Below, piece by piece: positions 1 through 64,000 of a stretch of DNA of 64,000 bases. The notes under the pieces are model-generated. The model ran no database searches and was not told where the DNA came from. It worked only from the letters and a program-made list of their open reading frames with translations. A program made the position numbers and the translations under genes. Every line of letters begins with the position of its first letter. Within the stretch, counting starts at the first letter, position 1. The DNA is from an uncultured Clostridia bacterium (GTDB lineage Bacteria > Bacillota > Clostridia > Christensenellales > UBA1242), in NCBI GenBank assembly GCA_934747385.1, contig CAKVGK010000002.1, positions 258,436-322,435 of the forward strand, given 5' to 3'.

Positions 1-9
1 AAAACAGAA

Positions 10-711
10 TTGGAAGTTAACAAAACAAACTCTAATTTTTTGAAAGATGAAAACAAACAAAAAGATGAAAAATTTGCAGAAAATAAAGAAATAACTAAAT
101 TTGTAGAAAAAATTGTGCCAACTCAACAAGAAATAACAATAAACGATAACAACTTAACACAAAATATTGTTGAGCCAAAACTCACAAATGCAGATTATGC
201 TTTCAACGACGTTAAATATGTAGACTACATAGACTTTAGAACAAAAAAGAATTATGTTCAAGCAAAAAAATATGCTAAATTTGACTTAATCAAAACCTTT
301 ATAACCTCTATTTATGCAATCATTATGTTAGTTATCAGCGCTACTTTTGTTAAAAATAATGTGGTAAGCGCATTATATTATGTAATATTTGTTCTAGCAA
401 TTGTTGCAACTCTTGCAAACTTTGCCAAAGGTGTGTTACGCAATCAAGATTTACGTTTAAAATTGCAAAACAATAGTTTCAAACCAAACTTTAAATTGCA
501 TTTAATTTGCAATAGTGTCATTACATTAGTTGTGATTGTTTTGGCTGTTATCTCGAGTATTTTGGTTGGCAACAACACAATATATCGTATGTTCAGTTCA
601 GTAAATTTTGCAAATCTATATGCACCAATCTTATTAACAACCATCATATGGTTTGATTTGTTGTTGGCTTATGTTCAACACAAAATAGTATTTAAAACCG
701 ATGAAAAATAA
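10..711 (+). CDS. Hypothetical multi-pass membrane protein with a K/E/N-rich N-terminus; may begin upstream of the window
   Basis: Long ORF. The reading frame stays open to position 1, so the 5' end is uncertain. The C-terminal half has several hydrophobic helices. No motif recognised. Confidence 0.45.
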   Translation: MEVNKTNSNFLKDENKQKDEKFAENKEITKFVEKIVPTQQEITINDNNLTQNIVEPKLTNADYAFNDVKYVDYIDFRTKKNYVQAKKYAKFDLIKTFITSIYAIIMLVISATFVKNNVVSALYYVIFVLAIVATLANFAKGVLRNQDLRLKLQNNSFKPNFKLHLICNSVITLVVIVLAVISSILVGNNTIYRMFSSVNFANLYAPILLTTIIWFDLLLAYVQHKIVFKTDEK

Positions 712-736
712 TTTAAACATGAATTCAGGAGAACAA

Positions 737-1669
737 ATGATTCCAGCCCTTCAAGTTTCAAATGTAACAAAAATTTACGGCAACAAGAAAGTTGTTGATA
801 ATGTTTCTTTTTCTATCTACCCTGGGCAAATTTATGGTTTTGTTGGACCAAACGGAGCGGGCAAATCAACCACAATTCGCATGATAACCGGACTTATTGA
901 ACAAAACGAAGGATTTATTAAAATTTCAGGTTACAGCATTGAAAAATCCCACAACCACGCCCTTTCTCTCATAGGCGCTGTGATTGAAACCCCTCAACTT
1001 TACCCTTATTTGTCTGGACTTAAAAACCTGCAACTTTTTGCCAAGTTTTATGGAAATGATGCTGTTAAGCGCATACCAGAAATTGTGAAATTGGTTGGTA
1101 TGGAACAGCGTATTAAAGACAAAGTTTCAACCTATTCACTTGGCATGAAACAACGTTTGGGCATTGCCCAAGCCTTGTTAAACCACCCTAGTTTGTTGAT
1201 TTTGGACGAACCCACAAACGGACTTGACCCAAACGGCATTGTTGAAATGAGAAATGTTTTGCGTATACTTGCCGAAAAAGAAAAGATTGCCATTTTAATT
1301 TCAAGCCACAATTTGGCAGAATTGGAGCAACTTTGCGACGTTATTGGCATTATTAACAACGGAAAAATGCTTCAACAACGCACAATGAACGAAATTAAGC
1401 AACAGGTTGCAAGCAAACAACAATTGCAATTGCTGTGCAACTACCCTAACTATGCTGCACTTGTTGTGAAACAGAAATATAATATAGTTGGTCAGGTGCT
1501 TGGTAACTCGCTGATTTTGCCTGTTAAAGAATCAAACATTGCGGTTGTTATATCGTATTTAACAAGCAAGCGCGTGAAAATTTATGGCGTTAAAAAGATT
1601 AGCAAAACTCTTGAACAATTGTATTTTGAAATTTTGCAATCAAACAGACCGTCAACAAGTATATTTTAA
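737..1669 (+). CDS. ABC transporter ATP-binding protein (ABC-2 exporter type)
   Basis: Walker A GPNGAGKST, signature YSLGMKQR and Walker B LLILDEPT. Start placed at ATG 737 because AGGAG lies 5 nt upstream; the ORF track starts at 701. Confidence 0.9.
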   Translation: MIPALQVSNVTKIYGNKKVVDNVSFSIYPGQIYGFVGPNGAGKSTTIRMITGLIEQNEGFIKISGYSIEKSHNHALSLIGAVIETPQLYPYLSGLKNLQLFAKFYGNDAVKRIPEIVKLVGMEQRIKDKVSTYSLGMKQRLGIAQALLNHPSLLILDEPTNGLDPNGIVEMRNVLRILAEKEKIAILISSHNLAELEQLCDVIGIINNGKMLQQRTMNEIKQQVASKQQLQLLCNYPNYAALVVKQKYNIVGQVLGNSLILPVKESNIAVVISYLTSKRVKIYGVKKISKTLEQLYFEILQSNRPSTSIF

Positions 1670-1680
1670 CGAGGATAAAT

Positions 1681-3423
1681 ATGAACAAAGTCATTCAAAT
1701 GGAACTTAAGAAAACAGTTTCTAAGCCAGGTATATATATCTTGGCTCTTTTGTTGGCGATCATCATGGTTTTGGGCGTTTTTGTTTATAAGCCAACTACT
1801 TCAAAAAGCAACGAAATTGAATTCAGCGAAAACAGCGTTTTGCAGATTTATCAGGCAGATTTTGGCGACGGGACAAGTTTTGGCATTAAAGCGGAGGCAG
1901 ACAAGAATGTTGAAGACGCAAAAAATGCAGTTTTCAGTTATAAAACTGACAATAAGACTTATAACGAATTGATTAATCAATTAAAAAACGAATTTGAAAC
2001 CAACTTTAATAACTACAATCAGTGCGCTTACAATTCAATTTATGTTGAAAGTTATATTAACGAAGTAAAAAACAAAATGCTTAACAGTTTTAAGGCAATT
2101 TACACAAGTATTAATGCTGGTTTGAATTTGAACAATCAAAATTCATACCCAATTGTTACAACAAAGTCAAATTACGATGGTTACACCCAATTGTACGCTG
2201 ACGCTTATGCCCTACTTTCAACAACAACTTCGCAAATTGCTGACGTATGTTTAGAATATACCGAGCAATACAAACAAGCAATTGAAAATTGCTTGTCAAA
2301 GTTATATTTTCCTGAATTTTCGACTGAAAAAACAAAAACTTACACAACAAATGCTGACGGCACTGAATACCACAAATTTGTTGAAAATTCCAATGCTATT
2401 TTGACAAAAATTGAAGATTTAAAGGCTCAAGCACAAACGAATGCTGAAATTAATAATGACGCGAACAGCGTTGCTGAAATTAAAAACCTTATTTCAAATT
2501 ATTACGACTATAGCAGCACTTACGCTAACTTAATTAAGTATGAATTATTGTCTAACGCTTTAGAATGTGTTAACACAAAAGATAAAGGCAACCTGCTTTA
2601 TTTGGAGGACGTTACAACCGTTAACACCAATTCATGGCTGGTTAAATATAAATACTTGTTCAATAAAAATCAAAGTTTGAACGATTACGCCAACCCTTTG
2701 GCAATTGGCACAAATTCAAACGCAAACACAAATGGTTACGATTATGCCTACTTCATTCTAAAAATGTTCTCATTTGTCATAATCGCTTATGCAATCATGG
2801 CAGGAGCACACACCATTGCTGGAGAAATTAAAGAGGGCACCATGAGATATTTGGCAATTCGACCAGTGAAAAGAAGTTCAATTCTGTTTGGCAAATTCTT
2901 GGCAATTGCAATAATGTCAGCAATATTAATCACTTTTAGCGGAATACTTTCCGTTATTGTTGGCGGTTGCATTTACGGCTTTAAATCTGCAACAATTTTG
3001 ACAGTTTTTGCTGGCAAATATGCCATAACCTTGCACCCTATTACAATGATTGTTATATATCTGTTTAGTCTGTTTTTGGAACTTTTGGTCTACCTTTCAA
3101 TTGCTTTATTACTTTCAACTTTCATAAAATCCGACATTTTGGCAGTAACAATCCTTATGGTTGTATACTTGGTTAACATTTTGCTTCCAATGTTCTCAAC
3201 CTCTTCAATCGGCTGGCTTTCATATTACCCATTCAGCCACATTTCACTTTATGCACTATTCGGCAGTGCCTTATTCACTAATATGAAAAACCCATTCAGT
3301 TTACTGCTTGGCGTGAAAGTTTACCCAACAACAAGTTTGATTTTAACATTAGTTACAACAATCTTAATTATAACGATTTGCAGTTTGATTTCTTCAAAGA
3401 TTTTCAAGCACAAAGAGGTTTAA
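1681..3423 (+). CDS. ABC-2 family permease with a large extracytoplasmic loop
   Basis: Follows the ATPase by 11 nt and has a GAGGA RBS. One N-terminal TM, a ~330-aa soluble loop, then about 5 C-terminal TM helices. Confidence 0.7.
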   Translation: MNKVIQMELKKTVSKPGIYILALLLAIIMVLGVFVYKPTTSKSNEIEFSENSVLQIYQADFGDGTSFGIKAEADKNVEDAKNAVFSYKTDNKTYNELINQLKNEFETNFNNYNQCAYNSIYVESYINEVKNKMLNSFKAIYTSINAGLNLNNQNSYPIVTTKSNYDGYTQLYADAYALLSTTTSQIADVCLEYTEQYKQAIENCLSKLYFPEFSTEKTKTYTTNADGTEYHKFVENSNAILTKIEDLKAQAQTNAEINNDANSVAEIKNLISNYYDYSSTYANLIKYELLSNALECVNTKDKGNLLYLEDVTTVNTNSWLVKYKYLFNKNQSLNDYANPLAIGTNSNANTNGYDYAYFILKMFSFVIIAYAIMAGAHTIAGEIKEGTMRYLAIRPVKRSSILFGKFLAIAIMSAILITFSGILSVIVGGCIYGFKSATILTVFAGKYAITLHPITMIVIYLFSLFLELLVYLSIALLLSTFIKSDILAVTILMVVYLVNILLPMFSTSSIGWLSYYPFSHISLYALFGSALFTNMKNPFSLLLGVKVYPTTSLILTLVTTILIITICSLISSKIFKHKEV

Positions 3424-3450
3424 AAAAATTAGCATTATGCTAATTTTTTT
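3422..3450. terminator. Bidirectional intrinsic terminator between the convergent permease and rnhA genes
   Basis: Palindrome ATTAGCAT/ATGCTAAT flanked by an A-run on the left and a T-run on the right. Confidence 0.7.
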
Positions 3451-3489
3451 ATATTTCAAATCTTGTTTTATAGTTTAAACTACAACAAA

Positions 3490-3933
3490 TCAGTTGCTAT
3501 TGCGCGTAATTTCGCCAGTTGCAAGTTCATCACACCTGTTATTGTATTTATTGTCAGCATGCCCTTTAACTTTGTTCCAAGTTATTTTGTGTTTGTTGTT
3601 TAACTCAATCAGGCGCTGCCAAAGTTCGGCATTTTCAACAGGCTTCTTTTTTGAATTTTTAAACCCATTCATTTGCCAATTGGTGACCCAATCTTGCAAA
3701 AAGCCATTAACCAAATATGCGCTATCGCTAAACAAATCAACTTCACATGGCTCTTTAATCATTTCAAGCGCTTTGATTGCTGCAGTTAGTTCCATTTTGT
3801 TGTTTGTTGTGTTTGGCTCAAAGCCACTGATTTCTTTCATGTTGTTTTTATAAAACAAAACAGCACCCCATCCACCTGCGCCGGGATTGCCGCTGCACGC
3901 ACCATCTGTGTATATTGTAACTTTTTTCATCAA
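3490..3933 (-). CDS. rnhA: Ribonuclease HI
   Basis: IYTDGACSGNPGAGGWG N-terminus, NNKMELTA, DSAY and a C-terminal KGHADN..NNRCDELA motif set typical of RNase H1. Confidence 0.9.
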   Translation of the reverse strand: MMKKVTIYTDGACSGNPGAGGWGAVLFYKNNMKEISGFEPNTTNNKMELTAAIKALEMIKEPCEVDLFSDSAYLVNGFLQDWVTNWQMNGFKNSKKKPVENAELWQRLIELNNKHKITWNKVKGHADNKYNNRCDELATGEITRNSN

Positions 3934-4079
3934 TTCTCCTTGGTTACACCAATCGTAAAAATATTATATCAAAAAGCGTTTTTGAAAGCAAGTTTATTGT
4001 CTGTTTGATTTTAAGCAATTTATGCTGTTTTGCCATTTTCTCTAAAAATAAAGAAATTAAAAAACCAGCAAGTTCAAGT

Positions 4080-4128
4080 AAAAAAAATTGCTTGAATTTA
4101 ACAACAAAACTTGTTGCAAATCAAGCAA
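4080..4128 (-). terminator. Intrinsic terminator after tRNA-Trp
   Basis: Minus-strand hairpin TTGCTTGATTT...AAATTCAAGCAA followed by T8. Confidence 0.7.
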
Positions 4129-4139
4129 AATTTCAGTTT

Positions 4140-4214
4140 TGGCAGGGGAGACGCGATTCGAACACGCAACCAATGGTTTTGGAGACCACTACTCTACCGT
4201 TGAGCCACTCCCCT
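4140..4214 (-). tRNA. trnW: tRNA-Trp (anticodon CCA)
   Basis: Reverse complement reads AGGGGAGTGGCTCAACGG...GGTCTCCAAAACC...GTTCGAATC...CTCCCCTGCCA. Cloverleaf is present and CCA is encoded. Confidence 0.95.
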
Positions 4215-4226
4215 AAACACTTTTTT

Positions 4227-4255
4227 ATGATAACATATTGTAAGATTATTGTCAA
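4227..4255 (-). promoter_or_regulatory. Sigma-A type promoter for tRNA-Trp
   Basis: Minus strand TTGACA, 17-nt spacer, TATCAT. The -10 ends about 12 nt before the tRNA 5' end. Confidence 0.6.
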
Positions 4256-4273
4256 CAATTTAAAATTGTATTT

Positions 4274-4308
4274 AAAAAAAAGGAAGAAATAAATCTTCCA
4301 TTTTTTTT
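4274..4308 (-). terminator. Intrinsic terminator downstream of rny
   Basis: GGAAGA/TCTTCC hairpin flanked by A8 and T8. Confidence 0.7.
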
Positions 4309-4438
4309 GTTTTTAACAACAAACCATATTTATAAGCGTGTGCGAAATAAATTGGTTTATTATGCAAAACTCAAAATATGAAATTTTTAAGAAAATTCCT
4401 TCCCTTTTAAACCTCAAGTATAATTTAAAACGCTATTT

Positions 4439-6028
4439 TTATTTTGCAGTGTCTGTGAAACGTGATTCACGAATAACGTTAACTTTAATGTGACCTGGAT
4501 ACTCCAATTGTGCCTCAATTTCTTTTGCAATGTCGTGTGCCAAAACTTGTGCTTCGTCGTCGCTAATTTGTTCAGGTTTAACCATAACTCTTATTTCACG
4601 ACCTGCTTGGATTGCATAGGTTTTTTCAACGCCAGCATGCTTATTGGCAATTGCTTCCAACTCTTGCAAACGTTTGATATAATTCTCCAAACTTTCACGT
4701 CTTGCACCTGGACGAGAACTTGAAATTGCGTCAGCCGCTTGAACAATTACTGCTTCTAGAGTGCGAGGTTCAACGTCGTTGTGGTGCGCTTCAATGCAGT
4801 GAATAACGGCTTCGCTTTCTTTGTATTTGCGTGCCAATTCAACACCAATGCTAACGTGTGTCCCCTCAACTTCGTGGTCAACAGCCTTACCCAAGTCATG
4901 CAACAAACCTGCGCGCCTTGCAACCTTTTCGTTTGCCCCAACCTCGGCTGCCAACATGCCAGCAATGTAGGACACCTCCAAAGAGTGATTAAGCACATTT
5001 TGACCATAACTTGTGCGGTATTTTAACCTACCAAGCACTTTAACTATTTCTGGATGAATGTTGTGAATGTCTGCGTCAAAACAAGCATTTTCGCCTGCTT
5101 CTTTAATAGTTTCTTCAACGTCACGTTGCACTTTTTGAACCAACTCTTCAATACGTGCAGGGTGAATTCTTCCATCCAAAATTAATTTTTCGAGGGCTAT
5201 TCTTGCAACCTCTCTTCTTACTGGGTCAAAGCCTGACAATGTTATTGCTTCAGGTGTGTCATCAACAATAAAGTCAATGCCAGTTGCCGCTTCAAGAGCA
5301 CGAATATTGCGCCCTTCACGACCAATAATTCTACCTTTCATTTCTTCGCTTGGCAATGTAACAACGCTTGTTGTAACTTCACTTGTATTGTCCACCGCAC
5401 ATTTTTGAATTGCCAAAGTTATAATGTTTCTGGCTTTCTTATCGGCCTCTTCCTTTGCTTTATCTTCAATGTCTTTTGCCAATTTAACAGCATCAATTTT
5501 TGCCTCATCAGTATAGCGATCAATGATTACCTGTTTTGCTTGGTCTTTTGTCATTCCGCTGACTTTTTCAAGTTCTTTAACAATGCTCTCTTGCAATTCG
5601 TCAAGCGCATTTTCTTTGCTATTTAACGCTTCAATTTGATTGTAAATGCGTTCTTTGCTTGCTTCGATTTCATCAACTTTTTTGTCCAAAGCGGTTTCAC
5701 GTTTAGAAAGCAACTCTTCACGAGCGTACAAACGTTCTTCACTGCGTTTTGCCTCTTCTCTGCGCTCTTTATTTTCGCGTTCAAATGTTGATTTTAAAAT
5801 ATCAATTTCTTTGCTTGTTTGTTCAACTTGTTCTTTTTTAATTTTTTCTGCTTGAACACGTGCTTCTTCCAAAATTTTATCTGCATTTGCGCGTGCGGAT
5901 TTAGTTTTTTTGTTAATAACAATTGAGGTTATGCCAAAACCAACACCACCACCAACGACCAACATGATAATTGATAAAATTATTGTAAGAGCCGGACTAA
6001 CAGAAAGTAACATATTAGTTAAATTCAT
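4439..6028 (-). CDS. rny: Ribonuclease Y
   Basis: N-terminal TM anchor, long K/E coiled coil, KH domain ([13 protein letters not shown]) and HD domain (LLHDLGKA...HH). Confidence 0.95.
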
Positions 6029-6361
6029 TTTTCCACCCTTTAAATCGCATTACAAAAATAATTGTTTTGACAAAAACATTTAGTTTGTCATGTTAATGTA
6101 ATTTTTTTAAAAAATAAATACTATTTTTAGCACACATTATGCTAAAATCAACTTTTAAGCATAATTTTGTGAACAATTAAAATACACTTTAAGCAAATAT
6201 TTTCATATTTAACGACATAAGTATTATATCTAAATTAAAAAAATAAGTCAAGCATATCATGTTAATTGCAAACTTTATCTTGCAATCAATGGAATAAACT
6301 TGACTATTCTTGTGTATTATATAACATACAACCACAATATATAGTATTATGATGAATTATT

Positions 6362-7513
6362 CTAATTATTCAAATCTATAACTTCCATGTTATTTATTAC
6401 AGCTTGAATTAATTCGTTGTAGTTAAGGATTTTAGTTTCCTCATGTTCACTATCGCGCAATTTTGGCTTTATGATAGGATTTCTTGGCAAAAACACCGTG
6501 CAACAATCCTCATAAGGCAAGATTGACAATTCATAAGTGTTTATATCTTGGGCAATGTCGATAATTTCTTGTTTATTGAAACTAATTAAAGGACGCAAAA
6601 CTGGAACTGCTGCCACTGCATTAGTGCTTGTTAAACTTTCAATTGTTTGACTTGCAACCTGCCCCAAACTTTCACCAGTTATTATGGTTTTATATTGATA
6701 TTTTTCGCAAATAGCATTTGCAACTCTAATCATTGCACGACGCAACAAATTGATTGCAAACTCTGTTTTGCATTGAACATGAAATTCTTCTTGCAATTTT
6801 GTCATGCTGCAAATGTACATAAACCTAGCACCAATATACTTTTTAACGCGCTTTGCAATATCTATAACTTTTTGCTTGGCTTGTGGACTTGTGTAAGGGA
6901 AGCTGTCAAAATGCAAAATGTCCTGTCTTAAGCCGCGCTTTGCCATGCAAAAACCCGCAACAGGGCTATCTATGCCTCCGCTCAATAAAAGCAAACCATC
7001 TCTATATTCGCCAAGAGGCAAACCAGAATATGCATAAATTATTTCGTTGAAAACATAAGTTTTTCCGTTTTCACGAATGTCAACATGAACCACTGTTTTA
7101 GGTTTATGAATTTCAACATAAGCGTTTGGATTATTTTTCAACACAATCTCGCCCAAATCCGCTGCAAATTCGTTTGATTTAATAGGAAAAGATTTTTCTG
7201 CCCTATTTACTTCACATTTAAAATCTCCGTCAATCTTGAGGCTTGCAACATAATCTTTAATCAAATCAACAGAGTTTTCCATTTCCATGGCTTTTGAAAT
7301 TGAATGGATGCCAAACACGCACTTCAATTCGCTAATTATGGCGTCTTCGTCTTCATAATCTCGCACCAAAAGCCTGTTTTGAATGTTTTCTATTTTACAT
7401 GTGTATCCCTTTAAAGCTGCTTTGATATTTTCATAAAGCAAATGAGTAAAATACTTTTTGTTTCCACCCTTTAAATGTATTTCATTAAATCTAATTAAAA
7501 TTATTTTGTTCAT
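6362..7513 (-). CDS. thiI: tRNA 4-thiouridine synthase ThiI
   Basis: THUMP-type N-terminus (IRFNEIHLKGGNKKYF) and PP-loop LLLSGGIDSPVA. Confidence 0.9.
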   Translation of the reverse strand: MNKIILIRFNEIHLKGGNKKYFTHLLYENIKAALKGYTCKIENIQNRLLVRDYEDEDAIISELKCVFGIHSISKAMEMENSVDLIKDYVASLKIDGDFKCEVNRAEKSFPIKSNEFAADLGEIVLKNNPNAYVEIHKPKTVVHVDIRENGKTYVFNEIIYAYSGLPLGEYRDGLLLLSGGIDSPVAGFCMAKRGLRQDILHFDSFPYTSPQAKQKVIDIAKRVKKYIGARFMYICSMTKLQEEFHVQCKTEFAINLLRRAMIRVANAICEKYQYKTIITGESLGQVASQTIESLTSTNAVAAVPVLRPLISFNKQEIIDIAQDINTYELSILPYEDCCTVFLPRNPIIKPKLRDSEHEETKILNYNELIQAVINNMEVIDLNN

Positions 7514-8637
7514 ATTTTTTTAATCCTCGAAATGTATTCCGCCACCGCATTGTTCAATGCTTGACCCAAATTTTTGCAATTTTCAATGGTTACGTCGTCA
7601 CCGAACGAAATGCGAATTGCTCCCTCAATGTATTCTTTGCCAACAATGTTTTGCAGCACCCTATTAAAGCCCGCTTTGCTATTGCATGCCGAGCCTGTGC
7701 CAACCAAAAAGCCTTTTTCTTCCAGCATGTGCAAAATTGTTTCGCCTCTAACATTTTTGAAGCAAATTGATATAATGTTGTCTACACAATTGTTGTTGGA
7801 CACAATAACACAATCTTGATTTATTCCGCTTAAGATTGCCTGTTTATGTTGTGAATAATCATGAATTTTTAAAAGTTCAACCGCTTTTTTAAATGACGCA
7901 ATGGCTGGCAAGTTTTCTGTCCCTGAGCGCATGCCCATTTCCTGACCGCCACCCAAGACAAATGGTTTAAACTTATTAGGTGTTTTTACATAAAGCGCAG
8001 CAATACCTTTTGGACCATTGATCTTGTGTGCGCTTATGGTGTAATAATCTACCCCCAGCGCAGAAAGGTTGATAGTAAATTTACCCACTGCTTGCACACC
8101 GTCTGCATGAACAATGGTGTTTGGGTTTATCTTCTTAACGTGTTCAGTAATCTCCTTAATATCGTTAATAGCACCCGTTTCATTGCTTACATGAATAATT
8201 GACACCAGTGCAGTTGTTTTATCTATCTCTGCATATAGTTTATCTTGGTCAACGCAGCCTGATGAATTTAATGGCACAAACACAATGTTATAGCCCTTTT
8301 CCTTTAATGCTTTGGCTGTTTCGTAAATCGAACTATGCTCCCCAGCAGAAAAGACATATTTTTTGTCCATTCTCAACACGTTAGCATTAATAACTGCATT
8401 GTTTGCTTCGGTTGCAGAGCCTGTGAAAATAAATGTTGATTTTTCTGGCGCATTGAATTTTTGCATAAAAAACTTTCTTGCATCTTCCAGCAATTGTTTT
8501 GCGTCCGCTGCGTTTTTATATAATGCACTTGGGTTATAAAATAATTCACTGGCGCTTATATACTCTTCTAGTGCCGGTTTGCTTATCTTGGTTGTTGAAG
8601 CATTGTCGAAATATAACATGTTGCTATTATAACACAA
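7510..8637 (-). CDS. Cysteine desulfurase (NifS/IscS-like class V aminotransferase)
   Basis: YFDNASTT N-terminus, SAHKINGPKG pyridoxal-lysine motif and GSAC active-site cysteine loop. Overlaps thiI by 4 nt. Alternative start at ATG 8619. Confidence 0.9.
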   Translation of the reverse strand: MCYNSNMLYFDNASTTKISKPALEEYISASELFYNPSALYKNAADAKQLLEDARKFFMQKFNAPEKSTFIFTGSATEANNAVINANVLRMDKKYVFSAGEHSSIYETAKALKEKGYNIVFVPLNSSGCVDQDKLYAEIDKTTALVSIIHVSNETGAINDIKEITEHVKKINPNTIVHADGVQAVGKFTINLSALGVDYYTISAHKINGPKGIAALYVKTPNKFKPFVLGGGQEMGMRSGTENLPAIASFKKAVELLKIHDYSQHKQAILSGINQDCVIVSNNNCVDNIISICFKNVRGETILHMLEEKGFLVGTGSACNSKAGFNRVLQNIVGKEYIEGAIRISFGDDVTIENCKNLGQALNNAVAEYISRIKKI

Positions 8638-8657
8638 CTTTTAAATCAACACAAATG

Positions 8658-9308
8658 CTAAGGCACAAGATTTAAAGATTTTCCTAAACTGCCGCCGTTT
8701 AAATATACCTCTGGCACTTTGCCAATGATTATGCTTTCTGCCAACATTACTTGGTTTGTGGAATAAAAGTCATATGTTTTAACAGGCATTACAATGCTAA
8801 CGTGCGTGTTGATATATAAAAACAGTGTGTGCTTTGTCATATTAATGCCAACCGCGTCAAACTCGCTGTCAAAACTGCTACTGACCGCTCCAACAGGCAC
8901 GAGTCGTAAGTTTATGTTTGGACCATAACCTATAAAGAACGGAATGCCAGATAGTGTGCCCATTTTAATTTTTAAACCGTCCCGACCTAAATATGTCATT
9001 TGAAGTTGAGATTCTTTTACAATTTCCCTTGCAATACTGTTAATTTCGTACTGATTTGCCGAAAACGAAACAATCTCGCCATTGTTGCCATAATTTATGT
9101 CTATTAGCGCGTCATAACTGATTGTTCGATTAATCACGTTGCTGACCGCCAAGTTTATTGCCTTTTCAGTTATTGCTTGGGTTTCTGCCTTGCAATAAGT
9201 TTTAATAACTGGACTTGCAATAAAAAAATAATAACTCAGCAAAATTGTTAAAACAAAAAAGACAGCAACAAAAATCTTAAATTTGTGTTTAGTTCTGCCT
9301 TTTTTCAT
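8658..9308 (-). CDS. yunB: Sporulation protein YunB
   Basis: Single N-terminal TM. Its length and sequence resemble YunB: the stretch NLAVSNVINRTISYD and the segment GTLSGIPFF..G..PNI. Confidence 0.75.
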   Translation of the reverse strand: MKKGRTKHKFKIFVAVFFVLTILLSYYFFIASPVIKTYCKAETQAITEKAINLAVSNVINRTISYDALIDINYGNNGEIVSFSANQYEINSIAREIVKESQLQMTYLGRDGLKIKMGTLSGIPFFIGYGPNINLRLVPVGAVSSSFDSEFDAVGINMTKHTLFLYINTHVSIVMPVKTYDFYSTNQVMLAESIIIGKVPEVYLNGGSLGKSLNLVP

Positions 9309-9369
9309 ATACTAAAATATTATTTAAAGTTGCTATTTATTAATATTTTACAATTAAACCATTTTTTCG

Positions 9370-9747
9370 TCAATGCCCACCAAGTTTGGTTTTGCTGCTG
9401 AAAATTAGCGCAAAAATAAATGAGGCGAATATTGCCATGGAAATTCCGCCTGCAGCAGCGGTCAAACCTCCTGTGAATATTCCAATAAAGCCAAACTCTT
9501 TTGTTGCAGTGATTGCACCACGTGCAAGGCTTGCTCCAAATCCTATGATTGGAACGCTTGCCCCTGCTTTTGCAAACTCTTTAAACGGCGCATAAATATT
9601 AAACACTTCCAAAATCATGCCTATAACCAAAAACAAAACCAAAATTCTGGCTGTTGTGATTTTGGTGCGAATAATAAGAATTTGACCAAGAAAACATATA
9701 AACCCACCAACTAAAAATGAAATAATATAGTCTAAAACATTTATCAT
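9370..9747 (-). CDS. spoVAE: Stage V sporulation protein AE (SpoVAEb type)
   Basis: Small glycine-rich membrane protein (FLVGGFICFLGQ...PIIGFGASLARG). Start set at the ATG 1 nt after the spoVAD stop; the ORF-track N-extension overlaps spoVAD. Confidence 0.85.
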   Translation of the reverse strand: MINVLDYIISFLVGGFICFLGQILIIRTKITTARILVLFLVIGMILEVFNIYAPFKEFAKAGASVPIIGFGASLARGAITATKEFGFIGIFTGGLTAAAGGISMAIFASFIFALIFSSKTKLGGH

Positions 9748-9748
9748 G

Positions 9749-10789
9749 TTACGCCCCCTTTGTTTTTGATTTTTGCTTTGTTTGTTTTGGCTTTTCTTCT
9801 CCGCAAAATTCAAATTCAACTGCATGTGCAATGCATGGAATTGTGTCACCTTGCTGTGAGGTTGTTGTACTCATCAAAGCGCCAGTGGAAACAAGTAACA
9901 CACGCATAAATTCGCCAGATTTAAGTTTTTTAAGAATATACCCATTAAATATGCTTGCACTGCATCCTGCCCCGCTTCCACCCATGAACACGCGCTCTGT
10001 TTTGTCATACATCATACACCCACAATCAGCATAGTTTTTGCCAAGAATCACTCCTCTGCGTTCCATAATGTCAATTAAAATTTCACTGCCTAGTTTGCCA
10101 AGGTCACCCGTGGCAATAAAGTCGTAGTCATTTGCTTTTTTGTTTCGGTTACACAAATGTTCTTCAATAGTGTCCGCTGCAGCAGGTGCCATAGCTGCGC
10201 CCATATTGTTCACGTCTGCAATGCCAAAATCCACCACTTTGCCGAATGTTACAGCAGAAATTTTAACCTTGCTTTTTGTTGAACTAACCATGCTTGCCCC
10301 GCCACCTGTAATTGTCCATTGTGCAGTTGGTGGACGTTGATTGCCCAATTCAAGCGGAAACCTATATTGCCTTTCTGCGCTGCTAAAATGCGTGCAGGTT
10401 GCTGCAATTGCGTTTTTGGCAAGGTTATTGTCAACAAATATGGCAGCTAGTGCCAAACTTTCTGCCATTGTTGCGCAAGCTGAATATAAGCCAATAAACG
10501 GCAAATTGAGGTCACGGGCAGCGAATGAGGAACTTACAATTTGGTTTAACAAATCGCCGCCAAACAAAAAGTCCACTTCTTCAAAGTTGATATTAGACTT
10601 CTGTTGCACTCCTTTAATTATATTTTGCAAAAGTTTTCGCTCTGCCTTTTCAAAAGTCTTTTCTTTTAATGTATCGTCTGTGAAGCAGTAGTCGAAATAG
10701 CCTTTTAGTGGCCCTTTGCTTTCCAATGGACCAACCATGCTGTAACCATCAAGCAAATAAGCGTTATTTTTTAATATTATTGTTTGCAT
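9749..10789 (-). CDS. spoVAD: Stage V sporulation protein AD (thiolase-like fold)
   Basis: Typical SpoVAD length and sequence (VGPLESKGPL, ACATMAESL), positioned between spoVAC and spoVAE. Confidence 0.9.
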   Translation of the reverse strand: MQTIILKNNAYLLDGYSMVGPLESKGPLKGYFDYCFTDDTLKEKTFEKAERKLLQNIIKGVQQKSNINFEEVDFLFGGDLLNQIVSSSFAARDLNLPFIGLYSACATMAESLALAAIFVDNNLAKNAIAATCTHFSSAERQYRFPLELGNQRPPTAQWTITGGGASMVSSTKSKVKISAVTFGKVVDFGIADVNNMGAAMAPAAADTIEEHLCNRNKKANDYDFIATGDLGKLGSEILIDIMERRGVILGKNYADCGCMMYDKTERVFMGGSGAGCSASIFNGYILKKLKSGEFMRVLLVSTGALMSTTTSQQGDTIPCIAHAVEFEFCGEEKPKQTKQKSKTKGA

Positions 10790-10799
10790 TTTTTCACCC

Positions 10800-11246
10800 C
10801 TAAATAATTAGCCCAACAAAACCACAAACAATTGAGCCAACAACACCACAAACAATCACTGGTCCTGCAATGGTGAACATTTTAACACATATGCCATAAA
10901 TAATGCCCTCTTTTTTAAATTCAATTGCTGGGCTTGAAATCGAGTTACTAAAACCAGTGATTGGAATAACAGAACCTGCGCCACCCCAAGCACCTATTAC
11001 GTCGTACACGCCAATTCCTGTTAAAAAACATGTTATAAAAATTATTGTCATCAACATGCAGGTTGTCAGTTCACTTTCTGCAAGATTTGGGAAAAAGTAA
11101 CTATAAAAATCAAAAAATCCTTGACCTATTGCGCAAATCAAGCCTCCCAAAAAAAATGCTTTTAAAAGTGATGGCCAAGCCTTAGTTTTTGGTAACTTTG
11201 ATTCTACATACAAATTATAGTTAGTGTTTCTTTTATTTTTGTCCAT
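10800..11246 (-). CDS. spoVAC: Stage V sporulation protein AC
   Basis: AFFLGGLICAIGQ and GAGSVIPITGF motifs. Start chosen at ATG 11246, preceded by GAGGTG. Confidence 0.85.
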   Translation of the reverse strand: MDKNKRNTNYNLYVESKLPKTKAWPSLLKAFFLGGLICAIGQGFFDFYSYFFPNLAESELTTCMLMTIIFITCFLTGIGVYDVIGAWGGAGSVIPITGFSNSISSPAIEFKKEGIIYGICVKMFTIAGPVIVCGVVGSIVCGFVGLII

Positions 11247-11369
11247 ATTCACCTCTGCAAAATTATAGCCAAACAAAAATAATTTAAAACATGGCTGAAA
11301 TCTTTTGTTTTATTTTTTTTTAGGCAAATAAAAAGCGATTATCTATACATACTAAGTTAAGGAGTTTTT

Positions 11370-13004
11370 ATGAAAAAAATATTACCAATCATTTCTATAT
11401 TGACATTACCAACCATGCTTTGTGCTTGCAACACTGACAATGAAAAAGCAAATATTTCGTTCGACAGTTACAAAGCCAACATTGCAAATTTTCAACAATA
11501 CTTTAAAGAATACAGCAATGCAAGCGACAATCAACTTAACAAATTGTCTTTAAACAAATATCGTTTAACAGTTGCAATGCAAAACGAGGAAAAAACTTTG
11601 GAAAGCCCAAACATTGAGCAAAGGCCTACAATTGTTGAAGAAGGCAAAGATTCTGTTAAACTAACTGAAAATCAGCCAAGAGAGATTAACATTGAACAAA
11701 CCGACAACACTGACAGCAATGTTGAGGAAAAAGAAAATGTGGATCCAAACGTTGAGACTCCAACAGACGTATTGGACGATCAACAACCAGCAATTTTGCC
11801 AAACACAAAGCAGGACAGACCAACAATTGTTGACAAACTGACAGAAAACACCAGTTCAAACGAAAAAGAAAAGCAGACCTTATCAGTTGAACAACTTTCT
11901 CCTCTTTACTCTTTATCTAACGATATTGACAACGAATGTGACGCTTTTTGCGAACTGAAAAAACAACTTAGCAGTGCAATTGTTGAAACACAAAACCTGA
12001 TTGATAAAGTTAATAAAAAAGAGATTGATTTAACAAACGAGCAGCGAATGTTCTTAACTGAGCAGTCTTCACAACTTAAAAATTTGGGCAAACGTTTGGC
12101 GTCGGTCACAACCGAACTTTCATTTAGCGTTAACGATTTAACAACTCTAATAAATTCAAATGCAGACACAAACGAATTGGCAGTTAAATATTTGTTGATT
12201 TTAAACAACTTAAATCAAGGTAATGAAATGCTTGAAAACAGCCTGTATTCACTCAATATGATTAATCAGTTATTGTCATTGCCAAACTCAATTCCTGGCA
12301 ACAATTATGGCAGAATTTTGTATGGTTTTAGGCAAAACGAGCAACCACCAGTGATTTATGATTATTTGATTGATAAAGACGGAAATTTGACGGAAAATAA
12401 AGATGCTAAAGACGCAAACGAAAACAAAACCGATTACAGCAATGACAATTCAGCACAAAGCGAGGAAAATTCAACCACAGAGCAAAACGCAACCGACGAC
12501 ACAAAAAAACGCACTTGGTTAACACCAAATATTGATAGTTATGGTAATTTTCGCTCTAATATAGACACCTTTTATAACACCGCTTTGTGGAACAGATATA
12601 ACTACGGCAGGAATTATGGCTATGGAAATTTTTATGGTGCTCCAAACGGATTTGGCGGGTACAATCAAGGCATGTACAATAATTTTTACAATCCTAACTA
12701 CAATCAAAATTACAATCCAAACATGCTTAACAACTACGAAAACACAAACAATGAAGGCAACGCATTAAACACAACAAATAGTGTTAAACAAACACAAAAT
12801 ACACAAGATATTCAAAAGCAATCTAAGAAAAAGTTTAAATTAAAAAGGAATATTGACACTTACAAAAATGACAATACTCCAACTCCAAAACAAAGATTTG
12901 CAAAGGTTAAAACTTCAATAGATGGTTTTTTTGCAAAATTCAAAAAAAACAACAAAAACAATTTGAACAATCCAACTTATAATTTTGAAGAAAACAATAA
13001 TTAA
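11370..13004 (+). CDS. Putative lipoprotein with a long low-complexity region rich in N, Y, Q and G
   Basis: AAGGAG RBS. Signal peptide ends in a lipobox-like MLCAC. The C-terminal third is dominated by N/Y/G repeats (GYGNFYGAPNGFGGYNQGMYNNFYNPNYNQNYNPN). Confidence 0.7.
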   Translation: MKKILPIISILTLPTMLCACNTDNEKANISFDSYKANIANFQQYFKEYSNASDNQLNKLSLNKYRLTVAMQNEEKTLESPNIEQRPTIVEEGKDSVKLTENQPREINIEQTDNTDSNVEEKENVDPNVETPTDVLDDQQPAILPNTKQDRPTIVDKLTENTSSNEKEKQTLSVEQLSPLYSLSNDIDNECDAFCELKKQLSSAIVETQNLIDKVNKKEIDLTNEQRMFLTEQSSQLKNLGKRLASVTTELSFSVNDLTTLINSNADTNELAVKYLLILNNLNQGNEMLENSLYSLNMINQLLSLPNSIPGNNYGRILYGFRQNEQPPVIYDYLIDKDGNLTENKDAKDANENKTDYSNDNSAQSEENSTTEQNATDDTKKRTWLTPNIDSYGNFRSNIDTFYNTALWNRYNYGRNYGYGNFYGAPNGFGGYNQGMYNNFYNPNYNQNYNPNMLNNYENTNNEGNALNTTNSVKQTQNTQDIQKQSKKKFKLKRNIDTYKNDNTPTPKQRFAKVKTSIDGFFAKFKKNNKNNLNNPTYNFEENNN

Positions 13005-13723
13005 ACATTAATATTTTCTCGCATTTCTTTTAACACTTTATTTTCAATTCTGCTCACTTGAACTTGGCTCACGCCAAGTTCGTTTGCTATTTCGCTCTGT
13101 GTTTTATCTAAGTAATATCGCATTATTATAACCTGTTTTTCGCGTGCGTCAAGTTTTTCAATCATTTCTCTTAATGCAAGTTTGTCAATATAATTTTCAA
13201 CGGTAAAATTGTCCGCCACCCTATCAAAAAGCGTTACACTATCTTCACCATCGTCAAATTTATCGTTCAAAGAAAGAGGATTTGTGTTGGCTTCCATTGT
13301 GAACACCAAATCCACTTTGTCCATATCAAATTCTTTTGAAAGCAACTCCATGGACGGATTTTCACCATGTTGTTTTTGATAATCAGCAATAAAATTTTTA
13401 ATTAAGATTGCATTTCTTTTCACACTTCTGGAAACTTTAACGCTTCCATCATCGCGTAAAAAACGCTTTATCTCTCCTGCTATCATTGGCACGGCGTAAG
13501 TTGTAAATTTAACATTAAAAGAAGGGTCGTAATTGTTTATTGCTTTAACAAAACCCATTGAGCCAAGTTGATACAAATCGTCGTACTCTATGCCTCGATT
13601 TATATAACGCTTAATCACACTTTTTATAAGGGGTGAATTAAAAGTTATGAGTTTTTCTTTGGCAGAATCGTCGCCATGCTTTGCCATTTCCAACAATTCT
13701 GCTGTTTGATTGGCATTTAGCAT
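13001..13723 (-). CDS. sigF: RNA polymerase sporulation sigma factor F
   Basis: Sigma-70 regions 2, 3 and 4 (DLYQLGSMGFVKAI, TQSEIANELGVSQVQVSRIE), immediately after spoIIAB. Confidence 0.9.
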   Translation of the reverse strand: MLNANQTAELLEMAKHGDDSAKEKLITFNSPLIKSVIKRYINRGIEYDDLYQLGSMGFVKAINNYDPSFNVKFTTYAVPMIAGEIKRFLRDDGSVKVSRSVKRNAILIKNFIADYQKQHGENPSMELLSKEFDMDKVDLVFTMEANTNPLSLNDKFDDGEDSVTLFDRVADNFTVENYIDKLALREMIEKLDAREKQVIIMRYYLDKTQSEIANELGVSQVQVSRIENKVLKEMRENINV

Positions 13724-14152
13724 CTAGCACGCCTCGGCTGATGATATTTTCTTTTTCATATTGACAATCAAACCCTCTTTGCTGTTTTTAACCTCTAAGC
13801 CGTCCATAAACGCTTCAATAACAGTAAAGCCCATGCCGCTGCGCTCCTGTTCTGGCTTGGTTGTGTAAAAAGGGCTTAGCGCTTTTTGAATGTCAACTAT
13901 GCCTATGCCGTTGTCCATAATCGAAATTTGAACAATGTTTTCCTTTATGCTCATTTTCATGGTCACATAGCCGGGTTTTTCAGGGTATGCATGCACAATT
14001 GAATTTGTAACCGCTTCGCTTACCGCAGTTTTAACATCTTCAACCTCTTCAAGTGTAGGGTTCATTTGCATTAAAAAGCCCGCAGCAACAGATCTTGCAA
14101 AAGACTCATTCTCTGGCAATGCTTTAAATTTTAATTCCATAAAATTTTTCAT
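13724..14152 (-). CDS. spoIIAB: Anti-sigma F factor (serine kinase SpoIIAB)
   Basis: HATPase_c motifs (EAVTNSIVHAY, DNGIGI, SGMGF). Start set at ATG 14152 just downstream of the spoIIAA stop. Confidence 0.9.
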   Translation of the reverse strand: MKNFMELKFKALPENESFARSVAAGFLMQMNPTLEEVEDVKTAVSEAVTNSIVHAYPEKPGYVTMKMSIKENIVQISIMDNGIGIVDIQKALSPFYTTKPEQERSGMGFTVIEAFMDGLEVKNSKEGLIVNMKKKISSAEAC

Positions 14153-14162
14153 AATTCCTCCA

Positions 14163-14474
14163 TCACACAATCTTTGGCATAATTTCATACAAGCCTGACA
14201 TTTTAAAAATTCTTTCAGCATTTCTGCTTGGGTTAGAAATGAAGATAGGTTTGTTGTATTCCCTCATTTTCTTATATCTCCCTATTAGCACTCCAACACC
14301 TGTGCTGTCCATAAAAGATAGTTCACTCAAATCCAGCACAATTTGGACAAATCCCTTTTCCGTGTCCAGCAAAGTGTCCAATTCTTTGCGTACAGTTTTC
14401 GCAGTGTATTCGTCAAGTTCCCCTGAAAGCAAAATATATAAGGTTTTATTCATAATCCTCGACTTAATTTGCAT
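14163..14474 (-). CDS. spoIIAA: Anti-sigma F factor antagonist (STAS domain SpoIIAA)
   Basis: STAS domain with LSFMDSTGVGVLIG containing the phosphorylatable serine. GAGGAGG RBS. Confidence 0.9.
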   Translation of the reverse strand: MQIKSRIMNKTLYILLSGELDEYTAKTVRKELDTLLDTEKGFVQIVLDLSELSFMDSTGVGVLIGRYKKMREYNKPIFISNPSRNAERIFKMSGLYEIMPKIV

Positions 14475-14512
14475 ACTTTCCTCCTCGAAACAATACTACC
14501 AAAGCAAAGCAT

Positions 14513-14547
14513 AAAAAAAATGATAACATTTGTAAAAATGCTATCAT
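14513..14547 (-). terminator. Intrinsic terminator after the zinc-ribbon gene
   Basis: Minus-strand ATGATAGC...GTTATCAT stem followed by T7. Confidence 0.65.
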
Positions 14548-14587
14548 ATTTTGTATATTTGTGTTGAATGTGAAAGTGGCAAGATTT

Positions 14588-15625
14588 TTATTTGTTCATT
14601 GCGAAAAATATTAATAAAACCACGCCAACAACAAACAGCGAAAGCAAGAAAATGCTGAAGAAAACGCGCCATTTATTGCTTGGAAGTTCCCCCACTTTTC
14701 CCGTTTGACCATTCATTAATGCTTTATAACGTTTTTCCTTGTATTCCTTATTAAACATATAAACTGGAAGAAGACAATAATTGTATTTTCTGTCAACAAA
14801 CTGAGTTTCAATTTTCAAGTCAATTATTGTGTCGCAGCCATATTTGCGAAGAATCTCGCGTTCCAATTCGCGTTTAACAACAGATTCAGCGTTAGCAACG
14901 CATTCGTTGAACATTTTGTCTTGATATTCTATAACATAACCATTGATGAAATCTTGTTGAAAATCAACCGCTGAAGTATACTCAAATGGCATAATTTGCA
15001 ACAATTCCAGTTGATCCAAGTTAGGATTTGCCTCAATTGTTAAATTTTTAAATAGTTTAACCAAATCACCAGAAACATTTTTTGTGATTGTTTCATAATG
15101 GCTTTCACCTTGGCTGTTTTTAACCAATTTATCATAACTTAAAGTGCCTTTGTAGGTTGAAGTTGTGTTGAAGTCAAAAACGAACGTGTTCACATACAAG
15201 CCTGTTACATCGTCAATTGTTACACCTTTAAAAATCTTTTTGTTGGCATAAAAGCGCTTCATTACTGTGCTTTTAAACTTGTTAACCGCTTCTGCTTTGC
15301 CGAATGTGAAAGGCACAACTGAGTCGATATACATCATATTGCTTTTGCTTGTTGCAGTTAAAGTTTCACTGCCACAATACATACATTTGTTTATCATTTC
15401 GTACTTGTTTATAAGCAGATTTGCGCCACAGGATTTGCATTTGATTGATTGCATTTCCTTTGCAAGTGGGTCAACTTTCATGTTAAGCATTTGCGCTTGA
15501 TTAAAGTCTTTTTTATTAAAAGCATAGTTATACTTAACAGGGTCCATTGCCCCACAACTTTCACACAGATTAGATTTATTTTTAGGGTCAAAATACAAAA
15601 CCCCACCGCACTTACTACATTTCAT
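14588..15625 (-). CDS. Double zinc-ribbon protein with a C-terminal membrane anchor
   Basis: Two CxxC...CxxC ribbons (CSKCGG..CESCG and CKSCGA..CMYCGS) and a terminal TM helix. Function unknown. Confidence 0.6.
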   Translation of the reverse strand: MKCSKCGGVLYFDPKNKSNLCESCGAMDPVKYNYAFNKKDFNQAQMLNMKVDPLAKEMQSIKCKSCGANLLINKYEMINKCMYCGSETLTATSKSNMMYIDSVVPFTFGKAEAVNKFKSTVMKRFYANKKIFKGVTIDDVTGLYVNTFVFDFNTTSTYKGTLSYDKLVKNSQGESHYETITKNVSGDLVKLFKNLTIEANPNLDQLELLQIMPFEYTSAVDFQQDFINGYVIEYQDKMFNECVANAESVVKRELEREILRKYGCDTIIDLKIETQFVDRKYNYCLLPVYMFNKEYKEKRYKALMNGQTGKVGELPSNKWRVFFSIFLLSLFVVGVVLLIFFAMNK

Positions 15626-15950
15626 ACATTTATTTTAACAAAAAAAACCGCAGTTTGCAACAAAAAGCGCAGGCGATTTTTTAATTAACTTACTTTTTAA
15701 TTGTTATTTGAATTTCTGTTAAATATCAATATTATAATATAAAGTTTTACAAGAATGGCTTGGGCATGAAAAATTGGAAGTTACGAAGAAACATTATATG
15801 TCAATAGATAGGAGTTTATCAAAAAATAAAATCCTGGCATTGTACCCTAACAAATATTACCAATTTTAATAGATTTCACCACCCCAATTTCAATTTCTGA
15901 AAAAGTGAAAATTTACCACCCCAATTACCACCCCAATTTTTGCATTGAGC

Positions 15951-15998
15951 AAAAAAAATGGTGACTAGATATTGTGTTGTGCAATACTTAGACACCAT
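15951..15998 (-). terminator. Intrinsic terminator of the tRNA operon
   Basis: Minus-strand 16-bp imperfect hairpin (ATGGTGTCTAAGTATT...AATATCTAGTCACCAT) followed by T8. Confidence 0.75.
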
Positions 15999-16001
15999 AT
16001 A

Positions 16002-16076
16002 TGGAGCTGGTGAATGGAGTCGAACCATCAACCTGCTGATTACAAGTCAGCTGCTCTGCCATTGAGCCACACCAGC
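16002..16076 (-). tRNA. trnT: tRNA-Thr (anticodon TGT)
   Basis: Reverse complement GCTGGTGTGGCTCAATGG...CTTGTAA...GGTTCGACTCC...CACCAGCTCCA. Confidence 0.95.
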
Positions 16077-16108
16077 TTATTAAGTTGTTTGCAGATTTCC
16101 ACTTGGAG

Positions 16109-16193
16109 TGGTGGAAGGGGATGGATTCGAACCATCGAAGACGAAGTCGACGGATTTACAGTCCGTTGCATTTGGCCGCTCTGCAACCCTTCC
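16109..16193 (-). tRNA. trnY: tRNA-Tyr (anticodon GTA), long variable arm
   Basis: Reverse complement GGAAGGGTTGCAGAGCGG...ACTGTAAATC...GGTTCGAATCC...CCCTTCCACCA; 85 nt. Confidence 0.95.
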
Positions 16194-16217
16194 AGATACC
16201 CACTTGATAAACAAGTG

Positions 16218-16293
16218 TGGTGGCTCGAACCGGAATCGAACCAGTGACACAAGGATTTTCAGTCCTTTGCTCTACCGACTGAGCTATCGAGCC
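16218..16293 (-). tRNA. trnF: tRNA-Phe (anticodon GAA)
   Basis: Reverse complement GGCTCGATAGCTCAGTCGGTAGAGC...ACTGAAAATC...GGTTCGATTCC...GAGCCACCA. Confidence 0.95.
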
Positions 16294-16299
16294 TTAATT

Positions 16300-16376
16300 T
16301 GGCGACCCGGAAGGGGCTCGAACCCTCGACCTCCAGCGTGACAGGCTGGCGCTCTAACCAGCTGAGCTACCGGGCC
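16300..16376 (-). tRNA. trnD: tRNA-Asp (anticodon GTC)
   Basis: Reverse complement GGCCCGGTAGCTCAGCTGGTTAGAGC...CCTGTCACG...GGTTCGAGCCC...GGGTCGCCA. Confidence 0.95.
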
Positions 16377-16407
16377 AAATTAAAATTAAGATAATTGCCT
16401 TTAGGGC

Positions 16408-16484
16408 TGGTGGGCCTTCACGGACTTGAACCGCGGACCGACCGGTTATGAGCCGGTTGCTCTAACCAACTGAGCTAAAGGCCC
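16408..16484 (-). tRNA. tRNA with CAT anticodon (Met, or Ile2 read after lysidine modification)
   Basis: Reverse complement GGGCCTTTAGCTCAGTTGGTTAGAGC...GCTCATAACC...GGTTCAAGTCC...GGCCCACCA. From memory the body resembles Bacillus tRNA-Ile2, so the identity is ambiguous. Confidence 0.9.
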
Positions 16485-16542
16485 TTGTGTGTTGCATAAA
16501 CAACTAGCAAGGTTTAATCCGCATCTATCACAATGCAGATAA

Positions 16543-16617
16543 TGGTCGGGGTGAAGGGACTCGAACCCCCGGCCCCATGATCCCAAATCACGTGCGCTAC
16601 CACTGCGCTACACCCCG
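16543..16617 (-). tRNA. trnP: tRNA-Pro (anticodon TGG)
   Basis: Reverse complement CGGGGTGTAGCGCAGTGGTAGCGC...TTTGGGA...GGTTCGAGTCCC...CACCCCGACCA. Confidence 0.95.
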
Positions 16618-16631
16618 ACGATTACTTATTC

Positions 16632-16660
16632 ATAATACAATATTCCAAAATTAAAGTCAA
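16632..16660 (-). promoter_or_regulatory. Sigma-A type promoter of the six-tRNA operon
   Basis: Minus strand TTGACT, 17-nt spacer, TATTAT. The -10 ends about 14 nt before the tRNA-Pro 5' end. Confidence 0.6.
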
Positions 16661-16832
16661 TGGTTTTGTTAAAGTTTTTTGCATTTTTTTAATTTTTTTG
16701 TAAATTTATATGCGCAGTGTTGTTATATATAAACTTTTTAATTTTTTACTTTAAAACCAACTTTAGTTTTAGTTAAGAATTAATATATAAAATAAAGTTT
16801 TTGAGGAGTAGAACATTCTTTTGTTTTGCTGT

Positions 16833-17663
16833 TTACAGCCATGAAGGTATAATTTCAAAAGTTTTGCTGTTTAAATAAGCAAGCGAAGAACCTTTATCAA
16901 ATTTAAAAGCCAAATAATTTGCAGTTAAATGCAGTTGTTTTTTGCTGTCCTTACCATATTTATTGTCCCCCACTATTGGGTAGCCATAATATGCAATATG
17001 TGCACGAATTTGGTGCGTTTTGCCGGTCACAAGGTTGGCAGTCATAAGCGTGTTTTCACCACGATATTCCACCACGTCAAATTCTGTTACGATTGGGTCA
17101 TAGCCAGTTGTTTTAAGTTCGCTAATCCATACTTTGCTTAATGTGTCCACCTTTTTCAAATAGACTGTTCGTTTGATTTTGGTTATGTCCACCCTGCCGT
17201 GAACCAACAATGCGTATTTTTTAATAATCCCTTTTCGAGTTTTAAAAGCGGACAAAAGCGAACGCTCTGCCTGTTTGTTGCGGGCAAAAACCACAAGCCC
17301 TTCCGTGTTGCGGTCTATGCGGTGAACTGGCAAAACAGTGTCATAATTTTGCCTCAAAACTGCCACTAGGTCACGCTCGGTTTCGCTTACAACTTCAATT
17401 CCGGCGCGTTTGTTTACGATTATTACGTTATCATCTGCATACACCAAAGTATACCACTCTTTTTGTTCTTTTTCAGTGTAGAAAACAACCAATTTGTCGC
17501 CAGAATGCAAGGCAATATCCTCTTTCACGCGTGCATTGTTAACCTTAACGTCTTTGTTTGCCAAAATTTTTGCAACGTCAAAACGAGAAAGAAAAGGCAA
17601 CTCGTCAATAATTGCCTTAACCAACTTTTTATCGGTTTTAACTTCAAATTCAATCTTTTGCAT
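16833..17663 (-). CDS. RluA-family pseudouridine synthase (RluD-like, with S4 domain)
   Basis: HRIDRNTEGLVVFA catalytic motif and GKTHQIRAH motif. Confidence 0.85.
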   Translation of the reverse strand: MQKIEFEVKTDKKLVKAIIDELPFLSRFDVAKILANKDVKVNNARVKEDIALHSGDKLVVFYTEKEQKEWYTLVYADDNVIIVNKRAGIEVVSETERDLVAVLRQNYDTVLPVHRIDRNTEGLVVFARNKQAERSLLSAFKTRKGIIKKYALLVHGRVDITKIKRTVYLKKVDTLSKVWISELKTTGYDPIVTEFDVVEYRGENTLMTANLVTGKTHQIRAHIAYYGYPIVGDNKYGKDSKKQLHLTANYLAFKFDKGSSLAYLNSKTFEIIPSWL

Positions 17664-18526
17664 TATTTTAAGTCTTTATAATATAAATCTCGCATAAACT
17701 TTGCGCCAATCTCTTGGCTTTCGCTTGCTTCACTTATAACCCAAGGGTTTACATTCATTTCGTGTAATACTTCAACAAATTCTTTTAAATCAGGCTTGCC
17801 AACGCTGCCGTCCGCCATATTTTCGCCATGAACTAAATGGTGCATTTCACCTTTGTCGTTATATTGGATTGTGTAAGCGTGGAAATGAATATGCTCAAAT
17901 TTTTCGGGTATTTCTGCCTTGATTTTTTCAAGTCTTTCACGAATTGCCTGCTTGTCCGCCAAGCTGCCAACTTCACGTGCATGCAAATGTGCAATGTCTA
18001 TGCAAGGATAGCAATATTGGCATTGTTTGCAGATTTCAATAATCTCGTCCAACGAGCCAAGGTTTGCCGTTTTTCCGCCTATTTCTGGATAAAAGCGAAC
18101 GTCATCATCCATATCGGTTGAAGAAGTAATTTCGTTTATAGCATCAATCAGTTGTTTGATTGCCACGTGCCTGCCCTCTGGTGTGTTTTCGTGACCGCCG
18201 CCCGGGTGAAAAATTATACGATTTACACCAACGGATTTTGCAAGTTCAATGCCCTGACGCATATATTCTTTGCTTTTCTCAACGCTTGGTGTGTTTTTGC
18301 TGCCCAAGTTGACATAATATGGTGCATGAATCGAAAAATACATACCATTTTGGCGTTCTTTCAAATAGATTTCTTTGTTGGCGTCGCTTATTTTAAAGCC
18401 ATAAACGCACTGAATTTCATACGCGTTTAAGCCCATAGCACGCAGCCAATCAAACAAGCCGCTGAACTTACCTTTGTAATTTGATGGTGTGCCAGCAACA
18501 CCAAAAATTGGTGGATTTTGTTCCAT
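17663..18526 (-). CDS. Xylose-isomerase-like TIM-barrel protein (endonuclease IV / sugar phosphate isomerase superfamily)
   Basis: The alternating pattern with SIHAPYYVNL, IIFHPGG, DIAHLHA and HFH resembles the metal-binding strands of AP endonuclease family 2. Confidence 0.55.
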   Translation of the reverse strand: MEQNPPIFGVAGTPSNYKGKFSGLFDWLRAMGLNAYEIQCVYGFKISDANKEIYLKERQNGMYFSIHAPYYVNLGSKNTPSVEKSKEYMRQGIELAKSVGVNRIIFHPGGGHENTPEGRHVAIKQLIDAINEITSSTDMDDDVRFYPEIGGKTANLGSLDEIIEICKQCQYCYPCIDIAHLHAREVGSLADKQAIRERLEKIKAEIPEKFEHIHFHAYTIQYNDKGEMHHLVHGENMADGSVGKPDLKEFVEVLHEMNVNPWVISEASESQEIGAKFMRDLYYKDLK

Positions 18527-18576
18527 ACTGCCCCTTTTAAGAAAACAATTTTAAGAATGTGTTTTATTGGTTAAAA

Positions 18577-19911
18577 CTAAACAAAGTTTTTAAAAAATTT
18601 TTCCCTTAACAACAAAAATTTTGCATCGTTAATACGATAACTATTGTCCACACTCACGTCAAATGTTTTGTTGAGGTGAGCAACTGCTTTTTCGTCGTCA
18701 ATAATCATAATATCTTGCAAACTTTCGTTAATCAAGCCGCGATTGAGTGAAAATGAACCATATAAACCGTAATGGGAATCAATAACAATTGAATTAAACC
18801 TAATAAAACCATCATACAGATAGCAACTTGCACCATATAACGCAAGTTCTTTTGCATACGCGCGGGAAGCGTAATAACGGCTGCTGTCTTCAGTTTTCAT
18901 TGGGATCATCAAGCGAACTTCAATGTTTGAATTTATTGCAAATTTTAAAAGCGACATTATACTTTCCGTTGGAATGAACTCTTCAACCTGAATTTGAATG
19001 GATTTTTTTGCCATACAAATTGCTTTAATCAGTGTCAAATCCAAACCTTGTGCAGTTGAGTTGCTTATATATTGCATTTTAACCTGTGATTTGCTGTCAA
19101 ACTTTGGTGTTTCATAATCCATAAATTTTCCGCTTGCAAAAATAACATCCTTGTGTGCGGCAAGGTCAATAGCTTGCACAATCTCACCCTTAAATTTAAC
19201 AATCATGTTAGAAACAATGCATTTTTCTTTTTCTTGACATGGCTTCAAGTCAATTTTTCCAATGTAAGCTGTTGTTCCGTCAATCACCACAATGTTGCGC
19301 CTATTAACGAACTTTTTGTCAAACGTATGCAGTTTGCTGAACCTGTTTATTTTTGCCCCAGCAATTGTCAATTCTTTTTTAATTTTTCTATTAATGGATT
19401 TTTCGTAAACAATTTTAACTGCAACACCAGCTTCAAGTTTTTTGATTAATGTTTCTTTCATCCAATCCAAATCTCTCGCTTTAAGTTGTGTTATTTCAAA
19501 AATGATGTATTTTTTTGCACTTGCAATTTCCCTTAGCAAATTTTCTTTAAACTTTGCATAGGTGTGGAAAAATTCGCAACCATTGTTTTGATAAACATTA
19601 ACATTATACCCCAACTGATTAAAAGTAAAATACTCATCAAAATTTGTGCTTTTTGGGTTTATTAGGTTTTTGCTGACAAGTTTTTCATAAATAGCGTCTT
19701 CATTTTCTTTAACATTCAATGAATTGCGCTTTTTATAATACAAAATTTTGGAAACAAAATACACTATTCCGCCAACAAGTGACGTGCAAACAAACAATGC
19801 CAGCCACAAAATAATTGCGCGAGGTTTATCTCTTTCAAAAATAATCATGGTTGCAGACATTGTTAACAATACAAAAACAAGCAATAAAATTAAAATAATT
19901 TTAATCAACAT
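18577..19911 (-). CDS. Cardiolipin-synthase-like phospholipase D family protein with degenerate HKD motifs
   Basis: Cls-type N-terminal two-TM region, then two PLD repeats reading NRRNIVVIDG and IRFNSIVIDS where HxK(x)4D is expected. Confidence 0.7.
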   Translation of the reverse strand: MLIKIILILLLVFVLLTMSATMIIFERDKPRAIILWLALFVCTSLVGGIVYFVSKILYYKKRNSLNVKENEDAIYEKLVSKNLINPKSTNFDEYFTFNQLGYNVNVYQNNGCEFFHTYAKFKENLLREIASAKKYIIFEITQLKARDLDWMKETLIKKLEAGVAVKIVYEKSINRKIKKELTIAGAKINRFSKLHTFDKKFVNRRNIVVIDGTTAYIGKIDLKPCQEKEKCIVSNMIVKFKGEIVQAIDLAAHKDVIFASGKFMDYETPKFDSKSQVKMQYISNSTAQGLDLTLIKAICMAKKSIQIQVEEFIPTESIMSLLKFAINSNIEVRLMIPMKTEDSSRYYASRAYAKELALYGASCYLYDGFIRFNSIVIDSHYGLYGSFSLNRGLINESLQDIMIIDDEKAVAHLNKTFDVSVDNSYRINDAKFLLLREKFFKNFV

Positions 19912-20185
19912 ATCTTATATTTTAGCAAAATGGTAAAATAATCGCAACTAAATAGGCGCAAAATGCTGGTTTAAACAAAAATTTTGCAAAAGTTAATTAA
20001 AATCATTGTAAAATTGACATAATTTTGATAATATAGTTGGTGTTAATGCCATTGTAACACAGTTGGCAAGTAGCTTTAAACAATATGCCATAATTGGCAT
20101 GTTGTAGCGGTGCCGCTAGGCAACGAGTGAGCGAAGCGATGGAAGTGCTTGCACTACCGACGCCCCATAATATCTTAATATTTAT

Positions 20186-20261
20186 GCTGATGTAGCACAG
20201 TCGGTAGTGCAATTGATTCGTAATCAATAGGTCGCCGGTTCAAGTCCGGCCATCAGCTCCA
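20186..20261 (+). tRNA. trnT: tRNA-Thr (anticodon CGT)
   Basis: GCTGATGTAGCACAGTCGGTAGTGC...TTCGTAA...GGTTCAAGTCCGG...CATCAGCTCCA. Cloverleaf is present and CCA is encoded. Confidence 0.95.
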
Positions 20262-20269
20262 AATTCATT

Positions 20270-21085
20270 ATGAAAAAAATAAACATAGGAAAAGAAAACG
20301 CAACTTTTCAAGAAATTTTATCACTAAAGGAAAACCGCACGAAAAGAACAAAGACCGGTTTATTTTTTGTTGAAGGCGTGCAAAACATTAAAGACTCCCT
20401 TGCCAACAATTGGAAAATTCATGCTTTTATATATTCAAAAGATTGCAAACTTTCAAAATGGGCAACTGAAATTCTTGATTTTGCCGAATTTAATTATGTT
20501 TTGGAAAACAATTTAATGCTTAAGTTAAGCGACAAAAGCGACGTGAGTGAAGTTTTAGCAATTGTTGAGATAAAATATTTTAACTCAATTTGCAAAACAG
20601 ATGAAAATCCTGTGTTTGTGCTTTTAGACAGACCTTCTAAAAAAGGTAACTTGGGCACGATTATAAGAAGTTGTGACGCACTTAATGTGACCCAAATTTT
20701 TTATTCTGGGCACTCGGTTGATTTGTACGACCATGCTGTTGTGACTGCCTCAATGGGCTCATTTTTTAAGTTACCAATAACTTTTATTAAGTCGAATAAT
20801 GACTATTTGGCGCTTGTTGAACAATTAAAAAAGCAATATGCCAATTTGCAGATTGTGGCAACTTCCTTGCAAACAGAAAACAAACTGCAAAATGCAAACT
20901 TCAATTTTCCTACCCTGTTGTTGATTGGCAACGAAACAGATGGTTTGTGCAAATTTTACAATGAAACTGCAGATTACGCAGTTAAAATTGACATGCGCCC
21001 TGATATAGACTCGTTGAACATTGCATGCGCAACAAGTATATGTCTATATGAAATTCAAAGGCAGAGAAACAATTACAAAATATAA
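20270..21085 (+). CDS. SpoU/TrmH-family RNA 2'-O-methyltransferase
   Basis: FFVEGVQNI N-terminal region, then SPOUT motifs GNLGTIIRS, LLIGNETDGL and SLNIACATSICLYE. Confidence 0.85.
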   Translation: MKKINIGKENATFQEILSLKENRTKRTKTGLFFVEGVQNIKDSLANNWKIHAFIYSKDCKLSKWATEILDFAEFNYVLENNLMLKLSDKSDVSEVLAIVEIKYFNSICKTDENPVFVLLDRPSKKGNLGTIIRSCDALNVTQIFYSGHSVDLYDHAVVTASMGSFFKLPITFIKSNNDYLALVEQLKKQYANLQIVATSLQTENKLQNANFNFPTLLLIGNETDGLCKFYNETADYAVKIDMRPDIDSLNIACATSICLYEIQRQRNNYKI

Positions 21086-21137
21086 ATAATTCGCCGGTTT
21101 GGTTGAAAAATTTTTTGTTTTGTTGTATTATGTTATT

Positions 21138-21848
21138 ATGAAATATGATAAAAACAATGAAACAAGTTTTGCAATTGGCATGTTTGCAACATATGAGATA
21201 GTTAACACACTACCCACACAAGTTGTTGGGGTTTACTACACAAAAAACATAAAGATGACAGATGACGTTATTGCTCTTTTTGATTTTTGCAAAAAACAAA
21301 AAATTGAATTGTTGGAACGAACAAGGTTTGTTGAAAGTTTGTCCGGTAAAGAAAATGTTCACATAGTTTGTGAATTTAAAAAGTATGCTCAAACTCTCAG
21401 CGCTGGCAATCACCTATGTTTGGTTAACCCTAGCGATATGGGCAATATGGGCACAATTTTTAGAACCTCACTTGGACTTGGAATTAAAAACATCGCACTC
21501 ATTACCCCATGTGCAGATATTTTCAATCCAAAAGTTGTGCGTGCTTCAATGGGTGCAATCTTCAAGTTGAACATTGAATTTTTTGATAGTTTTGAAGACT
21601 ATCTTTCCAAATTTAAGGGCAATCAAATTTTCACTTTTTGCTTGGACGGAACGCAATTTTTGCAGCAAACAAAAGTTAACAACACAAAGCCTTTCACCCT
21701 TGTTTTTGGCAATGAGGCGACAGGTTTGCCAGACAAAGTTGCCAACATGGGCACAAAAATCAAAATTAAACAATCGAAAGAAATTGACTCATTCAACTTG
21801 GCAATTAGTGTTGCCATGGCGGTATATCATTTTACAAGCAATATTTAA
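21138..21848 (+). CDS. SpoU/TrmH-family RNA methyltransferase (tandem paralogue)
   Basis: GNMGTIFRT, LVFGNEATGL and SFNLAISVAMAVY motifs. Start set at ATG 21138 instead of the TTG at 21099. Confidence 0.8.
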   Translation: MKYDKNNETSFAIGMFATYEIVNTLPTQVVGVYYTKNIKMTDDVIALFDFCKKQKIELLERTRFVESLSGKENVHIVCEFKKYAQTLSAGNHLCLVNPSDMGNMGTIFRTSLGLGIKNIALITPCADIFNPKVVRASMGAIFKLNIEFFDSFEDYLSKFKGNQIFTFCLDGTQFLQQTKVNNTKPFTLVFGNEATGLPDKVANMGTKIKIKQSKEIDSFNLAISVAMAVYHFTSNI

Positions 21849-21900
21849 CCTCTTTTTAATTAAAAAAGCCACCTTTTTAGTGTGGTTTTTTTGTTGGAGT

Positions 21901-23085
21901 CTATTCAAAAATAATTGTTATGGTTGTTGAAATTTCAGGATATGCAGCAAAGGTAAGTTTCAAATTTACTCTGCCCTTAGATTTGCGTTTAACAAAAACA
22001 ATTGGCGCGTCTGCGGAAATTATTTGAGCAACATACCCGTCATCAATCTCAGCGATAATATCTTGATTAACATATTCTTGATTGCCGTAATTAATTTGAT
22101 AGTTTATGCCGACAGTAGATTTGGTTGTTGAGAAAGTGTTGTTGCTTAAATCTGGAAAAACTATTTCAAACTTAGAGGTCAACTGGACACTAATGTCAAA
22201 AACAAACTCGCAAACGCAATTTTCGTCTGTAATGCGAACTTTTAGTTTGGTTTCGCCCAATTTTAATGGAGTTAAAATTTCGTTTTCAATTTTTATGAAT
22301 GTTTCGTCAATAAAAACTTCCATTTTGCCATTGCTAAAATTTTGAACAACTGAATTTAGCGCAAAGTTTTGAGCAAGTTCCAACTGCGGCTGTATTAATT
22401 TTGCGTGAGTGCAATTTTCAGTTACATGAACGTTGATTTGCTTTGTTTTGAACGTATTTTCACCAGTTTTTATGCTAAAACATATTTGATAATCGCCCTC
22501 AACCGACGAAAAAATTTTGTTATTTTCAAACATTAAATCATTGGTGAGTTCGCTATTCTTTAAAATTTTTATTTCCAAATCACTCAAAAATTGTGCAGGA
22601 AAAACCGTTACAAAGTTATCTGTTAGAAAAATTGTTTCATTGGTCGCGAGGCTTATTTCCTTTTTGCAATTGAGCGACAAAGATTTTGCATACTCTTTCA
22701 CAGGAATATCTGCTTCTACGATTGGCAAAATATTACTTTCAAAATCCTCATCATTGATAAGTTCTTGAGAAATTAATTCTTCTTGAGCATCAACATTATT
22801 TGAATTAATGTTTTCATCTTCAGTTGCAGCTTGGTTTGAATGCTGATTAAGTGAAGTTGAGTCATCATCCTTTTCATTTGGGCGAGTTTGATTTGGTTTA
22901 GTGGTTATATTGTTCAAATTTTCATCATCAACTTTTGCAGGAATAACACTCGTTTCAGTGGCTGTCGGTTGATTTGTGCGTGAATGGTCTATTTGGTGTT
23001 TCACCACAAGGAAAGTGGCAAGAAACAAAAGCAAAGCCACGCAAATGAGTGGATAAAAAATTGCCTTAAATTTCATATAAGGCAA
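21901..23085 (-). CDS. Hypothetical membrane-anchored extracytoplasmic protein
   Basis: N-terminal TM helix, a low-complexity linker rich in N, E, T and D, then a beta-rich C-terminal region. No motif recognised. Confidence 0.5.
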   Translation of the reverse strand: MPYMKFKAIFYPLICVALLLFLATFLVVKHQIDHSRTNQPTATETSVIPAKVDDENLNNITTKPNQTRPNEKDDDSTSLNQHSNQAATEDENINSNNVDAQEELISQELINDEDFESNILPIVEADIPVKEYAKSLSLNCKKEISLATNETIFLTDNFVTVFPAQFLSDLEIKILKNSELTNDLMFENNKIFSSVEGDYQICFSIKTGENTFKTKQINVHVTENCTHAKLIQPQLELAQNFALNSVVQNFSNGKMEVFIDETFIKIENEILTPLKLGETKLKVRITDENCVCEFVFDISVQLTSKFEIVFPDLSNNTFSTTKSTVGINYQINYGNQEYVNQDIIAEIDDGYVAQIISADAPIVFVKRKSKGRVNLKLTFAAYPEISTTITIIFE

Positions 23086-23178
23086 TTCTACTATTTTGAT
23101 AAAATATTTGCAATTAAAATGTCGAATTTTAAGTATTATTATTGAATTTATTCGTAAAAATACTGATTTTTAGCAAAT

Positions 23179-24186
23179 TTAGTCGTTTTCCGTTTTGCGA
23201 TTTGTGATTATATTGATTTTGTGCTTTTCAGCGTTGAGATAAGATATGTAACCTTTAACGCGTGAATTTAACTTGAACAAGTGGTGAGTTGCAACGTTCG
23301 CGCGGTCACTATTATCTTTAGTTATTGCCATTGCAGAAAAGCCATTGTCGAGCCTTATAACCGCCCCTACTGGCAAAATTTTAACCACTGTTCCTTCAAC
23401 CTCATCGTCAATTTTTAAACTTGCAAAAGCCTCGTCGCGTGGGTTGGTTTTCAATTGCTTTAAGCCCACACTAATGCGAGAATAATCTGTGTTGACATCA
23501 AGAACTTTAAATGTGTATTTATCATTTTCGTTCAAAATTGACTTTAAACTATCAATGTGCTCGTAACTTGCGTCTGAAATTGAAAGTTTTGCTTTTGCGC
23601 CATTTTCAAGAAGGACAACTGCGTATTTATCTTCCAATTTAACAATGCTGCCGTCAATAATTTCGCCAATTTCAACTGGTTTAATGTCTGTGTTAACCAG
23701 CAATTTGGTGCTGCAAACTATGGATTTTTTTATGTTGTTAAGTTCAATTACGATTGCTTTAATTTCGCGATTAATCAAACTTTCCTTATTCATAAAATCT
23801 TGTGGTGAGCATTGGCTGAAAGGCAAGAACACTCTAAAGCCCATAAACTCGCCCAAAATGCCAGCGGTGTTTATTGCTGAAGCCACAAAACTAAATTCGC
23901 TGCCAACTTTAAGTGCTTTTAATTTTTCCTTATCTTCAATAGCTTTGTTCACGCCTGCGTGGTTGAGAACTAGGCAACCTTTGTCGTCAATTTTGCCGGT
24001 AACCATAACCAAAACAGCATCCCCCATTTTGAACGAAGGTTCAAGTTCTGCGCGTGGGAAAACGCCTTCTTTAAGCCCGCCAAGGGCAACAACAACCTCT
24101 TTTTCGCCAAGCATAACAATTGTTCCGGTGATTATGTCCCCGCGGTTGTACTGAGTCATGCTTATGTTAAAATCTTTCATTTTCAT
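23179..24186 (-). CDS. S1 RNA-binding domain protein (ribosomal protein S1-like, about 4 S1 repeats)
   Basis: Repeated G.I..G.V pattern followed by a segment such as V.L..G..G.L, characteristic of S1 OB folds. Confidence 0.75.
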   Translation of the reverse strand: MKMKDFNISMTQYNRGDIITGTIVMLGEKEVVVALGGLKEGVFPRAELEPSFKMGDAVLVMVTGKIDDKGCLVLNHAGVNKAIEDKEKLKALKVGSEFSFVASAINTAGILGEFMGFRVFLPFSQCSPQDFMNKESLINREIKAIVIELNNIKKSIVCSTKLLVNTDIKPVEIGEIIDGSIVKLEDKYAVVLLENGAKAKLSISDASYEHIDSLKSILNENDKYTFKVLDVNTDYSRISVGLKQLKTNPRDEAFASLKIDDEVEGTVVKILPVGAVIRLDNGFSAMAITKDNSDRANVATHHLFKLNSRVKGYISYLNAEKHKINIITNRKTEND

Positions 24187-24785
24187 TATCTACTAACTTC
24201 TCCTTCAAGTAATTCATTCATTTTGCTGACAATTAAATCAGCAAATTCTGCCAAATATGCCTTGTCACCTTTGCGGCTGATATCTGGGTAAATTGGTTTG
24301 CCAATAAAAAGTTTAACCCTTTTAAATGGCTTAATTTTGGTGCTGTACATCATTGGAACAACAGGTGTGTTTGTGCGGATTGAAAACATTGCAACGCCCT
24401 CTTTTGCAGAGCCGTCCTCAACAAAAGGTGTTTTTGCGCGTGTCCCTTGTGGGAAAATGCAAACACGTTTGTTTTTTCCAATCAAGCGCAAAACCTGTTT
24501 GATTGAACTTGGCTCAACCTTTTCCCTATCAACTTTGACCCCGCCAATGCTTTTAATAAAGGCTGACTTAATTTTGCCTTTAAACAATTCTTTTTTAGCC
24601 AAAAAATAATGCTTGGTGCAAAACCTAATGTCCAGCATTGGAGCGTCATGATTGGACATGTGATTGCACGAAACAATGTAATTCTTGCCCTTTAATTCCT
24701 TTAAATTTTGCTTGCCAATTTTTTTGATTGGAAAAATAATCAAGCAAGGGATGAAAGCAAGAATAAATAAAAACCAAAATAACAT
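24186..24785 (-). CDS. plsC: 1-acyl-sn-glycerol-3-phosphate acyltransferase
   Basis: NHMSNHD (Hx4D) and FPQGTR motifs. N-terminal TM helix. Confidence 0.85.
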   Translation of the reverse strand: MLFWFLFILAFIPCLIIFPIKKIGKQNLKELKGKNYIVSCNHMSNHDAPMLDIRFCTKHYFLAKKELFKGKIKSAFIKSIGGVKVDREKVEPSSIKQVLRLIGKNKRVCIFPQGTRAKTPFVEDGSAKEGVAMFSIRTNTPVVPMMYSTKIKPFKRVKLFIGKPIYPDISRKGDKAYLAEFADLIVSKMNELLEGEVSR

Positions 24786-24796
24786 ACACTACCCTT

Positions 24797-26020
24797 TTAT
24801 TTGACAGAATTGCCGGCAACATAGCCTGTTGACCAAGCAATTTGCAAGTTAAAGCCACCAGTCAATGCGTCAACGTCCAGAACTTCGCCAACAAAATATA
24901 AATTTGGCACAAGTTTGCTTTCGCAAGTTTTGGCGTTGATTTGTTTAAGTTCAACACCGCCGGCAGTAACTATACTAACGTTTATATTATCTAATGATTT
25001 GATTGAAAAGTCAAATTTTTTAAGCCCATTAACTATGCTGGCGCGCTCAATTTTGCTTAAATCTGCCATTTTTTTATTTTGCAGGTTTAACTTGCGCATA
25101 AAATAGTCCACAAACGAGTGTGGCAACAAGGTAAACAAATAGTTTTTAAGGTCAGTTTTGGCGTATTCAACAATTTCTCGTTGCAATTTTTTGTTAACAA
25201 AATCAAAGTCAAGTGCAGGCTTTAAGTCCAATGTCAGTTTTGCTCCACAAAGTTGCCATTCGTTAATTTTGCTTGAAAGAGTTAATGCAATTGGCCCTGT
25301 AACCGAGTTGAAAGTGAACATCATTTCACCAAATTCTTTAAGTTTTTTGCCATTACACTCTATTTCAACTTCAACGTTTTTCAAACTTAAACCATTAAGT
25401 TCACTAACGTCGTCATTCAACACAATTGGACATAATGCACTTTTGGGTTCAACAATTGTGTGACCAAACTGTTTTGCAATTTTATAGCCAAAATTCGAAG
25501 CGCCTGTGCCAGAATAAGACAAGCCGCCAGTTGCAATAATTAAACTATTACATGTGTACTCAACATTATTGTTACACAATATGTGGAAACAATTGTCGGT
25601 TTTGGTTACTGACAAAATTTCATTGTTTAGCGAAATTTTAACACCATAACGATGCAAACATTTTTCAAGAGTTTTGATCACGTCGCTTGATTTATTGGAT
25701 TCTGGAAACACCCTTTTGCCGCGTTCTGTGCGCAAAGGCAAGCCATTTTCTTCAAAAAAAGCAATTGTGTCTTGCGGGGTGAAAGCATTGAGTGCTGAAT
25801 ACATAAATTTGCTGTTGTGAATTATATTCTCCAAATGCGTTTCAACTGGGCTGTTATTGGTTAAATTACACTTCCCTTTGCCGGTTATATATAATTTTTT
25901 ACCCAACTTTTCGTTATGGTCAAGTATGGCAGTTTTTTTGCCATTTCTTGCAGCAAAAATTGCGGAGAACATTCCCGATGCTCCGCCACCTATTACAACG
26001 ACTTCAAAATTTGTTTCCAT
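24797..26020 (-). CDS. HI0933/YhiN/BaiN-family FAD-dependent oxidoreductase
   Basis: VVVIGGGASGM dinucleotide-binding motif and GKGKCNLTN motif. Start set at ATG 26020. Confidence 0.8.
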   Translation of the reverse strand: METNFEVVVIGGGASGMFSAIFAARNGKKTAILDHNEKLGKKLYITGKGKCNLTNNSPVETHLENIIHNSKFMYSALNAFTPQDTIAFFEENGLPLRTERGKRVFPESNKSSDVIKTLEKCLHRYGVKISLNNEILSVTKTDNCFHILCNNNVEYTCNSLIIATGGLSYSGTGASNFGYKIAKQFGHTIVEPKSALCPIVLNDDVSELNGLSLKNVEVEIECNGKKLKEFGEMMFTFNSVTGPIALTLSSKINEWQLCGAKLTLDLKPALDFDFVNKKLQREIVEYAKTDLKNYLFTLLPHSFVDYFMRKLNLQNKKMADLSKIERASIVNGLKKFDFSIKSLDNINVSIVTAGGVELKQINAKTCESKLVPNLYFVGEVLDVDALTGGFNLQIAWSTGYVAGNSVK

Positions 26021-26075
26021 TGGCGATATTCTAGCACAGATTAAACAATTAAGCAAAGAAAAAGCAGCATTACTG

Positions 26076-26786
26076 CTACTTTTTTAAACTTAAAAGATAC
26101 TTAATTTCTTTTGGGTTAAGAGGCTTATATTCTCCGCGAGATAACCCGCCAAGGCGAATTTCGCCAACCTGAACACGCTTTAAGAATTTAACATTTTTAC
26201 CAATTGACTCAAACATTTTGCGTATTTGACGATTTTTGCCCTCAGTGATAGTTAAAGCCAACTTAGTTTGAGTTGGATTTTGTTCCATCACCACAACGCT
26301 GCATGGTTTTGTTTTGTAATCCTCAATCTCAACGCCAGAACTGAGTTGTTTAACTTCGTCCGCGGTGATTGTGCCCTCAATTGTTGCGTAATAAACCTTT
26401 TCAACTTCGCTGCTTGGACGAGTTAAGATGTTACTTATGTCACCATCGTTGGTCATCAAAAGCAAGCCCTCAGTGTCGTAATCCAGCCTACCAACAGGAA
26501 AAACTCTTGTGTGAACGCCACGCATTAACTCCATAACAGTTTTTCTGCCCTTTTCATCATCAACAGTTGAAACATAACCTTTTGGTTTGTGTAATTTGAA
26601 ATAAAGAAAGTTTTCAGTTGCGTGGATTGGTTTGCCTTCAACCGTAACGCTATCTGTTGCTTTGACGTCGGTTGCAAGCGCTGTTACAACTTTACCATTA
26701 ATTTTAACCTTGCCTGATATTATTAATTCTTCTGCTTTTCTTCTGCTTGTTAAGCCAGAGGTTGCAATGTATTTATTTATCCTCAT
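26076..26786 (-). CDS. rluB: Pseudouridine synthase, RsuA/RluB family
   Basis: S4 domain (RINKYIATSGLTSRRKAEELI) and GRLDYDTEGLLL catalytic motif. Confidence 0.9.
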   Translation of the reverse strand: MRINKYIATSGLTSRRKAEELIISGKVKINGKVVTALATDVKATDSVTVEGKPIHATENFLYFKLHKPKGYVSTVDDEKGRKTVMELMRGVHTRVFPVGRLDYDTEGLLLMTNDGDISNILTRPSSEVEKVYYATIEGTITADEVKQLSSGVEIEDYKTKPCSVVVMEQNPTQTKLALTITEGKNRQIRKMFESIGKNVKFLKRVQVGEIRLGGLSRGEYKPLNPKEIKYLLSLKK

Positions 26787-27936
26787 TAATCTTTTCTTCC
26801 CATAGTAATTCTTTGATTTGAAGTGTTTTATTATCTAACAACTTATCAATCTTATTTATTGTATATAATTTTACAGAATTAATCAACTGATTATCTAAAA
26901 AAACGTCAACTTTTCCAACTTCTGTGCCTTGGTGAGCATTGTCTAACTTAACATTGTATTTTAACTCCACGTTTTCATGGTTATTTTTATTGATTGGACA
27001 AAATACGTCGTTTTCCGCAAACAGATACAGCCTGCCAGCCTTGTCGTCTAACAAATATTCATTATAAATTTGCTTGTTTTTGTCAACAACCTTAACATAG
27101 TCGTAATCTTGAAAACTTTGTTCAATTAAATCCGCGCTTTCTTCAAACATTGGCCCACAATTAAGCACCACGCAAACTGTTGTGCGGTTTTCCCTTTCGC
27201 AAGCGCTAACCAAACACCTGCCAGCCTTTGAAGTAAAGCCAGTTTTAACACCGCAGCAACCGTCTAGGCTTGAAAGCAGCCTGTTTTTGTTTGTTAAATA
27301 TCGCTTGTCGCTTACATTTGTTGCTGGAATTATGTGTGTTTTGGTTGAAACAATTTGTTTGAATGTTGGATTGTTTAAAGCATAACCAGCAATCAATGCC
27401 AAGTCGTGTGCTGTTGTGTAATGATTAGGATTATCCAAACCATGTGGATTTGCAAAACTCGAATTGTTTGCGCCAACTTTTTTTGCCAATTCATTCATCA
27501 TTTTGGCAAAGCCTTCAATGCTGCCTCCAACATGATAAGCCAAAGCGGTTGCGCTGTCGTTTCCGCTTCTAAGCATCAAACCATAAAGCAAGTTTTTAAC
27601 ACTGATTTGTTCGTTTTCTCTAAGATAGATTGACGTGCCTTCAACTCCTATTGCGTTTTTGTTAACTATTATGATTTCGTCAAGATTATTGCAGTTTTCA
27701 ATAACTGTTATTGCCGTAACAACTTTTGTTGTTGAAGCCATTGGAAGTTTTTCATTTTCATTTTTGCAAAACAACACACGTTTACTATCTTTATCTATCA
27801 CGCACATTGATTTTGCTGAACTTGACACTGCATAGCAACTTGAAGTTTGAAAAGGAAAATTTAAAACGACCAAAACAGCTGTTATTACAACAAAAATCAG
27901 GCTTATAGTTGCTATTAATTTTTTAGATTTTATCAT
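26773..27936 (-). CDS. dacB: D-alanyl-D-alanine carboxypeptidase (PBP5 type, DacB-like)
   Basis: Signal/TM helix plus SxxK (ASTTK), SxN (SGND) and KTG (KTGFT) motifs. Confidence 0.9.
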   Translation of the reverse strand: MIKSKKLIATISLIFVVITAVLVVLNFPFQTSSCYAVSSSAKSMCVIDKDSKRVLFCKNENEKLPMASTTKVVTAITVIENCNNLDEIIIVNKNAIGVEGTSIYLRENEQISVKNLLYGLMLRSGNDSATALAYHVGGSIEGFAKMMNELAKKVGANNSSFANPHGLDNPNHYTTAHDLALIAGYALNNPTFKQIVSTKTHIIPATNVSDKRYLTNKNRLLSSLDGCCGVKTGFTSKAGRCLVSACERENRTTVCVVLNCGPMFEESADLIEQSFQDYDYVKVVDKNKQIYNEYLLDDKAGRLYLFAENDVFCPINKNNHENVELKYNVKLDNAHQGTEVGKVDVFLDNQLINSVKLYTINKIDKLLDNKTLQIKELLWEEKINEDK

Positions 27937-28331
27937 TTCATGTTCCCCACAAATTTTTTAAGCACCTCTGTTGCGTTTTTAATCAAGCCAAGATATGCTG
28001 TGGATTTATCAGCATGAATGATTTTAAATTTATTGTTATTCACCACAAAAAAGCCAATTGGCGTTACTGTAAACCCGCCACCAGTGCCACCAGCCATTGG
28101 AAAATCTGCGGAATTGCGCTTGGCGTTTAAATCGCTGTACTCTCCGCCGCCGGACACAAATCCCACGCTGACTTTTGAAATTGGAATGATGGTTGACTGG
28201 TCTGGCATTGTGATTGCATTCCCAACCACACAATTGACGTCGATAAGTGACCTAACTTTGTCCAAAGAAGCGTCAATTAATGACTCAATTTTACTGCTTT
28301 TGTTTAAATTTACTGTTTCTGTTTTTTTCAT
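27933..28331 (-). CDS. ytfJ: Sporulation protein YtfJ (GerW family)
   Basis: VSVGFVSGGGEY and GGTGGGFTVTPIGFFVV glycine-rich motifs. Confidence 0.85.
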   Translation of the reverse strand: MKKTETVNLNKSSKIESLIDASLDKVRSLIDVNCVVGNAITMPDQSTIIPISKVSVGFVSGGGEYSDLNAKRNSADFPMAGGTGGGFTVTPIGFFVVNNNKFKIIHADKSTAYLGLIKNATEVLKKFVGNMK

Positions 28332-28878
28332 AATATCTCCAAGAATTAATTAAAGTGTATGCCAGTGAAAACAGCAAATCCCACAGCGACATGCGTACAG
28401 AACTTTTAACTTTCACTGAGCAAATATCTTGATTATATTTTGGTTCAACATTCAAAAAAATATGTGCGGATTTTTTATTGTTTTTAACTTTGCTTAAAAC
28501 GCACTTGCTTAAAATGTCGATATAGCCTGCCCCTACGGCTGAAACGCACGCGTCGTTCATGTATCCAAAATTAGAAGCAAGGTCAAAGCCCAGCAATTGA
28601 TGACGAAAATAAAGTTGACGAATAAGGTTCAAGAAGAAGACCACATTGAAGTCTTGATCGGTCAATTTATAGCGCTTTTCCTTACGATTGTGATAAATGT
28701 AAACATAGCCATTTTTAATTCTCAATTTATATTGAAGTTTCAATTTGCCAAACAGAACTAGTGTCAGCACTCCTTTTAAGCGCAAAAGGTTAAATTTTAC
28801 CTCAAAACTGATTAAAAACGGATAAACAATAAGCATTAAAACAATAAGCAGTACAAACAAAAAAATAAGATAACCCAT
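28291..28878 (-). CDS. ytfI: DUF2953 / YtfI-like sporulation protein
   Basis: N-terminal TM helix, located just upstream of ytfJ as in Bacillus. Assigned by context. Confidence 0.55.
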   Translation of the reverse strand: MGYLIFLFVLLIVLMLIVYPFLISFEVKFNLLRLKGVLTLVLFGKLKLQYKLRIKNGYVYIYHNRKEKRYKLTDQDFNVVFFLNLIRQLYFRHQLLGFDLASNFGYMNDACVSAVGAGYIDILSKCVLSKVKNNKKSAHIFLNVEPKYNQDICSVKVKSSVRMSLWDLLFSLAYTLINSWRYYEKNRNSKFKQKQ

Positions 28879-28916
28879 ATGGTATTATCTTACTTTTGCT
28901 AAATTTTATGCCAACT

Positions 28917-29579
28917 TTAAACTGCTTGCGCAGAAGAACCTTGTGGCTGGTCAGCGCTGGCGGTTTGCTCAGTGCTCTGTTGCCCTTCGGCTTTAACCTC
29001 TTCTTCAGGAATTGAGAACTCACGATACAAAGAATCACCTTCGCTGTGAATAACCCTAATTCTATCTAACAATTCGTTGTAATTTGGCAAAGACTCAATG
29101 TTTGTCAAGCCAAAGCGCTTTAAAAATACCTCTGTTGTACCATAAAGCAAAGGTTTGCCAACAGCATCCTTACGACCAACCACTTCAATGAGGTTGTTTT
29201 GCATGAGTAAATCTATTGCGTAATCTGCATTCTTTACGTTACGAATATTTTCTATTTCAAGCCTTGTTATTGGCTGTTTATAAGCGATGATTGCAACCGT
29301 TTCAAGGGCTGCTTTTGTTAATGTACGTTCACGAATTGGGTTTAAGATTTCGCTTATATCATCAACAATTTTTGGGTTGGAACAAAACTGAACTTTGCTT
29401 TTATATGTAATTACATTTATTCCGCTTTGTTCGTTATATTTTGCTTTAAGCAAGTCAAGGCATTTGTTAAATTCTTTATCATTAATGTCAAATTTACGCT
29501 TAAATTCGTCAATTTCAACGCCTTCGCCTGCAACAAACAAAACGCCTTCAATTACGCGTGCAATGTCTTCGTATTTCAT
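28917..29579 (-). CDS. scpB: Segregation and condensation protein B
   Basis: IEGVLFVAGEG, AYKQPITRLEIENIRNV and GRKDAVGKPLLYGTT motifs. Confidence 0.9.
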   Translation of the reverse strand: MKYEDIARVIEGVLFVAGEGVEIDEFKRKFDINDKEFNKCLDLLKAKYNEQSGINVITYKSKVQFCSNPKIVDDISEILNPIRERTLTKAALETVAIIAYKQPITRLEIENIRNVKNADYAIDLLMQNNLIEVVGRKDAVGKPLLYGTTEVFLKRFGLTNIESLPNYNELLDRIRVIHSEGDSLYREFSIPEEEVKAEGQQSTEQTASADQPQGSSAQAV

Positions 29580-30325
29580 TCTTCCTCCCTTGCTTTAATT
29601 AATATATCTTGATATCTATCTGCTTGCACAACCACAATTTTTTGAAATTTAAGCATTTCCAAAATTGCCAAAAAAGTGTTAATAATTTCACTTTTTGTGT
29701 AAGTTTCATCAAACAGACTGAAAAAGTTGATTTCTTTGTTTTCTTTAAGCACCCCTGTTAAAAATGCTATTTTGTCCGCCACTGTCCAACGGTCACGCTT
29801 AATTTTCTTTTCCTCTGGGTTTTCTCTATCTTTGGTTTTCATTAAAATAAAAGCAAAAGCATCAAGCAGTTTGTCTAAATTAAAGTCATTAAACACAATG
29901 CGTGTGTCTCCCGCCATTTTGTCTGGCTGCTTATACAATCTGTCAACATTCTCAAACTGTTGCAATTCAGCGCCCGCTTCCTTGAACAATTCATATTCCT
30001 GCAAATCCATTTGCAATTTAAGCAAACTGTCTGCCTCGTCATCTTCCTCCTCTGTTTGCTCAACTGGAAGCAATGACTTTGATTTGAGTTCAAGCAATCT
30101 GCTGGTCATGTCCAAAAACGAAACAGCTTCGTCCATATCCAAACTTGAAATGTCGTCCATATACTTCAAATATTGGTCTGTGATTTCGCTTATTCGAATG
30201 GTTTGAATAGACATGTTGTTTTCTTTAATTAGGTGCAGCAAAAGATCCAAAGGTCCTTCAAAACCTTCCAACCTGAATGTTAAATGACCAGAATAATCAT
30301 CGGTCAATTCTTCAATTTCTTCCAT
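29576..30325 (-). CDS. scpA: Segregation and condensation protein A (kleisin)
   Basis: FEGPLDLLLHLI N-terminal motif. Overlaps scpB by 4 nt. Confidence 0.9.
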   Translation of the reverse strand: MEEIEELTDDYSGHLTFRLEGFEGPLDLLLHLIKENNMSIQTIRISEITDQYLKYMDDISSLDMDEAVSFLDMTSRLLELKSKSLLPVEQTEEEDDEADSLLKLQMDLQEYELFKEAGAELQQFENVDRLYKQPDKMAGDTRIVFNDFNLDKLLDAFAFILMKTKDRENPEEKKIKRDRWTVADKIAFLTGVLKENKEINFFSLFDETYTKSEIINTFLAILEMLKFQKIVVVQADRYQDILIKAREEE

Positions 30326-30332
30326 AGTACTC

Positions 30333-31067
30333 CTAAATTAAAGCAATAGGCAAATATATATAATTATACAATAAATTTAAGTATAAAGCAAATAAATCAA
30401 AGCCAAACAACAATTCACAACAAACGCTAACGATCAGAATTCCGTATAGAATTTTAACGCCATTTTTATAGTTAAAATAAATAAACTTGTTTTGGGATTT
30501 CATGAATGTTGTTATAAAGTCAAACCCTGCAAGTGGGTAAATTGGCAAAATGTTGAAAAGTACCAAAAAACTGTTAACTTGCATTATGATTAACAACACG
30601 AGATAAAAATATCTCATAAACTCATTTGGGCAACCCAATGTTCGGTTAAAAATTAAATAAACGATTGAAGCAACAAGCCCCAACAAAAAATTTGCTAAAA
30701 TGCCAAAGCCGGAAACACTTCTTATGCCCTTGCGGTAATCTTTGAAATTCACTGGATTTATTGGAACAGGTTTTGACCAACCCACGCCAACCAAAATGAA
30801 AAACAAAAAGCCTGCTGGGTCAATGTGTTTTATTGGGTTTAATGTCATCATGCCCATGGATTTTGCTGTTGGATCACCCATTTTGAAGGCTGTGAAAGCG
30901 CGCACAAACTCCCTCAAAGAAAGTGAAAACGCAAAAACAAACACTATTATGATGAATTGTAAAACAGCGTCTAATGGGTCTAAATTTTGACTAAACAACA
31001 ACGAAATTAACATATAAAAAACTTTTGTCCAACACTTTATTATATCAAAACAAAAAGTTAAACGCAA
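30333..31067 (-). CDS. Site-2 protease (peptidase M50) family homologue lacking the metal ligands
   Basis: Family-typical FKMGDPTAKSMGMMTLNPIKHIDPAG and FNILPIYPLAG segments are present, but HExxH reads REFVR and LDG reads LAG. Confidence 0.7.
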   Translation of the reverse strand: MRLTFCFDIIKCWTKVFYMLISLLFSQNLDPLDAVLQFIIIVFVFAFSLSLREFVRAFTAFKMGDPTAKSMGMMTLNPIKHIDPAGFLFFILVGVGWSKPVPINPVNFKDYRKGIRSVSGFGILANFLLGLVASIVYLIFNRTLGCPNEFMRYFYLVLLIIMQVNSFLVLFNILPIYPLAGFDFITTFMKSQNKFIYFNYKNGVKILYGILIVSVCCELLFGFDLFALYLNLLYNYIYLPIALI

Positions 31068-31094
31068 TGATTTTGTCGTTTAACTTTGCTTTAT

Positions 31095-33485
31095 TTAATT
31101 TGAAGATTTTATGCTATTTAAGCGATTGTAAAAACTGCTGGCATTAAGTGGATTTTTTTTGTTAATTATTGCCTCAATTTTTGTGTTATCTTCGTTGGTT
31201 TCGACCAAGCCAAGTTCTTTGAAAACTTCCAAACAAACATAGAACTGCAAATAATTATAGTCTGCTTTTTGTTTGGTTTTGCTTAAAATGTTTTTGTAAA
31301 AATGATAGCAATAATAACCTGTTATTTTGTTGTCACACGCGAACTGAAGCAACCTGAAATATTTGCCAAAAATCTCTCGTTGCAAACTTACATTTTTAAG
31401 CACAACAGCGTTGTTCTCTGGCATATGTGGAAGATAAACAGTTGACTTGCTATGGTGTTGCATTTCGCTCAAATACCCCATATTTAGTATTGGGTCAAGG
31501 AAAATTATTCTGCTGAAGGTGTTGAAATAATCAAAACTTGTTGGTGCTAAAAGAATGGTGTTAAGCCCAGTTGCATCGCCAATATCAAACACTCGATTGC
31601 GGAAAATATTGTTGCTGTCGTAAATAGATTTAAAATTAATGTATGTGTTATAATCGTTAGCAACAATGAGCGTTCCATAAACATTTTTTTCCATGTCCAA
31701 AAGCAAACGTATCAACTGATCGCGATTATAATTGTTGAATTTGTAACTGTCTTGAATTGGGTACATAAATTGCTTGACATATTCTGCCAAAACAATATCG
31801 TTATCTTGTGGGCGGTATACTCCCTCGTAATCAACAGATTTAACGATGCCAGAAATTTGCTTGTTATTTCTAAACGTGTCAACATTAAGGTCAGCCAAAA
31901 TGCTGCATTCTGTGTTGCCGGACAAAACAAAATAATTGTTGCTGGCATTAAAGGCAAGCAAGTTGAAATTTGGGTAATTTAAAACCAAATGTTGTGGGTG
32001 CTTTGGCAAACTGCTGATTGTTGCATTTTTAAGGCGGAATGCAAAGATTGGACGAGCATTCATGTGGCCACATGGTTCAAGCCTATCAATATCTTCAACC
32101 AATTTCAAAGTAATTTCGCTTGCGTCAAGCGCAAAATCGTACGACTTTGTTGGCAAAAAGTCTGCTTTATTCAAGTTTTCATCAACATATTGATTGGTTG
32201 CCCTTGTAAATTCGTCGTACTTGTCAACTTTAAGTGTCAAACCTGCTGCCATTGGGTGACCGCCAAATTTGGTCAATATTTCGCTCATACTACTTAAAAG
32301 CGTGTGGACGTTAACTCCGTTAACGCTGCGGCAAGAGCCTGTTAATTCATCCCCCACTTGGCTGAAAAGGAAAGTTGGGCGATGATATTCTTCAGCTATG
32401 CGTGCTGAAACAATGCCTAAAATGCCACTGTCCCATTCTGGTGAAGACATAACGATTGCACTTATTTTGAAAATATCTTTGCCACGCAATTCGTTTTTAA
32501 CGTCGTTGTAAACTCTGTCACACAATTGCTGACGTTGATTATTGAATTCGAGAATTTTGTTAATGATTGGTTTGACCTTATTTGGATTTTCTTCCATATA
32601 AAGTTCCAAACTTGTTTCTGCGCTGCCCATGCGCCCACTAGCGTTGATTTTTGGTGCAACTTTGAACGCTATGTCACTCGCTTTGCAATTTGACTTGTTG
32701 ACACCGCATTCTTGCATTAAACGCAAAATGCCGATTGGCAAATGGTCAATGTCTTTCAAGCCTAAACTTACAATTGCCCTATTTTCGTCCAGCAATTCAA
32801 CAATGTCCGCAATTGTGGCAATGGCGCAGATTGGCAAATATTTTGTGGCGGTTGTTATTCCAGCCAGAGCCTGCACAAGTTTGAGTGCCACACCTGCACC
32901 ACAAAGGCAATGAAAAGGATATGTTTTGCTAACTTTTGGGTTAATAATTAAACAATTTGGCAGTTTTTCGGCTGGTTCGTGGTGGTCTGTGACAATAACG
33001 TCAACACCATTTTGTTTAAGATATTCAACCTCTTCAACTGCTGTGATGCCGCAATCTACAGTTATAAGCAAGTCTGGCTTATTTTTGGCAAAAATTTTGT
33101 CCAAAGTTTGAACAGATAAACCATAGCCGTCCTCGTAACGATTTGGCATATAATTTGTGACCTCAGCACCGACTGATTGAAAATATTTAATCAAAATTGC
33201 GCTGGCTGTTATGCCATCGACGTCATAGTCGCCAAATATTAAAATTTTGCTGTCCTTTGCTATATGTTTTTCAACTTTTTCAACAACTGCAGCCATATCT
33301 TCAAACAAAAACGGGTCGTTCAAATCACGAATGCTTGGTGCTAGATACTGGTTAAGTTTTGTTTGTGTGTTTATGCCACGAGAATATAAAAGAGAAACGA
33401 GGTGTTTATCTAAATTAAAAATCTTGCTCATCTCGTTTACAAATTCGGTATTAACATTTTGATCAATTGAACATATATATTTCAT
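31095..33485 (-). CDS. recJ: Single-stranded-DNA-specific exonuclease RecJ
   Basis: DHH motifs (IFGDYDVDGITA, TVDCG, VIVTDHH) and DHHA1 motif (GGHPMAAG). Long C-terminal extension. Confidence 0.9.
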   Translation of the reverse strand: MKYICSIDQNVNTEFVNEMSKIFNLDKHLVSLLYSRGINTQTKLNQYLAPSIRDLNDPFLFEDMAAVVEKVEKHIAKDSKILIFGDYDVDGITASAILIKYFQSVGAEVTNYMPNRYEDGYGLSVQTLDKIFAKNKPDLLITVDCGITAVEEVEYLKQNGVDVIVTDHHEPAEKLPNCLIINPKVSKTYPFHCLCGAGVALKLVQALAGITTATKYLPICAIATIADIVELLDENRAIVSLGLKDIDHLPIGILRLMQECGVNKSNCKASDIAFKVAPKINASGRMGSAETSLELYMEENPNKVKPIINKILEFNNQRQQLCDRVYNDVKNELRGKDIFKISAIVMSSPEWDSGILGIVSARIAEEYHRPTFLFSQVGDELTGSCRSVNGVNVHTLLSSMSEILTKFGGHPMAAGLTLKVDKYDEFTRATNQYVDENLNKADFLPTKSYDFALDASEITLKLVEDIDRLEPCGHMNARPIFAFRLKNATISSLPKHPQHLVLNYPNFNLLAFNASNNYFVLSGNTECSILADLNVDTFRNNKQISGIVKSVDYEGVYRPQDNDIVLAEYVKQFMYPIQDSYKFNNYNRDQLIRLLLDMEKNVYGTLIVANDYNTYINFKSIYDSNNIFRNRVFDIGDATGLNTILLAPTSFDYFNTFSRIIFLDPILNMGYLSEMQHHSKSTVYLPHMPENNAVVLKNVSLQREIFGKYFRLLQFACDNKITGYYCYHFYKNILSKTKQKADYNYLQFYVCLEVFKELGLVETNEDNTKIEAIINKKNPLNASSFYNRLNSIKSSN

Positions 33486-33536
33486 TTTTTATCCATTGTT
33501 TTTTAAAGAAAAAGCCTTTCAAAAGAAAGGCCAAAT

Positions 33537-34493
33537 TTATTTTTCTTCCACTGCTTGGACCTTGCTTTCAACTTTTGCTTTGCGAACGCGTTTTTTGCAA
33601 TGTGTTATGCACGCACTCCAAACAAAAGGCAAAACATACAAGCAAACTGCAAGTTCTACAACTGCAACGAACATAATATTTAAAGCAACATATTTTAAAG
33701 CACTTGGCGCAATAAGCACAAACAGCAAGCCAAATGCAAACACTGATATTGCCAAAGCATTCATTCTAAACCTTGATTGAACCATGGCTGTTTTGATTGC
33801 AGTTGAATAATCACCGCCGTCAAGCCAAGAAGCTTTGCGCATCGATTCAAACACATTCAAGCAACCGTAAACAATAAGCAAGTTAAGAACAATCATGATT
33901 GTGAAAATGCTTAAACCAACAGTCAATCTAAGCAATGAGCAAATTGAAATGAAGCCTGCACTGCCAATCAAACAACTGATGATAACAGCCAATGCGCTTG
34001 CCCCGTTGTAACGAATGAACGCAAACAATGAAGCCAATGCAACAAGCAACAAGATTGCAACTGATGCAAAAATGTAATCAATATTTCTAACAACAGGCGC
34101 AACATGCACTGAAACAGAAATATCTTCAGCTTGCAAATTGAGTTTTGTTGCTATTTTATTGTTCATTTCAGTAAGTTCTTCAGCTGACAAATTTTTCATG
34201 TAACGAACAACAAGTTTGGTTTCGTCCCCCTCGCTGTACACTGAAATTGTGTCAAAGCCTGAATTGTAAGTTTTTACAATTTGTTCAACGTTTTTAGAAG
34301 CAGTGTTAACTTTTGTTTCACTTCCAATTCTAACTGAAAATTCGTTATAACCTGCCATTTCAAAGTTGCCGCGCAAGCCAAACACACAAGCCACAACAAT
34401 GCCAACAGCCAAGAATGCCGCTAAAATAATTAATACAATTTTGTTTTTGTTAAAATAATCTTTGTTTGGTTTTGAAAAATCTCTATTAAGCAT
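33537..34493 (-). CDS. secF: Protein translocase subunit SecF
   Basis: Six-TM SecF topology. Start set at ATG 34493, 5 nt after AAGGAGG, overlapping the secD stop by 8 nt. Confidence 0.85.
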   Translation of the reverse strand: MLNRDFSKPNKDYFNKNKIVLIILAAFLAVGIVVACVFGLRGNFEMAGYNEFSVRIGSETKVNTASKNVEQIVKTYNSGFDTISVYSEGDETKLVVRYMKNLSAEELTEMNNKIATKLNLQAEDISVSVHVAPVVRNIDYIFASVAILLLVALASLFAFIRYNGASALAVIISCLIGSAGFISICSLLRLTVGLSIFTIMIVLNLLIVYGCLNVFESMRKASWLDGGDYSTAIKTAMVQSRFRMNALAISVFAFGLLFVLIAPSALKYVALNIMFVAVVELAVCLYVLPFVWSACITHCKKRVRKAKVESKVQAVEEK

Positions 34494-35799
34494 TTTTGCC
34501 TCCTTTGTGGAAGTTGCATTTTTTGCCATTTTCGTTGTTAATTGCAAGGTACATAGCCACAAACAAACGCATTAAAACTAGGCTTATGAACACGTTCACA
34601 AAAGGCAACACCAAAGCAACCCAACCAAAAGATTGAATGCCCAGACTTGGCATAAACAAGCATGCAAAGCCAAGCAATGCGAACACTGTGTTGTTAACGA
34701 AAATGCGAACTAAACTTTCTTTAAATGCAAGGCGAAAAGCAATGTAAAGTTTTGTGTCTGCCTGATAATGACGTTTTGCACTCTCCAAGATTGACAGCAA
34801 ACTATCTGCCATCAAAACATATGCCAGCATCATTGCAATAACGCCTGCAAAATTAATGTGCACTGCTGGAATTGATTGAAGCAAGAACAAGCCCAAAACT
34901 GTGAAGAACAACATTGCAAACGCACTGAGCCAGCCCATATCGCGATATTTAACAATCATTAAAGCAAGAACAGCCAATGCAAACACTGCAAAAATAACAG
35001 AAACATAAACGTTTGCGCCAATACCATAAGTTGCACTCATTTTGCCATCTTCAAGTTTAGTTAAGTTAACATCCAACATGCCAGAACGGATTTTGTTTGC
35101 ATAAGTATTTGCCACAGTTTGACTTGTGAAAGCGTCACTTTGAATGATAATCATGCCATCTTCAATTGAAGAACTGCCCAAATCCATTTGTGTGAAAAGT
35201 TCCTCACCAAAATAAATATACATGGTGCCGCCGTCTTTGGTTTTTGTTGCAATTTCTTCCTTAACATTGTCGTTAAAATCTATGCGGACATAATATAACA
35301 TTTCGCCAGTTTCGTTGTTGTAGTAACTTTGTGAAGAAACTGTTTTAATGTTGGAAGCGTCAACAAACGCCTTGGTTTGGTCTTGTTCCATAGAAAAACT
35401 AATTCTGGCAGGTTCACCCACCAAACTTGTCAAGTTAGAAATATCGTCGTCACCAGCAACTGCCACTTGAAGAATGATTTGATCTTCCCCTCTTCTGGCA
35501 ATGGTTGAGTCTTTAAAACCTTCATTTTGAACTATTTTAAGCAATTTTGACATTGCTGAATTTGTTAAATTATCATAGTTTGATTCAACTTCATTTTCAA
35601 GCAACTCTGCACGATAAACAATGCGATAGGTCGAACCAATATCTTCCCCCAATTTCATGCTTGAAACAAAATTGGTGTAAGAAAAATGTTTGCCGTTGAT
35701 TGCAAACGGATAAGTAAAGTTGACAAATGCTGCCACTAAACATATAACTAAAATGATTGAGAATATAACAAATAAACTTTTTGAGCGTCTTTTAGTCAT
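34486..35799 (-). CDS. secD: Protein translocase subunit SecD
   Basis: N-terminal TM helix, a periplasmic-type domain and a C-terminal 5-TM bundle, directly upstream of secF. Confidence 0.85.
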   Translation of the reverse strand: MTKRRSKSLFVIFSIILVICLVAAFVNFTYPFAINGKHFSYTNFVSSMKLGEDIGSTYRIVYRAELLENEVESNYDNLTNSAMSKLLKIVQNEGFKDSTIARRGEDQIILQVAVAGDDDISNLTSLVGEPARISFSMEQDQTKAFVDASNIKTVSSQSYYNNETGEMLYYVRIDFNDNVKEEIATKTKDGGTMYIYFGEELFTQMDLGSSSIEDGMIIIQSDAFTSQTVANTYANKIRSGMLDVNLTKLEDGKMSATYGIGANVYVSVIFAVFALAVLALMIVKYRDMGWLSAFAMLFFTVLGLFLLQSIPAVHINFAGVIAMMLAYVLMADSLLSILESAKRHYQADTKLYIAFRLAFKESLVRIFVNNTVFALLGFACLFMPSLGIQSFGWVALVLPFVNVFISLVLMRLFVAMYLAINNENGKKCNFHKGGKNA

Positions 35800-35958
35800 C
35801 TAAATCTCCTAAATTCAGTTAGATTATAAACAAATTTTGCAACTATGTCAAACGAAACAACCGCAAAAACTTAAACTAACTATTTTTAATTTAATAAATA
35901 ACTAAATTATTGCCCAAAAAGTTTATTTTAATTGTACTAAATTGATTTTAAACGAATA

Positions 35959-36480
35959 GATACACTCAATGCTAACGCATTTTGGTATGACAAACAGTCA
36001 TCCTGAGCGTAGTCGAAGGATCACTATACTTCGTTATAACTTAACTTTGAAACTTGAGATGTTTCGGCTCCGTTTCACTCAGCAAACATATGAACTCGTA
36101 AACTCGTTATTCATGTGTTTTGCTCCATTTGACTTCGCTCAACATGACAAAAGGAAAAAGATATACTCGCGATCGTCGGTATATGAGTTCGTAAACTCAC
36201 TGTTCATATACCGGCTATCGCTAGTTATATGAGTTCGCAAGCTCACTTTTCATATACCGGCTATCGCTAGTTATATGAGTTCGCAAGCTCACTTTTCATA
36301 TACCGGCTATCGCTCGGTATGACAGAATCTGGGGGTCTCCAACAAAGCAAAACGTAGTGGGTTCGTTGGGTGTTTGTCTTGAAAGGTTGTGTGAGTTAGT
36401 ATTCAATAATCCTTATGTCTTGTGTCCCCTTGAGAGGGGAAGGCTGGTAAAACGCTTGCGTTTTAACAAAGGGTAGTTTA
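35959..36480. repeat. Mosaic of hairpin repeat modules (region A) filling the secD-upstream intergenic region
   Basis: Contains GTCAT-stem-GAGCGNAGC-stem' hairpins in both orientations, a 3 x 46-bp tandem array, and segments shared with 53611-54215. Confidence 0.8.
36180..36317. repeat. Three tandem 46-bp units, each an imperfect palindrome
   Basis: TATATGAGTTCG(C/T)AA(G/A)CTCAC(T/G)TTTCATATACCGGCTATCGCT(AGT/CGG) starting at 36180, 36226 and 36272. Confidence 0.9.
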
Positions 36481-36533
36481 TTTAAGTCCTCTTATACATT
36501 TGGCTTTACTGCTGCTTGTTGTTGAACCTATCT

Positions 36534-36932
36534 TTAAGCAGTTTTTTTGCTTGTTAACTTGAATATTATTGCTGCAACAACAGCAACAATAACCGCAAAC
36601 AACAAATCAAAAACAATGCTGACGTTGAATGTAAATCCGCCGTTCAAAATTGAGAACACCACAAATGAAAGCAAACCATAAACTACCCCGGCAATCACAG
36701 AACGTAACAACAGCTTTTCGTCTGTGGATTTTTTAAGCATAAGCACAACAAAAAATATTGACAATGCTTTGATAACGTCGTTAATGTAAGAAACTATTTT
36801 GCTTGGAATGTCTGCAAACTTTAAGATAACTGCCAAAATCACAGTTCCAATTAGGGTTATAACCAATCCTAATAAGCAACTTTTTATTATTGAAATTATT
36901 TCGCTGGCTTTTCCCGATTTAACTTTTTCCAT
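36534..36932 (-). CDS. Small 4-TM membrane protein (possibly the TIGR04086/YrzE family)
   Basis: 132 aa with four hydrophobic helices. The family assignment is a guess from size, topology and secDF neighbourhood. Confidence 0.5.
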   Translation of the reverse strand: MEKVKSGKASEIISIIKSCLLGLVITLIGTVILAVILKFADIPSKIVSYINDVIKALSIFFVVLMLKKSTDEKLLLRSVIAGVVYGLLSFVVFSILNGGFTFNVSIVFDLLFAVIVAVVAAIIFKLTSKKTA

Positions 36933-37240
36933 AAATTTTCCTCCTACTTTAACTTATTTTTGATAAAGCGTTAAAGAACAGGAAAAAATGTTAAAAAAGG
37001 GCTTGTTTTGGTGAAAATGTATGTTTACTTTCAAATTATCGTCATGCTTTGTTGAAATAACAAATCCTGTAATAACATTGGGAGTGTTTTTTTGTTTAAA
37101 GATTCTTCAACTAGGCTAAAATTTAAAAATATTTTTGCAAGATTTTTCAAATTATTCGCTTCACTTAAAATTAAAAATTACCCAAATTTTTGTTACGATA
37201 AACGGAACTTGTTGGCTATGTTTATGAGGCTTTATAATAT

Positions 37241-37271
37241 ACAAAAAAAAATGCCAGACAACTGACATTTT
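37241..37271 (-). terminator. Intrinsic terminator after yajC
   Basis: Minus-strand ATGTCAG TTGT CTGGCAT hairpin followed by T9. Confidence 0.7.
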
Positions 37272-37279
37272 TAGTTTAT

Positions 37280-37729
37280 TTATTTTGAAGATTTATCAGT
37301 TTTGGCAGGTTTTTCTGCTTTTTCTGCCTTAACTTCTTTTGCTGGCTCAACTTTTTCTTCTTTCACAGGTTCAGCTTTAACTTCTGCCTTATCTTCCACT
37401 TTTTGTTGAGGTTTTACAACAACAACTTTTTTGGTTTGAGCCTGTTGCTCTTCCTTGCCAAAAACGTAATAGATTGCATTGGCATGAACAGTGAAATAGC
37501 CAGTGTGTTCACCACGGCCAGTTTTAAGCACGAAATACTTGTATTCATCTTCTGTGAATGCCTCAACAACTTCACCAACAACGCCTGTGTCGGTCATAAC
37601 TTTGTCGCCTGGTTTAAGTTCTTCACGCATTGAGCCAAGTTCTGTGTTAAATTTCTTTTTCTTGAAATAAGACAAAACAAACAATGCCACTACCAAAACA
37701 AGTAAAACTACCAATAAAATAATTTCCAT
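37280..37729 (-). CDS. yajC: Preprotein translocase subunit YajC with a tail rich in K, E, V and A
   Basis: N-terminal TM helix and LKPGDKVMTDTGVVGEVV core. About 60 aa of charged C-terminal extension. Confidence 0.85.
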   Translation of the reverse strand: MEIILLVVLLVLVVALFVLSYFKKKKFNTELGSMREELKPGDKVMTDTGVVGEVVEAFTEDEYKYFVLKTGRGEHTGYFTVHANAIYYVFGKEEQQAQTKKVVVVKPQQKVEDKAEVKAEPVKEEKVEPAKEVKAEKAEKPAKTDKSSK

Positions 37730-37914
37730 AATATCCCCTTTTAAACTTGAATGATTTTAGCAAAAGTTTAAACTGACTGTCAAACCTTTTTAACAAATAT
37801 ATAAAATTAAACTTTAAAAAATCTAAATTTTTATGTTACAAAATGAAAAAATTTGTTAAAATTAATCAAAAGCGCATTTTATTAACCAATTTTGCAACAC
37901 TAAACAATTAGATT

Positions 37915-39557
<1,643 letters not shown>

Positions 39558-39669
39558 TAATTTCTCCTCTTAATTGTAAAAAAAGTTGTTATAAACATCG
39601 TTTAACTTGTAAAAATGACACAATTTGAACATAAACATGCCAAATTAAACAGAGTGAATAATTTTTGGT

Positions 39670-40761
39670 TTATTCAATAAACATGCTGTCGCCAAAACTG
39701 AAAAAGCGATATTGATTTTCAACTGCAAATTCGTACAAATTCATTGTGTTTTCGTAACCCGCAAATGCACTAATCAGCATAATTAAAGTTGATTTTGGCA
39801 GATGGAAATTTGTGATGAGTGCGTCAACAATTTTAAATTTATATGGCGGATAAATGAAAATGCTTGTGTTGTCGTCATCAGCCGCAAGTGGCACGCCTTT
39901 TAGTGCAACGCTTTCAAGAGTGCGGACGCTGGTTGTGCCAACAGCAATCACGCGACGATTTTCCCTTTTTGCCAAGTTTATTCTTTCGGCAGCCTGCTCA
40001 CTTAAATGGTAATGTTCTGTGTGCATGGTGTGTTTTGTTATGTCGTCTTCTTTGCATGGGCGGAAAGTTCCAAGCCCAACATCAAGGGTAAGTTCAACTA
40101 TTTCCACCCCCATATCTTGAATTTTTTTAAGAAGTTCCTTTGTAAAATGCAAGCCTGCGGTTGGTGCTGCGGCGCTGCCTTCAACCTTGTTGTATACGGT
40201 TTGGTAGCGTTCTTTATCTTTCAATTTTTCATGAATATAATGTGGTAATGGCATTTGCCCCACGCGTGACAAAATGTCTTCAAAAACGCCATTATAGATA
40301 AATTTTACAATTCGATTTCCATCCTCTTTAACGGATACAATTTCGCATTTTAATTCGTCATTAAAAGTTACTACTGTGCCCACCGGAACTCGCTTTGCTG
40401 GTTTAATAAGCACTTCCCATTCGTCCAAATTAATGCGTTTTAAAAGCAGCACTTCAATGTTAGCACCTGTCACCTTTTTGCCGTAAAGGCGCGCAGGCAA
40501 AACGCGAGTATTGTTTACAACAAGCACGTCACCTTTGCGCAAAAATTCTGTAATATCTTTAAAATGCCTTTGCTTGATTTCATTTGTTTTGCGGTTAAAA
40601 ACAAGCAGTTTGCTTTCATCTCTTTTTTCAAGTGGAGTTTGAGCAATAAGTTCTTCTGGCAAATAGTAATCATAAGTTGACAGCTTTTGATAGTCCACTT
40701 GTGTTTGCTTTTTTGCTGGTTGTTTTTTGTTGGTTAAACTTATTAATTTACTCGCTTTCAT
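39670..40761 (-). CDS. queA: S-adenosylmethionine:tRNA ribosyltransferase-isomerase
   Basis: [27 protein letters not shown] and [11 protein letters not shown] motifs. Start at ATG 40761 overlaps the ruvB end by 14 nt and gives an N-extension of about 25 aa. Confidence 0.9.
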
Positions 40762-41797
40762 TGTCTTCCCCTTCTGCAACGTCAATTTGCAAAGATTTTG
40801 GCACAGGCAAGCCAAAATGTTCGTAAGCCAAGCGTGTCGCCATTCTGCCCCTGTTTGTACGCAAAACAAAGCCAAGTTGCATTAAGTATGGCTCAACAAT
40901 ATCCTCAATTGTTGAAATTTCCTCATTCGTGGTTGCAGACAAGGTTTCCAAGCCCACTGGCCCGCCACCAAACTTTTCAATCATAGCCAAAAGCACGCGT
41001 TTGTCAACGTAATCTAACCCAAGTTCGTCAATGTCCATAAGTGTGAGTGCTTTTTTGGCGTCTTCCGCACAAATGTTGTCTTTATCTTCAACCTGAACAT
41101 AGTCACGCACACGCTTCAAAAGGCGGTTTGCAATACGAGGTGTACCACGACTGCGACGTGCAATTTCGAAAGTTGCGTCCTTATCTATGCTTACATTCAA
41201 AATGCTGGCAGAACGCGCGATGATTTGTGCAATTTCGTCAACAGTGTAAAGTTCCAAACGGCAAGATATGCCAAACCTATCACGCAAAGGACTAGACAAA
41301 TTGCCCGCTTTTGTGGTTGCACCAATCAGTGTGAAAGGTTGAATTTTAAGGCGCATACTACGTGCGCTTGGACCCTTGCCCACGATAAAGTCAAGAGCGT
41401 AGTCTTCCATGGCTGGGTACAAAATTTCTTCAACAGATTTACTTATGCGGTGAATTTCATCAATAAAGAGCACATCGTTAGTGTTAAGATTGGTTAGAAT
41501 TGCAGCAAGGTCGGCGGCGTTTTCTATGCTTGGGCCGCTGGTTATTTTAATTTGGCTGCCAATTTCATTGGCAATAATGTGGCTTAGTGTTGTTTTTCCA
41601 AGCCCTGGAGGACCGTATAATAAAACATGGTCAAGCGCTTCTTTACGCTTTTTTGCTGCGGCAATATAGACCTTTAAATTGGCCTTTATTTTTTCTTGCC
41701 CAGTGTATTCGTCAAAAGACATAGGTCGAAGTTTGTTTTCAACCTCGACGTCACTCATGTTTTTGGTGCTGCTGATAAATCTATCTCTTTCTTCCAT
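40748..41797 (-). CDS. ruvB: Holliday junction branch migration helicase RuvB
   Basis: LRP..FDEY.GQ, Walker [15 protein letters not shown] and [11 protein letters not shown] motifs. Confidence 0.95.
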
Positions 41798-41836
41798 AGT
41801 CGCTCCTCAAAAATATATAGAAATTTTACGTTTAAA

Positions 41837-42433
41837 CTACTCACCCATTGAATGCAAAACTTTTGCAACAATTGTTTCGCCCGTGTCGGTTTCTGTTGCA
41901 ACAGATTTTGCGCGTTTGGTTGCTTCTGCTTTGCTCATGCCCAAACTTGTGAGAACAACGATTGCGTCCTCCAAATACTGATTATTGGCTTCTGCTTGGA
42001 ATGGATTAACGTCTGGGATTAAATAATCGAATGGTTTGATTTTGTCTTTAAGTTCAACAATAATGCGTTCAGCGGTCTTTTTGCCAATGCCTTTGCATGA
42101 GCCAATAACTGATTCGTCTTGCGCAACAATGCTGTTAACAATCTTGTTCATTTTTTCTGCCGATAAAATTGCAATGGCGGTTTTGCTGCCCACTCCTGAC
42201 ACAGAGATAAGTTGCATAAACAAACGTTTTTCTTCTGGGCTGACAAAACCATACAAACTCATTTCGTCTTCTTTGACGTGCATGTATGTGTAAATTTTAA
42301 CCTCTTCGTCCAGGTTAGGCAAGCCAAGCATGCAACTTTTGGTTACGTAAATTTGAAAGCCCACCCCATTGCATTCAATGGTTACGCTGTCCATTTCTTT
42401 TTCCCTTAAAATACCTTTAATAAAACTTATCAT
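41837..42433 (-). CDS. ruvA: Holliday junction DNA helicase RuvA
   Basis: MI.FIKG N-terminus and the helix-hairpin-helix motifs (SVSGVGSKTA, GIGKKTAERI). Confidence 0.95.
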   Translation of the reverse strand: MISFIKGILREKEMDSVTIECNGVGFQIYVTKSCMLGLPNLDEEVKIYTYMHVKEDEMSLYGFVSPEEKRLFMQLISVSGVGSKTAIAILSAEKMNKIVNSIVAQDESVIGSCKGIGKKTAERIIVELKDKIKPFDYLIPDVNPFQAEANNQYLEDAIVVLTSLGMSKAEATKRAKSVATETDTGETIVAKVLHSMGE

Positions 42434-42533
42434 AATTTTCCTTATTTTAAATTGTGGTTTATCAAACTAAATTGGATTTGAATTTTCCTTCCAAAAATTA
42501 AATTGATTTAGAATTGAATTTTTCTTCCAAAAA

Positions 42534-43019
42534 TTAAATTGAATTATCGCTCATCACCGAATTGGTTTGCATATGTGTGAGAGCAACTGCAAGCGCATCA
42601 GCTGCGTCGTCTGGTTTTGGAGTTTGGCTTAAACCCAAAATGTTTTTAACCATAAACTGAACTTGCTTTTTTTCTGCCCTGCCATTGCCTGTTAACGCCT
42701 GCTTAATTTGGAGAGGAGTGTATTCAAACAATTTGTCTGTATACTGTTTGGAAGCAACTATCAACACACCACGTGCTTCTGCAACAGGAATTGCGGTTGT
42801 GTTGTTGGTATTAAAAAACAATTCCTCAAACGCAACTTGGTCTGGCTTAAAAGTTTCCATCAGTTCGCAAGTGGCTTGATAAATTGTGTTTAGTCGGCTG
42901 CTTATGCTCATGGATTTTGGCGTGGTAATAACGCCAAAGTCCACAACTTTGCAACCATTTGTTTCAATCACCCCATAGCCCACAATGTTGTAGCCTGGGT
43001 CAATGCCTAAAATTTTCAT
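42534..43019 (-). CDS. ruvC: Crossover junction endodeoxyribonuclease RuvC
   Basis: MKILGIDPG, FEELFF and DAADALAVALTH catalytic motifs. Confidence 0.95.
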   Translation of the reverse strand: MKILGIDPGYNIVGYGVIETNGCKVVDFGVITTPKSMSISSRLNTIYQATCELMETFKPDQVAFEELFFNTNNTTAIPVAEARGVLIVASKQYTDKLFEYTPLQIKQALTGNGRAEKKQVQFMVKNILGLSQTPKPDDAADALAVALTHMQTNSVMSDNSI

Positions 43020-43027
43020 AATCCCTT

Positions 43028-43621
43028 TTATGCAATTTGTTGCAATTGATTAATCAGCGAATTGACGCTTGAATAGAGTTCGTTAAAGCGTTGATTATCT
43101 TGCTCTAATTGGTTCTTTTTAACATTATAGTCGCTGACAAGTGCTTCAATTTTGTCCAAAATTGCTTTAATTATTTTAACTTGTTGTTTGTAGCCTTTAA
43201 TGACAATTGCCTCTGTGTTTTCGTCAACATTTGCTTTAAAATCTTTGCAAAGATTGCTCACTTCGTGCTTGTATTCTGTTTTCAAGCTGCCGCACTCTTG
43301 CAATGCAACGCGATATTGCTTGGTGGCTTTGGCAAAATTTGAATTAACCTCTTCAACTTCTTTGTTTAAGCGTGTGATTTTCGATTTATTTTTGCCATAT
43401 ACGCCTGCCCTCTCGGCTTTTGACGCGACAGAAATATCTCTTGTTATTGTGCTCAAATCGTTTTTATGGTCGATGAGTTGCTCAAAATAACTTGTTAAAT
43501 TTGCTCTGCTATCTTCCGCCATCAAAAGAGAACTGTTGTACAGCGAAAATAAAGCAGATAATTTATTGCGATTATCGTTAAGTTGTTTAATTATTTCAAG
43601 CAATTTATCGTTTGTTTCCAT
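43028..43621 (-). CDS. Hypothetical coiled-coil protein
   Basis: 197 aa with heptad-like composition rich in K, E, Q, N and L. Packed tightly between yebC and ruvC. Confidence 0.45.
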   Translation of the reverse strand: METNDKLLEIIKQLNDNRNKLSALFSLYNSSLLMAEDSRANLTSYFEQLIDHKNDLSTITRDISVASKAERAGVYGKNKSKITRLNKEVEEVNSNFAKATKQYRVALQECGSLKTEYKHEVSNLCKDFKANVDENTEAIVIKGYKQQVKIIKAILDKIEALVSDYNVKKNQLEQDNQRFNELYSSVNSLINQLQQIA

Positions 43622-43622
43622 A

Positions 43623-44348
43623 TTATTCTTCCTCTAAATTGTGCACGACGTCAATTACGTCATCGCTTTCGTTAAGTTTATCAATCATTTTGTCAAAGGT
43701 TTCACGCTTGTGTTCATCAAGAGCCACATAATTTTGAGGTATCATTTCAACACCTGAACTTAAAATTGTGTAGTTAGCGTCTTCAAACGCTTTAACCAAT
43801 TCGTTAACTGCGTTAGCGCTTGGCTCAGTGTAAATAGTGAAAACTTCATCGTCTTCACAGTCAACTGCATTCATGTTGATTGCAAGTTCCATGGCACTGT
43901 CGCCATCAAAATTGCTACCCTTTTCAACAATCACAACCCCGCGATTATCAAACATATAACTTACGCAGCCAGTTGAACCAAGGCTGCCGCCAAATTTATC
44001 AAAAGCATAACGAACGTCGCTGCTTGTGCGGTTTTTGTTATCTGTGAAGCACTTAACAACCACTGCAACGCCACCAACGCCGTAACCTTCGTAAGTTTGT
44101 TCAACAAAATTGCTGTTGTCAACCTCGCTGTTCTTTTTGATAATTCCATTAATGCGGTCATTTGGCATGTTGTATTGACGTGCTTTTGCAATTGCCATTT
44201 TAAGTTTTGAGTTGCTGTCTATATTAGGCCCGCCCTCTTTAACTGCAACCATAATTTCACGTCCAATTTTAGTGAATACTTTACTGCGCTCTGCGTCTGA
44301 TTTTTCTTTTCTTCCTTTAATATTATTCCATTTACTATGTCCTGACAT
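43623..44348 (-). CDS. yebC: YebC/PmpR-family DNA-binding regulator
   Basis: MSGHSKWNNIKGRKEKSDAERSK N-terminus is diagnostic. Confidence 0.95.
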   Translation of the reverse strand: MSGHSKWNNIKGRKEKSDAERSKVFTKIGREIMVAVKEGGPNIDSNSKLKMAIAKARQYNMPNDRINGIIKKNSEVDNSNFVEQTYEGYGVGGVAVVVKCFTDNKNRTSSDVRYAFDKFGGSLGSTGCVSYMFDNRGVVIVEKGSNFDGDSAMELAINMNAVDCEDDEVFTIYTEPSANAVNELVKAFEDANYTILSSGVEMIPQNYVALDEHKRETFDKMIDKLNESDDVIDVVHNLEEE

Positions 44349-44372
44349 AAATTCTCCTTAAATTAATAATAT

Positions 44373-45089
44373 TTAGCAAACAATGTTTGCTAATTTTTGC
44401 ATAACAATGCTCCCAGCAACGCCTGCGTTTAAACTTTCCACGCCTGGGCACATTGGTATTGAAATTGTTGCGGTTGCAAGCGAAAACATTTGCTCACTAA
44501 CGCCATTCCCCTCATTGCCTATTATAACAGAAACCCTGCCTTTTGGCAAACGAAATTTGTTTAGATTCTCGCCATGCATATCTGCAACCAAAAAATTTTC
44601 AGCAATCCTGTTTTTGTTGGACTCAATTCCTCCATAATCAATACGATGAACATGCGCCTTTAAGATTGTGCCTGCACTGCTGCGCACAACTTTGTCGCTG
44701 TAAGGGTCTGCCCCGCCAATTATGTAAATATCATTAAAGCCAAAAGCCATGGCACTACGGATTAATGTGCCAACATTGCCTGGGTCTTGAACATTGTCCA
44801 AAATCAAAGAATTGGACTTTGCTTCAATGTCATGTTGCTTTATTTTGCAAACGCAAATTATTGTTTGAGGTGTTTTTGTTGACGCCAAACTTTCAAACAT
44901 TTTGGTTGAAACCACAGCAATATTTGGAAAACCTGTTAATTTTTCGTCTGTTGTGATTGTGTAAACAATTTCAAATCCGTTTTGCATTACGTCATGACAA
45001 AATTTGTCACCTTCAACCAAAAATATTTGATTTGTTGACCTAAATTTTTTATCTTTTAAATTTTTAACTTCGGCATTTGTTAAAATCAT
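44373..45089 (-). CDS. TrmH/SpoU-family RNA methyltransferase
   Basis: DPGNVGTLIRSA, IIGNEGNGVS and SLNAGVAGSIVM SPOUT motifs. Confidence 0.85.
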   Translation of the reverse strand: MILTNAEVKNLKDKKFRSTNQIFLVEGDKFCHDVMQNGFEIVYTITTDEKLTGFPNIAVVSTKMFESLASTKTPQTIICVCKIKQHDIEAKSNSLILDNVQDPGNVGTLIRSAMAFGFNDIYIIGGADPYSDKVVRSSAGTILKAHVHRIDYGGIESNKNRIAENFLVADMHGENLNKFRLPKGRVSVIIGNEGNGVSEQMFSLATATISIPMCPGVESLNAGVAGSIVMQKLANIVC

Positions 45090-45202
45090 ACTTTGTTAGT
45101 ATAACAAAAGCAAAAATAATAGTCAAATCAAAACAAATCTGTGACCAAATTTTGCGTTAAAAAATGGCAGATTTACCGCCATTTTATGTCAATCAAAATT
45201 AA

Positions 45203-46117
45203 TTAAATATTTTTTGTGTGCTCTTCCCACAAATTTTTTGGATATTCTCCCATATTTGTGAGTTTTTTCAAGCCACCAACAACGCTTTGCTTGTCTTCTT
45301 TATAAGTTACACCAAGCCATTTTGCGTTGGTTTGTTTAACGTCAACAGAAACAAGTCCATATTTAACCATTTCGTCAATAACTGATGGCAACAAGAACTC
45401 ACATTTCAATGGATTTTCTGCCAAATTTTCGTTAAGGAAAATTGGGAATGCTTTTTCCAAAAGGTAGAAAATGGTTGGGTTGAAACACCACATGTTCATT
45501 GAAACAGGTTGATTTTCGTCAATTGCATAACTAATCTTGCCGTCAAGTGGGGTTGCAACAATTTGGTCATCAATTTTTTCAACTGAACTTTCAACAATCT
45601 CCAATAGCTTGCCTGCAAAAATGTCACAAATGCCACGTTTTGCTGCCCCGTTTTCACTTAAAGTATTTTTAACTTTGTATGAAATCAAGCCAAAACTATC
45701 GTCTTCACGATTTTTCATAAATTCGCTTGCTATTTCAAACGCATTTTTGCCGTAAAAGTCGTCTGCATTGATTATTGCAAAATCGCCTTTAACAACGTCT
45801 TTGCAACTCCAAATTGCATGACCTGTGCCCCAAGGTTTAACACGGCCTTTTGGAACTGTAAAACCTTTTGGCAAGCTTTCCAATTTTTGAAAAACATATT
45901 CAACGTCAATTTTATCTTCCACGCGCTTGCCAACTGTTTCGCGGAAAATATCGTAATTTTCTTCCTTGATTATAAACACAACGCGGTCAAACCCTGCACG
46001 AATTGCGTCATAAATTGAATAATCAATAATAAATTCTCCATTTTCGTTAACTGGCTCAATTTGCTTTAAACCGCCATATCTGCTGCCCATACCTGCAGCC
46101 ATAATAACTAAATCCAT
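45203..46117 (-). CDS. Sugar-phosphate nucleotidyltransferase family protein
   Basis: N-terminal MAAGMGSRYGGLKQ (GxGxR) signature of the NTP-transferase fold. Confidence 0.75.
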   Translation of the reverse strand: MDLVIMAAGMGSRYGGLKQIEPVNENGEFIIDYSIYDAIRAGFDRVVFIIKEENYDIFRETVGKRVEDKIDVEYVFQKLESLPKGFTVPKGRVKPWGTGHAIWSCKDVVKGDFAIINADDFYGKNAFEIASEFMKNREDDSFGLISYKVKNTLSENGAAKRGICDIFAGKLLEIVESSVEKIDDQIVATPLDGKISYAIDENQPVSMNMWCFNPTIFYLLEKAFPIFLNENLAENPLKCEFLLPSVIDEMVKYGLVSVDVKQTNAKWLGVTYKEDKQSVVGGLKKLTNMGEYPKNLWEEHTKNI

Positions 46118-46312
46118 ATTTTCTCCTTATTATGTTAGTGTTTTAGTATTGTAGTTGTTTTTGTTTGTATTGTCAAATCGTTTTAACTTAAAAATTATTT
46201 TTAACCTGCAAATTTGATTAAAGTTTTAAACCTACTAATTTTTTGCAAAATTCGACAAAAAAAAGCCACCAAATAAACTTTTTGCTGTCAGCTTATTCAG
46301 TGACTTGAAAGG

Positions 46313-46945
46313 TTATAAAGACTTTGTGTCTTCTTCAGTTGCAACTTTGCCTTCCAGTGCAACAACTGTTTCTTCAGCGTTGAAAGGAAGAATTGGGTGG
46401 CAACCTTTTGCCATTTCTCGTGCTGCTGTTGAGCAATTGGACAAAGCATTTCTTTCTTGTTTTTTCAATTCTGCAAGTTTTCTTTGAATCATATTTAAAT
46501 AAGAAATGTTGCTTTTGTGAAGCATGACTTCAGCATATTCTTGTTCTTTAACAGTTAATAAATTGCTGATTTTTGCGCGTTCTTGTTTGTTAACTTGAAT
46601 GTCTTTTTCAGCCAAATTTGCAAGGTAAGCATCGTCGGTTGCAGCTTTTGAATCTTCTGCTTTTGCAATTTTTTCTGTCAAATCATCTCTTTTGATTTGC
46701 ATTCTTTTACGCTTTTCTGCATATTTTTCTTGTGCAATTTCTGCAAAGTCAAAATAGTTTGCAACACCTGTGTTAACTGAAACTGTTTTTGCTGTTTTGG
46801 TTTCTTGATCTGATTCAACAACGCCAATAACAGCTTTTGTTTCTTTTTCTGGTTGAATTTCGTTCACTTCAACAACTTCTTGTTGCTCAACTTCAACATT
46901 CTTGTTGCGTTTGAATAAATTTAAAAACTTTTTGATAAGACTCAT
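46313..46945 (-). CDS. Hypothetical protein rich in K, E and Q (coiled coil)
   Basis: Start set at ATG 46945, preceded by AAGGAGAA, with TATAAT further upstream. No motif recognised. Confidence 0.45.
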   Translation of the reverse strand: MSLIKKFLNLFKRNKNVEVEQQEVVEVNEIQPEKETKAVIGVVESDQETKTAKTVSVNTGVANYFDFAEIAQEKYAEKRKRMQIKRDDLTEKIAKAEDSKAATDDAYLANLAEKDIQVNKQERAKISNLLTVKEQEYAEVMLHKSNISYLNMIQRKLAELKKQERNALSNCSTAAREMAKGCHPILPFNAEETVVALEGKVATEEDTKSL

Positions 46946-47166
46946 ATGTTTCTCCTTAAAATACATGTAAATTATATGCTTTTTTTCCAACTTGTCAATA
47001 TGTTTTTGTTAATTTTTTCGTAAATTTTAGATAAGCTTTTAAACATGTAATTTTAATTAACAAATTCAATATTTAAACAAAGCTCATTGATGTTTTTTCG
47101 CTTAATAAACCTATATTATTTGAATAAGAAAAACAAACATGGCAATGTTTTAAATTAAAAATTTAC

Positions 47167-47247
47167 AGCAAAAAAGTTGGCGTTTAAACCAACTTCTCTC
47201 CACTATGCTTTCTTTGCTGTTTCTACAAGTTTTGCAAATGCTTCTTA
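47167..47247. repeat. Duplicate of the rplT 3' coding end plus its terminator
   Basis: About 81 nt nearly identical to 47276-47357 (offset 109 nt). Includes the AAGTTGG/CCAACTT hairpin and the last ~45 nt of rplT. Confidence 0.9.
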
Positions 47248-47278
47248 ACCACTTCTCTTCGTTCGTGGGAAAGGAAGC

Positions 47279-47304
47279 AAAAAAGTTGGCGTTTAAACCA
47301 ACTT
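47279..47304 (-). terminator. Intrinsic terminator of the infC-rpmI-rplT operon
   Basis: Minus-strand AAGTTGG TTTAAACG CCAACTT followed by a T-run, 8 nt after the rplT stop. Confidence 0.75.
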
Positions 47305-47311
47305 CTCTTCA

Positions 47312-47659
47312 CTATGCTTTCTTTGCTGTTTCTACAAGTTTTGCAAATGCTTCCTTATCGCAAACTGCCATATCAGCCAAAACCTTGCGGTTAAGGTCGA
47401 TATTTGCTTTTTTCAAGCCAGCAATAAATTTGCTGTAAGAAATTGCGTTTTCACGACAAGCAGCGTTGATACGTGTAATCCATAATGAACGCATGTCACG
47501 TTTTTTCAACTTGCGACCAGTGTATGCGTATTGACCGGATTTCATAACAGCTTGACGAGCAACACGATACAATTTTGATTTAGCACCACGATAGCCTTTT
47601 GCATCTTTCAATACTGCACGGCGTTTTTTTGATGCGTTAACACCACGTTTAATTCTCAT
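47312..47659 (-). CDS. rplT: 50S ribosomal protein L20
   Basis: [15 protein letters not shown]-terminus and the length match L20. Confidence 0.97.
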
Positions 47660-47669
47660 CTTTTGCCTC

Positions 47670-47858
47670 CTAAATCATTTCCCTGTAGTTACTTTCAAAT
47701 TGTTTTGAAACATAACCGGTTTTTCTTAAATTTCTTTTTCTCTTACGAGATTTTTTAGTCAACATGTGACCTTTGCCATCGTGCATCATTTTGATTTTGC
47801 CTGTGCCAGTGAGTTTAAAACGCTTAGCAACAGTCTTTCTTGTTTTCATTTTTGGCAT
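47670..47858 (-). CDS. rpmI: 50S ribosomal protein L35
   Basis: [21 protein letters not shown]. Start set at ATG 47858 with a GGAGAA RBS. Confidence 0.95.
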
Positions 47859-47925
47859 AATTTTCTCCTTTTTAAAATGTGTTGCGTTAAGCAGCACTGA
47901 ATTTTTGTAAAATGCAGTTATTTAC

Positions 47926-48438
47926 TTATTTTTTTGAAATTGGTGCAAGGAACATAAAGATATTTCTTCCATTAACTTCAGGTTGTTTGTCAATTTGACC
48001 AACACTTGCGCACATTTCAGCAAACTTATTCATAACGTCAACGCCAACTTGTGGGCGGGCTTGCAACCTGCCAAACATGCGGATATTAACCTTAACTTTG
48101 CTGCCATCGGCTAAAAACTTGCAAACTTGTTTTGCTTTAATTTCAAGGTCATGGTCATCAATTGTCATACTCAAAGACATTTCTTTAAGTTGGGCAACTT
48201 TTTGAGCCTTTTTTTGGTCTTTTAACTTTTTAAGTTCGTCGAAACGGAACTTGCCATAGTCCATAATTTTGCAAACTGGTGGTTTTGCATCAGGTGCAAT
48301 AAGAACAAGATCTAGCCCATAGTTTGACGCTGCTTCAAGCGCTTTTTCACTTGACATAATGCCAAGTTGTTCGCTGTTTGGACCAATCAAACGAACTTCT
48401 GGTAAAACAATTTGTTCATTTTTAAGTGATTCTTTCAA
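47926..48438 (-). CDS. infC: Translation initiation factor IF-3
   Basis: NEQI..PEVRLIG and the C-terminal domain are present. The likely start is TTG at 48438, 4 nt after AGGAGG. The ORF-track N-extension has no IF-3 counterpart. Confidence 0.9.
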   Translation of the reverse strand: MKESLKNEQIVLPEVRLIGPNSEQLGIMSSEKALEAASNYGLDLVLIAPDAKPPVCKIMDYGKFRFDELKKLKDQKKAQKVAQLKEMSLSMTIDDHDLEIKAKQVCKFLADGSKVKVNIRMFGRLQARPQVGVDVMNKFAEMCASVGQIDKQPEVNGRNIFMFLAPISKK

Positions 48439-48600
48439 ATTTCCTCCTACCCAAAAAAAATGGGTCACTTTATGTAAAAGCACCCAAAACAAATAACAAT
48501 TCAAATTTATTAGATTCGTTAAACAAACCTTATTTATAAATTTAAAACCATTGTCGCTTTTGCTTCAAGGTGAGAAGTGATAACTCCTACTTTTACACTC
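48439..48600 (-). promoter_or_regulatory. infC operon leader with an attenuator hairpin (L20-leader-like)
   Basis: Leader of about 160 nt between the promoter and the RBS. A hairpin with T8 at 48453-48486 lies immediately before the SD. The L20-leader identity is by analogy with Bacillus only. Confidence 0.5.
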
Positions 48601-48602
48601 GT

Positions 48603-48631
48603 ATTCTAACAAAGAATTTTTAACTTGTCAA
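48603..48631 (-). promoter_or_regulatory. Sigma-A type promoter of the infC operon
   Basis: Minus strand TTGACA, 17-nt spacer, TAGAAT. Confidence 0.7.
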
Positions 48632-48655
48632 TGGTTTTTAACTAATTTTGCAAAT

Positions 48656-49243
48656 TTATTTAACGATACTCCAACCCAATGCTCTTGCTTTCTTTAAAGA
48701 TGAAACTCTTATTGTTTTTTCAACAACCTGCAATAATTCTTTTGCGTCTTTATAGTCGTCAATTGAAATAAAACCCAGCAAAGATCGGCACTCTTCAGCG
48801 TATGCTTCAATTTTGGTTTTTATCTGTCTTAAAAATGGAAGTTCAAAGTTATAAGCATATGAGTCTGCCACCATTGTGCTTAACAATTTAACCATGCAAA
48901 TAACGGTTTCTGGCGTCAACTCACTTATAAGCACACTCTTTGCCAAAAAAGCGCTCAAAGTGTGAACATTAACACCTTTGCCTTGTGCACAAGCAACGCG
49001 AAAAGCAACTGCCTCACACATTTCGGCATCTTGACTCAACGATTCATTGAAAGCAACAAAGAAAACCATGTCGTTGACGCTAAGCGACAAAACGTCGTTT
49101 TCGTCCTCAATTTCATGATCGGCAACCCTTTTAATACACTTATCAATGTTTTTTTTGTCGTCAAGTTCAACCAAACACAAATAGTCATAATATTGTTTTT
49201 TAACAAAGTCTTTGAGTTCACGTGTGCTAGCTTTCATAAACAC
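48656..49243 (-). CDS. Hypothetical cytoplasmic protein
   Basis: 195-aa ORF with normal composition. No motif recognised. Confidence 0.45.
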   Translation of the reverse strand: MFMKASTRELKDFVKKQYYDYLCLVELDDKKNIDKCIKRVADHEIEDENDVLSLSVNDMVFFVAFNESLSQDAEMCEAVAFRVACAQGKGVNVHTLSAFLAKSVLISELTPETVICMVKLLSTMVADSYAYNFELPFLRQIKTKIEAYAEECRSLLGFISIDDYKDAKELLQVVEKTIRVSSLKKARALGWSIVK

Positions 49244-49351
49244 CTCGTCTTTATCGTATCACCCAATGAACAAATTGTCAATACTGAATTTTTAATTTAA
49301 TTGAAAACAATTTGCATTTAGCTGTTAAAATCGTCAATTTAAACTATTTGT

Positions 49352-49376
49352 AAAAAAACGAGCATATTTATGCCCG
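49352..49376 (-). terminator. Intrinsic terminator after the YhhN-like gene
   Basis: Minus-strand CGGGCAT AAAT ATGCTCG followed by T7. Confidence 0.65.
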
Positions 49377-49409
49377 CCTTTAGTTTAAATTTTTTTGACT
49401 GATTTTAAA

Positions 49410-50138
49410 TTATTGTTTGGTTTGCTTGTTCTCTTTTATGTTGTTCAAAACATTGTTAAGTTTTTCGTTTTTTTGTTGTTTATCTTTAGCAAGCAAAATT
49501 GAAATTGCAAGCAAAATTTCGGCTGGATAGTAAGTTGAAAGGCACAAAACACTGCAAGCATAAATTCCGCCAAAACGCGCAAACAAAAGCATTAAATCTG
49601 AAAAATAGAACAACGCGCTGCCAATTAGTATCACAATATTCAAAGCAGACCTATTTCTAATTAAATTAGCAATTGCCTTGCCAAGCATTATTGAAATAAT
49701 CAACGCATAAACAATTGCAACAACTTTCATTAACACATTAATTTTCAAAACAGGAGCAATCAAAATTATAAGCAAACTAATAACAAAAATGATTGCGGCT
49801 GGAATTAAATCTTTCCAATTGAATTTTTCATTGAAAATATAGGCAACAAAGAACAGAATATGCCCAGTTGCAAACAATGCAGCTCCAACACAAAATTCAT
49901 AATAAAGCACAACGTCGCCCAAAAACGCGAAGAATAAACCAATAAGCATAAAAATGCTGAACTTGCGCTTTTCTTTTGTTTCTGCAAACACATAAATAAA
50001 ATTTATTGCGCCCAAAATCACAAACAATGCGCTTGTAACCGCCTTTGCTAAAATTTCGCCGGTTAAAATGTAGGTTACATCGCCAATTGCAATCATAAGC
50101 ATTAGCACAATGTTTGATAAAGTTATTGATTTTGACAT
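49410..50138 (-). CDS. YhhN-family (lysoplasmalogenase-like) membrane protein
   Basis: About 8 TM helices with FLGDVVL, ATGHILF and FYFSDLML motifs typical of YhhN. Start at ATG 50138 after AAGGGGG. Confidence 0.7.
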   Translation of the reverse strand: MSKSITLSNIVLMLMIAIGDVTYILTGEILAKAVTSALFVILGAINFIYVFAETKEKRKFSIFMLIGLFFAFLGDVVLYYEFCVGAALFATGHILFFVAYIFNEKFNWKDLIPAAIIFVISLLIILIAPVLKINVLMKVVAIVYALIISIMLGKAIANLIRNRSALNIVILIGSALFYFSDLMLLFARFGGIYACSVLCLSTYYPAEILLAISILLAKDKQQKNEKLNNVLNNIKENKQTKQ

Positions 50139-50371
50139 ATTACCCCCTTTTGCCAAACCAAAAAGTGTTAAATTAATGATTTGCCAATACTTTTGTTTAC
50201 AAACAAAGTTAAGCAAATTTTATCTTAAAAAGATTATACTTAATGTTTTAAGATAAAGTCAACAAATTGAAAGATATTTATAAATCATTTTAAAGGTTGA
50301 CTTTTAAAGCCAAGCATTAATCAATATATTGTATTTCGCATGCTATAAATACACAATATATCACTCAAATT

Positions 50372-52141
50372 TTAGCCATGAGTTTTGATTTCATTTAAAA
50401 TCAAACTTTCAAAATCGGCATAATTCATTGTTTCGGTGTCTTTGCTGCCGCGGCGACGCACTGCAACAGTTCCGTCTTCCATTTCTTTATCGCCAAGCAC
50501 AAGAATATAAGGCACTTTTTCAAGCACTGCGTTGCGGATTTTTTTGCCAACAGATTCATTTTCAACGTCTGCTTCTGCCCTTATGCCTGCCACGCAAAGT
50601 TGACGGGTGATTTTTTGGGCATATTCAGCGTTGTTTTCGCTTACTGTGATGATTTTTGTTTGAACTGGGCTAAGCCAAGTTGGCAAAACACCCTTTGTTT
50701 CTTCCAAAACGAAAGCGGTGAACCTGTCAAGTGAGCCAAGAATTGCGCGATGAATAACAACTGGGCGAACTTTTTGATTGTTTTCGTCGATATATTCAAG
50801 TTCAAACCTTTCTGGCAATTGATAATCCAATTGAACGGTTGAAAGTGTAATTTCGTGCCCGATTGCACTTTTAACTTGAACGTCAATTTTTGGACCATAG
50901 AACGCTGCTTCGCCAACTGCTTCATAGTAGTTTGCACCGCTAGATTTTAAAATGTCACGCAAGGCAGATTCGCTCTTCTCCCAAAGTTCGTCGTTACCAA
51001 AATATTTTTCAGTATTCTTAGGGTCACGCAAGGACAAACGGAATTGATAGTTTTTAAAGCCAAAGTCCTTATACACGTCCAAAATAAGGTCAATAACCCC
51101 TTGAATTTCACTTTTGATTTGGTCTGGACGGCAGAAAATGTGGCAGTCATTTTGAGTGAGAGCGCGCACGCGTTCCAAGCCAACCAAAGTGCCACTTGCC
51201 TCGTACCTAAAATCGTTTGCAATTTCTGCAATGCGCAATGGCAAATCGCGATATGAGTGCTGAAATTGTTTGTAAATAACCATGTGGTGTGGGCAGTTCA
51301 TTGGGCGCAAAACATAGCCCTCGTCCTCCACTTTCATGGCTGGGAACATACATTCTTGATAATGGTCCCAGTGACCAGAGGTTTTGTAAAGGTTGATATT
51401 GCCCAAAGATGGCGTCATAACATGTTGATAGCCTAAAGCAATTTCTTTATTCATAATGTAATCACTCAGTTCACGACGCAAAGTAAAGCCCTTTGGCAAC
51501 CAAATTGGAAGACCACGACCAACAAGTTCGTTGAACATAAATATGCCCAAATCTTTGCCTATTTTGCGGTGGTCGCGCTCGCGTGCTTCTTGCTCCAAAC
51601 GCAAGCACTCTTTCAAATCGTCCTTATTCAAAAAGCCATACACATACACACGGGTGAGCATTTTGTTCTTTTCGCTGCCACGCCAGTATGCGCCACTTGC
51701 ACGATTAATTTTGAAACTGAAACCACGCAAAAATTTGGTGTTTTCAACGTGTGGGCCACGGCACAAATCATAGAAATCATTGCCAGTGTGATAAACGGAA
51801 ATAATGCTATCTTCTGGCAAATCGTTGATAAGTTCAGTTTTATATGGTTCGTCTTTGAACATTTCAAGGGCTTGAGCGCGGGTCACTTCGCTACGCACAA
51901 AATCTTCGTTGCGAGCGATAATTTCCTTCATTTTGTCCTCAATTTTGGCAAAATCGTCTTGATTTATTGTTAAATTGTCAAAATCATAGTAAAAACCATT
52001 TTCAATAGCAGGCCCAATTGCAAGTTTTACGTTTGGGTATAACTCTTTTATTGCCTTTGCAAGCACGTGTGCCATGCTGTGGCGGTACATTTCTTGCTTT
52101 TGATTGAATTCTTCTTGTTTTTCAAGTTCTTCTTTTTCCAT
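50372..52141 (-). CDS. thrS: Threonine--tRNA ligase
   Basis: Editing-site HSMAHVLA, class II motifs (FRYE..G.L.GL.RVR, GFGLERL-like) and a C-terminal anticodon-binding domain. Start at ATG 52141 after AAGGAG. The upstream in-frame extension is repeat-derived. Confidence 0.95.
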   Translation of the reverse strand: MEKEELEKQEEFNQKQEMYRHSMAHVLAKAIKELYPNVKLAIGPAIENGFYYDFDNLTINQDDFAKIEDKMKEIIARNEDFVRSEVTRAQALEMFKDEPYKTELINDLPEDSIISVYHTGNDFYDLCRGPHVENTKFLRGFSFKINRASGAYWRGSEKNKMLTRVYVYGFLNKDDLKECLRLEQEARERDHRKIGKDLGIFMFNELVGRGLPIWLPKGFTLRRELSDYIMNKEIALGYQHVMTPSLGNINLYKTSGHWDHYQECMFPAMKVEDEGYVLRPMNCPHHMVIYKQFQHSYRDLPLRIAEIANDFRYEASGTLVGLERVRALTQNDCHIFCRPDQIKSEIQGVIDLILDVYKDFGFKNYQFRLSLRDPKNTEKYFGNDELWEKSESALRDILKSSGANYYEAVGEAAFYGPKIDVQVKSAIGHEITLSTVQLDYQLPERFELEYIDENNQKVRPVVIHRAILGSLDRFTAFVLEETKGVLPTWLSPVQTKIITVSENNAEYAQKITRQLCVAGIRAEADVENESVGKKIRNAVLEKVPYILVLGDKEMEDGTVAVRRRGSKDTETMNYADFESLILNEIKTHG

Positions 52142-52145
52142 AATA

Positions 52146-52334
52146 TTCTCCTTTTTGATTGGTAATTGCTTGCAAATTAGCAAGCGAAAAGAGAATTTTA
52201 TATCGCCTAGATATAATTTCCCTTTTTGATTGATGAATGCTTGCATTTCAGCAAGCGGAAAGAGAATTTTATATCGCTTTTAGATATAATTTCTCCTTTT
52301 AATAAGGTGATTTTTATATCGTCTTTAGATATGC
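52146..52334 (-). repeat. About 2.6 tandem copies of a 71-74-nt unit in the thrS 5' UTR
   Basis: Each unit carries an SD-like AAAAGGAGAA/AAAAAGGGAA, an ATATC-loop-GATAT hairpin (3 copies) and a GCTTGC-loop-GCAAGC hairpin (2 copies). Confidence 0.9.
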
Positions 52335-52430
52335 ATTCACCTTTTGCTGGGTGGCTCAATTTTCCTTTAAACATGTTTGCCAACTGGGCTAAATTTAACA
52401 ATTTTATAGTGGTTTTGTTAAATAATGTTT

Positions 52431-52657
52431 AAAAACAAAAAACCCTAGCATTTTGTTATGCTAGGGACGATTTTAACCGCGGTTCCACCCTAATTAGTGA
52501 CAAAGTCACTCACTTGATTTGCAAGCATTCACTTGCGTTTGGCCTAATCGGTGGTTTCACTTAAAAGTTTGATGCGCAAATTCCAGCCAGCATGCGCTCT
52601 CTCTTATCATTGACTTTTAACCTACTTGTCCAATCAATAACCTATTGAGTTAACAAT
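52431..52657 (-). promoter_or_regulatory. T-box riboswitch leader (threonine specifier ACC proposed) with terminator
   Basis: Minus strand carries an AGAGAG box, GAA-ACC-A in the putative specifier loop, the T-box sequence AATTAGGGTGGAACCGCGG (52477-52495), and the terminator CCCTAGCAT...ATGCTAGGG with a T-run (52431-52466). Confidence 0.85.
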
Positions 52658-52686
52658 AGTTTACTCCCTTGCAAACGCAAAGTCAA
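52658..52686 (-). promoter_or_regulatory. Sigma-A type promoter of the thrS leader
   Basis: Minus strand TTGACT, 17-nt spacer, TAAACT. Confidence 0.5.
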
Positions 52687-52704
52687 GGTTTTTGTGCCAC
52701 AAAT

Positions 52705-53499
52705 TTAGCATTTTGTGTAAACTTTCAAGCGATTGGAAAAAATGTTGCTTAAAAAACTTACTGCCTCGTACTCTTGGTTTGTATTCAAATATACGTCAAT
52801 GTAATTTGGACAAGAATTTAACACGTTTGTGATAAAGTCAACAGAGTCGTCACATTCGGCAATCTTTTTTATTTTTGCGTTTTTGTTTTTCATGTTGTAA
52901 ATACAATAATGGTCGTCCTTTATAACCACTTTGATTTTGTAAACCAAATTGTCCATGGTGTTGATTAAAAACCTAATAACGTCCAAAAACGTGCCAGAAT
53001 TGAAAAGCATAATGTTGTCGCTGCTGAGTTCGGCAAGATTGTCCCAATGCTTTTTAAGCGGACTTAAGCGAAAAGACAAAAAAGAATCTAAATGCAGCGT
53101 GTCGCTTACGGAAACCATTTCGCCTGTTGAGTTTAAAAAATTTTGATTAAAATTCAAAATGTTCTTTAGCGCTTGCTCGTCAGTGGTTTTGTCAAAAAGT
53201 GCAAGCACTTTTATGTAAGCACTGAAAGTTAATTTGTCACAAAGCGGATTTTTTATTTTTTGTGTTAGATAATCAACCTTGTAAACAGTTTCAATATATT
53301 CAACAATAATATCTCTTAAAATTTCCTCACAGGGAGAAACAAAAGTCTCATCACACGCAAAAAGAAGATATGAAAAATTATTGTCGTCATAGCAAGTTAA
53401 TATAGTTTTGCAAAAATCTATTTTCGCTTTAACATTCGCATATAAAAACTCAATTATTCCCTTATTTTTCAGTTGAGTGGCCAATGCTATCTCTCGCAT
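52705..53499 (-). CDS. ytxC: YtxC-like putative sporulation protein
   Basis: Lies immediately upstream of thrS, as ytxC does in Bacillus, and is of similar size. Start chosen at ATG 53499 after AGAGGT; the ORF track extends to 53580. Confidence 0.5.
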   Translation of the reverse strand: MREIALATQLKNKGIIEFLYANVKAKIDFCKTILTCYDDNNFSYLLFACDETFVSPCEEILRDIIVEYIETVYKVDYLTQKIKNPLCDKLTFSAYIKVLALFDKTTDEQALKNILNFNQNFLNSTGEMVSVSDTLHLDSFLSFRLSPLKKHWDNLAELSSDNIMLFNSGTFLDVIRFLINTMDNLVYKIKVVIKDDHYCIYNMKNKNAKIKKIAECDDSVDFITNVLNSCPNYIDVYLNTNQEYEAVSFLSNIFSNRLKVYTKC

Positions 53500-53610
53500 A
53501 TTTACCTCTATACTATCATATGCACAATGTTTAAATTTACTCATAAAAAAAATGTAATTAAATGCCAAAATTTGCGGCACACAAATTGACGAATCTAAAT
53601 TCTTTTTAAA

Positions 53611-54215
53611 GATACACTTGTTATTTTCAACAACTCGGTATGACAGAACAACGGGGTCCCCGACAAAGCCTAATGAAATGGGTTTGTTGGGGTTAAGGAA
53701 AAACCGAGCAACAGGTGAGCATTTGCGATTAGCAAACCCGCAAAAGCGAGAGTTTTGACGTTGTCATCCTGAGCGATAACCGGTATATGAAGAGTGAGCC
53801 TGTGAACTCATTTAACCAGCGATAGCGAGAGTATCTTAAAAAATATGTAATTTAACAAATTGTTTGGTTTTTCATATGCTGAATTAAGGAAGAAGACTAT
53901 GTACTACTTTTATTTCAAATCTGGCTGCTATGATTTTGTTAATGTAAGCAATTTAAGTTTGTCACTTTCCAGCACAATATATGGCAATTACAACGAATGC
54001 AACTGCACTTGTTTTGACTGGAGTGCGCCTTATCGTTGCCGCATTGGCACTGCCATAAACAACACTTTGCAACCTTTGTAATAACACAAATAATTTTGTT
54101 AAACAAACTACCCTTTGGTGCTCATTCCATTCACACCAACCTTTCCCTTACAAGGGAACACGAGATTGGTGGACTATTTGAAAAAAATACACTCGGCATA
54201 AAGCCTCGGTATGAC
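53611..54215. repeat. Mosaic of hairpin repeat modules (region B), related to 35959-36480
   Basis: Shares GGTATGAC-terminated modules, an R1 hairpin segment (53645-53697, similar to 36324-36372), one 46-mer-like unit in the opposite orientation (53763-53835) and an inverted R2 segment (54105-54170, similar to the reverse complement of 36415-36480). Confidence 0.8.
53899..54081 (+). CDS. Possible 60-aa small protein rich in Cys, Tyr and Asn
   Basis: ATG preceded by AAGGAAG at 6-nt spacing. Sequence MYYFYFKSGCYDFVNV...NECNCTCFDWSAPYRCRIG. Lies alone on the plus strand inside repeat region B. No homology evidence. Confidence 0.3.
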   Translation: MYYFYFKSGCYDFVNVSNLSLSLSSTIYGNYNECNCTCFDWSAPYRCRIGTAINNTLQPL

Positions 54216-54298
54216 ACGCTTATTCGTTAGTTCGGTCACATAATATGAAAAAACACCACTAATGTGGTGTTTTATGTATAAATCTAGTTAGTCTAGGT

Positions 54299-54883
54299 CT
54301 ATTTCTTTTTGCGCTTAAGAGCAGCAAGAACAGTGATTGTAACAAAGCCAGCTTCAACAACAGCAAGAACAACAACCAAAATGATTGCGCTTGTGCAAGT
54401 TAAAGTTTCGCCGCCCATTTCCATTTTGAAAGCACTAACTTTTGTGTCAAGTGTTGCTTTGTACAACTCGGCACTTGTCTTTTTAAGCTCTTTCAATTCT
54501 TTAGCAGCGTCTTTGTATTCCTCTTTTGTCATAAGAGTTGCGCTATCTTTAGAAGCTTGAGTTAAATCGTTGCCATCAATGATAACTTTGTTAATTTTTT
54601 TAGTTTCAAGAGTAACCATTTTGTAGCCATCACGGTAAACCCATTGATTCATAGAAACGTAGTTCTTTTTGCCATCAGTTTTCCATTTCATTTTTGAGTT
54701 AACTGTGTTGCCCCAAACTTTGACAGCAACATTTGTTTTTATTCCTGCTTGATCAATTTTGCCATTATATGACATACCTGCAGAAACTGGACGAACACAC
54801 AAAACGACGATGAATGCTAACATAACAATTGACAAAACCAAGAATGTGATGAAAGTTGACTTTTTGCCTAATAACTTTTTCAT
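54299..54883 (-). CDS. Hypothetical protein with N- and C-terminal TM helices
   Basis: Strong AAGGAGG RBS. Hydrophobic helices at both ends flank a soluble domain of about 130 aa. Confidence 0.55.
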   Translation of the reverse strand: MKKLLGKKSTFITFLVLSIVMLAFIVVLCVRPVSAGMSYNGKIDQAGIKTNVAVKVWGNTVNSKMKWKTDGKKNYVSMNQWVYRDGYKMVTLETKKINKVIIDGNDLTQASKDSATLMTKEEYKDAAKELKELKKTSAELYKATLDTKVSAFKMEMGGETLTCTSAIILVVVLAVVEAGFVTITVLAALKRKKK

Positions 54884-55107
54884 TTATACCTCCTTATTGT
54901 CAGTTTAACAAATGTTGACAGATAAGTCTAACAATTTTTAACAAGTTTTTTTAAATTTTTTTAAAAAATTTTAAATTTGGCAAAATATCGACTAATTTTG
55001 CCTTAAATTTAGCACTCATAAAAAATTTAAACTGCTAGCAGTCACATTTGCTTTGACATAACCACATAGATTTTATATGCCAAAAAACAAAAAATGTTTA
55101 AATAAAA

Positions 55108-55707
55108 TTAGTTTTTTATACAATGCAAAATGTAATAACCCTTGTTGCGTTCAATAATTTCGCAATTACCGAAAAGAACAAGCAAATGTTTTTTTAGGCT
55201 TTCCATACCATGGTCTTTGCGAATAACCAAAACAAGTTGACCATTATTGTTCAAGTGCTGGTGTGCCCCTTCCATAAGGTTAAAAAGCAGTGTTTTGCCC
55301 GTTTTGATTGGAGGATTTGTTATAATGTTATCATACGTATTTACAACCGCTGCAAAGCCGTCACTTTCAAACACGTTGGTTTGGCGTTGAACATTGTTTG
55401 TGATTGTGTTTTGGCGACTTAATTTAACTGCTGTGGCATTAATGTCCACCATGTCCACATTCAAGCCAAATTTTTTTGCAAGCGAAATGCCAATCACGCC
55501 CAAACCGCAGCCAAGGTCAAGGCAACTGCCCTTTAATGTGCATTTTTTTGCAATAGTTTCCAGTAAAGTGCGGGTGCCGTCGTCAATTTTATTTTTAGAA
55601 AAAATGCTGTCGCAACTGCGAAAGCATAAATTCAAACCTATAACCTGGTCGTTAAAATCGAAGAAATCGGTTTCAACGTGTGGTTTATCAATAAAATAGT
55701 GTTGCAT
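55108..55707 (-). CDS. Class I SAM-dependent methyltransferase (RsmC/RlmG small-domain type)
   Basis: LDLGCGLGVIG motif I and ITNPPI motif IV. Start at ATG 55707. Confidence 0.8.
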   Translation of the reverse strand: MQHYFIDKPHVETDFFDFNDQVIGLNLCFRSCDSIFSKNKIDDGTRTLLETIAKKCTLKGSCLDLGCGLGVIGISLAKKFGLNVDMVDINATAVKLSRQNTITNNVQRQTNVFESDGFAAVVNTYDNIITNPPIKTGKTLLFNLMEGAHQHLNNNGQLVLVIRKDHGMESLKKHLLVLFGNCEIIERNKGYYILHCIKN

Positions 55708-55708
55708 A

Positions 55709-55966
55709 TTAACCTTTATAGAAAGTGTTTTCAATAGGCAAAGCAATAAGAATTAAGCCAATTAAAATGAGGCAAACGCCTGCGATTAAAATGCCTTGAT
55801 AAAATTTGTCGTTCTTCATCAATGTTTCGCTATTCCTTTTGAAAAGGGTTATGCGTTTTGCAAGCATACAAATCGCAACACCAATTGCTGCAACCACCAT
55901 GCCGGCAATAACTGTATATCTCAATAAAAATTCCCAAACGCTAACAAATGATAATAATGTTGACAT
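55709..55966 (-). CDS. Small 3-TM membrane protein
   Basis: AGGAGA RBS. 85 aa, hydrophobic. Confidence 0.45.
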   Translation of the reverse strand: MSTLLSFVSVWEFLLRYTVIAGMVVAAIGVAICMLAKRITLFKRNSETLMKNDKFYQGILIAGVCLILIGLILIALPIENTFYKG

Positions 55967-56032
55967 AAATATCTCCTATATTTGCTTGTATTTTAGCACA
56001 ATGTTTTTTTGTTGTCAATACAGATTTTTGGT

Positions 56033-56554
56033 TTATCTTGATTTTTTAGGCATGTTTTTTACCAAATATACAACTGTGTAGACAATAAAAACGGCACTTG
56101 TTAACGTGCAAGCAATGCACGCAACTGTTAAAATTGTTGAGTTTGCATAAGCAAAAGTCATTGCCAAAAGCACTAAACATTGGAACATTATGTTGCAGTA
56201 AGCAACTGATTCCACAAACTCTGGCAAAGTGTTGTAAAACATAATGTATTCGCAAGCGATTTCCGTAACAATTGCAATGATTGTTATTATGCCAACCAGT
56301 TTGCTTAAATACCCCAAATTCATAAACAAAATAAGCAAAGTCAACGCGGTTGCAATGTTGGCAATTGAGCAAATTATTAAGTTGGACTTTTCTTGCTTAT
56401 CTTTAAACAACTCGCGAAAAATTTTGCAAATCAATATGATTGCAACAAACACGCTTATTGCCCAAGATGGCATATAAATTTTGGCAAATATGGTGAGTGG
56501 CAAAAGTGCCAATTCTATTGCAAACAAAATTTTTAAGTAAACATCTTTTTTCAT
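56033..56554 (-). CDS. Hypothetical polytopic membrane protein
   Basis: GGAGAA RBS. 173 aa with about 5 TM helices. Confidence 0.5.
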   Translation of the reverse strand: MKKDVYLKILFAIELALLPLTIFAKIYMPSWAISVFVAIILICKIFRELFKDKQEKSNLIICSIANIATALTLLILFMNLGYLSKLVGIITIIAIVTEIACEYIMFYNTLPEFVESVAYCNIMFQCLVLLAMTFAYANSTILTVACIACTLTSAVFIVYTVVYLVKNMPKKSR

Positions 56555-56698
56555 AAATTCTCCAAGTTGAAGTTATTTTAGCAGATTATTTGAATTTTTA
56601 CAAATAATTAAAAGCAGTTTTTAACAAAAAAATTACAAGCACATAAAATGAGGTATGGAAGCATTAAACCACTCAAAAACTTCCAAAAAGGAGATTAG

Positions 56699-57724
56699 AT
56701 GAAAAAACTTACTATTTTGCTTGTTGCCATCATGTCGGTTTTTGCCGTGCTTTTAACGGGCACTGGCTGCAAAAAGAAAGATGACAACACATTGCGCATA
56801 AGTGAAGTTACTCACTCGCTTTTTTATGCCCCACTCTATGTTGCAATGAACAAAGGCTATTTTGAGCAAGAAGGTTTGAAAATTGAACTCACGAATGCTG
56901 GCGGAAGCGACACCGTAATGACAAGTTTAATTTCAAATAATGCTGATATTGGCCTTATGGGACCTGAAAGTGCGGTTTATGTTCGCAACAATGGCATGCA
57001 GAACGCGCCAGTTATTTTTGCGCAATTGACTGCTTGTGATGGTTCTTTCCTTGTTGGCAGAAATGCCGATGACAATTTTGACTGGAACAGTTTGCAAGGC
57101 AAGCACATAATTGCTGGGCGCAAAGGCGGAATGCCTGCCATGACACTTGAATACATTTTGAAGCAGCATGGTTTGAAACCAGGTGCTGAACTTGGCGAAA
57201 ATATTGACACAATTTTGGACACAACAATTGCATTCAATTTAACAAGTTCATCATTTGTTGCTGGCACTGGCGATTTTTGCACTATGTTTGACCCAGTTGC
57301 AAGTCAATGCGAAATTGATGGAACAGGAAACATTGTTGCAGCCCTTGGCAACGAGGTTAAAGACGTGCCTTACACCTGCTTTGTTGCAACAAGCGACTAT
57401 TTGAAAGGCAACGGAACAAAAATTTCCAAATTTATGCGTGCACTTAAAAAGGGTTATAACTACCTTATTAACGCAAACAATGCCAACAACGACGCAGACA
57501 TTATTTCCGCACTTAAGCCATCTTTCAGTTCAACAAGCGATCAATTGATTTTGGCGTCTGTTAAAAACTATATTAGAATTGGTGCTTATGCAGATAGTTT
57601 TGTTTTGAAACAATCTTCTTGGAATTTAATGCTTGATATTATTGAGGGCGCTGGCGAACTTAAGAGCCGTGTTGAATGGACAACTGCAGTTAACACTGAA
57701 TACGCTCGCGCTGTTGAAGGATAA
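56699..57724 (+). CDS. ABC transporter substrate-binding lipoprotein (NMT1/THI5-like, NitT/TauT family)
   Basis: AAGGAG RBS and lipobox LTGTGC. The periplasmic-binding-protein pattern, with SLFYAPLYVA, is typical of the SsuA/NMT1 family. Confidence 0.8.
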   Translation: MKKLTILLVAIMSVFAVLLTGTGCKKKDDNTLRISEVTHSLFYAPLYVAMNKGYFEQEGLKIELTNAGGSDTVMTSLISNNADIGLMGPESAVYVRNNGMQNAPVIFAQLTACDGSFLVGRNADDNFDWNSLQGKHIIAGRKGGMPAMTLEYILKQHGLKPGAELGENIDTILDTTIAFNLTSSSFVAGTGDFCTMFDPVASQCEIDGTGNIVAALGNEVKDVPYTCFVATSDYLKGNGTKISKFMRALKKGYNYLINANNANNDADIISALKPSFSSTSDQLILASVKNYIRIGAYADSFVLKQSSWNLMLDIIEGAGELKSRVEWTTAVNTEYARAVEG

Positions 57725-57789
57725 TGAAAAAACAAACAGGTTTGGTGGCTTTAACCCCAAACTTGAAGACTGAAACAAAAAAGGTGAAA

Positions 57790-58593
57790 ATGCAAAAAGC
57801 AGTGGTGGCAAATGCTGATGCAAATTCCCCTATTGTTGAAATTAAAAATTTGAATTTAATTTACCAAAGTTTAAAAAGCGAAACCCATGCTTTGCAAAAT
57901 GTTGATATCGAAATTAACAAGCATGAATTTGTTGCGATTGTTGGGCCTTCTGGCTGCGGAAAAACAACCATACTTTCGCTTATTTCTGGACTTATGAAAG
58001 CAAGCAGCGGTGAAATTAGAGTTGACGGAAAAACGCCAAGTGTTAAAGAAGATTTGTGCGGTTACATGTTTCAACGCGACAACCTTTTGCCTTGGCGAAC
58101 CATTGAAAAAAACATATATTTTGGGCTGGAAATAAAGCACAAAAACACGCCTGAGCGCAGGGCTTATGCAATTGAACTTGCAAAAAAATATGGAATTGGT
58201 GAATTTTTAAAAAAGCACCCTAGCGAATTGAGCGGAGGCATGCGGCAACGTGTGGCATTAATTCGCACACTGTCGCTTAAACCTGAATTATTGCTGCTTG
58301 ACGAGCCTTTTAGCGCACTGGACTATCAAACAAGGCTTGAACTTTGCGACCATATTTTTGAAATTATAAAGAAAGAAAACAAAACGGCAATTCTTGTTAC
58401 ACACGACATACAGGAAGCAATCAGCATGAGTGACAAAATAATCGTTCTCTCTGCCCGACCTGGAAAAGTTAAAGCGGTTCACGCGCTTGATTTTAACAAA
58501 ATCCTAACGCCTTTTGAAAGGCGCAAAACCACAAAAGCAAAAGAATTATTTGACATTATTTGGCAGGAAATTCAAGATGAAAAACAAAAGTGA
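57790..58593 (+). CDS. ABC transporter ATP-binding protein (NitT/TauT family)
   Basis: Walker A GPSGCGKTT, signature LSGGMRQR and Walker B LLLLDEPF. Start chosen at ATG 57790 after AAGGTG; the alternative is 57724. Confidence 0.9.
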   Translation: MQKAVVANADANSPIVEIKNLNLIYQSLKSETHALQNVDIEINKHEFVAIVGPSGCGKTTILSLISGLMKASSGEIRVDGKTPSVKEDLCGYMFQRDNLLPWRTIEKNIYFGLEIKHKNTPERRAYAIELAKKYGIGEFLKKHPSELSGGMRQRVALIRTLSLKPELLLLDEPFSALDYQTRLELCDHIFEIIKKENKTAILVTHDIQEAISMSDKIIVLSARPGKVKAVHALDFNKILTPFERRKTTKAKELFDIIWQEIQDEKQK

Positions 58594-59485
58594 AAAGTTA
58601 TTAAAAAACTGGTTACCTAGTAGTGTTGCAAATTTAAACACACCACATATAGCACAAAACAAAAGCAAAAAAGTTAAATCTAAAAAACAAATTTTCAGCG
58701 ATGAACACAAAAAATACTTACTTCGTCAGTGCATTACAAAAACAACAATTATCATAACGCAAATATTAATTTTGACCATTTTACTTGTTGCTTGGGAACT
58801 GCTTACAAAATTTGAAATTTTAAGTTCTTTCTTCTTTTCAAGCCCAAGCAAAATTGCAAAAACCATTGGAGAACTGCACCGCTCTGGCGAATTGTGGCAC
58901 CACTCTTCAATCACATTAAAAGAAACATTGATTGGATTTGCAATTGCAACTGGGGTTGGTTTTGTTGTTGCTTTCATTTTGTGGTATAGCGACTTTTTGC
59001 GCCGTGTGCTTGAACCTTATTTAGTTGTGTTGAATAGTTTGCCAAAAATTGCACTTGGACCAATCATAATCATATGGTTTGGCGCTGGCAGCAAAGCAAT
59101 TGTGTTTATGTGTATTTTGATTGTTATTATTGTGACAATTATGAACATTTTAAACTCATTCACCAGTTGCGACAAACAGTTGATAGCACTCACTCGCTCG
59201 CTTGGTGCAAACAAAATGCAAATATTTTTAAAACTGGTTTTGCCGTCTTCGCTCAAAGACATTGTTTCAACACTCAAAATTAATGTTGGTTTGAGTTGGA
59301 TTGGCGCAATTATGGGCGAATATTTGGTTAGCAAGGCGGGGCTTGGCTATTTGCTGATTTATGGCGGTCAAGTGTTTAATTTGAACCTTGTTATGACCTC
59401 AACTATTATTCTCTGCGTGCTGGCCTCTGTTATGTATTTTGCAGTTGCAATATTTGAAAAATTAATGAACAAAATGTATCAATAA
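58577..59485 (+). CDS. ABC transporter permease (NitT/TauT family)
   Basis: BPD-type permease with the EAA-like loop LTRSLGANKMQIFLKLVLP. Start at ATG 58577 overlaps the ATPase end. Confidence 0.85.
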   Translation: MKNKSEKLLKNWLPSSVANLNTPHIAQNKSKKVKSKKQIFSDEHKKYLLRQCITKTTIIITQILILTILLVAWELLTKFEILSSFFFSSPSKIAKTIGELHRSGELWHHSSITLKETLIGFAIATGVGFVVAFILWYSDFLRRVLEPYLVVLNSLPKIALGPIIIIWFGAGSKAIVFMCILIVIIVTIMNILNSFTSCDKQLIALTRSLGANKMQIFLKLVLPSSLKDIVSTLKINVGLSWIGAIMGEYLVSKAGLGYLLIYGGQVFNLNLVMTSTIILCVLASVMYFAVAIFEKLMNKMYQ

Positions 59486-59551
59486 TTCAAATTTAAACAT
59501 TCAAATCAAAAAAAACAATAAAAAAATTAAGTTTGTTGAAAATACAAAAAA

Positions 59552-59577
59552 AATTCACCGATGTGGTGAATTTTTTT
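59552..59577. terminator. Bidirectional intrinsic terminator between the ABC permease and the PHP gene
   Basis: AATTCACC GATGT GGTGAATT hairpin with A8 on the left and T7 on the right. Confidence 0.8.
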
Positions 59578-59579
59578 AT

Positions 59580-60428
59580 CTAATCGCTTTTTAACAACGC
59601 TTTTAAAATTGTAACATTTTTAACACTAAAATTATAATTTTCAGCAGAAGTTTCTCCTATTTTAACGGCTTTATTCTTACCATGATAATCACTCCCCGCA
59701 GACAGTAGTAAATCATATTTGTCTGCAAGTTTTTTTATCATTTCTATTTCTTGATAGTTGTATAGTGAATAAAAACATTCTAAAGCATTTAAACCGCAAG
59801 TTTTTAAAAAGGCAATCCTTTTTTCAACAATTTCTATTGGAACTCTTTTTTCACCTACTCCACCTAGTGGATGAGCAAGACAAGTTACTATTTTTTCTTC
59901 TGACAACACTTTAACTACTTTGCTTGTAGAAATTTTTAAATCTGGCAGTTTGTGATACAGGTATTTGCTAATTGCTTCTTGAATTGTGTTTGCATAACCT
60001 AATTTAATTAAAATATTTGCTATCAAAACTTTATTTGGATTACTACTTGAAGAAATTTGTTTTAAAAATTTATCTGGAAGAATAATGTTAAAATCCTCTT
60101 TTAAATGTTGTAACCTATAATCTATTCGTTTTAATCTTGATTCGTGTATCTCTTTAATCAATTCATTTAGTGCTTTATTGTTCAAATCATACCCGTAAGC
60201 TAGCAAATGTACATTACCATCCTCATCTTTAGTCGAAAACTCTATTCCATTAATAAAAGTGATCTTTTTGTTTTTGAATTTTTTTACAACATTACAGCAG
60301 CCCTCAATAGTATCATGGTCTGTTAACGCCATAATTTTAATATGTTTTTTTATGTTTTTTCTTATAATTTTAATTGGATCCTCTGATCCGTCCGAATAAA
60401 TACTGTGTTGATGTAAATCTATTTCCAT
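59580..60428 (-). CDS. PHP-domain metal-dependent phosphoesterase (TrpH/YciV-like)
   Basis: MEIDLHQHSIYSDGS...ALTDHDT N-terminal PHP motifs, a later LAHP motif and a C-terminal GSDYHG. The ~280-aa size matches stand-alone TrpH-type PHP proteins. Confidence 0.8.
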   Translation of the reverse strand: MEIDLHQHSIYSDGSEDPIKIIRKNIKKHIKIMALTDHDTIEGCCNVVKKFKNKKITFINGIEFSTKDEDGNVHLLAYGYDLNNKALNELIKEIHESRLKRIDYRLQHLKEDFNIILPDKFLKQISSSSNPNKVLIANILIKLGYANTIQEAISKYLYHKLPDLKISTSKVVKVLSEEKIVTCLAHPLGGVGEKRVPIEIVEKRIAFLKTCGLNALECFYSLYNYQEIEMIKKLADKYDLLLSAGSDYHGKNKAVKIGETSAENYNFSVKNVTILKALLKSD

Positions 60429-60455
60429 ATCTTTCCCTTACCATTGAAATTAAGT

Positions 60456-60953
60456 CTAATCTTGATCCAAAGATAAATCATTGTTTTCCATTCTGTTTAA
60501 TTCTTGTTCAAATTTAGAAAAAATCGAATTTGGAATATCCAATTTAACAATAGCATCACATTCTTTTATTTGCTTGTTTTTTAATTTTTGATTTAAAGAT
60601 TTTAAATCCTCCAAATTATATTTTTCAAAAACTATAAAAGCATCTTTGTTAGCCATCACAAATTGAAAGAACTGAAAACTTGGTAAATTTTTCCAGTTTG
60701 AAACAATGTTGGTTTTTAGATGAATTTGATTAACCTTGTCATTATAATTTTTGATTTTGGATAAAACATTTTCACTCAATGAAAAATCAAAATTTTCCGA
60801 CCCAATATTTTTAACAAAATTCAAATCGCTTTCAATTGTATGCAAAAAATATTCAATAAACACATTAAATTCATTAACTTTTGCTTTAGTTAAAATTTTT
60901 CTTGCATTAGAATACAATCTTTCATTCTTCATCATAATTCCTTCCTTACTCAT
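60456..60953 (-). CDS. Hypothetical 165-aa protein, translationally coupled to the upstream kinase-like gene
   Basis: Its ATG overlaps the stop of the 421-aa ORF (ATGAGTAA). Rich in N, K, E and F with an acidic C-terminus. No motif recognised. Confidence 0.55.
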   Translation of the reverse strand: MSKEGIMMKNERLYSNARKILTKAKVNEFNVFIEYFLHTIESDLNFVKNIGSENFDFSLSENVLSKIKNYNDKVNQIHLKTNIVSNWKNLPSFQFFQFVMANKDAFIVFEKYNLEDLKSLNQKLKNKQIKECDAIVKLDIPNSIFSKFEQELNRMENNDLSLDQD

Positions 60954-62211
60954 TATTTATAATCGACTCAACCCCAACATTTGTATGTTGTTCAATTATA
61001 TGGGCCATATTATTAATTGCTTCAATATATTTTTCATCATTCAAAATTTGAGTGCAATTTTTACTTACCATTTTTTCATCAAATTTCATTCCTGGCACAC
61101 GATATGTAACAGCAGGACTCATTATTTTTGTTGACAATTGATTTGTTAGTTTCATTAACATTTCTTTATCTTTTTTAGACAAACCCTGGCTTTTCAAATA
61201 GTTAATGTCAACATCATTCTTTTTAAGTTGTTGCATCAACAAATTTGTCACTTGTTTTTTTATCTCTTTATTTATGCTCTGTCCTTGTTGGAAATATTCT
61301 AACAACTCCTCATTTGAATGAGCATGCAAAGAAAGTGAAATCATTTCTTGCGGTGGCATTCTCATTCCAAGACTTTCGGCAGAAAGGTCAGAATTATAAC
61401 TTTTGCAAATATCTAGCTTTTCTGCACAATTGTTAATTAAATAAAGATAAGTCATTAATGGTTTGTTACCACATTCTTCTAACGCTTCATATTCAACCAA
61501 CCTAGGAATTTCATTCTTTGCTATTTTCTTTAAACACCTATTGGAATTACGGACTTGACAAACTTTTATATCTGCATGAACCAAACTTACATTAATTCTG
61601 CTTGCTGTTTTTGAGTATTTATCAATTAATTTTTCCATTTTTTCGGGATTATCGCCTATTTTTTCTTGAATAAAATTAATTTTATTTTCTAATAATGCTC
61701 CAATCATATAGTTTTTCATCACAACACCAGACATAGCATGCATTAATGGATGATTTATATTTACATTATAATGCTTTGCCAATTGCTCTTTTATCCAATC
61801 TTGATCTGCATGATAGGCACCTTCATTCTGTTTTATAGATTCAATAATTGTAGACTTGCCTGCTGCTGGTGGACCTAAAACAAATGAAACAGATCCATCT
61901 TTTCCTATTGCTGGATTATCTAATTGTTCTTGAACGACTCTTGAAACTAAATTTTTGGCGAATTCTTCAAATTCTTTATTTATATTTGGAGAAGTATTAT
62001 TTGAATGCGAAAGAATAGCTTTGGCCAAGTGGTCAAATTCTTGTTCTTTTTTAGAATCTACAGAAGACAATATTTCTTTTGTTCTATTTTCAGCTTTAAC
62101 TTTAGTTTCGTTATAGAATTGCTCAATTTCTTCTATTGTTTTTGAGTTTGAAGAACTAGCAGCAATCCAACAATCAGGTGGTTGCAAACCATTCAAATAA
62201 TTATTATCCAA
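60946..62211 (-). CDS. Zeta-toxin-like / AAA_33-type P-loop kinase domain protein with long N- and C-terminal extensions
   Basis: Walker A LGPPAAGKSTII, followed by YHADQDWIKEQ, resembles the zeta/PezT arrangement (P-loop then an Asp-containing strand). TTG start 5 nt after GAGGTG. No other domain recognised. Confidence 0.6.
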   Translation of the reverse strand: MDNNYLNGLQPPDCWIAASSSNSKTIEEIEQFYNETKVKAENRTKEILSSVDSKKEQEFDHLAKAILSHSNNTSPNINKEFEEFAKNLVSRVVQEQLDNPAIGKDGSVSFVLGPPAAGKSTIIESIKQNEGAYHADQDWIKEQLAKHYNVNINHPLMHAMSGVVMKNYMIGALLENKINFIQEKIGDNPEKMEKLIDKYSKTASRINVSLVHADIKVCQVRNSNRCLKKIAKNEIPRLVEYEALEECGNKPLMTYLYLINNCAEKLDICKSYNSDLSAESLGMRMPPQEMISLSLHAHSNEELLEYFQQGQSINKEIKKQVTNLLMQQLKKNDVDINYLKSQGLSKKDKEMLMKLTNQLSTKIMSPAVTYRVPGMKFDEKMVSKNCTQILNDEKYIEAINNMAHIIEQHTNVGVESIINNE

Positions 62212-62262
62212 TTTGTCACCTCAACAAGGCATATTTTATTCGTCTTATAACAATGTATATAA

Positions 62263-63420
62263 TTATTTTTTGAGTTTGCGGAGGAAAGGAGGCAAATCGT
62301 CGTCGGTCAAGAATGGTGTTTTGGCTTTAATTGAAATATCTTCCACTTCATCGGCTGGTTGAACGGGATGTTCTTCCTGTTGCTCTGGTTGTGGAGCTTC
62401 TTCTGGTTTTACTGGCTCAGTAAAAGCGCGAATGTTTGCGCTATTATCTTTAAATTCTGGAAGTTCTGACTGTTGATTTTTGTCGCCAAAGCCTGTGGCA
62501 ATAACTGTAATTTCTGTTTCGCCTGTAGTATCGTTATTAATTCTAGCACCGAAAATAATGTTACAATCTTTATCTGCAACGTCACGCACAAGGTCAACCG
62601 CTTCATAAACTTCGCTCAAAGTAAGGTCTCTGCCTCCAGTGATATTAATCAAAATACCTGTTGCTCCCTCAATGCTGGTTTCCAAAAGTTGGCTTGTAAC
62701 CGCTTGACGAACCGCCTCAATTGTTTTATTTGCGCCTCTGCCTTTGCCAATACCCATGTGAGCAATGCCTTTGTCACGCATAATGGTTGAAACGTCGGCA
62801 AAGTCCAAGTTGATTAAGCCTGGAACAGAAATAAGTTCGCTTACACCTTGAATTGCTTGACGCAAAACGTCATCTGCATAGCGGAAAGAATCAAGGAATG
62901 AAACGTCCTTTTTCAAAATTGTGTACAATTTTTCGTTTGGAATAACAACCAAACTATCTACATATTTACGAAGTTCCTCAATAGCCTTGTCTGCATTTCT
63001 TGCTCGGGTTGGGGCTTCAAACTTGAATGGTTTTGTTATAACACCAATGGTTAAAATGCCCATTTCCTTTGCAAGGCGAGCAATAACTGGAGCTGCGCCA
63101 CTGCCTGTGCCACCGCCAAGTCCTGCCGTGATGAACAACAAGTCCGTGTCTTGAAGCATGCGTTTAAGGTCTTCAACGCTCTCTTCTGCTGCCTCACGTC
63201 CGCGGTCTGGATTTGCGCCTGCACCAAGCCCTTTTGTTAATGTTTTGCCAATTTGAATTGTTTCATCTGCACGAGACATGTTCAAATCTTGTTGGTCAGT
63301 GTTAACTGCAACAAAGTAAGCGCCGGTGATGCCCGCGTTTACCATACGATTAACTGCATTGTTGCCGCCGCCGCCAACACCAACAACTTTAATTTTACAA
63401 ATGTTATTAGATAAATCCAT
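62263..63420 (-). CDS. ftsZ: Cell division protein FtsZ
   Basis: GVGGGGNNAVNRM and GLGGGTGSGAAPV tubulin signature. C-terminal DIPPFLRK-like peptide (DDLPPFLRKLKK). Confidence 0.97.
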   Translation of the reverse strand: MDLSNNICKIKVVGVGGGGNNAVNRMVNAGITGAYFVAVNTDQQDLNMSRADETIQIGKTLTKGLGAGANPDRGREAAEESVEDLKRMLQDTDLLFITAGLGGGTGSGAAPVIARLAKEMGILTIGVITKPFKFEAPTRARNADKAIEELRKYVDSLVVIPNEKLYTILKKDVSFLDSFRYADDVLRQAIQGVSELISVPGLINLDFADVSTIMRDKGIAHMGIGKGRGANKTIEAVRQAVTSQLLETSIEGATGILINITGGRDLTLSEVYEAVDLVRDVADKDCNIIFGARINNDTTGETEITVIATGFGDKNQQSELPEFKDNSANIRAFTEPVKPEEAPQPEQQEEHPVQPADEVEDISIKAKTPFLTDDDLPPFLRKLKK

Positions 63421-63434
63421 AGTTCCCCTACCTT

Positions 63435-64000
63435 TTAAATCAACATATCGTTCAAAGTTACTAAGCCTTGAATTGAAGTTTGCAATTTATCTTTTGAAGT
63501 GTCGAATTGATTTTTGTAAATATTCACTTCCATTCCCGTTTGCTGCTTTAAAATGGTTTTAACGCCTTTAAAGTTTGCAATGCCGTCGCCTGTTAAATAC
63601 AAGTCGTAATTTTTAAAAATTGGGTCAATAGCCAAAATTTCGCCAATGATTTTTGCCAAATTTTCAAGCCTACTTTTAACAATTTGATTTGTCATGCTAA
63701 TTGGTGCTTTTATGCAACTATCATGCACTTTTGTTTCGTAATATTCGTTTCGTTCAGGTTCTATTGTTAAAATGATTTTTCGCTTTATAAGTTCGGCATC
63801 TTTAAAACTCATGCCAAGCAATTGCATTATGTCGCTTGAAATGTGACCGCCGCCCATTGAAAACGAACTAAGAAGTGCCAAGCCTTCGCCTTTAAGCACA
63901 GCAACGCTTGTTGTTATGTGACCAACGTCAACGACTGCAATTGGTTGAGTTGTTTCGTTATCTTGACTGCACTTTATTGCCTGCCCCAAGGCTGAACAAA
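63435..64000 (-). CDS. ftsA: Cell division protein FtsA (C-terminal part; the 5' end lies beyond the window)
   Basis: Actin-fold motifs (VVDVGHITTSVAV, GGGHISSD, YLTGDG), immediately upstream of ftsZ. The frame remains open at 64000. Confidence 0.85.
   Translation of the reverse strand, partial: CSALGQAIKCSQDNETTQPIAVVDVGHITTSVAVLKGEGLALLSSFSMGGGHISSDIMQLLGMSFKDAELIKRKIILTIEPERNEYYETKVHDSCIKAPISMTNQIVKSRLENLAKIIGEILAIDPIFKNYDLYLTGDGIANFKGVKTILKQQTGMEVNIYKNQFDTSKDKLQTSIQGLVTLNDMLI

Follow-up and report, generated by a model that had tools for sequence, protein, structure and literature searches.

The window analyzed here, a stretch of 64,000 nucleotides of DNA from an uncultured Clostridia bacterium, carries two mosaic intergenic repeat blocks (35959–36479 and 53611–54215). 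Short hairpin modules of about 33 nt are units of these blocks and are not free-standing; the blocks further contain a 46-nt tandem array, an R1 hairpin, an R3-hairpin-R2 unit and inverted copies (Table 1). In a pattern search, GTCATACC-N(8-30)-AGTGTAT matched the window exactly three times, always on the minus strand (35960–35991, 53612–53644 and 54187–54215), and did not occur in any of 100 dinucleotide-preserving shuffles, with none expected by chance. The initial annotation, which was placed on copy 2 of the module, had described three minus-strand copies with shared ends and different mini-hairpins, in agreement with this result. A fourth GTCATACC at 36316–36323 on the minus strand is the start of the related hairpin that opens the 46-nt tandem array. 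Copies 3 and 2, in direct orientation, flank a small cysteine-rich gene of 60 codons. A 25-codon ORF at 53981–54058 was considered as a possible small toxin and dropped, since its start codon is not conserved (ATG in the window, ACG in relative L129); the overlapping 60-codon frame is conserved instead. A T-box at 52460–52646 is unrelated to the modules.

Table 1 Units of the two mosaic repeat blocks of the window
Feature	Position	Strand	Sequence or arrangement
Module copy 1 (w1)	35959–35991	−	tGTC-ATACC-AA-[AATGC GTTA GCATT]-GA-GTGTATC; covariance model 48 bits
Variant inverted unit	35997–36024	+	GTCATCCTGAGCGTAGTCGAAGGATCAC; head-to-head with copy 1, 5-nt spacer
Unit array	36160–36323	−	three array cores in all
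Array, first unit	within 36160–36323	−	GTCATACC-GA-GC GATA GC-C-GGTATATG
Array, 46-nt units	within 36160–36323	−	CATATAAC..GGTATATG plus second GA-type hairpin AGT-GA-G(CTTG)C-GA-ACT
Array, closing unit	within 36160–36323	−	CATATACC-GA-CGATCG-CG-AGTATATC
R1 hairpin	36331–36370	−	CCCAAC...GTTGG(AG)ACCCCC, then AGATTCT, then the GTCATACC of the array
R3-X-R2 unit	36422–36479	−	R3 = AAACTACCCTTTG; X = variable hairpin GTTAAAACGC AA GCGTTTTAC
R2 of this unit	36422–36443	−	CCTT-CCCCT CTCA AGGGG-ACAC
Composite element, ~225 nt	53611–53835		inverted array, ~70-nt linker, R1, direct module
Module copy 2 (w2)	53611–53644	−	tGTC-ATACC-GA-[GTTGTT GAA AATAAC]-AA-GTGTATC; covariance model 54 bits; right end of composite
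R1 hairpin	53653–53692	−	CCCCAAC...GTCGGGG-ACCCC, then GTTGTTCT, then module copy 2
Two-unit array, inverted	53762–53835	+	tGTCATCCT-GA-GCGATAAC-C-GGTATATG, AAGAGTGAGCCTGTGAACT, CATTTAAC-CA-GCGATAGC-GA-GAGTATC
R3-X-R2 unit	54105–54161	+	flanks as in 36422–36479, inverted; X TTGGTG...CACCAA; R2 stem TCCCT/AGGGA
Module copy 3 (w3)	54186–54215	−	tGTC-ATACC-GA-[GGC TTTAT GCC]-GA-GTGTAT-T7; covariance model 45 bits

Each module begins with an unpaired 5' tag, (T/C)GTC. The lower stem, ATACC/G(T)GTAT, is conserved and contains a bulged T; above it come an irregular zone, 5'-GA/GA-3', likewise conserved and set in a C-GA-G context, and then a variable helix and loop. The consensus is (T/C)GTC-ATACC-GA-[3-6 bp helix + loop]-GA-G(T)GTAT-C-T-rich. 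RNAfold gave a common fold for every copy, in which ATACC pairs with G-GTAT around the bulged T, as the earlier suggestion that ATAC and GTAT close the structure had anticipated. The stem is thus split into five pairs with the bulge, a 2×2 GA/GA loop and three to six variable pairs. The stems AATGC/GCATT and GGC/GCC stand as first described; TTGTT/AACAA is present and is better written as GTTGTT/AATAAC with one G.T pair. All stems are A/T-rich and weak (−4.5 to −8.8 kcal/mol), and the loops measure 3–5 nt, those of tetraloop type being GAAA in three modules, GTTA and CAAG. On the 3' side follow C (T in copy 3), then TTT or TAT, and a T-rich tail, with a T7 tract after copy 3 and after module a of locus L141.

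Four more modules, with the flanks of the window copies and different hairpin centers, were found at loci L140–L145 of a sister species, and the covariation statistics refer to the resulting seven distinct modules from two species. The flanks are invariant and the centers are unrelated, yet the centers are always hairpins, and one fold is common to all seven. The tag is TGTC in five of the seven, CGTC in module c of L141 and TGTT in module d, and TGTC also stands 5' of the array units at 36323 and 53762. The stem starts with A-T and T-A in every module. Counted inward from the flanks, the seven centers hold 29 contiguous pairs; 20,000 shuffles averaged 4.2 and never exceeded 17. Double changes occur at all three helix pairs adjoining the GA/GA loop (8 cells), a result equaled in none of 500 shuffles, and 96% of the cells are paired, compared with 9–80% when the partner column is slid. 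The covariation first proposed for R1 and R2 is also borne out. The two R1 copies retain their pairing at 79% identity over 58 nt. The R2 copies at 36422–36443 and 54140–54161 lie in opposite orientation, which the initial annotation missed; they keep the flanks CCTT...ACAC while the outermost stem pair changes from C-G to T-A. Since pairing is kept despite sequence change in the stems of the modules, R1 and R2, the copies are not plain recent duplicates, in agreement with the earlier claim.

Complementary stems might also form without selection, if intrastrand template switching homogenized the quasi-palindrome arms of old non-functional remnants. The centers of copy 2 and of L141 module c are related and differ by an A-T to T-A swap that could be a single event of this kind, and the whole mosaic is built of short palindromes. 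We nevertheless regard this explanation as very unlikely, as it does not explain why flanks of 8–10 nt are identical in both species though the neighboring intergenic DNA has diverged. These flanks include the unpaired positions, the bulged T and the GA/GA loop, and imperfections of the stems persist. On the GTCATACC strand, G.T occurs in window copy 2 and in a strain variant of module c in L144, and A.C occurs in module d and in the R1 at 53653–53692.

The order and orientation of the parts differ between the two window regions, so that the mosaic has been reshuffled. Modules are found in either orientation and, inverted relative to each other, bound composites of about 225–250 nt. One of these lies in the window, where the inverted array that makes up its left end is 88% identical to 36260–36324, and a homologous one (L141 2497–2745) lies at another locus in the sister species. 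A head-to-head arrangement, with the tag ends facing, was found in three places (35997–36024/35959–35991, 53762–53835/53611–53644 and L141 2549–2582/2708–2743) with spacers of 5 to about 130 nt, and GTCATCCTGAGCG of the 35997–36024 unit recurs at 53763–53775. Solo modules are also present (copy 3 and L141 module b).

The initial annotation had allowed for the copies being fragments of a known IS or MITE. This is half borne out: the modules do serve as terminal inverted repeats of the composite, but a match to a known IS or MITE was not obtained. The composite could still be an ordinary double-stranded MITE whose terminal inverted repeats (AAA)GATACACTCG...CGAGTGTATC(TTT) are recognized by a DDE transposase, the solo modules being decayed half-elements and the hairpins a by-product. 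In L141 pairing between the outer modules, d and a, extends over about 43 nt, and the z-score of the whole-element fold is −6.4. In the window composite the ends, GATACTCTC...AGTGTATC, match each other, and TTTAA stands at either side. Both are A/T-rich, shorter than 300 bp and intergenic, and in these respects resemble MITEs (PMC3049150). However, the two ends of one composite have unrelated centers, the window composite folds weakly (z = −1.6 and −3.5), and each end is a hairpin alone, with conserved unpaired positions and asymmetric flanks that a double-strand site would not need. There are fewer composites than solo modules, TTTAA at both ends carries no significance in A/T-rich DNA and does not recur in L141, and no IS lies in the window or the 10 kb on either side. 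These objections make a MITE quite unlikely. If a DDE-type IS with AAAGATACACTCG terminal inverted repeats were found, a MITE would be favored and mobility kept, and a single-strand HUH mechanism would be out.

For every block, the orthologous site is empty in close relatives, with flanking proteins that are 82–90% identical. The 35959–36479 block is absent in L152, L153 and L155 (flanking protein 83–84% identical). The 53611–53835 composite is absent in L139, L141 and L129, and reciprocally the L141 composite is absent at window 54884–55107. Matches to the covariance model are confined to the window organism and the one sister species in 215 kb of related DNA. The 10 kb on either side of the window (20 kb) hold no further module copies, so that the 84 kb read hold two repeat blocks. 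The array at 36160–36323 has one 46-nt unit fewer in another assembly of the same organism. Assemblies from short reads are interrupted at the repeats: the end of L002 falls at window 36455, L142 and L143 begin within repeat sequence, and the L154 contig begins about 130 nt upstream of the gene adjoining the 35959–36479 block. The unit-number difference and the interrupted contigs are multi-copy behavior, and in practice they make the blocks relevant to MAG quality and strain typing in this lineage. The best reading of this distribution is a narrow, species-restricted family that has spread as non-autonomous DNA, and the presence and absence of blocks would then reflect mobility; differential loss instead of gain could give the same pattern. 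At the compared sites no target-site duplication or clean insertion boundary is definable, because the flanks are A/T-rich and diverged.

As the modules are mosaic units absent at the orthologous sites of relatives, the picture of a free-standing conserved RNA does not hold. Even so, the modules might be cis-acting structured RNA hairpins under selection, their repetition arising because a useful motif was recruited. They could act as a weak intrinsic terminator or insulator, stabilize 3' ends against exonucleases, or bind a protein that reads the tandem G.A in RNA. The upper helix covaries, and the tetraloop-type loops together with the tandem GA of the C-GA-G motif would suit an RNA too. The 5'-CGAG-3' context of tandem GA favors sheared pairs in RNA thermodynamics. 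C and a T-rich tract follow every module on the 3' side, and GTCATACC lies on the coding strand of the flanking genes in all three window modules and in the 36160–36323 array. Furthermore, the DUF3792 gene has no predicted terminator of its own downstream, and its transcription may therefore continue into the mosaic.

Several observations make this RNA reading rather unlikely. Apart from the orthologous sites that lack modules despite the high identity of the flanking proteins, modules c and d of L141 are antisense to both flanking genes, and the G.T and A.C mismatches are split 2:2, favoring neither strand. The weakness of the A/T-rich stems also speaks against it. The composite blocks sit between transcription units, upstream of the promoters of the downstream genes, and a perfect promoter TTGACA-17-TATAAT at 35823–35851 lies downstream of a block. 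Copy 3 lies beyond the strong terminator hairpin that the upstream gene already has (54250–54273). Consequently, no block is clearly within a defined transcript. Location and conservation thus lend little support to a selected RNA function of the modules, and the data give no pointer to a new RNA that regulates ytxC/thrS or the neighboring genes. The earlier claim of selection on a folded RNA or single-stranded DNA stands insofar as pairing is kept. Covariation alone does not demonstrate an RNA function, since a conserved tag with alternative stems is also known in REPs (PMC3733652).

In line with the view that no named RNA family fits, no Rfam match at the gathering score over the whole window overlaps the modules. 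With E up to 10, the two regions gave only evident chance overlaps (a rimP leader at 27 bits against a gathering score of 47, and microRNA models). Three known RNA types were rejected: a hammerhead ribozyme, where GA-helix-GA is present but the CUGAUGA...GAAA core is missing; a K-turn, for lack of a 3-nt bulge 5' of the GA; and domain V of a group II intron, for lack of the AGC triad. LexA, XerCD or dif-type sites and excision footprints were likewise dropped on sequence grounds.

The modules could in principle be attC-like folded recombination sites bounding small cassettes, for example copies 3 and 2. The outline is alike (conserved outer helix, extrahelical base, unpaired spacer and variable terminal structure), and the 60-codon gene lies between two direct copies. 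This reading is already disfavored and extremely unlikely. The small gene resides in the same place in the module-free L129, L133 and L139 and has a single module beside it in L141, and GTTRRRY/RYYYAAC cores are absent from the modules. Only one tyrosine recombinase was seen, beside lexA and some 12 kb away from the start of the window.

An association with Y1 transposases, which had been suggested, was not found: the 64-kb window and the 10 kb on either side are free of transposases of all classes. Neither plasmids nor phages yielded a BLAST match to the composite. Exact-pattern scans were run with the R1-module junction and the array unit as queries, not with the module itself. The junction GACCCCNNNNTTCTGTCATACC gave only three chance matches in GTDB genomes, in unrelated phyla, and the array core AGCGATARCCGGTATATGAA only three in JGI metagenomes, in coding DNA. 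In viral contigs, a 15-base pattern gave only single chance matches among the matches listed and a 19-base pattern two chance matches in G+C-rich coding DNA. A six-frame pseudo-protein query from the repeat blocks, seeking spurious ORF calls on other copies, found none.

On balance, we lean toward a mobile, mosaic, REP-like repeat family, that is, tagged palindromes in BIME-, NIME- or BOX-like intergenic mosaics. The repeats would be non-autonomous DNA that spreads and rearranges in one narrow lineage of uncultured gut Clostridia, and the unit would be recognized, in its folded single-strand form, by an enzyme encoded elsewhere in the genome. Sequence-specific reading would apply to the tag, lower stem and GA zone, and the upper stem would count only as structure. 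Such reading, we propose, would keep the flanks identical and let the stems drift with complementary changes. A conserved tag with alternative complementary stems is a published REP trait and is expected for mobile palindromes recognized as folded single strands (PMC3733652). By analogy, tyrosine HUH transposases of the IS200/IS605-RAYT type suggest themselves as candidates, although we rate an enzyme of the HUH class as less likely than not. It is unlikely that the TGTC-tagged GA-zone hairpin is both recognition and cleavage substrate of a candidate single-strand enzyme (HUH-type or other) that reads the flanks and the tandem G.A zone and tolerates any upper stem. If true, Firmicutes would gain their first REPtron-like system, and the CGTC/TGTC-tagged REP superfamily its first assigned enzyme.

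Small tagged palindromic repeats are known mostly from Proteobacteria. If our reading is right, such repeats in mosaic form exist also in uncultured gut Clostridia. The invariant flanks, set against fully replaceable upper stems, mark the positions that a recognizing enzyme or protein must read, and the module family offers a handle for finding the enzyme that mobilizes CGTC/TGTC-tagged repeats.

Among known systems, the NIMEs of Neisseria share short tagged inverted repeats among other repeat blocks, in variable order and in intergenic DNA. In NIMEs, RS blocks are flanked by dRS3. They differ in phylum and in sequence. BOX of Streptococcus pneumoniae (boxA-(boxB)n-boxC) occurs, like our modules, in a Firmicute host. 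It is modular too: its end modules are distinct, and its internal tandem units, of about 45 nt compared with 46 nt here, vary in number. Strain length differences, stem-loop folding and clustering with other repeats are also common to both, a likeness in organization (PMC3049150). In contrast, terminal inverted repeats and target duplications are defined for BOX (PMC3049150), whereas the end modules here also occur as solo 33-nt hairpins with variable centers.

The REP/BIME-RAYT systems of enterobacteria and pseudomonads have in common with our modules a conserved 5' tag and an irregular stem zone, here the presumed specificity determinants, and a non-specific upper half (PMC8266576, PMC3116915), as well as a REP and an inverted REP parted by a linker and a tandem or mosaic arrangement. 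The REP transposase of E. coli requires the 5' tag and the stem bulge, and the upper hairpin half contributes structure without sequence specificity (PMC8266576). However, no GTAG adjoins any of the seven modules, the linker is far longer here than in BIMEs and REPINs (about 130–190 nt, with R1), and the elements are A/T-rich where theirs are G+C-rich. No RAYT (HUH Y1) gene flanked by repeats was seen in the window and the 10 kb on either side.

The CGTC-tagged REP superfamily (Di Nocera et al. 2013) includes Neisseria dRS3 (CGTC-1 family) and Rickettsia RPE-4/-6 (PMC3733652). Its tag is often TGTC (or CCTC), with A-T at stem positions 1-2, a stem of 8–9 bp, a loop of 4–5 and a tail that is mostly CCA. 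Sub-families are set apart by alternative complementary stem residues, and the units mostly form head-to-head dimers; no dedicated transposase is known, and the five phyla reported do not include Firmicutes (PMC3733652). Our modules differ in that the conserved GA/GA zone and the bulged T interrupt the stem, the upper stem is 3–6 bp and wholly unrelated between copies, the tail is C and a T-run, not CCA, the DNA is A/T-rich and the host is a Clostridia bacterium. Like these REPs, they are intergenic, species-restricted and variable among relatives, and there is no dedicated transposase nearby. Also common to both are the short palindrome with an unpaired tag at one end (TGTC/CGTC here), the A-T stem start, the alternative complementary stems and the head-to-head dimers.

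The 64-kb window contains three matches to the pattern GTCATACC-N(8-30)-AGTGTAT, always on the minus strand (copies 1 to 3, at 35960-35991, 53612-53644 and 54187-54215), and 100 dinucleotide-preserving shuffles gave none. The initial annotation had described these copies as hairpin modules with shared ends and different mini-stems, and the window sequence confirms both the ends and the stem sequences. A fourth GTCATACC (36316-36323) opens a related hairpin, GTCATACC-GA-GCGATAGC-C-GGTATATG, which is unit one of a 46-nt tandem array. Orthologous loci were retrieved via YtxC and the 437-aa protein, and those of a sister species (L140-L145; YtxC 86% identical) contain four additional modules, a to d (Table).

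All seven distinct modules share a common fold, in which ATACC/G-GTAT with a bulged T leads into a 2x2 GA/GA loop and then into a variable helix. Counted inward from the flanks, contiguous pairs in their centres number 29; 20,000 shuffles averaged 4.2 and never exceeded 17. After MAFFT alignment of the seven modules, double changes are seen in all three alignable upper-helix pairs (8 cells, a number that none of 500 shuffles attained), and 96% of the upper-helix cells are paired, compared with 9-80% when the partner column is slid. The centres of copy 2 and sister module c are related, with an A-T to T-A swap and a change from G-C to G.T between them. The original observation is correct and statistically solid, and the structural constraint that it proposed for the stems was right. 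Palindrome homogenisation by template switching could be the source of some of the paired changes, but it leaves the invariant unpaired flank positions unexplained.

Repeat-bearing regions, genes and sister-species modules (positions refer to the window unless a locus is named)
Feature	Position	Strand	Description
Region A	35800-36533		intergenic, DUF3792 gene to 437-aa gene, both (-)
Region B	53545-54298		intergenic, 194-aa gene to ytxC, both (-)
Small Cys-rich gene	53899-54081	+	inside region B; 60 aa, MYYFYFKSGCYDFVN...CNCTCFDWSAPYRCRIGTAINN; AAGGAAG ribosome-binding site
Zeta-toxin-like protein and 165-aa partner	60946-62211 and 60456-60953; L148 2864-3598	- (window genes)	
Sister-species module			GTCATACC-GA-ACGAGCGAAAGCGAAGT-GA-GTGTATC
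Sister-species module			GTCATACC-GA-AAACGCAAGCGTTT-GA-GTGTATC
Sister-species module			GTCATACC-GA-GATGTTGAAAACATC-GA-GTGTATC
Sister-species module			GTTATATC-GA-GAACACGAAAGTGCTC-GA-GTGTATC

The host is a low-G+C (about 35%) spore-forming member of the Clostridia, and the window DNA is chromosomal; spoVA, sigF-type and ytfJ genes are present, and ytxC, T-box and thrS follow one another in that order. Exact matches of window proteins come from gut-type metagenome assemblies (ENA ERZ27287290, Logan ERR7738661), and the YtxC-based relatives are Clostridia MAGs, one of which carries the label Candidatus Onthoplasma.

Self-comparison revealed several blocks common to regions A and B in changed order and orientation. 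The array stretch 36260-36324 (65 nt) recurs at 53762-53826 in reverse orientation with 88% identity, GTCATCCTGAGCG is found at 35997 and 53763, and both regions contain R1 followed by (A/G)TTNTTCT-GTCATACC. The repeats R1 (36331-36370 and 53653-53692) and R2 (36422-36443 and 54140-54161) of the initial annotation are real; the two R2 copies are oppositely oriented and keep the flanks CCTT...ACAC, with the outer stem pair changed from C-G to T-A. A unit AAACTACCCTTTG-(hairpin)-CCTT-(hairpin)-ACAC is present at 36422-36479 (minus) and 54105-54161 (plus), with the same linkers and both hairpins changed. Since the second hairpin of the array units is of like design, AGT-GA-G(CTTG)C-GA-ACT, we recognize a recurring mosaic design in which the linkers are conserved, a tandem 5'-GA/GA-3' zone is present and the small helices are exchangeable. 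Three array cores are found in the window and two in ERZ27287290, which may reflect real variation or assembly collapse; short-read contigs stop at the repeat blocks (L002 at window position 36455).

A covariance model of the seven modules, searched against 215 kb comprising the window and 16 related loci, matched only these copies, their strain variants and, marginally, the closing unit of the array. Exact-pattern collection scans gave chance matches only, and a six-frame pseudo-protein search for other copies gave no match. The family is best classed as confined to two closely related uncultured Clostridia species.

The distribution of the repeats among relatives bears on whether they act as RNA. 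The region A repeat content (about 520 nt) is absent in L152, L153 and L155; at these loci the 437-aa protein shares 83-84% identity, the intergenic interval measures 216-233 nt and the adjoining promoter block is about 90% identical. Likewise, the composite at 53611-53835 (inverted end module, linker, R1 and direct module) is absent in L139 (YtxC 90%), L141 (86%), L129 (82%) and L133. L141 has a homologous composite (2497-2745) between a methyltransferase gene and a 202-aa gene, in which the inverted modules d and c are followed by a linker, by R1 and by module a in direct orientation; the equivalent site of the window is a repeat-free 224 nt. On the 3' side of the 194/202-aa gene, both species have one module with identical flanks and unrelated centres (GGCTTTATGCC versus AAACGCAAGCGTTT). 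The absences at orthologous sites and the composites at differing loci argue against a conserved cis-acting RNA and for turnover.

The loops, the GA zone and the T-rich tails would fit a selected RNA role as terminator, stabiliser or protein-binding hairpin, and such a role might go together with mobility, as with REP and BOX, but conservation, orientation and position lend it little support. Copy 1 is located upstream of the perfect TTGACA-17-TATAAT promoter (35823-35851) of the 437-aa gene, the inverted array directly precedes a promoter-like site (53852-53880) of the small Cys-rich gene, and copy 3 comes after the strong terminator (54250-54273) of the 194-aa gene; modules c and d of L141 are antisense to both flanking genes. 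The wobble evidence is split between strands: on the GTCATACC strand, G.T is seen in copy 2 and one L144 variant, and A.C in module d and in R1 at 53653-53692. The window composite folds with z-scores of -1.6 and -3.5 on its two strands, and the L141 composite, whose outer modules pair over about 43 nt, has a z-score of -6.4. The small Cys-rich gene, antiparallel to its neighbours, is kept in four related species, has no Pfam match and is uncalled in the contig gene tables.

Several other features of the window were observed. The ytxC start is ambiguous (53545-53580 and 53497-53544, minus): the mechanical ORF begins at GTG (291 aa), the recorded gene at ATG 53544 (279 aa), and homologues mostly at the MREIA ATG (53499; 250-264 aa); the DNA around ATGAGTAAATTT...GATAGTATAGAGGTA is highly conserved between species. 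A second, unrelated repeat family, with tandem units of about 71-76 nt, lies between the T-box terminator and the thrS start (52140-52350, minus). Its units contain SD-like AAAGGAGAA paired with TTCTCTTT around TATATC..GATATA and a GCTTGC..GCAAGC hairpin; they precede the true thrS start, an ATG near 52140, and stretch the mechanical thrS ORF to 624 aa. Species and strains differ in the number of units (the window has 2-3, L141 has 2 at 5221-5320 and L140 has 1 at 4003-4027), and here L129 differs from L130 by 69 nt. Upstream of thrS, a T-box leader (52460-52646, minus; 80.5 bits, E = 3e-17) was overlooked at the default threshold because its score is below the Rfam gathering score of 93. Directly downstream of ftsZ lie genes for a protein of 416/421 aa that has a zeta-toxin-like kinase domain and for its 165-aa partner, possibly a toxin-antitoxin pair; other small genes follow ftsZ in another sample, ERZ27250409, which makes the pair a strain-variable insertion. 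G+C falls to 28% at 60-62 kb. A 78-nt direct repeat (47167-47353; copies 99% identical, 109 nt apart) includes AAAAAGTTGGCGTTTAAACCAACTT, a terminator-like hairpin, and overlaps a 115-aa ORF (47312-47659, minus) in its 5' part.

No transposase was found in the window or in the 10 kb adjoining each of its ends. The only recombinase seen nearby is a tyrosine recombinase (Phage_integrase domain, 348 aa; L149 6881-8608), some 1-3 kb ahead of the start of the window, which adjoins lexA and a PadR-domain gene and has no evident link to the repeats. The REP-like units would be spread or reshuffled as non-autonomous DNA. From analogy we infer that the mobilising enzyme would be of the HUH Y1 class and would recognise the unit as a folded single strand; a possible alternative is that the composite is a MITE mobilised by a DDE enzyme.

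In line with the initial annotation, which could place it in no named RNA family, the module is not an Rfam family, and membership tests rejected identity with GTAG REPs and with integron attC sites. Each module has a 5' unpaired tag (TGTC in 5/7, CGTC in 1/7, TGTT in 1/7), a stem opening with A-T and T-A, an irregular zone, a variable upper stem and a short tail, and modules occur as head-to-head pairs, solos and clusters. This anatomy and these arrangements match the published description of tagged REPs, especially the CGTC superfamily, in which the tag is often TGTC, stems open with A-T pairs, sub-families carry alternative complementary stem residues and units are mainly head-to-head dimers; the superfamily is without a known dedicated transposase and takes in dRS3, a repeat of the mosaic elements of Neisseria (PMC3733652). 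The modules have the tag and the dimers of that superfamily; unlike it, they lack the CCA tail, and their interrupted stem exceeds the described 8-9 bp. We therefore regard the module as working like a tagged REP and list it as a candidate new family, an unproven member of the superfamily. The conservation pattern is exactly that required by the one REP transposase studied in depth, for which the 5' tag and a stem bulge are essential and the upper half of the hairpin is a non-specific structural element (PMC8266576). The array, with end modules and a variable number of 46-nt units, parallels pneumococcal BOX, boxA-(boxB)n-boxC (PMC3049150). From these likenesses, we read the modules as a new family of REP-like units in BIME/NIME/BOX-like mosaics, and the element fits best as a hitherto undescribed member of an established class, the small tagged palindromic mosaic repeats.

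Follow-up and report, generated by a model that had tools for sequence, protein, structure and literature searches.

What are three tightly packed, AT-rich genes doing directly behind ftsZ in a Christensenellales genome? The locus lies within the 64,000-nucleotide stretch of contig CAKVGK010000002.1 (hereafter, the window), and its host is Candidatus Onthoplasma (Christensenellales). A first-pass annotation had suspected a toxin-antitoxin or phage-defence-like module. The answer we favour, with moderate confidence, is that a conflict module of the zeta-toxin type, self-contained and made up of three genes, arrived here by horizontal transfer, complete with an inhibitor and with a PHP phosphoesterase that erases the kinase product.

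The locus behind ftsZ

The cassette consists of three minus-strand genes (421, 165 and 282 aa) filling the gap from the ftsZ stop to a bidirectional terminator:

62212..62262, minus strand: spacer between ftsZ and the kinase gene, 51 nt, from the ftsZ stop (62263) to the TTG at 62211
62216-62222, minus strand: Shine-Dalgarno sequence GAGGTGA of the kinase gene, within the 51-nt spacer
60946..62211, minus strand: gene for a zeta/PezT-superfamily P-loop kinase, 421 aa, TTG start
60456..60953, minus strand: gene for a small, all-helical partner, 165 aa as maximal ORF
59580..60428, minus strand: gene for a PHP-family phosphoesterase of the RNase AM/TrpH/Cv1693 type, 282 aa
59547..59577, no strand: bidirectional intrinsic terminator common to the cassette and the convergent ABC permease gene; its 13-bp stem is flanked on either side by T-runs

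ORF coordinates and sequence agree with the layout first described, including the packing, the TTG start, the 51-nt spacer and the 27 nt between genes 2 and 3, and the hairpin at 59547-59577 corresponds to the terminator that the cassette had been said to share with the ABC permease. The reported 8-nt overlap of genes 1 and 2 (ATGAGTAA) is present in the ORFs, but alignment of homologues and a GGAAGGA Shine-Dalgarno sequence suggest that the small gene truly starts at an internal ATG at 60935 or 60932, in which case the overlap may be merely apparent. A terminator and promoter scan of the minus strand of 62212..62262 returned no terminator and no convincing promoter. The cassette is not insulated from ftsZ transcription, as no terminator is predicted to separate the two; it has lost the promoter present in relatives, and its location, after the ftsZ stop and ahead of the terminator, makes read-through from ftsZ the probable source of its transcripts.

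The AT-richness and the abundance of N, K and I, originally judged by eye, hold up when computed against the 55 other window ORFs of at least 150 aa. Gene GC is 0.30 (kinase), 0.24 (small gene) and 0.28 (PHP) vs 0.366 ± 0.031, and GC3 is 0.213, 0.223 and 0.198, respectively, vs 0.347 ± 0.038; all three GC3 values fall below the minimum of the reference set (0.235). The N+K+I fraction of the cassette proteins is 0.28-0.33 vs 0.24 ± 0.03 for the other ORFs.

Comparison of the region downstream of ftsZ in related genomes, a check proposed at the outset, found none of the cassette genes at the 32 syntenic loci of congeners: there, ftsZ either lies next to the ABC permease or is followed by other cargo. 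Empty-site congeners carry a terminator hairpin directly after ftsZ, and the sequence 3′ of the cassette hairpin is homologous to theirs. By this sequence comparison, the cassette terminator (59547..59577) stands where the terminator after ftsZ was ancestrally, and the ancestral state in the genus is ftsZ, terminator, convergent ABC permease. The same arrangement qualifies an earlier remark: spoIIGA-sigE-sigG is indeed absent behind ftsZ, but the cassette did not cause this, since congeners go from ftsZ to the terminator and the ABC permease. Presence or absence varies among congeners, the slot behind ftsZ holds unrelated cargo, and neither mobility genes nor flanking repeats were found at the cassette. 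Taken together, the empty site in congeners and the compositional anomaly show, at the level of genome comparison, that the cassette was horizontally acquired, as had been supposed.

The window copy is not alone. The same three genes occur in at least six further metagenomic lineages, at unrelated sites. All related lineages have the small gene immediately upstream of the kinase gene, to which it is translationally coupled, with the PHP gene divergent from the pair.

Kinase, phosphoesterase and helical partner

Profile and model-based searches confirm the 421-aa protein, earlier called zeta-like, as a zeta/PezT-fold kinase. Zeta_toxin (PF06414) scores 36.1 bits over aa 108-249 against a Pfam gathering cutoff of 22.3, and the same family is assigned (precomputed) to 7/7 kinase relatives, the only ones among 5.8e9 clusters. 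The AF2 model has a pLDDT of 70 overall, with a core (~aa 100-270) at about 80-95 and poorly modelled extensions, one helical and N-terminal (~100 aa), the other C-terminal (~150 aa). Foldseek with this model placed zeta toxin first (3q8x/1gvn, E 1e-6, prob 1.0, TM 0.62), followed by PezT (2p5t), then CthPnkp and AvrRxo1. The catalytic motifs are encoded as follows:

61852..61875, minus strand: Walker A, G113-PPAAGK119-S120, invariant in the family alignment and aligned with zeta GQPGSGK46T
61798..61806, minus strand: D136-Q-D138, within the HADxDxIK motif; MAFFT alignment to a genuine zeta sequence pairs D138 with zeta Asp67
61651..61665, minus strand: E183-K-I-G-D187; E183 corresponds to zeta E116, with KIGD in place of zeta GTXR

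Zeta K46, D67 and E116 have their aligned counterparts in K119, D138 and E183, and D138 is invariant in the family alignment; zeta Asp67, D66 in PezT, serves as the base, taking the proton from the acceptor hydroxyl (PMC6362051). From these residues, the Zeta_toxin score and the zeta/PezT structural matches we infer an active P-loop phosphotransferase. The position of zeta G117-T-G-R120 reads KIGD or KVGD in every family member, and KIGH occurs there in distant ones too. In zeta, the GTXR motif (G117-T121) binds UNAG (UDP-GlcNAc; PMC6362051), and its replacement in all members argues that the substrate here is not UNAG.

The TrpH-like assignment of the 282-aa protein is borne out by NCBIfam scores and PDB relatives. 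It matches PHP (PF02811) at 52 bits, NCBIfam RNase RNM at 110.5 bits vs an equivalog cutoff of 375, and NCBIfam 3′,5′-bisphosphate phosphatase at 105.6 bits vs 400. By sequence it is a member of the RNase AM/Cv1693 family and not an equivalog; scores so far under the cutoffs suggest that its specificity may have diverged from both. Its PDB relatives are 3e0f, 9etk, 2yb1 and 7ug9, and the closest solved ones are the Cv1693 pAp 3′-phosphatase and RNase AM. With RNase AM (YciV/TrpH) and Cv1693 (cog0613) it shares the PHP barrel plus insertion domain, the latter aligning with 3e0f and 9etk, the metal ligands (H6, H8, D13, H38, E63, H74, H186, D247 and H249, all nine conserved in all cassette PHPs) and the RxxR 5′-phosphate pocket (R98 and R101, conserved). 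It differs from them in having a conserved Lys (K132) where their pocket has its third Arg and in motifs of its own (AHPLGGVGE, ECFYSLYN, GSDYHGKNK); moreover, theirs are housekeeping genes, whereas the cassette PHPs are accessory and locked to a zeta kinase. Conservation of the ligands and the pocket points to a competent enzyme. The chemistry of these relatives is hydrolysis at the 3′-phosphate of a 5′-phosphorylated nucleotide: they remove the 3′-phosphate from substrates such as pAp and also cleave the first 3′-phosphodiester of 5′-P oligonucleotides, and the best-documented cellular role of the family is 5′-P-dependent 5′-3′ exonucleolysis (PMC9410882, PMC11528712). Given this exoribonuclease activity, the substrate of the cassette PHP is not necessarily a small molecule.

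The 165-aa protein, reported earlier as lacking a recognisable motif, indeed gave no Pfam, NCBIfam, PADLOC or PHROG match. It has 11 close and ~20 distant homologues, and the partner measures 153-165 aa. Its AF2 model is all-helical and confident (pLDDT 87, pTM 0.80), with no fold match in PDB (best E 1.2) or BFVD. Profile and PDB fold searches brought up nothing resembling epsilon, PezA or, in the PDB at E <= 0.001, AvrRxo2, nor any recognisable DNA-binding domain, so that it is gene context that points to a stoichiometric inhibitor of the kinase, that is, a putative type II antitoxin. Every trio lineage has a zeta-type gene next to the small gene, as does the distant locus L103; the closest outgroup homologue of the small protein (P0019) has no kinase or PHP neighbour. 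The two genes are separated by 1-3 nt or overlap by 8 nt, and the kinase Shine-Dalgarno sequence sits inside the conserved GDD-stop codons of the partner gene, an arrangement that shows, as read from sequence, translational coupling. In many toxin-antitoxin pairs the antitoxin is acidic and the toxin basic; in the relatives kinase and partner are both acidic, a departure from that pattern which counts against the toxin-antitoxin reading.

An unlikely alternative is that the pair of enzymes acts on RNA ends: a 5′-OH polynucleotide kinase would make 5′-P RNA, the PHP enzyme would degrade it as a 5′-to-3′ exoribonuclease, and the small protein would regulate or target them, much as the Grc3 kinase feeds Rat1. 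Putative inputs would be 5′-OH fragments from ribonuclease toxins or phage infection. The 5′-P-dependent exonucleolysis of the PHP family (PMC9410882, PMC11528712) and the conserved pocket suit such a scheme, as do Foldseek matches of the kinase to CthPnkp (4jst/4gp6, E 6e-4, TMt 0.6-0.67) and Pnkp1, a best PHROG match to "polynucleotide kinase" (E 4.5e-5) and a sub-threshold AAA_33 match. Zeta and PezT nevertheless beat Pnk, matching over the larger fold specific to zeta (E 1e-6; 241-341 columns aligned); Zeta_toxin is above its Pfam cutoff, whereas AAA_33 is not; and the acceptor motif, D-x-D-x-hydrophobic-K, is that of zeta (DNDTFK) and not Pnk-like. Tight translational coupling of a small partner is, besides, typical of toxin-inhibitor pairs and not of RNA-repair operons.

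Linkage and distribution of the trio

The gene order of the window had been called non-classical. This is true of the window, but it reflects a local rearrangement, since relatives have the small gene before the kinase gene as in epsilon/zeta; by comparison with them, the window copy is a rearranged (kinase, small gene, PHP), promoter-less version of the trio. A toxin-first order does have a precedent in the zeta superfamily, AvrRxo1-AvrRxo2 (PMC5087710).

Does the PHP gene belong to the unit? We think it very unlikely that small gene and kinase form a two-gene zeta-type toxin-antitoxin pair with the PHP as an unrelated passenger. TrpH-like PHP genes are, to be sure, common housekeeping genes, the PHP of the relatives is read from the other strand and has a start of its own, outside the small-kinase operon, and the distant small-kinase pair in L103 has an ABC-transporter gene upstream rather than a PHP, its downstream side ending at the contig end. 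Yet the PHP gene adjoins in 7/7 lineages with informative flanks, in at least five unrelated genomic contexts, and has stayed in place through the window rearrangement. Its divergence tracks that of the kinase (39-44% and 36-44% identity, respectively), its GC3 is as low as in the rest of the insertion, and it is missing from the 32 syntenic congener sites. In addition, the genome of one relative has a second, separate PHP gene nearby, only 23-27% identical, that could fill the housekeeping role. This strict three-gene linkage, together with similar divergence, the low-GC insertion and the empty sites, indicates by genome comparison that the PHP gene is part of the unit we read as a conflict module.

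Searches of PADLOC-DB 2.0 (catalogues to 2023) gave marginal matches for the window proteins, all with E >= 0.0027, and none better than E 1e-3 for the relatives, consistent with the first-pass remark that the module matched no familiar defence architecture. No plasmid or phage relatives of the module were found, and a literature search found no paper describing a zeta-PHP system. The module is rare and accessory in character, as judged from that rarity, the variable slot and one relative that adjoins HNH and methylase genes.

A non-toxic metabolic or salvage cassette, in which kinase, phosphatase and accessory subunit would set the phosphorylation of a gut-derived nucleotide, cofactor or sugar-nucleotide, is very unlikely: a plant zeta-domain protein that is reported to be an NAD+ kinase (bioRxiv 10.1101/521658), the housekeeping operon context, and the lack of defence-database matches and of detected mobility genes or flanking repeats speak for it, but the distribution is extremely sparse and patchy, presence varies among congeners in a slot with unrelated cargo, the composition is foreign to the host, the coupling is toxin-antitoxin-like, and, with no genes of a pathway around them, a kinase opposed by a phosphatase would amount to a futile cycle.

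A kinase with a proposed binder and a proposed eraser

As a conflict module, the trio would work as follows. The kinase would transfer phosphate from ATP to a hydroxyl group on a small molecule that contains a nucleotide but is not UDP-GlcNAc. The likeliest acceptor would be the ribose 3′-OH of a nucleotide or a dinucleotide cofactor, by analogy with AvrRxo1, which modifies NAD in this way. The small helical protein would bind and inhibit the kinase stoichiometrically, and the PHP enzyme would hydrolyse the kinase product, a second, type IV-like antidote making intoxication reversible. Loss or displacement of the inhibitor (by stress, phage or locus loss) would let kinase output exceed PHP capacity and growth would stop. 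The PHP fits chemically as an eraser in that zeta-family kinases make 3′-phospho nucleotides, such as the 3′-NADP of AvrRxo1. Toxicity, inhibitor role, substrate, eraser role and purpose, be it addiction or stress stasis or else phage defence, are what we infer from this evidence; a role in immunity is unsupported by defence-database matches. Tentatively, and with some doubt, this may be the first zeta-kinase system with a dedicated PHP eraser, a new antitoxin fold and a non-UNAG substrate, probably a ribose 3′-OH.

The type II systems epsilon/zeta (pSM19035) and PezAT (Streptococcus pneumoniae) share with the cassette the kinase fold and Pfam family, the Walker A Lys, the acceptor-activating Asp, the Glu and the D-x-D-x-hydrophobic-K motif. 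As in epsilon/zeta, a small helical gene sits immediately upstream in the trio relatives and is translationally coupled; in the window, by contrast, the order is kinase, small gene, PHP, not antitoxin before toxin. The cassette kinase further differs in KIGD for GTXR and in its two extra extensions, and its partner resembles neither of the cognate antitoxins, epsilon and PezA (three-helix bundles with or without an HTH), in sequence or fold. The third gene is an obligate PHP phosphoesterase, whereas that of omega-epsilon-zeta is the omega repressor (PMC10532202).

AvrRxo1-AvrRxo2 (Arc1) of Xanthomonas pairs a zeta-family NAD 3′-kinase, whose product is 3′-NADP, with an inhibitor (PMC5087710). 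AvrRxo1 is a ~420-aa zeta-fold kinase that does not use UNAG, as proposed for the cassette kinase, its inhibitor gene lies downstream like the small gene in the window (PMC5087710), and its product is plausibly open to attack by a PHP of the Cv1693/RNase AM type. On the other hand, the cassette kinase matches AvrRxo1 less well than zeta (E 1e-3 vs 1e-6), the small-protein model had no match at E <= 0.001 in PDB, which includes AvrRxo1-ORF1:ORF2 complexes, and PMC5087710 mentions no phosphoesterase partner. AvrRxo1 is also an effector that a plant pathogen exports by type III secretion; the cassette, by contrast, is chromosomal in a gut Clostridia bacterium.

In its logic of toxin, binder and product hydrolase, the proposed trio would be analogous to the FaRel toxSAS, which is flanked by a type II antitoxin (AT2faRel) and a type IV hydrolase antitoxin (ATfaRel, a SAH) that degrades its product (PMC7229694). 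There is no homology: FaRel is a RelA-SpoT-type pyrophosphokinase with an HD-domain SAH, the trio a P-loop zeta kinase with a trinuclear-metal PHP, and the FaRel roles come from experiment whereas those of the trio are deduced.

Known substrates of the zeta family are the 3′-OH of UNAG, the 4′-OH of UDP-sugars and the 3′-OH of NAD; to our knowledge, the targets of several members, M. tuberculosis PezT among them, are still unknown. A kinase clade locked to a 3′-phosphoesterase of known chemistry offers a biochemical handle, in that the PHP substrate should be the kinase product. If the proposal is true, the "binder plus eraser" double-antidote design, shown so far for the FaRel toxSAS, would reach the zeta superfamily, with a new antitoxin fold and a conflict-system role for the RNase AM/TrpH family. 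For Candidatus Onthoplasma, the gap between ftsZ and its terminator is a variable slot for accessory genes; since no terminator separates the kinase gene from ftsZ, transcription of a putative toxin may be linked to that of the operon for cell division.

The cassette and the slot behind ftsZ

The first-pass annotation had described a packed unit of three minus-strand ORFs, with a short overlap, spacings of 27 and 51 nt and a bidirectional terminator, and all of these elements were found again in the ORF list and in the sequence:

Features of the three-gene cassette (window coordinates)
60946-62211, minus strand: kinase gene, 421 aa, TTG start with GAGGTGA ahead of it
60456-60953, minus strand: small-protein gene, 165 aa
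59580-60428, minus strand: PHP gene, 282 aa
59547-59577, both strands: bidirectional terminator with a 13-bp hairpin stem

The kinase and small-protein genes share the overlap ATGAGTAA, 27 nt separate the small gene from the PHP gene, and the cassette lies 51 nt from the ftsZ stop; neither a terminator nor a convincing promoter was found in the ftsZ-kinase interval by terminator/promoter scan and sequence. Homologue alignment, together with a GGAAGGA Shine-Dalgarno accompanying an internal ATG, suggests that the true start of the small gene is at 60935 or 60932. An Rfam match to OrzO-P (59547-59621, minus strand), overlapping both the terminator hairpin and the PHP gene at its 3′ end, was not retained as a known RNA element: at 31.9 bits (E 0.03; gathering score 60) it is sub-threshold and probably a chance match.

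The AT-richness and N/K/I enrichment noted by eye were borne out by computation: the three genes have a GC of 0.24-0.30, compared with 0.366 ± 0.031 across the window's other 55 long ORFs, GC3 is 0.20-0.22 against 0.347 ± 0.038 (minimum among the others, 0.235), and the N+K+I content of the three proteins is likewise elevated, setting the trio apart. The sole other long ORF of comparably low GC, at the window edge (10-711, plus strand; GC 0.278, GC3 0.248, N+K+I 0.31), may be another foreign gene.

By FtsZ, the host is a Candidatus Onthoplasma (Christensenellales), whose best congeners have 89-93% FtsZ identity. None of the three cassette proteins has a tblastn match in the 80 ftsZ loci retrieved. 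Comparison of the 32 loci that retain the syntenic ftsA-ftsZ / ABC-permease / ABC-ATPase / NMT1 order shows just 47-295 nt from ftsZ to the convergent permease in 20, with a terminator hairpin within the gap, and unrelated cargo of 0.4-5.7 kb in the other 12, including Sigma70_r4 and RNA polymerase alpha-CTD fusions, a GIY-YIG protein and unknowns. The window's own arrangement was found again on four contigs. The cassette is thus demonstrably a real feature, acquired as an insertion, and throughout Candidatus Onthoplasma the gap between ftsZ and the terminator is a slot for varying accessory genes. Horizontal acquisition, as originally proposed, is supported both by absence from the syntenic loci and by low GC and GC3. 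A housekeeping role was rejected because no syntenic congener locus (0/32) has any of the three genes.

GC in the relatives' cassettes is about 29-33%, in most cases differing by only a few points from the host DNA around them, a pattern that fits a lower-GC donor for the window copy. The insertion encodes neither integrase nor transposase, and no direct or inverted repeats at its flanks rise above the AT-rich background. A plasmid or phage origin was also considered and set aside: kinase tblastn searches against PLSDB and INPHARED were empty, and PHROG matches are weak and generic.

Other occupants of the slot are diverse. Sigma70 region 4 is fused to two or three alpha-CTDs in proteins of 502 and 628 aa (congener loci L055:11309-12817 and L057:11908-13794), L052:2954-3415 encodes a 153-aa alpha-CTD-only version, and in L052 and L057 an unknown of about 120 aa with a common KLPYP[IF]F motif precedes the alpha-CTD proteins. 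L033:11176-16838 holds a GIY-YIG protein, a 521-aa protein and three paralogues of about 200 aa whose N-termini are hydrophobic; L027:11167-12591 a 474-aa hydrophobic, apparently membrane protein; L045, L047, L056 and L058 unknown proteins. In one congener, behind ftsZ at L038:9948-11668, there are, by appearance, a 267-aa ORF with a SpoIIGA-like N-terminus and, after it, a 271-aa sigma-factor-like ORF; the ABC operon occupies this position in most of the genus.

Linkage of the three genes in relatives

Relatives of the kinase are rare, only 7 among 5.8 billion protein clusters. In all recovered contexts (L002-L008, L012-L022 and L103) a small-protein homologue of 153-166 aa is encoded directly upstream of a zeta-type kinase, and where contigs extend far enough a 280-aa PHP gene is found 102-144 nt ahead of the small gene and divergently transcribed from it; on short contigs, partial ORFs at this place still start MIDLHxHT. 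The PHP gene is linked in 7/7 informative lineages, the window included. Pairwise BLAST identities of 36-44% (kinase), 30-40% (small protein) and 39-44% (PHP) show each of the window's three proteins to be genuinely homologous to its counterpart in the relatives' trio, at similar divergence.

The flanks of the relatives are mutually unrelated (MarR and dCMP deaminase; His_Phos_1 and transglutaminase; YfhO and adh_short; HNH and DNA methylase). Between their small and kinase genes there is a gap of 1-3 nt or an 8-nt overlap, the kinase Shine-Dalgarno is embedded in the conserved GDD-stop codons of the small protein, and the small gene has a TTGAC(A/G)-17-TATAxT promoter ahead of it. Given this conserved layout and promoter, the window copy, which reads kinase, small protein, PHP and has no such promoter, is a rearranged derivative. 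The small partner is translationally coupled to the kinase and inherited with it, and the PHP gene has remained linked to both despite relocation and rearrangement.

Pattern scans of viral and metagenome contigs for further loci returned no confirmed relatives, a weak negative since the AT-rich degenerate patterns yielded chance matches only and also missed the known trio-bearing JGI contigs. Within 7 kb of its trio, L002 also encodes a second PHP protein of divergent sequence (312 aa, 23-27% identity to cassette PHPs), a His_Phos_1 phosphatase and an HD-domain protein (111-1049, 4787-5482, 11404-12072).

Kinase, PHP enzyme and small helical protein

Profile, predicted fold and aligned catalytic residues agree with the zeta/PezT-type identity first proposed and place the 421-aa kinase in the Zeta_toxin superfamily. 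It scores 36.1 bits over aa 108-249, above the Pfam threshold of 22.3, and its AlphaFold model, well predicted in the core and poorly in the extensions, finds by Foldseek zeta toxin (3q8x/1gvn, E 1e-6, TM 0.62) and PezT first, then CthPnkp and AvrRxo1. Direct profile alignment of the family with zeta and PDB kinases, by hmmsearch (PDB) and hhalign, covered only the P-loop; motifs were therefore mapped by a MAFFT alignment bridged by intermediate relatives, using a zeta reference whose sequence is 100% identical to zeta toxins annotated on Enterococcus plasmids. K119, D138 and E183 correspond to zeta K46, D67 and E116, and a D-x-D-x-hydrophobic-K motif is common to both. Zeta Asp67 acts in acceptor deprotonation and the GTXR motif in UDP-GlcNAc binding (PMC6362051); the position of G117-T-G-R120 reads K-I-G-D in every member of the kinase family. 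Because the catalytic residues are kept and GTXR is replaced, the kinase looks catalytically competent and UDP-GlcNAc kinase activity seems unlikely.

The TrpH-like character ascribed to the PHP protein holds, since NCBIfam scores (RNase RNM, 110 bits; 3′,5′-bisphosphate phosphatase, 106 bits; both far under equivalog cutoffs) and PDB relatives (3e0f, 9etk, 2yb1, 7ug9) assign it to the RNase AM/TrpH/Cv1693 group. RNase AM/Cv1693 enzymes are 5′-phosphate-dependent 5′-to-3′ exonucleases of short oligonucleotides, with 3′,5′-pAp as best substrate (PMC9410882, PMC11528712). With 9/9 metal ligands and the RxxR(+K) 5′-phosphate pocket kept, the cassette enzyme is predicted to be an intact 3′-phosphoesterase.

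The 165-aa protein, already described as lacking a recognisable motif, has no hit in Pfam, NCBIfam, PADLOC or PHROG. Its model is confidently all-helical (pLDDT 87, pTM 0.80), with no fold match in PDB (best E 1.2) or BFVD (best E 0.43). A word-index search with the single protein returned only the query, whereas an alignment query gave 11 close relatives; about 20 distant ones came from a full HMMER scan covering 1.84 billion representatives. That it copies or mimics the kinase C-terminal extension was rejected, the weak BLAST/HMM signals giving no significant profile-profile match (probability 0.4%, E 0.14). Its nearest outgroup homologue, P0019 (E 6e-23), is encoded at L104:6531-7028 and L105:6227-6724, flanked by a radical-SAM gene on one side and an unknown of 147 aa on the other. 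Close by are recJ, relA and rpsO but neither zeta kinase nor PHP gene, and P0019 could be an antitoxin or partner that stands alone.

A candidate mechanism and its rivals

From context and family chemistry we infer, with confidence evenly balanced, that the trio joins a toxin kinase, a stoichiometric inhibitor and a product-erasing enzyme. The kinase would arrest growth by phosphorylating a nucleotide-type metabolite, the small protein would bind and inhibit it, and the PHP enzyme would strip the installed phosphate or otherwise destroy the phosphorylated product. The main argument for product erasure is chemical fit: the zeta-family kinase AvrRxo1 produces 3′-NADP (PMC5087710), and Cv1693/RNase AM chemistry is the hydrolysis of a 3′-phosphate on 5′-phosphorylated adenosine. 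That a zeta-kinase system of this kind also acts on a new substrate is a more tentative proposal.

An RNA 5′-kinase supplying a 5′-phosphate-dependent exoribonuclease, suggested by the secondary Pnkp structural matches and by PHROG matches of the kinase, is unlikely, as the zeta-specific fold and motif matches are stronger. Improbable, too, is an ordinary two-gene toxin-antitoxin pair with the PHP gene as passenger, against which stands the linkage in every informative lineage; and we give little credence to a benign metabolic kinase-phosphatase pair, the trio being rare, patchy and coupled in a toxin-antitoxin-like manner.

If the trio is a toxin kinase with inhibitor and eraser, candidate roles are addiction, stress stasis or abortive-infection defence. 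A PADLOC search of the window proteins and relatives was negative, in keeping with the first-pass annotation, which recognised no defence architecture, and hints of defence are only two. At L020:121-3970 the small-kinase pair adjoins convergent genes for an HNH_2 endonuclease and a DNA methylase, a setting that may be a defence island; this contig begins too near the small gene to reveal a PHP gene, which lies upstream of the same small protein in L021. At L009:249-5989 (also L010 and L011) a distant zeta-like kinase of 331 aa, P0007, lies about 320 nt downstream of a Gabija-like pair of OLD-TOPRIM ATPase and UvrD helicase; the 74-aa gene that comes after the kinase overlaps it, giving a toxin-first order.

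The cassette falls outside the canonical epsilon/zeta and PezAT systems: unlike these, its kinase lacks GTXR, its candidate antitoxin is unrelated to theirs, a third, enzymatic gene is added, and gene order in the window copy is reversed. The kinase-first order, noted in the first-pass annotation as departing from classical epsilon/zeta, is less unusual in the light of AvrRxo1-AvrRxo2, which also encodes its inhibitor downstream of the kinase. An architectural precedent for the proposed toxin, binder and hydrolase logic is FaRel toxSAS, a nucleotide pyrophosphokinase toxin flanked by type II and product-degrading type IV hydrolase antitoxins (PMC7229694). A full-text literature search returned no paper tying zeta toxins to PHP or other phosphoesterase partners, and a PezAT review does not mention a phosphatase. 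Among zeta-type toxin-antitoxin-like modules the cassette is a rare and hitherto undescribed variant, new in its partner fold and its obligate PHP phosphoesterase.

Follow-up and report, generated by a model that had tools for sequence, protein, structure and literature searches.

The window analysed here is a stretch of 64,000 nucleotides from an uncultured Clostridia bacterium, and its ORF reading placed exactly three ORFs, all on the minus strand, between positions 59580 and 62211. The features of this cassette and its borders are as follows.

62217-62222, minus strand: ribosome-binding site GAGGTG of the kinase gene, 5 nt upstream of its TTG start codon (read from the sequence)
60946-62211, minus strand: zeta-like P-loop kinase, 421 aa (Pfam Zeta_toxin, AF2 model, Foldseek)
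60456-60953, minus strand: orphan all-helical small protein, 165-aa ORF matching no profile (ORF, AF2 model)
59580-60428, minus strand: TrpH/YciV-type PHP phosphoesterase, 282 aa (Pfam PHP, NCBIfam, PDB sequence matches)
59547-59577, minus strand: intrinsic terminator, a 13-pair hairpin with a T-run after the PHP stop, closing the cassette (terminator scan and sequence reading)
59486-62262, unstranded: inserted segment, from the ftsZ stop (62263) to the end of the convergent ABC permease gene (59485) (comparison with relatives)

The three genes are closely packed with a single terminator at the end, and the GC content of the cassette is 28%, compared with 37% in its flanks. The gap between the ftsZ stop and the start codon of the kinase measures only 51 nt, and since the terminator and promoter scan found neither a terminator nor a convincing promoter in it, the cassette is likely to be transcribed by read-through from ftsAZ. 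The first-pass annotation had described a zeta-like P-loop protein and a TrpH-like PHP protein as an enzyme pair in one compact cassette; both family assignments hold (Pfam Zeta_toxin and Pfam PHP), and the kinase and PHP genes are linked and arrived as one insertion, but the cassette contains three genes, the small ORF having gone unmentioned. In the relatives represented by loci L026-L029 and L032, where FtsZ is 90-93% identical, the same ABC transporter lies 120-300 nt after ftsZ, and the kinase, the small gene and the PHP gene were absent from all 80 ftsZ loci examined. As ftsZ directly adjoins the ABC transporter in these closest relatives, the whole cassette, PHP included, represents a low-GC insertion of ~2.7 kb.

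A PHP gene was observed at 11/11 loci of the kinase clade, all of them from related gut Clostridia and so not independent samples, being adjacent to the kinase gene in 10 and 3.5 kb off in one. The gene order takes four forms among these loci, overlaps of 4 nt are frequent, and the flanks are different and unrelated at every locus; the kinase, the small protein and PHP are the only recurrent genes. By comparison, PHP was found near none of the distant zeta-like genes (0/87 loci) and the kinase at none of the distant PHP loci (0/80); a comparison of the first 9 kinase loci with the 0/87 by Fisher's exact test gave a p of about 8e-13, uncorrected for phylogeny. The pairing is thus far beyond chance, and the proposed check of co-occurrence came out decisively in favour of the linkage. 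It could still be argued that the kinase and the small gene form an ordinary toxin-antitoxin pair lying by chance beside a housekeeping TrpH gene, as close relatives of PHP are found alone and the PHP phylogeny is partly discordant with that of the kinase; however, such passive adjacency is disfavoured and highly improbable, given the constancy of PHP through four gene orders and unrelated flanks, the 4-nt overlap of kinase and PHP genes in at least 5 loci, and the position of the window PHP inside the inserted segment that the relatives lack at that site. The distribution is extremely patchy, a set of 1.8 billion proteins yielding fewer than about 20 representatives of the kinase with scores above 150 bits. 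The cassette is rare and mobile and has so far been seen only in uncultured gut Clostridia, so that the immediate reach of the findings below is limited. This patchiness also bears on a metabolic or salvage role, in which the kinase and the phosphoesterase would process an intermediate of nucleotide or cofactor metabolism outside any conflict system, the small protein being a subunit. Both enzymes have ordinary folds, a zeta domain also occurs in the plant NAD kinase NADKc (bioRxiv 10.1101/521658), PHPs of this subfamily are commonly found alone, and the flanks gave no matches to mobile-element genes or known defence genes, all of which would suit such a role; but the module is missing at the same locus in the closest relatives, its GC content is low against its surroundings, its orphan partner evolves fast, and a kinase with a reversing phosphatase would run a futile cycle, leaving this explanation improbable.

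The PHP protein matches Pfam PHP (E 1.3e-13), and its best NCBIfam matches are RNase RNM (110.5 bits) and 3',5'-nucleoside bisphosphate phosphatase (105.6 bits); as the equivalog cutoffs, 375 and 400, respectively, lie far above these scores, it is regarded as TrpH-like and not as an assigned equivalog. Sequence matches in the PDB comprise 3e0f, 9etk, 2yb1 (Cv1693) and 7ug9 (RNase AM), with E values of 1e-11 to 1e-25, and the fold, the length, the nine metal ligands and the 5'-phosphate pocket of these TrpH/YciV enzymes are all shared. The ligands of the trinuclear metal centre (H6, H8, D13, H38, E63, H74, H186, D247 and H249) are invariant in a set of 11 PHPs, module and stand-alone ones together, and so are the pocket residues R98, R101 and K133, which align with R107, R110 and R141 of RNase AM (PMC9410882). 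Judged by residue conservation, the enzyme is catalytically intact, and since it keeps both the ligands and the pocket, it could plausibly hydrolyse the 3'-phosphoester of a nucleotide that carries a 5'-phosphate. The differences from the characterised members lie in the score (110 against the 375-bit cutoff), in the base-stacking Phe161 of RNase AM, which is replaced by I153 in the window protein, and in the genetic tie to a kinase, the characterised members being stand-alone housekeeping genes. Two activities are known in the family: Cv1693 is reported by Cummings and colleagues (2014) to hydrolyse the 3'-phosphate of pAp, and RNase AM hydrolyses 5'-P RNA (PMC9410882, a source for the Cv1693 structure as well). 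RNase AM was inactive on NAD-capped RNA (PMC9410882), and TrpH enzymes are not known to accept 3'-NADP. The alternative that the first-pass annotation had put forward, a nucleotide-signalling defence system with the kinase detecting infection or generating a signal and PHP serving, once activated, as nuclease or phosphodiesterase effector, finds some correspondence in the accessory and rare nature of the module, in its variable insertion site, and in the weak match of PHP (E 2.4e-6) to the NCBIfam TrlF-family model, where PHP domains are fused to ATPases. The window PHP, however, is a single TrpH domain devoid of any sensor or ligand-binding domain, it is as close to stand-alone PHPs (44-46% identity) as to the module PHPs, differing from the former no more than the latter do among themselves, and it is partly exchangeable; moreover, PADLOC-DB v2 returned no defence-system match for the kinase, only marginal P-loop matches (E 0.0027 or worse), and zero matches for PHP and the small protein. 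The effector claim is accordingly weak, and the probability left to it is slight.

The kinase has helical regions at its N-terminus (residues 1-98) and C-terminus (300-420), with the kinase core (107-273) between them. Its match to Pfam Zeta_toxin (PF06414) reaches 36.1 bits (E 6e-9), above the gathering cutoff of 22.3, and the best PDB match of the family profile is zeta 1gvn (E 7.7e-9), with PezT at E 4.7e-4. The AF2 model (pLDDT 93.3) retrieved zeta 3q8x/1gvn, PezT 2p5t and AvrRxo1 4z8v as the top Foldseek matches (E 3e-6 to 2e-4), followed by a small margin by the polynucleotide kinase of C. thermocellum, 4gp6 (E 5e-4). Among 40 kinase sequences, G113, G118 and K119 of Walker A, D138, K141, R221, R225 and R237 are invariant, as is the GPPAAGKS motif (G113-S120), and the family D-x-D-x-x-K aligns with DNDTFK of zeta, placing D138 on zeta Asp67, the catalytic aspartate that corresponds to Asp66 of PezT (PMC5923241, PMC6362051). 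With Walker A, this aspartate and the lid arginines of epsilon/zeta and PezAT conserved, the kinase is catalytically intact as far as conservation tells. The substrate side differs, as the GTXR motif (zeta G117-T121), which binds UDP-GlcNAc (PMC6362051), is absent from the family: EGTGRT of zeta aligns with (E/P)-K-I-G-D-E, which carries neither the Thr nor the Arg, and the window kinase has K184-I185-G186-D187 in its place, the first three of these residues being invariant. The module kinases, at 400-600 aa, further differ from the UDP-GlcNAc 3'-kinases of epsilon/zeta and PezAT in carrying additional helical regions at both termini. AvrRxo1, the NAD/NAAD 3'-kinase paired with the binding antitoxin and chaperone Arc1, likewise combines a zeta-like fold with extra helices, and of the Foldseek matches 4z8v superimposed coherently over the greatest length (rmsd 6.2 Å over 266 columns). 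The AvrRxo1 catalytic residues are Thr167 and Asp193; in the module kinase the P-loop Ser120 and D138 are present, but identity is only 14-15%, a sequence-level match is absent, and AvrRxo1 modules have no phosphoesterase partner.

The kinase is also where the main rival of a toxin module arises, a sequential RNA-end pathway in which a 5'-OH polynucleotide kinase would supply the obligatory 5'-monophosphate substrate to an RNase AM-like PHP acting as a 5'-3' exoribonuclease, thereby clearing or processing 5'-OH RNA fragments, for instance when a ribotoxin or phage has attacked; the small protein would be an adaptor or regulator. Kinase-licensed decay of similar logic is known from yeast in the Grc3-Rat1 and Trl1-Xrn1 pairs. 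The kinase core superimposes well on the bacterial Pnkp structures 4gp6 and 4mde in Foldseek (TMt 0.66-0.69, rmsd 3.5-4 Å; for 4gp6, 0.69 and 3.5 Å), the best PHROGs label is phrog_505, polynucleotide kinase, 28/40 family members also match AAA_33, and the general-base D138 with the basic K141 three positions on resembles the catalytic Asp/Arg pair of polynucleotide kinases. The P-loop core, the Asp general base and the pairing with a phosphoesterase are shared with Pnkp, the T4 Pnk end-healing system and Grc3-Rat1, and the degradation of 5'-P RNA by RNase AM together with the retained pocket of PHP points the same way. On the other hand, Zeta_toxin outscores the PNK-type profiles on the window kinase (36 vs 22 bits) and is matched by 40/40 of the members scanned against 28/40, Pnk comes after zeta, PezT and AvrRxo1 in the Foldseek ranking, and the sequence profile has its top match in zeta. 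The kinases are acidic, with a pI of about 5 and a net charge of -15 to -23 in 8/9 loci, and so unlike a polynucleotide binder. No ligase or other RNA-repair gene was found to recur in the kinase-clade neighbourhoods, a ligase or Hen1 partner is absent, and the phosphoesterase is of the PHP and not of the HAD or calcineurin type. The RNA-end pathway is judged unlikely on this balance, though ahead of the other rivals; if the enzymes did act sequentially on RNA 5' ends, the kinase-licensed 5'-3' decay of yeast would have its equivalent in bacteria.

The small protein is encoded between the kinase and PHP genes (ORF 60953..60456), and its start is probably the ATG at 60935, which gives 159 aa and has a AAGGAAGG ribosome-binding site in front. 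It was unmatched in Pfam, NCBIfam, PADLOC and PHROGs, its family comprises only 5 clusters among 5.8 billion, and its AF2 model (pLDDT 85.5) consists of helices throughout, with an acidic tail at the C-terminus of the protein; the fold found no match in PDB and BFVD and the sequence none in PDB. In most loci the small gene precedes the kinase directly (9/11; in the window it comes after the kinase), a likeness to epsilon/zeta and PezAT, and directly upstream of the toxin is the classic antitoxin position. In nearly all loci the small ORF is translationally coupled to the kinase. The small partners measure 153-165 aa, and comparison of sequence and fold detected no resemblance to epsilon, PezA or Arc1. 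Divergence of the small protein follows that of the kinase tightly (r = 0.97; 0.90 in the reduced set), which hints at direct physical interaction, whereas PHP follows the kinase more loosely (r = 0.87; 0.58 in the reduced set) and with clear discordances, as would be expected if it acts on the product and not on the kinase protein. Mean identities are 24% for the small protein, the fastest-evolving of the three, 34% for the kinase and 45% for PHP, and a tightly co-evolving, fast-diverging partner of this kind is more typical of toxin-immunity pairs than of the RNA-end pathway. The small protein is therefore a candidate for the kinase's cognate antitoxin or binding partner, and because it sits in the antitoxin position in most loci and co-diverges more tightly than PHP does, PHP is unlikely to be the sole antidote. 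A strict two-component system, with PHP as the only antidote and a small protein that regulates transcription or works as chaperone or activator, would agree with the universal kinase-PHP linkage in the clade and with the lack of resemblance to known zeta antitoxins; it must nevertheless account for the translational coupling, for the physical interaction that the co-divergence suggests, and for a PHP that is partly exchangeable and sometimes transcribed separately or distant, and we give it little credence. The homology of the ORF in the small-gene position to the small protein cannot be demonstrated in L188 and L269, the ORF in L269 being apparently unrelated, which would also be in keeping with two components.

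The reading preferred here, with a probability of roughly 0.4, is a mobile tripartite toxin-antitoxin-like module in which the small protein would bind the kinase and PHP would hydrolyse the kinase product. Indirect support comes from the compact and coupled genes, the patchy and mobile distribution and the co-evolving small partner. The kinase may carry out ATP-dependent phosphorylation of a hydroxyl on a nucleotide-type metabolite, probably other than UDP-GlcNAc, the most economical guess being the ribose 3'-OH of a 5'-phosphorylated nucleotide. Because the PHP pocket fits 5'-phosphorylated nucleotides that are cut at the 3' position, the toxin product, if PHP is the antidote, would be a 3'-phosphorylated nucleotide, pNp- or 3'-NADP-like, and might be harmful or growth-arresting. 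The small protein would restrain the kinase as a specific cognate binder, that is, as a type II-like antitoxin or regulator, and could dock through its conserved acidic-aromatic C-terminal tail. PHP, in turn, might grip the 5'-phosphate of the product in the Arg/Arg/Lys pocket, hydrolyse the 3'-phosphoester at the trinuclear metal centre, and so clear leaky or residual product as a type IV-like antidote by chemistry. Speaking against the tripartite module are the good superposition of the kinase core on polynucleotide kinase with its PHROGs label, and the PHP genes that are divergently transcribed in three loci and 3.5 kb distant in one. The small protein's lack of resemblance to epsilon, PezA and Arc1, the absence of a PADLOC match, the inactivity of RNase AM on NAD-capped RNA, the fact that 3'-NADP is not a known substrate of TrpH enzymes, and the relatedness of the 11 loci weigh on the same side. 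Moreover, since the close relatives of PHP (44-46% identity) occur alone, it may just supply a housekeeping TrpH activity. The antidote by chemistry that the first-pass annotation had proposed thus keeps its catalytic basis in the nine ligands and the 5'-phosphate pocket, but would lose its exclusiveness to the small protein; that the obligate PHP is the first enzymatic, type IV-like antidote of the zeta/AvrRxo1 kinases, removing the added phosphate beside an orphan-fold binding antitoxin, is a narrower proposal and somewhat doubtful.

Kinases of the zeta family are common as toxins and effectors, and only a minority of the non-canonical members have an established substrate. A conserved PHP partner with well-understood chemistry, requiring a 5'-phosphate and cutting at the 3' position, hints at the kinase product and narrows the substrate question to a short list of assays. 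Among the zeta-type kinases that act on other substrates than UNAG, AvrRxo1 makes a 3'-phosphorylated adenosine nucleotide, 3'-NADP (PMC5087710, PMC5491322), of the kind that a TrpH 3'-phosphoesterase might hydrolyse. Should the product of the module kinase indeed be a 3'-phosphorylated nucleotide, a new toxic-metabolite mechanism in bacteria would be implied; and should PHP reverse the kinase reaction, antidote by chemistry would extend to the zeta superfamily, with a tripartite architecture and a new orphan-fold partner added. The arrangement had been called unusual for zeta-family modules, and this is borne out, as an obligate TrpH-type PHP as third component was found in none of the zeta modules described in the searched literature. 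DarTG is a precedent for antidote by chemistry. So is toxSAS/SAH, where in the validated three-gene operon of Cellulomonas marina the nucleotide pyrophosphokinase toxin FaRel is flanked by genes for an SAH hydrolase that breaks down its product and for a specific antitoxin (PMC7229694). The FaRel hydrolase is a generic, interchangeable type IV antitoxin and the FaRel binder is specific, a logic that the PHP and the small protein of the present module may share; a RelA-SpoT synthetase with SAH stands there in place of the zeta-like P-loop kinase with PHP, so that the likeness is one of functional analogy and not of homology.

Reading of the open reading frames resolved the cassette at 59580-62211 into three tightly packed minus-strand genes, encoding a zeta-like P-loop kinase, an orphan small protein and a TrpH-type PHP phosphoesterase. 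The features are given below together with the tRNA genes of the window, which look like ordinary chromosomal content.

Features of the cassette and tRNA genes in the window
62211..60946, minus strand: kinase, 421 aa, TTG start with GAGGTG 5 nt upstream
60953..60456, minus strand: small protein ORF, 165 aa, with the likelier start at ATG 60935 (159 aa)
60428..59580, minus strand: PHP ORF, 282 aa
59577-59547, minus strand: terminator 3' of the PHP gene, 13-pair hairpin and T-run
16002-16617, minus strand: six tRNA genes (Thr, Tyr, Phe, Asp, Met, Pro)
4140-4214: tRNA-Trp
20186-20261: tRNA-Thr

The ATG at 60935 is favoured as the start of the small protein because AAGGAAGG precedes it and its position agrees with the starts of homologs. 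The cassette begins 51 nt after the ftsZ stop, a gap in which terminator and promoter scans found no terminator and no convincing promoter, promoter-like sites being no commoner than in shuffled sequence, and an ABC transporter operon converges on it from the other side. The GC content of the cassette is 0.28, against 0.37 in its flanks. The sole Rfam match, to the OrzO-P antitoxin RNA, is sub-threshold at 31.9 bits (E 0.024; gathering score 60); it spans window 59547-59621 on the minus strand, overlaps the terminator hairpin and was judged a chance match.

The whole cassette, PHP gene included, is an insertion. FtsZ similarity places the host among Candidatus Onthoplasma / Christensenellales-like gut Clostridia, and its five closest relatives, with FtsZ 90-93% identical, lack the cassette: there the convergent ABC transporter known from the window lies 120-300 nt after ftsZ, and the genes downstream are shared as well. 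The PHP gene is therefore not a resident housekeeping gene met by chance. No kinase, small-protein or PHP gene was found at 80 ftsZ loci, and in a related MAG the module (L017) and ftsZ (L053) are on different contigs. Alignment of the junction with the empty sites revealed no target-site repeats and no clean boundaries. Unrelated cargo occupies the ftsZ/ABC-transporter junction in other relatives, marking a variable spot (window 59486-62262) with inserts of 1-5.6 kb; the junction also varies in L048, L050, L054, L055, L058, L059 and L061, and three of the inserts are as follows.

Inserts at the ftsZ junction in relatives
L030:9155-10897: 474-aa polytopic membrane protein
L036:9180-14825: GIY-YIG gene, four secreted/membrane proteins and a 521-aa protein
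L060:9195-11930: 124-aa ORF and a 628-aa sigma-region-4/HhH-repeat-like protein

The kinase clade is rare: a word-seeded search recovered 6 relatives among 5.8 billion clusters, and a full HMM search about 20 clade-like representatives above 150 bits among 1.8 billion, beyond which extends a large zeta-like superfamily whose members, distant from the clade, are either ~310 aa long or giant multidomain proteins. Scanning GTDB genomes with the single kinase sequence found nothing, and a metagenome scan gave distant fragments only. Neither the phage collection INPHARED nor the plasmid collection PLSDB yielded a tblastn match to the kinase, and there is hence no evidence of phage or plasmid origin. 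Eleven distinct clade loci were found, which show four gene orders, with different flanks in each gene context and no recurrent fourth neighbour.

Gene orders at the kinase-clade loci
Window: kinase → small → PHP
L001, L004, L005: PHP, divergent from small → kinase
L010, L011, L017, L271, L187, L188: small → kinase → PHP, with 4-nt overlaps common
L269: upstream ORF → kinase → LRR gene, with a convergent PHP gene 3.5 kb away

The co-occurrence of kinase and PHP that the first-pass annotation had proposed was borne out, as a PHP gene is present at the 11 clade loci, whereas neither a PHP nor a small-protein gene lies within 6 kb of 79 viral and 8 other distant zeta-like loci (0/87), and no kinase accompanies more distant PHPs of 31-42% identity (0/80, among the matches listed). 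The latter set comes from a GTDB scan that returned only distant PHPs among the matches listed, and serves as a control rather than a census. Fisher's exact test of the first 9 loci against 0/87 gave about 8e-13, a value that ignores the kinship of the loci. We class the cassette as a module of the zeta type, extended by an enzymatic partner and by a new orphan protein. In the literature searched, no publication was found that connects a TrpH/PHP enzyme to a zeta-type kinase; papers on PF06414 in defence and on polynucleotide kinase with PHP in RNA repair do not describe it, and PADLOC has no model for it.

Both family assignments of the first reading were correct. The kinase scored 36.1 bits against Pfam Zeta_toxin (cutoff 22.3), with AAA_33 sub-threshold; Zeta_toxin was matched by 40/40 aligned relatives and AAA_33, more weakly, also by 28. 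Its AF2 model is confident (pLDDT 93.3, pTM 0.90), and the top Foldseek matches were zeta (3q8x/1gvn, E 3e-6), PezT and AvrRxo1, the last with an rmsd of 6.2 Å over 266 columns. Zeta was also the best PDB sequence match of the family profile (E 7.7e-9); the narrow kinase profile A3 matched PDB P-loop segments only, and zeta and PezT were reached with the broader A7. All 40 sequences share an unchanged Walker A (G113-S120), D138, K141 and the arginines of the lid (R221, R225, R237), and D138 aligns with the catalytic Asp67 of zeta. The GTXR motif of zeta is required for binding UDP-GlcNAc (PMC6362051), and an invariant K-I-G-D stands in its place. The kinase lies within the zeta superfamily, outside the canonical UDP-GlcNAc and epsilon/PezA types. 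Fold and profile, invariant catalytic residues and the replaced GTXR together point to a non-canonical zeta-type kinase that is likely to be active and probably has a substrate other than UDP-GlcNAc. No PHP or small-protein domain is fused to the kinase among 150 deep relatives. An N-terminal motif, PPPD-x-Y-I-L-x-SSSN, is strongly conserved in the A3 alignment of the clade; its window version, QPPDCWIAASSSN, lies at 62170-62195 (residues about 6-24), outside the Zeta_toxin domain.

The third protein, which matches Pfam PHP with E 1.3e-13, is a TrpH-type enzyme. Among NCBIfam models it comes closest to RNase RNM and 3',5'-nucleoside bisphosphate phosphatase, both with scores far under the equivalog cutoffs, and by profile it is a member of the TrpH family, not an equivalog of the characterised enzymes. 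Matching solved TrpH-type structures are 3e0f, 9etk, 2yb1 (Cv1693) and 7ug9 (RNase AM). All nine metal ligands are kept, and the basic triad R98/R101/K133 corresponds in alignment to R107/R110/R141, the residues of the 5'-phosphate pocket in RNase AM (PMC9410882). Judged from sequence, the enzyme is suited to binding a nucleotide that carries a 5'-phosphate and to cutting the phosphoester at its 3' position; the bond cut could be the 3'-monoester of a compound such as pAp or, in 5'-P RNA, the next phosphodiester. Stand-alone PHPs are interleaved among module PHPs in the tree. The PHP had also been suggested as the signal-activated effector of a defence system, which is unlikely, since it lacks a sensor domain and is closely similar to TrpH enzymes that stand alone. 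P0043, a stand-alone PHP from the subfamily of the window PHP with 44% identity, lies directly downstream of a murE-mraY-murD-ftsW cell-wall/division cluster at L186:1-5843; this and the position of the window cassette directly downstream of ftsA-ftsZ are probably a coincidence, as the other module loci lie away from division genes. A second, distant PHP gene (L001:111-1049, plus strand), whose 312-aa product shares 25% identity with the window PHP, is found ~5.5 kb from the module PHP of L001, followed by two ORFs without Pfam domains, with His_Phos_1 and HD phosphohydrolase genes nearby.

The small protein has no match in Pfam, NCBIfam, PADLOC, PHROGs or PDB sequences, and its confident, all-helical model (pLDDT 85.5) has no fold relative in PDB or BFVD, so that an epsilon-, PezA- or Arc1-like identity is unsupported by sequence, profile or fold. 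Its family, as rare as the kinase clade, comprises 5 clusters. Two subgroups show no more than a weak relationship (hhalign E 2e-4), and homology could not be demonstrated for the counterparts in L188 and L269. In most copies the C-terminus is an acidic-aromatic tail, D-D-F-x-Φ-x-D-D. The small protein evolves fastest, with a mean pairwise identity of 24%, against 34% for the kinase and 45% for the PHP. Mirror-tree correlation with the kinase was r = 0.97 for the small protein (0.90 without near-duplicates) and 0.87 for the PHP (0.58 without near-duplicates), and the PHP is discordant: the window PHP is nearest the L010-group PHPs (49-50%), whereas the window kinase is nearest those of L001, L004 and L005 (37-38%). 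From these correlations and discordances we infer that the kinase has a specific physical partner in the small protein and a more generic, exchangeable one in the PHP, as expected if the PHP acts on the product and not on the kinase protein.

The best-supported model, to which we assign a probability of roughly 40%, is a tripartite toxin-antitoxin-like module. It builds on linkage, mobility, predicted catalytic competence and the pattern of co-evolution, which were observed, and proposes toxicity, substrate, inhibition and reversal as further steps: the kinase would make a harmful phosphorylated nucleotide, the small protein would be its cognate inhibitor, and the PHP would hydrolyse the product. 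The kinase-phosphatase antidote idea holds in its pairing and is plausible in its chemistry, but the system has three parts instead of two, and the PHP is probably a second layer and not the sole antidote, given the tighter co-divergence of the small protein with the kinase. The logic has a precedent in the validated C. marina FaRel operon, whose pyrophosphokinase toxin is neutralised both by a generic product-degrading SAH hydrolase and by a specific antitoxin (PMC7229694). 3'-Phosphorylated adenine nucleotides are a possible product of zeta-type kinases, as AvrRxo1 demonstrates (PMC5087710, PMC5491322); no phosphatase acting on 3'-NADP is mentioned in PMC5087710. The main rival has the two enzymes working in sequence, a 5'-OH polynucleotide kinase supplying an exonuclease that depends on 5'-P ends, and draws on the superposition of the compact kinase core on C. 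thermocellum polynucleotide kinase (Foldseek TMt 0.69, E 5e-4) and on the PHROGs label of polynucleotide kinase; it is less likely than the tripartite model, as the family consistently prefers zeta profiles over the PNK type, the kinases are acidic and no other RNA-repair genes lie near the module. The putative tripartite toxin-antitoxin-like module, rare as it is, gives a clean genomic signal and a directly testable hypothesis.

The kinase core also has distant relatives, at 22-39% identity, on 79 IMG/VR viral contigs (L106-L184), mostly within giant ORFs of about 1,000-3,700 aa, many around 1,100 aa, which resemble polyvalent/injected phage proteins. A zeta-like sister family of ~300-320 aa has small neighbour ORFs of its own (L020:4233-5406; L021:5334-6805), one of 96 aa upstream in L021 and overlapping ones of 97 and 68 aa downstream, as would fit ordinary toxin-antitoxin pairs of two genes that lack a PHP.
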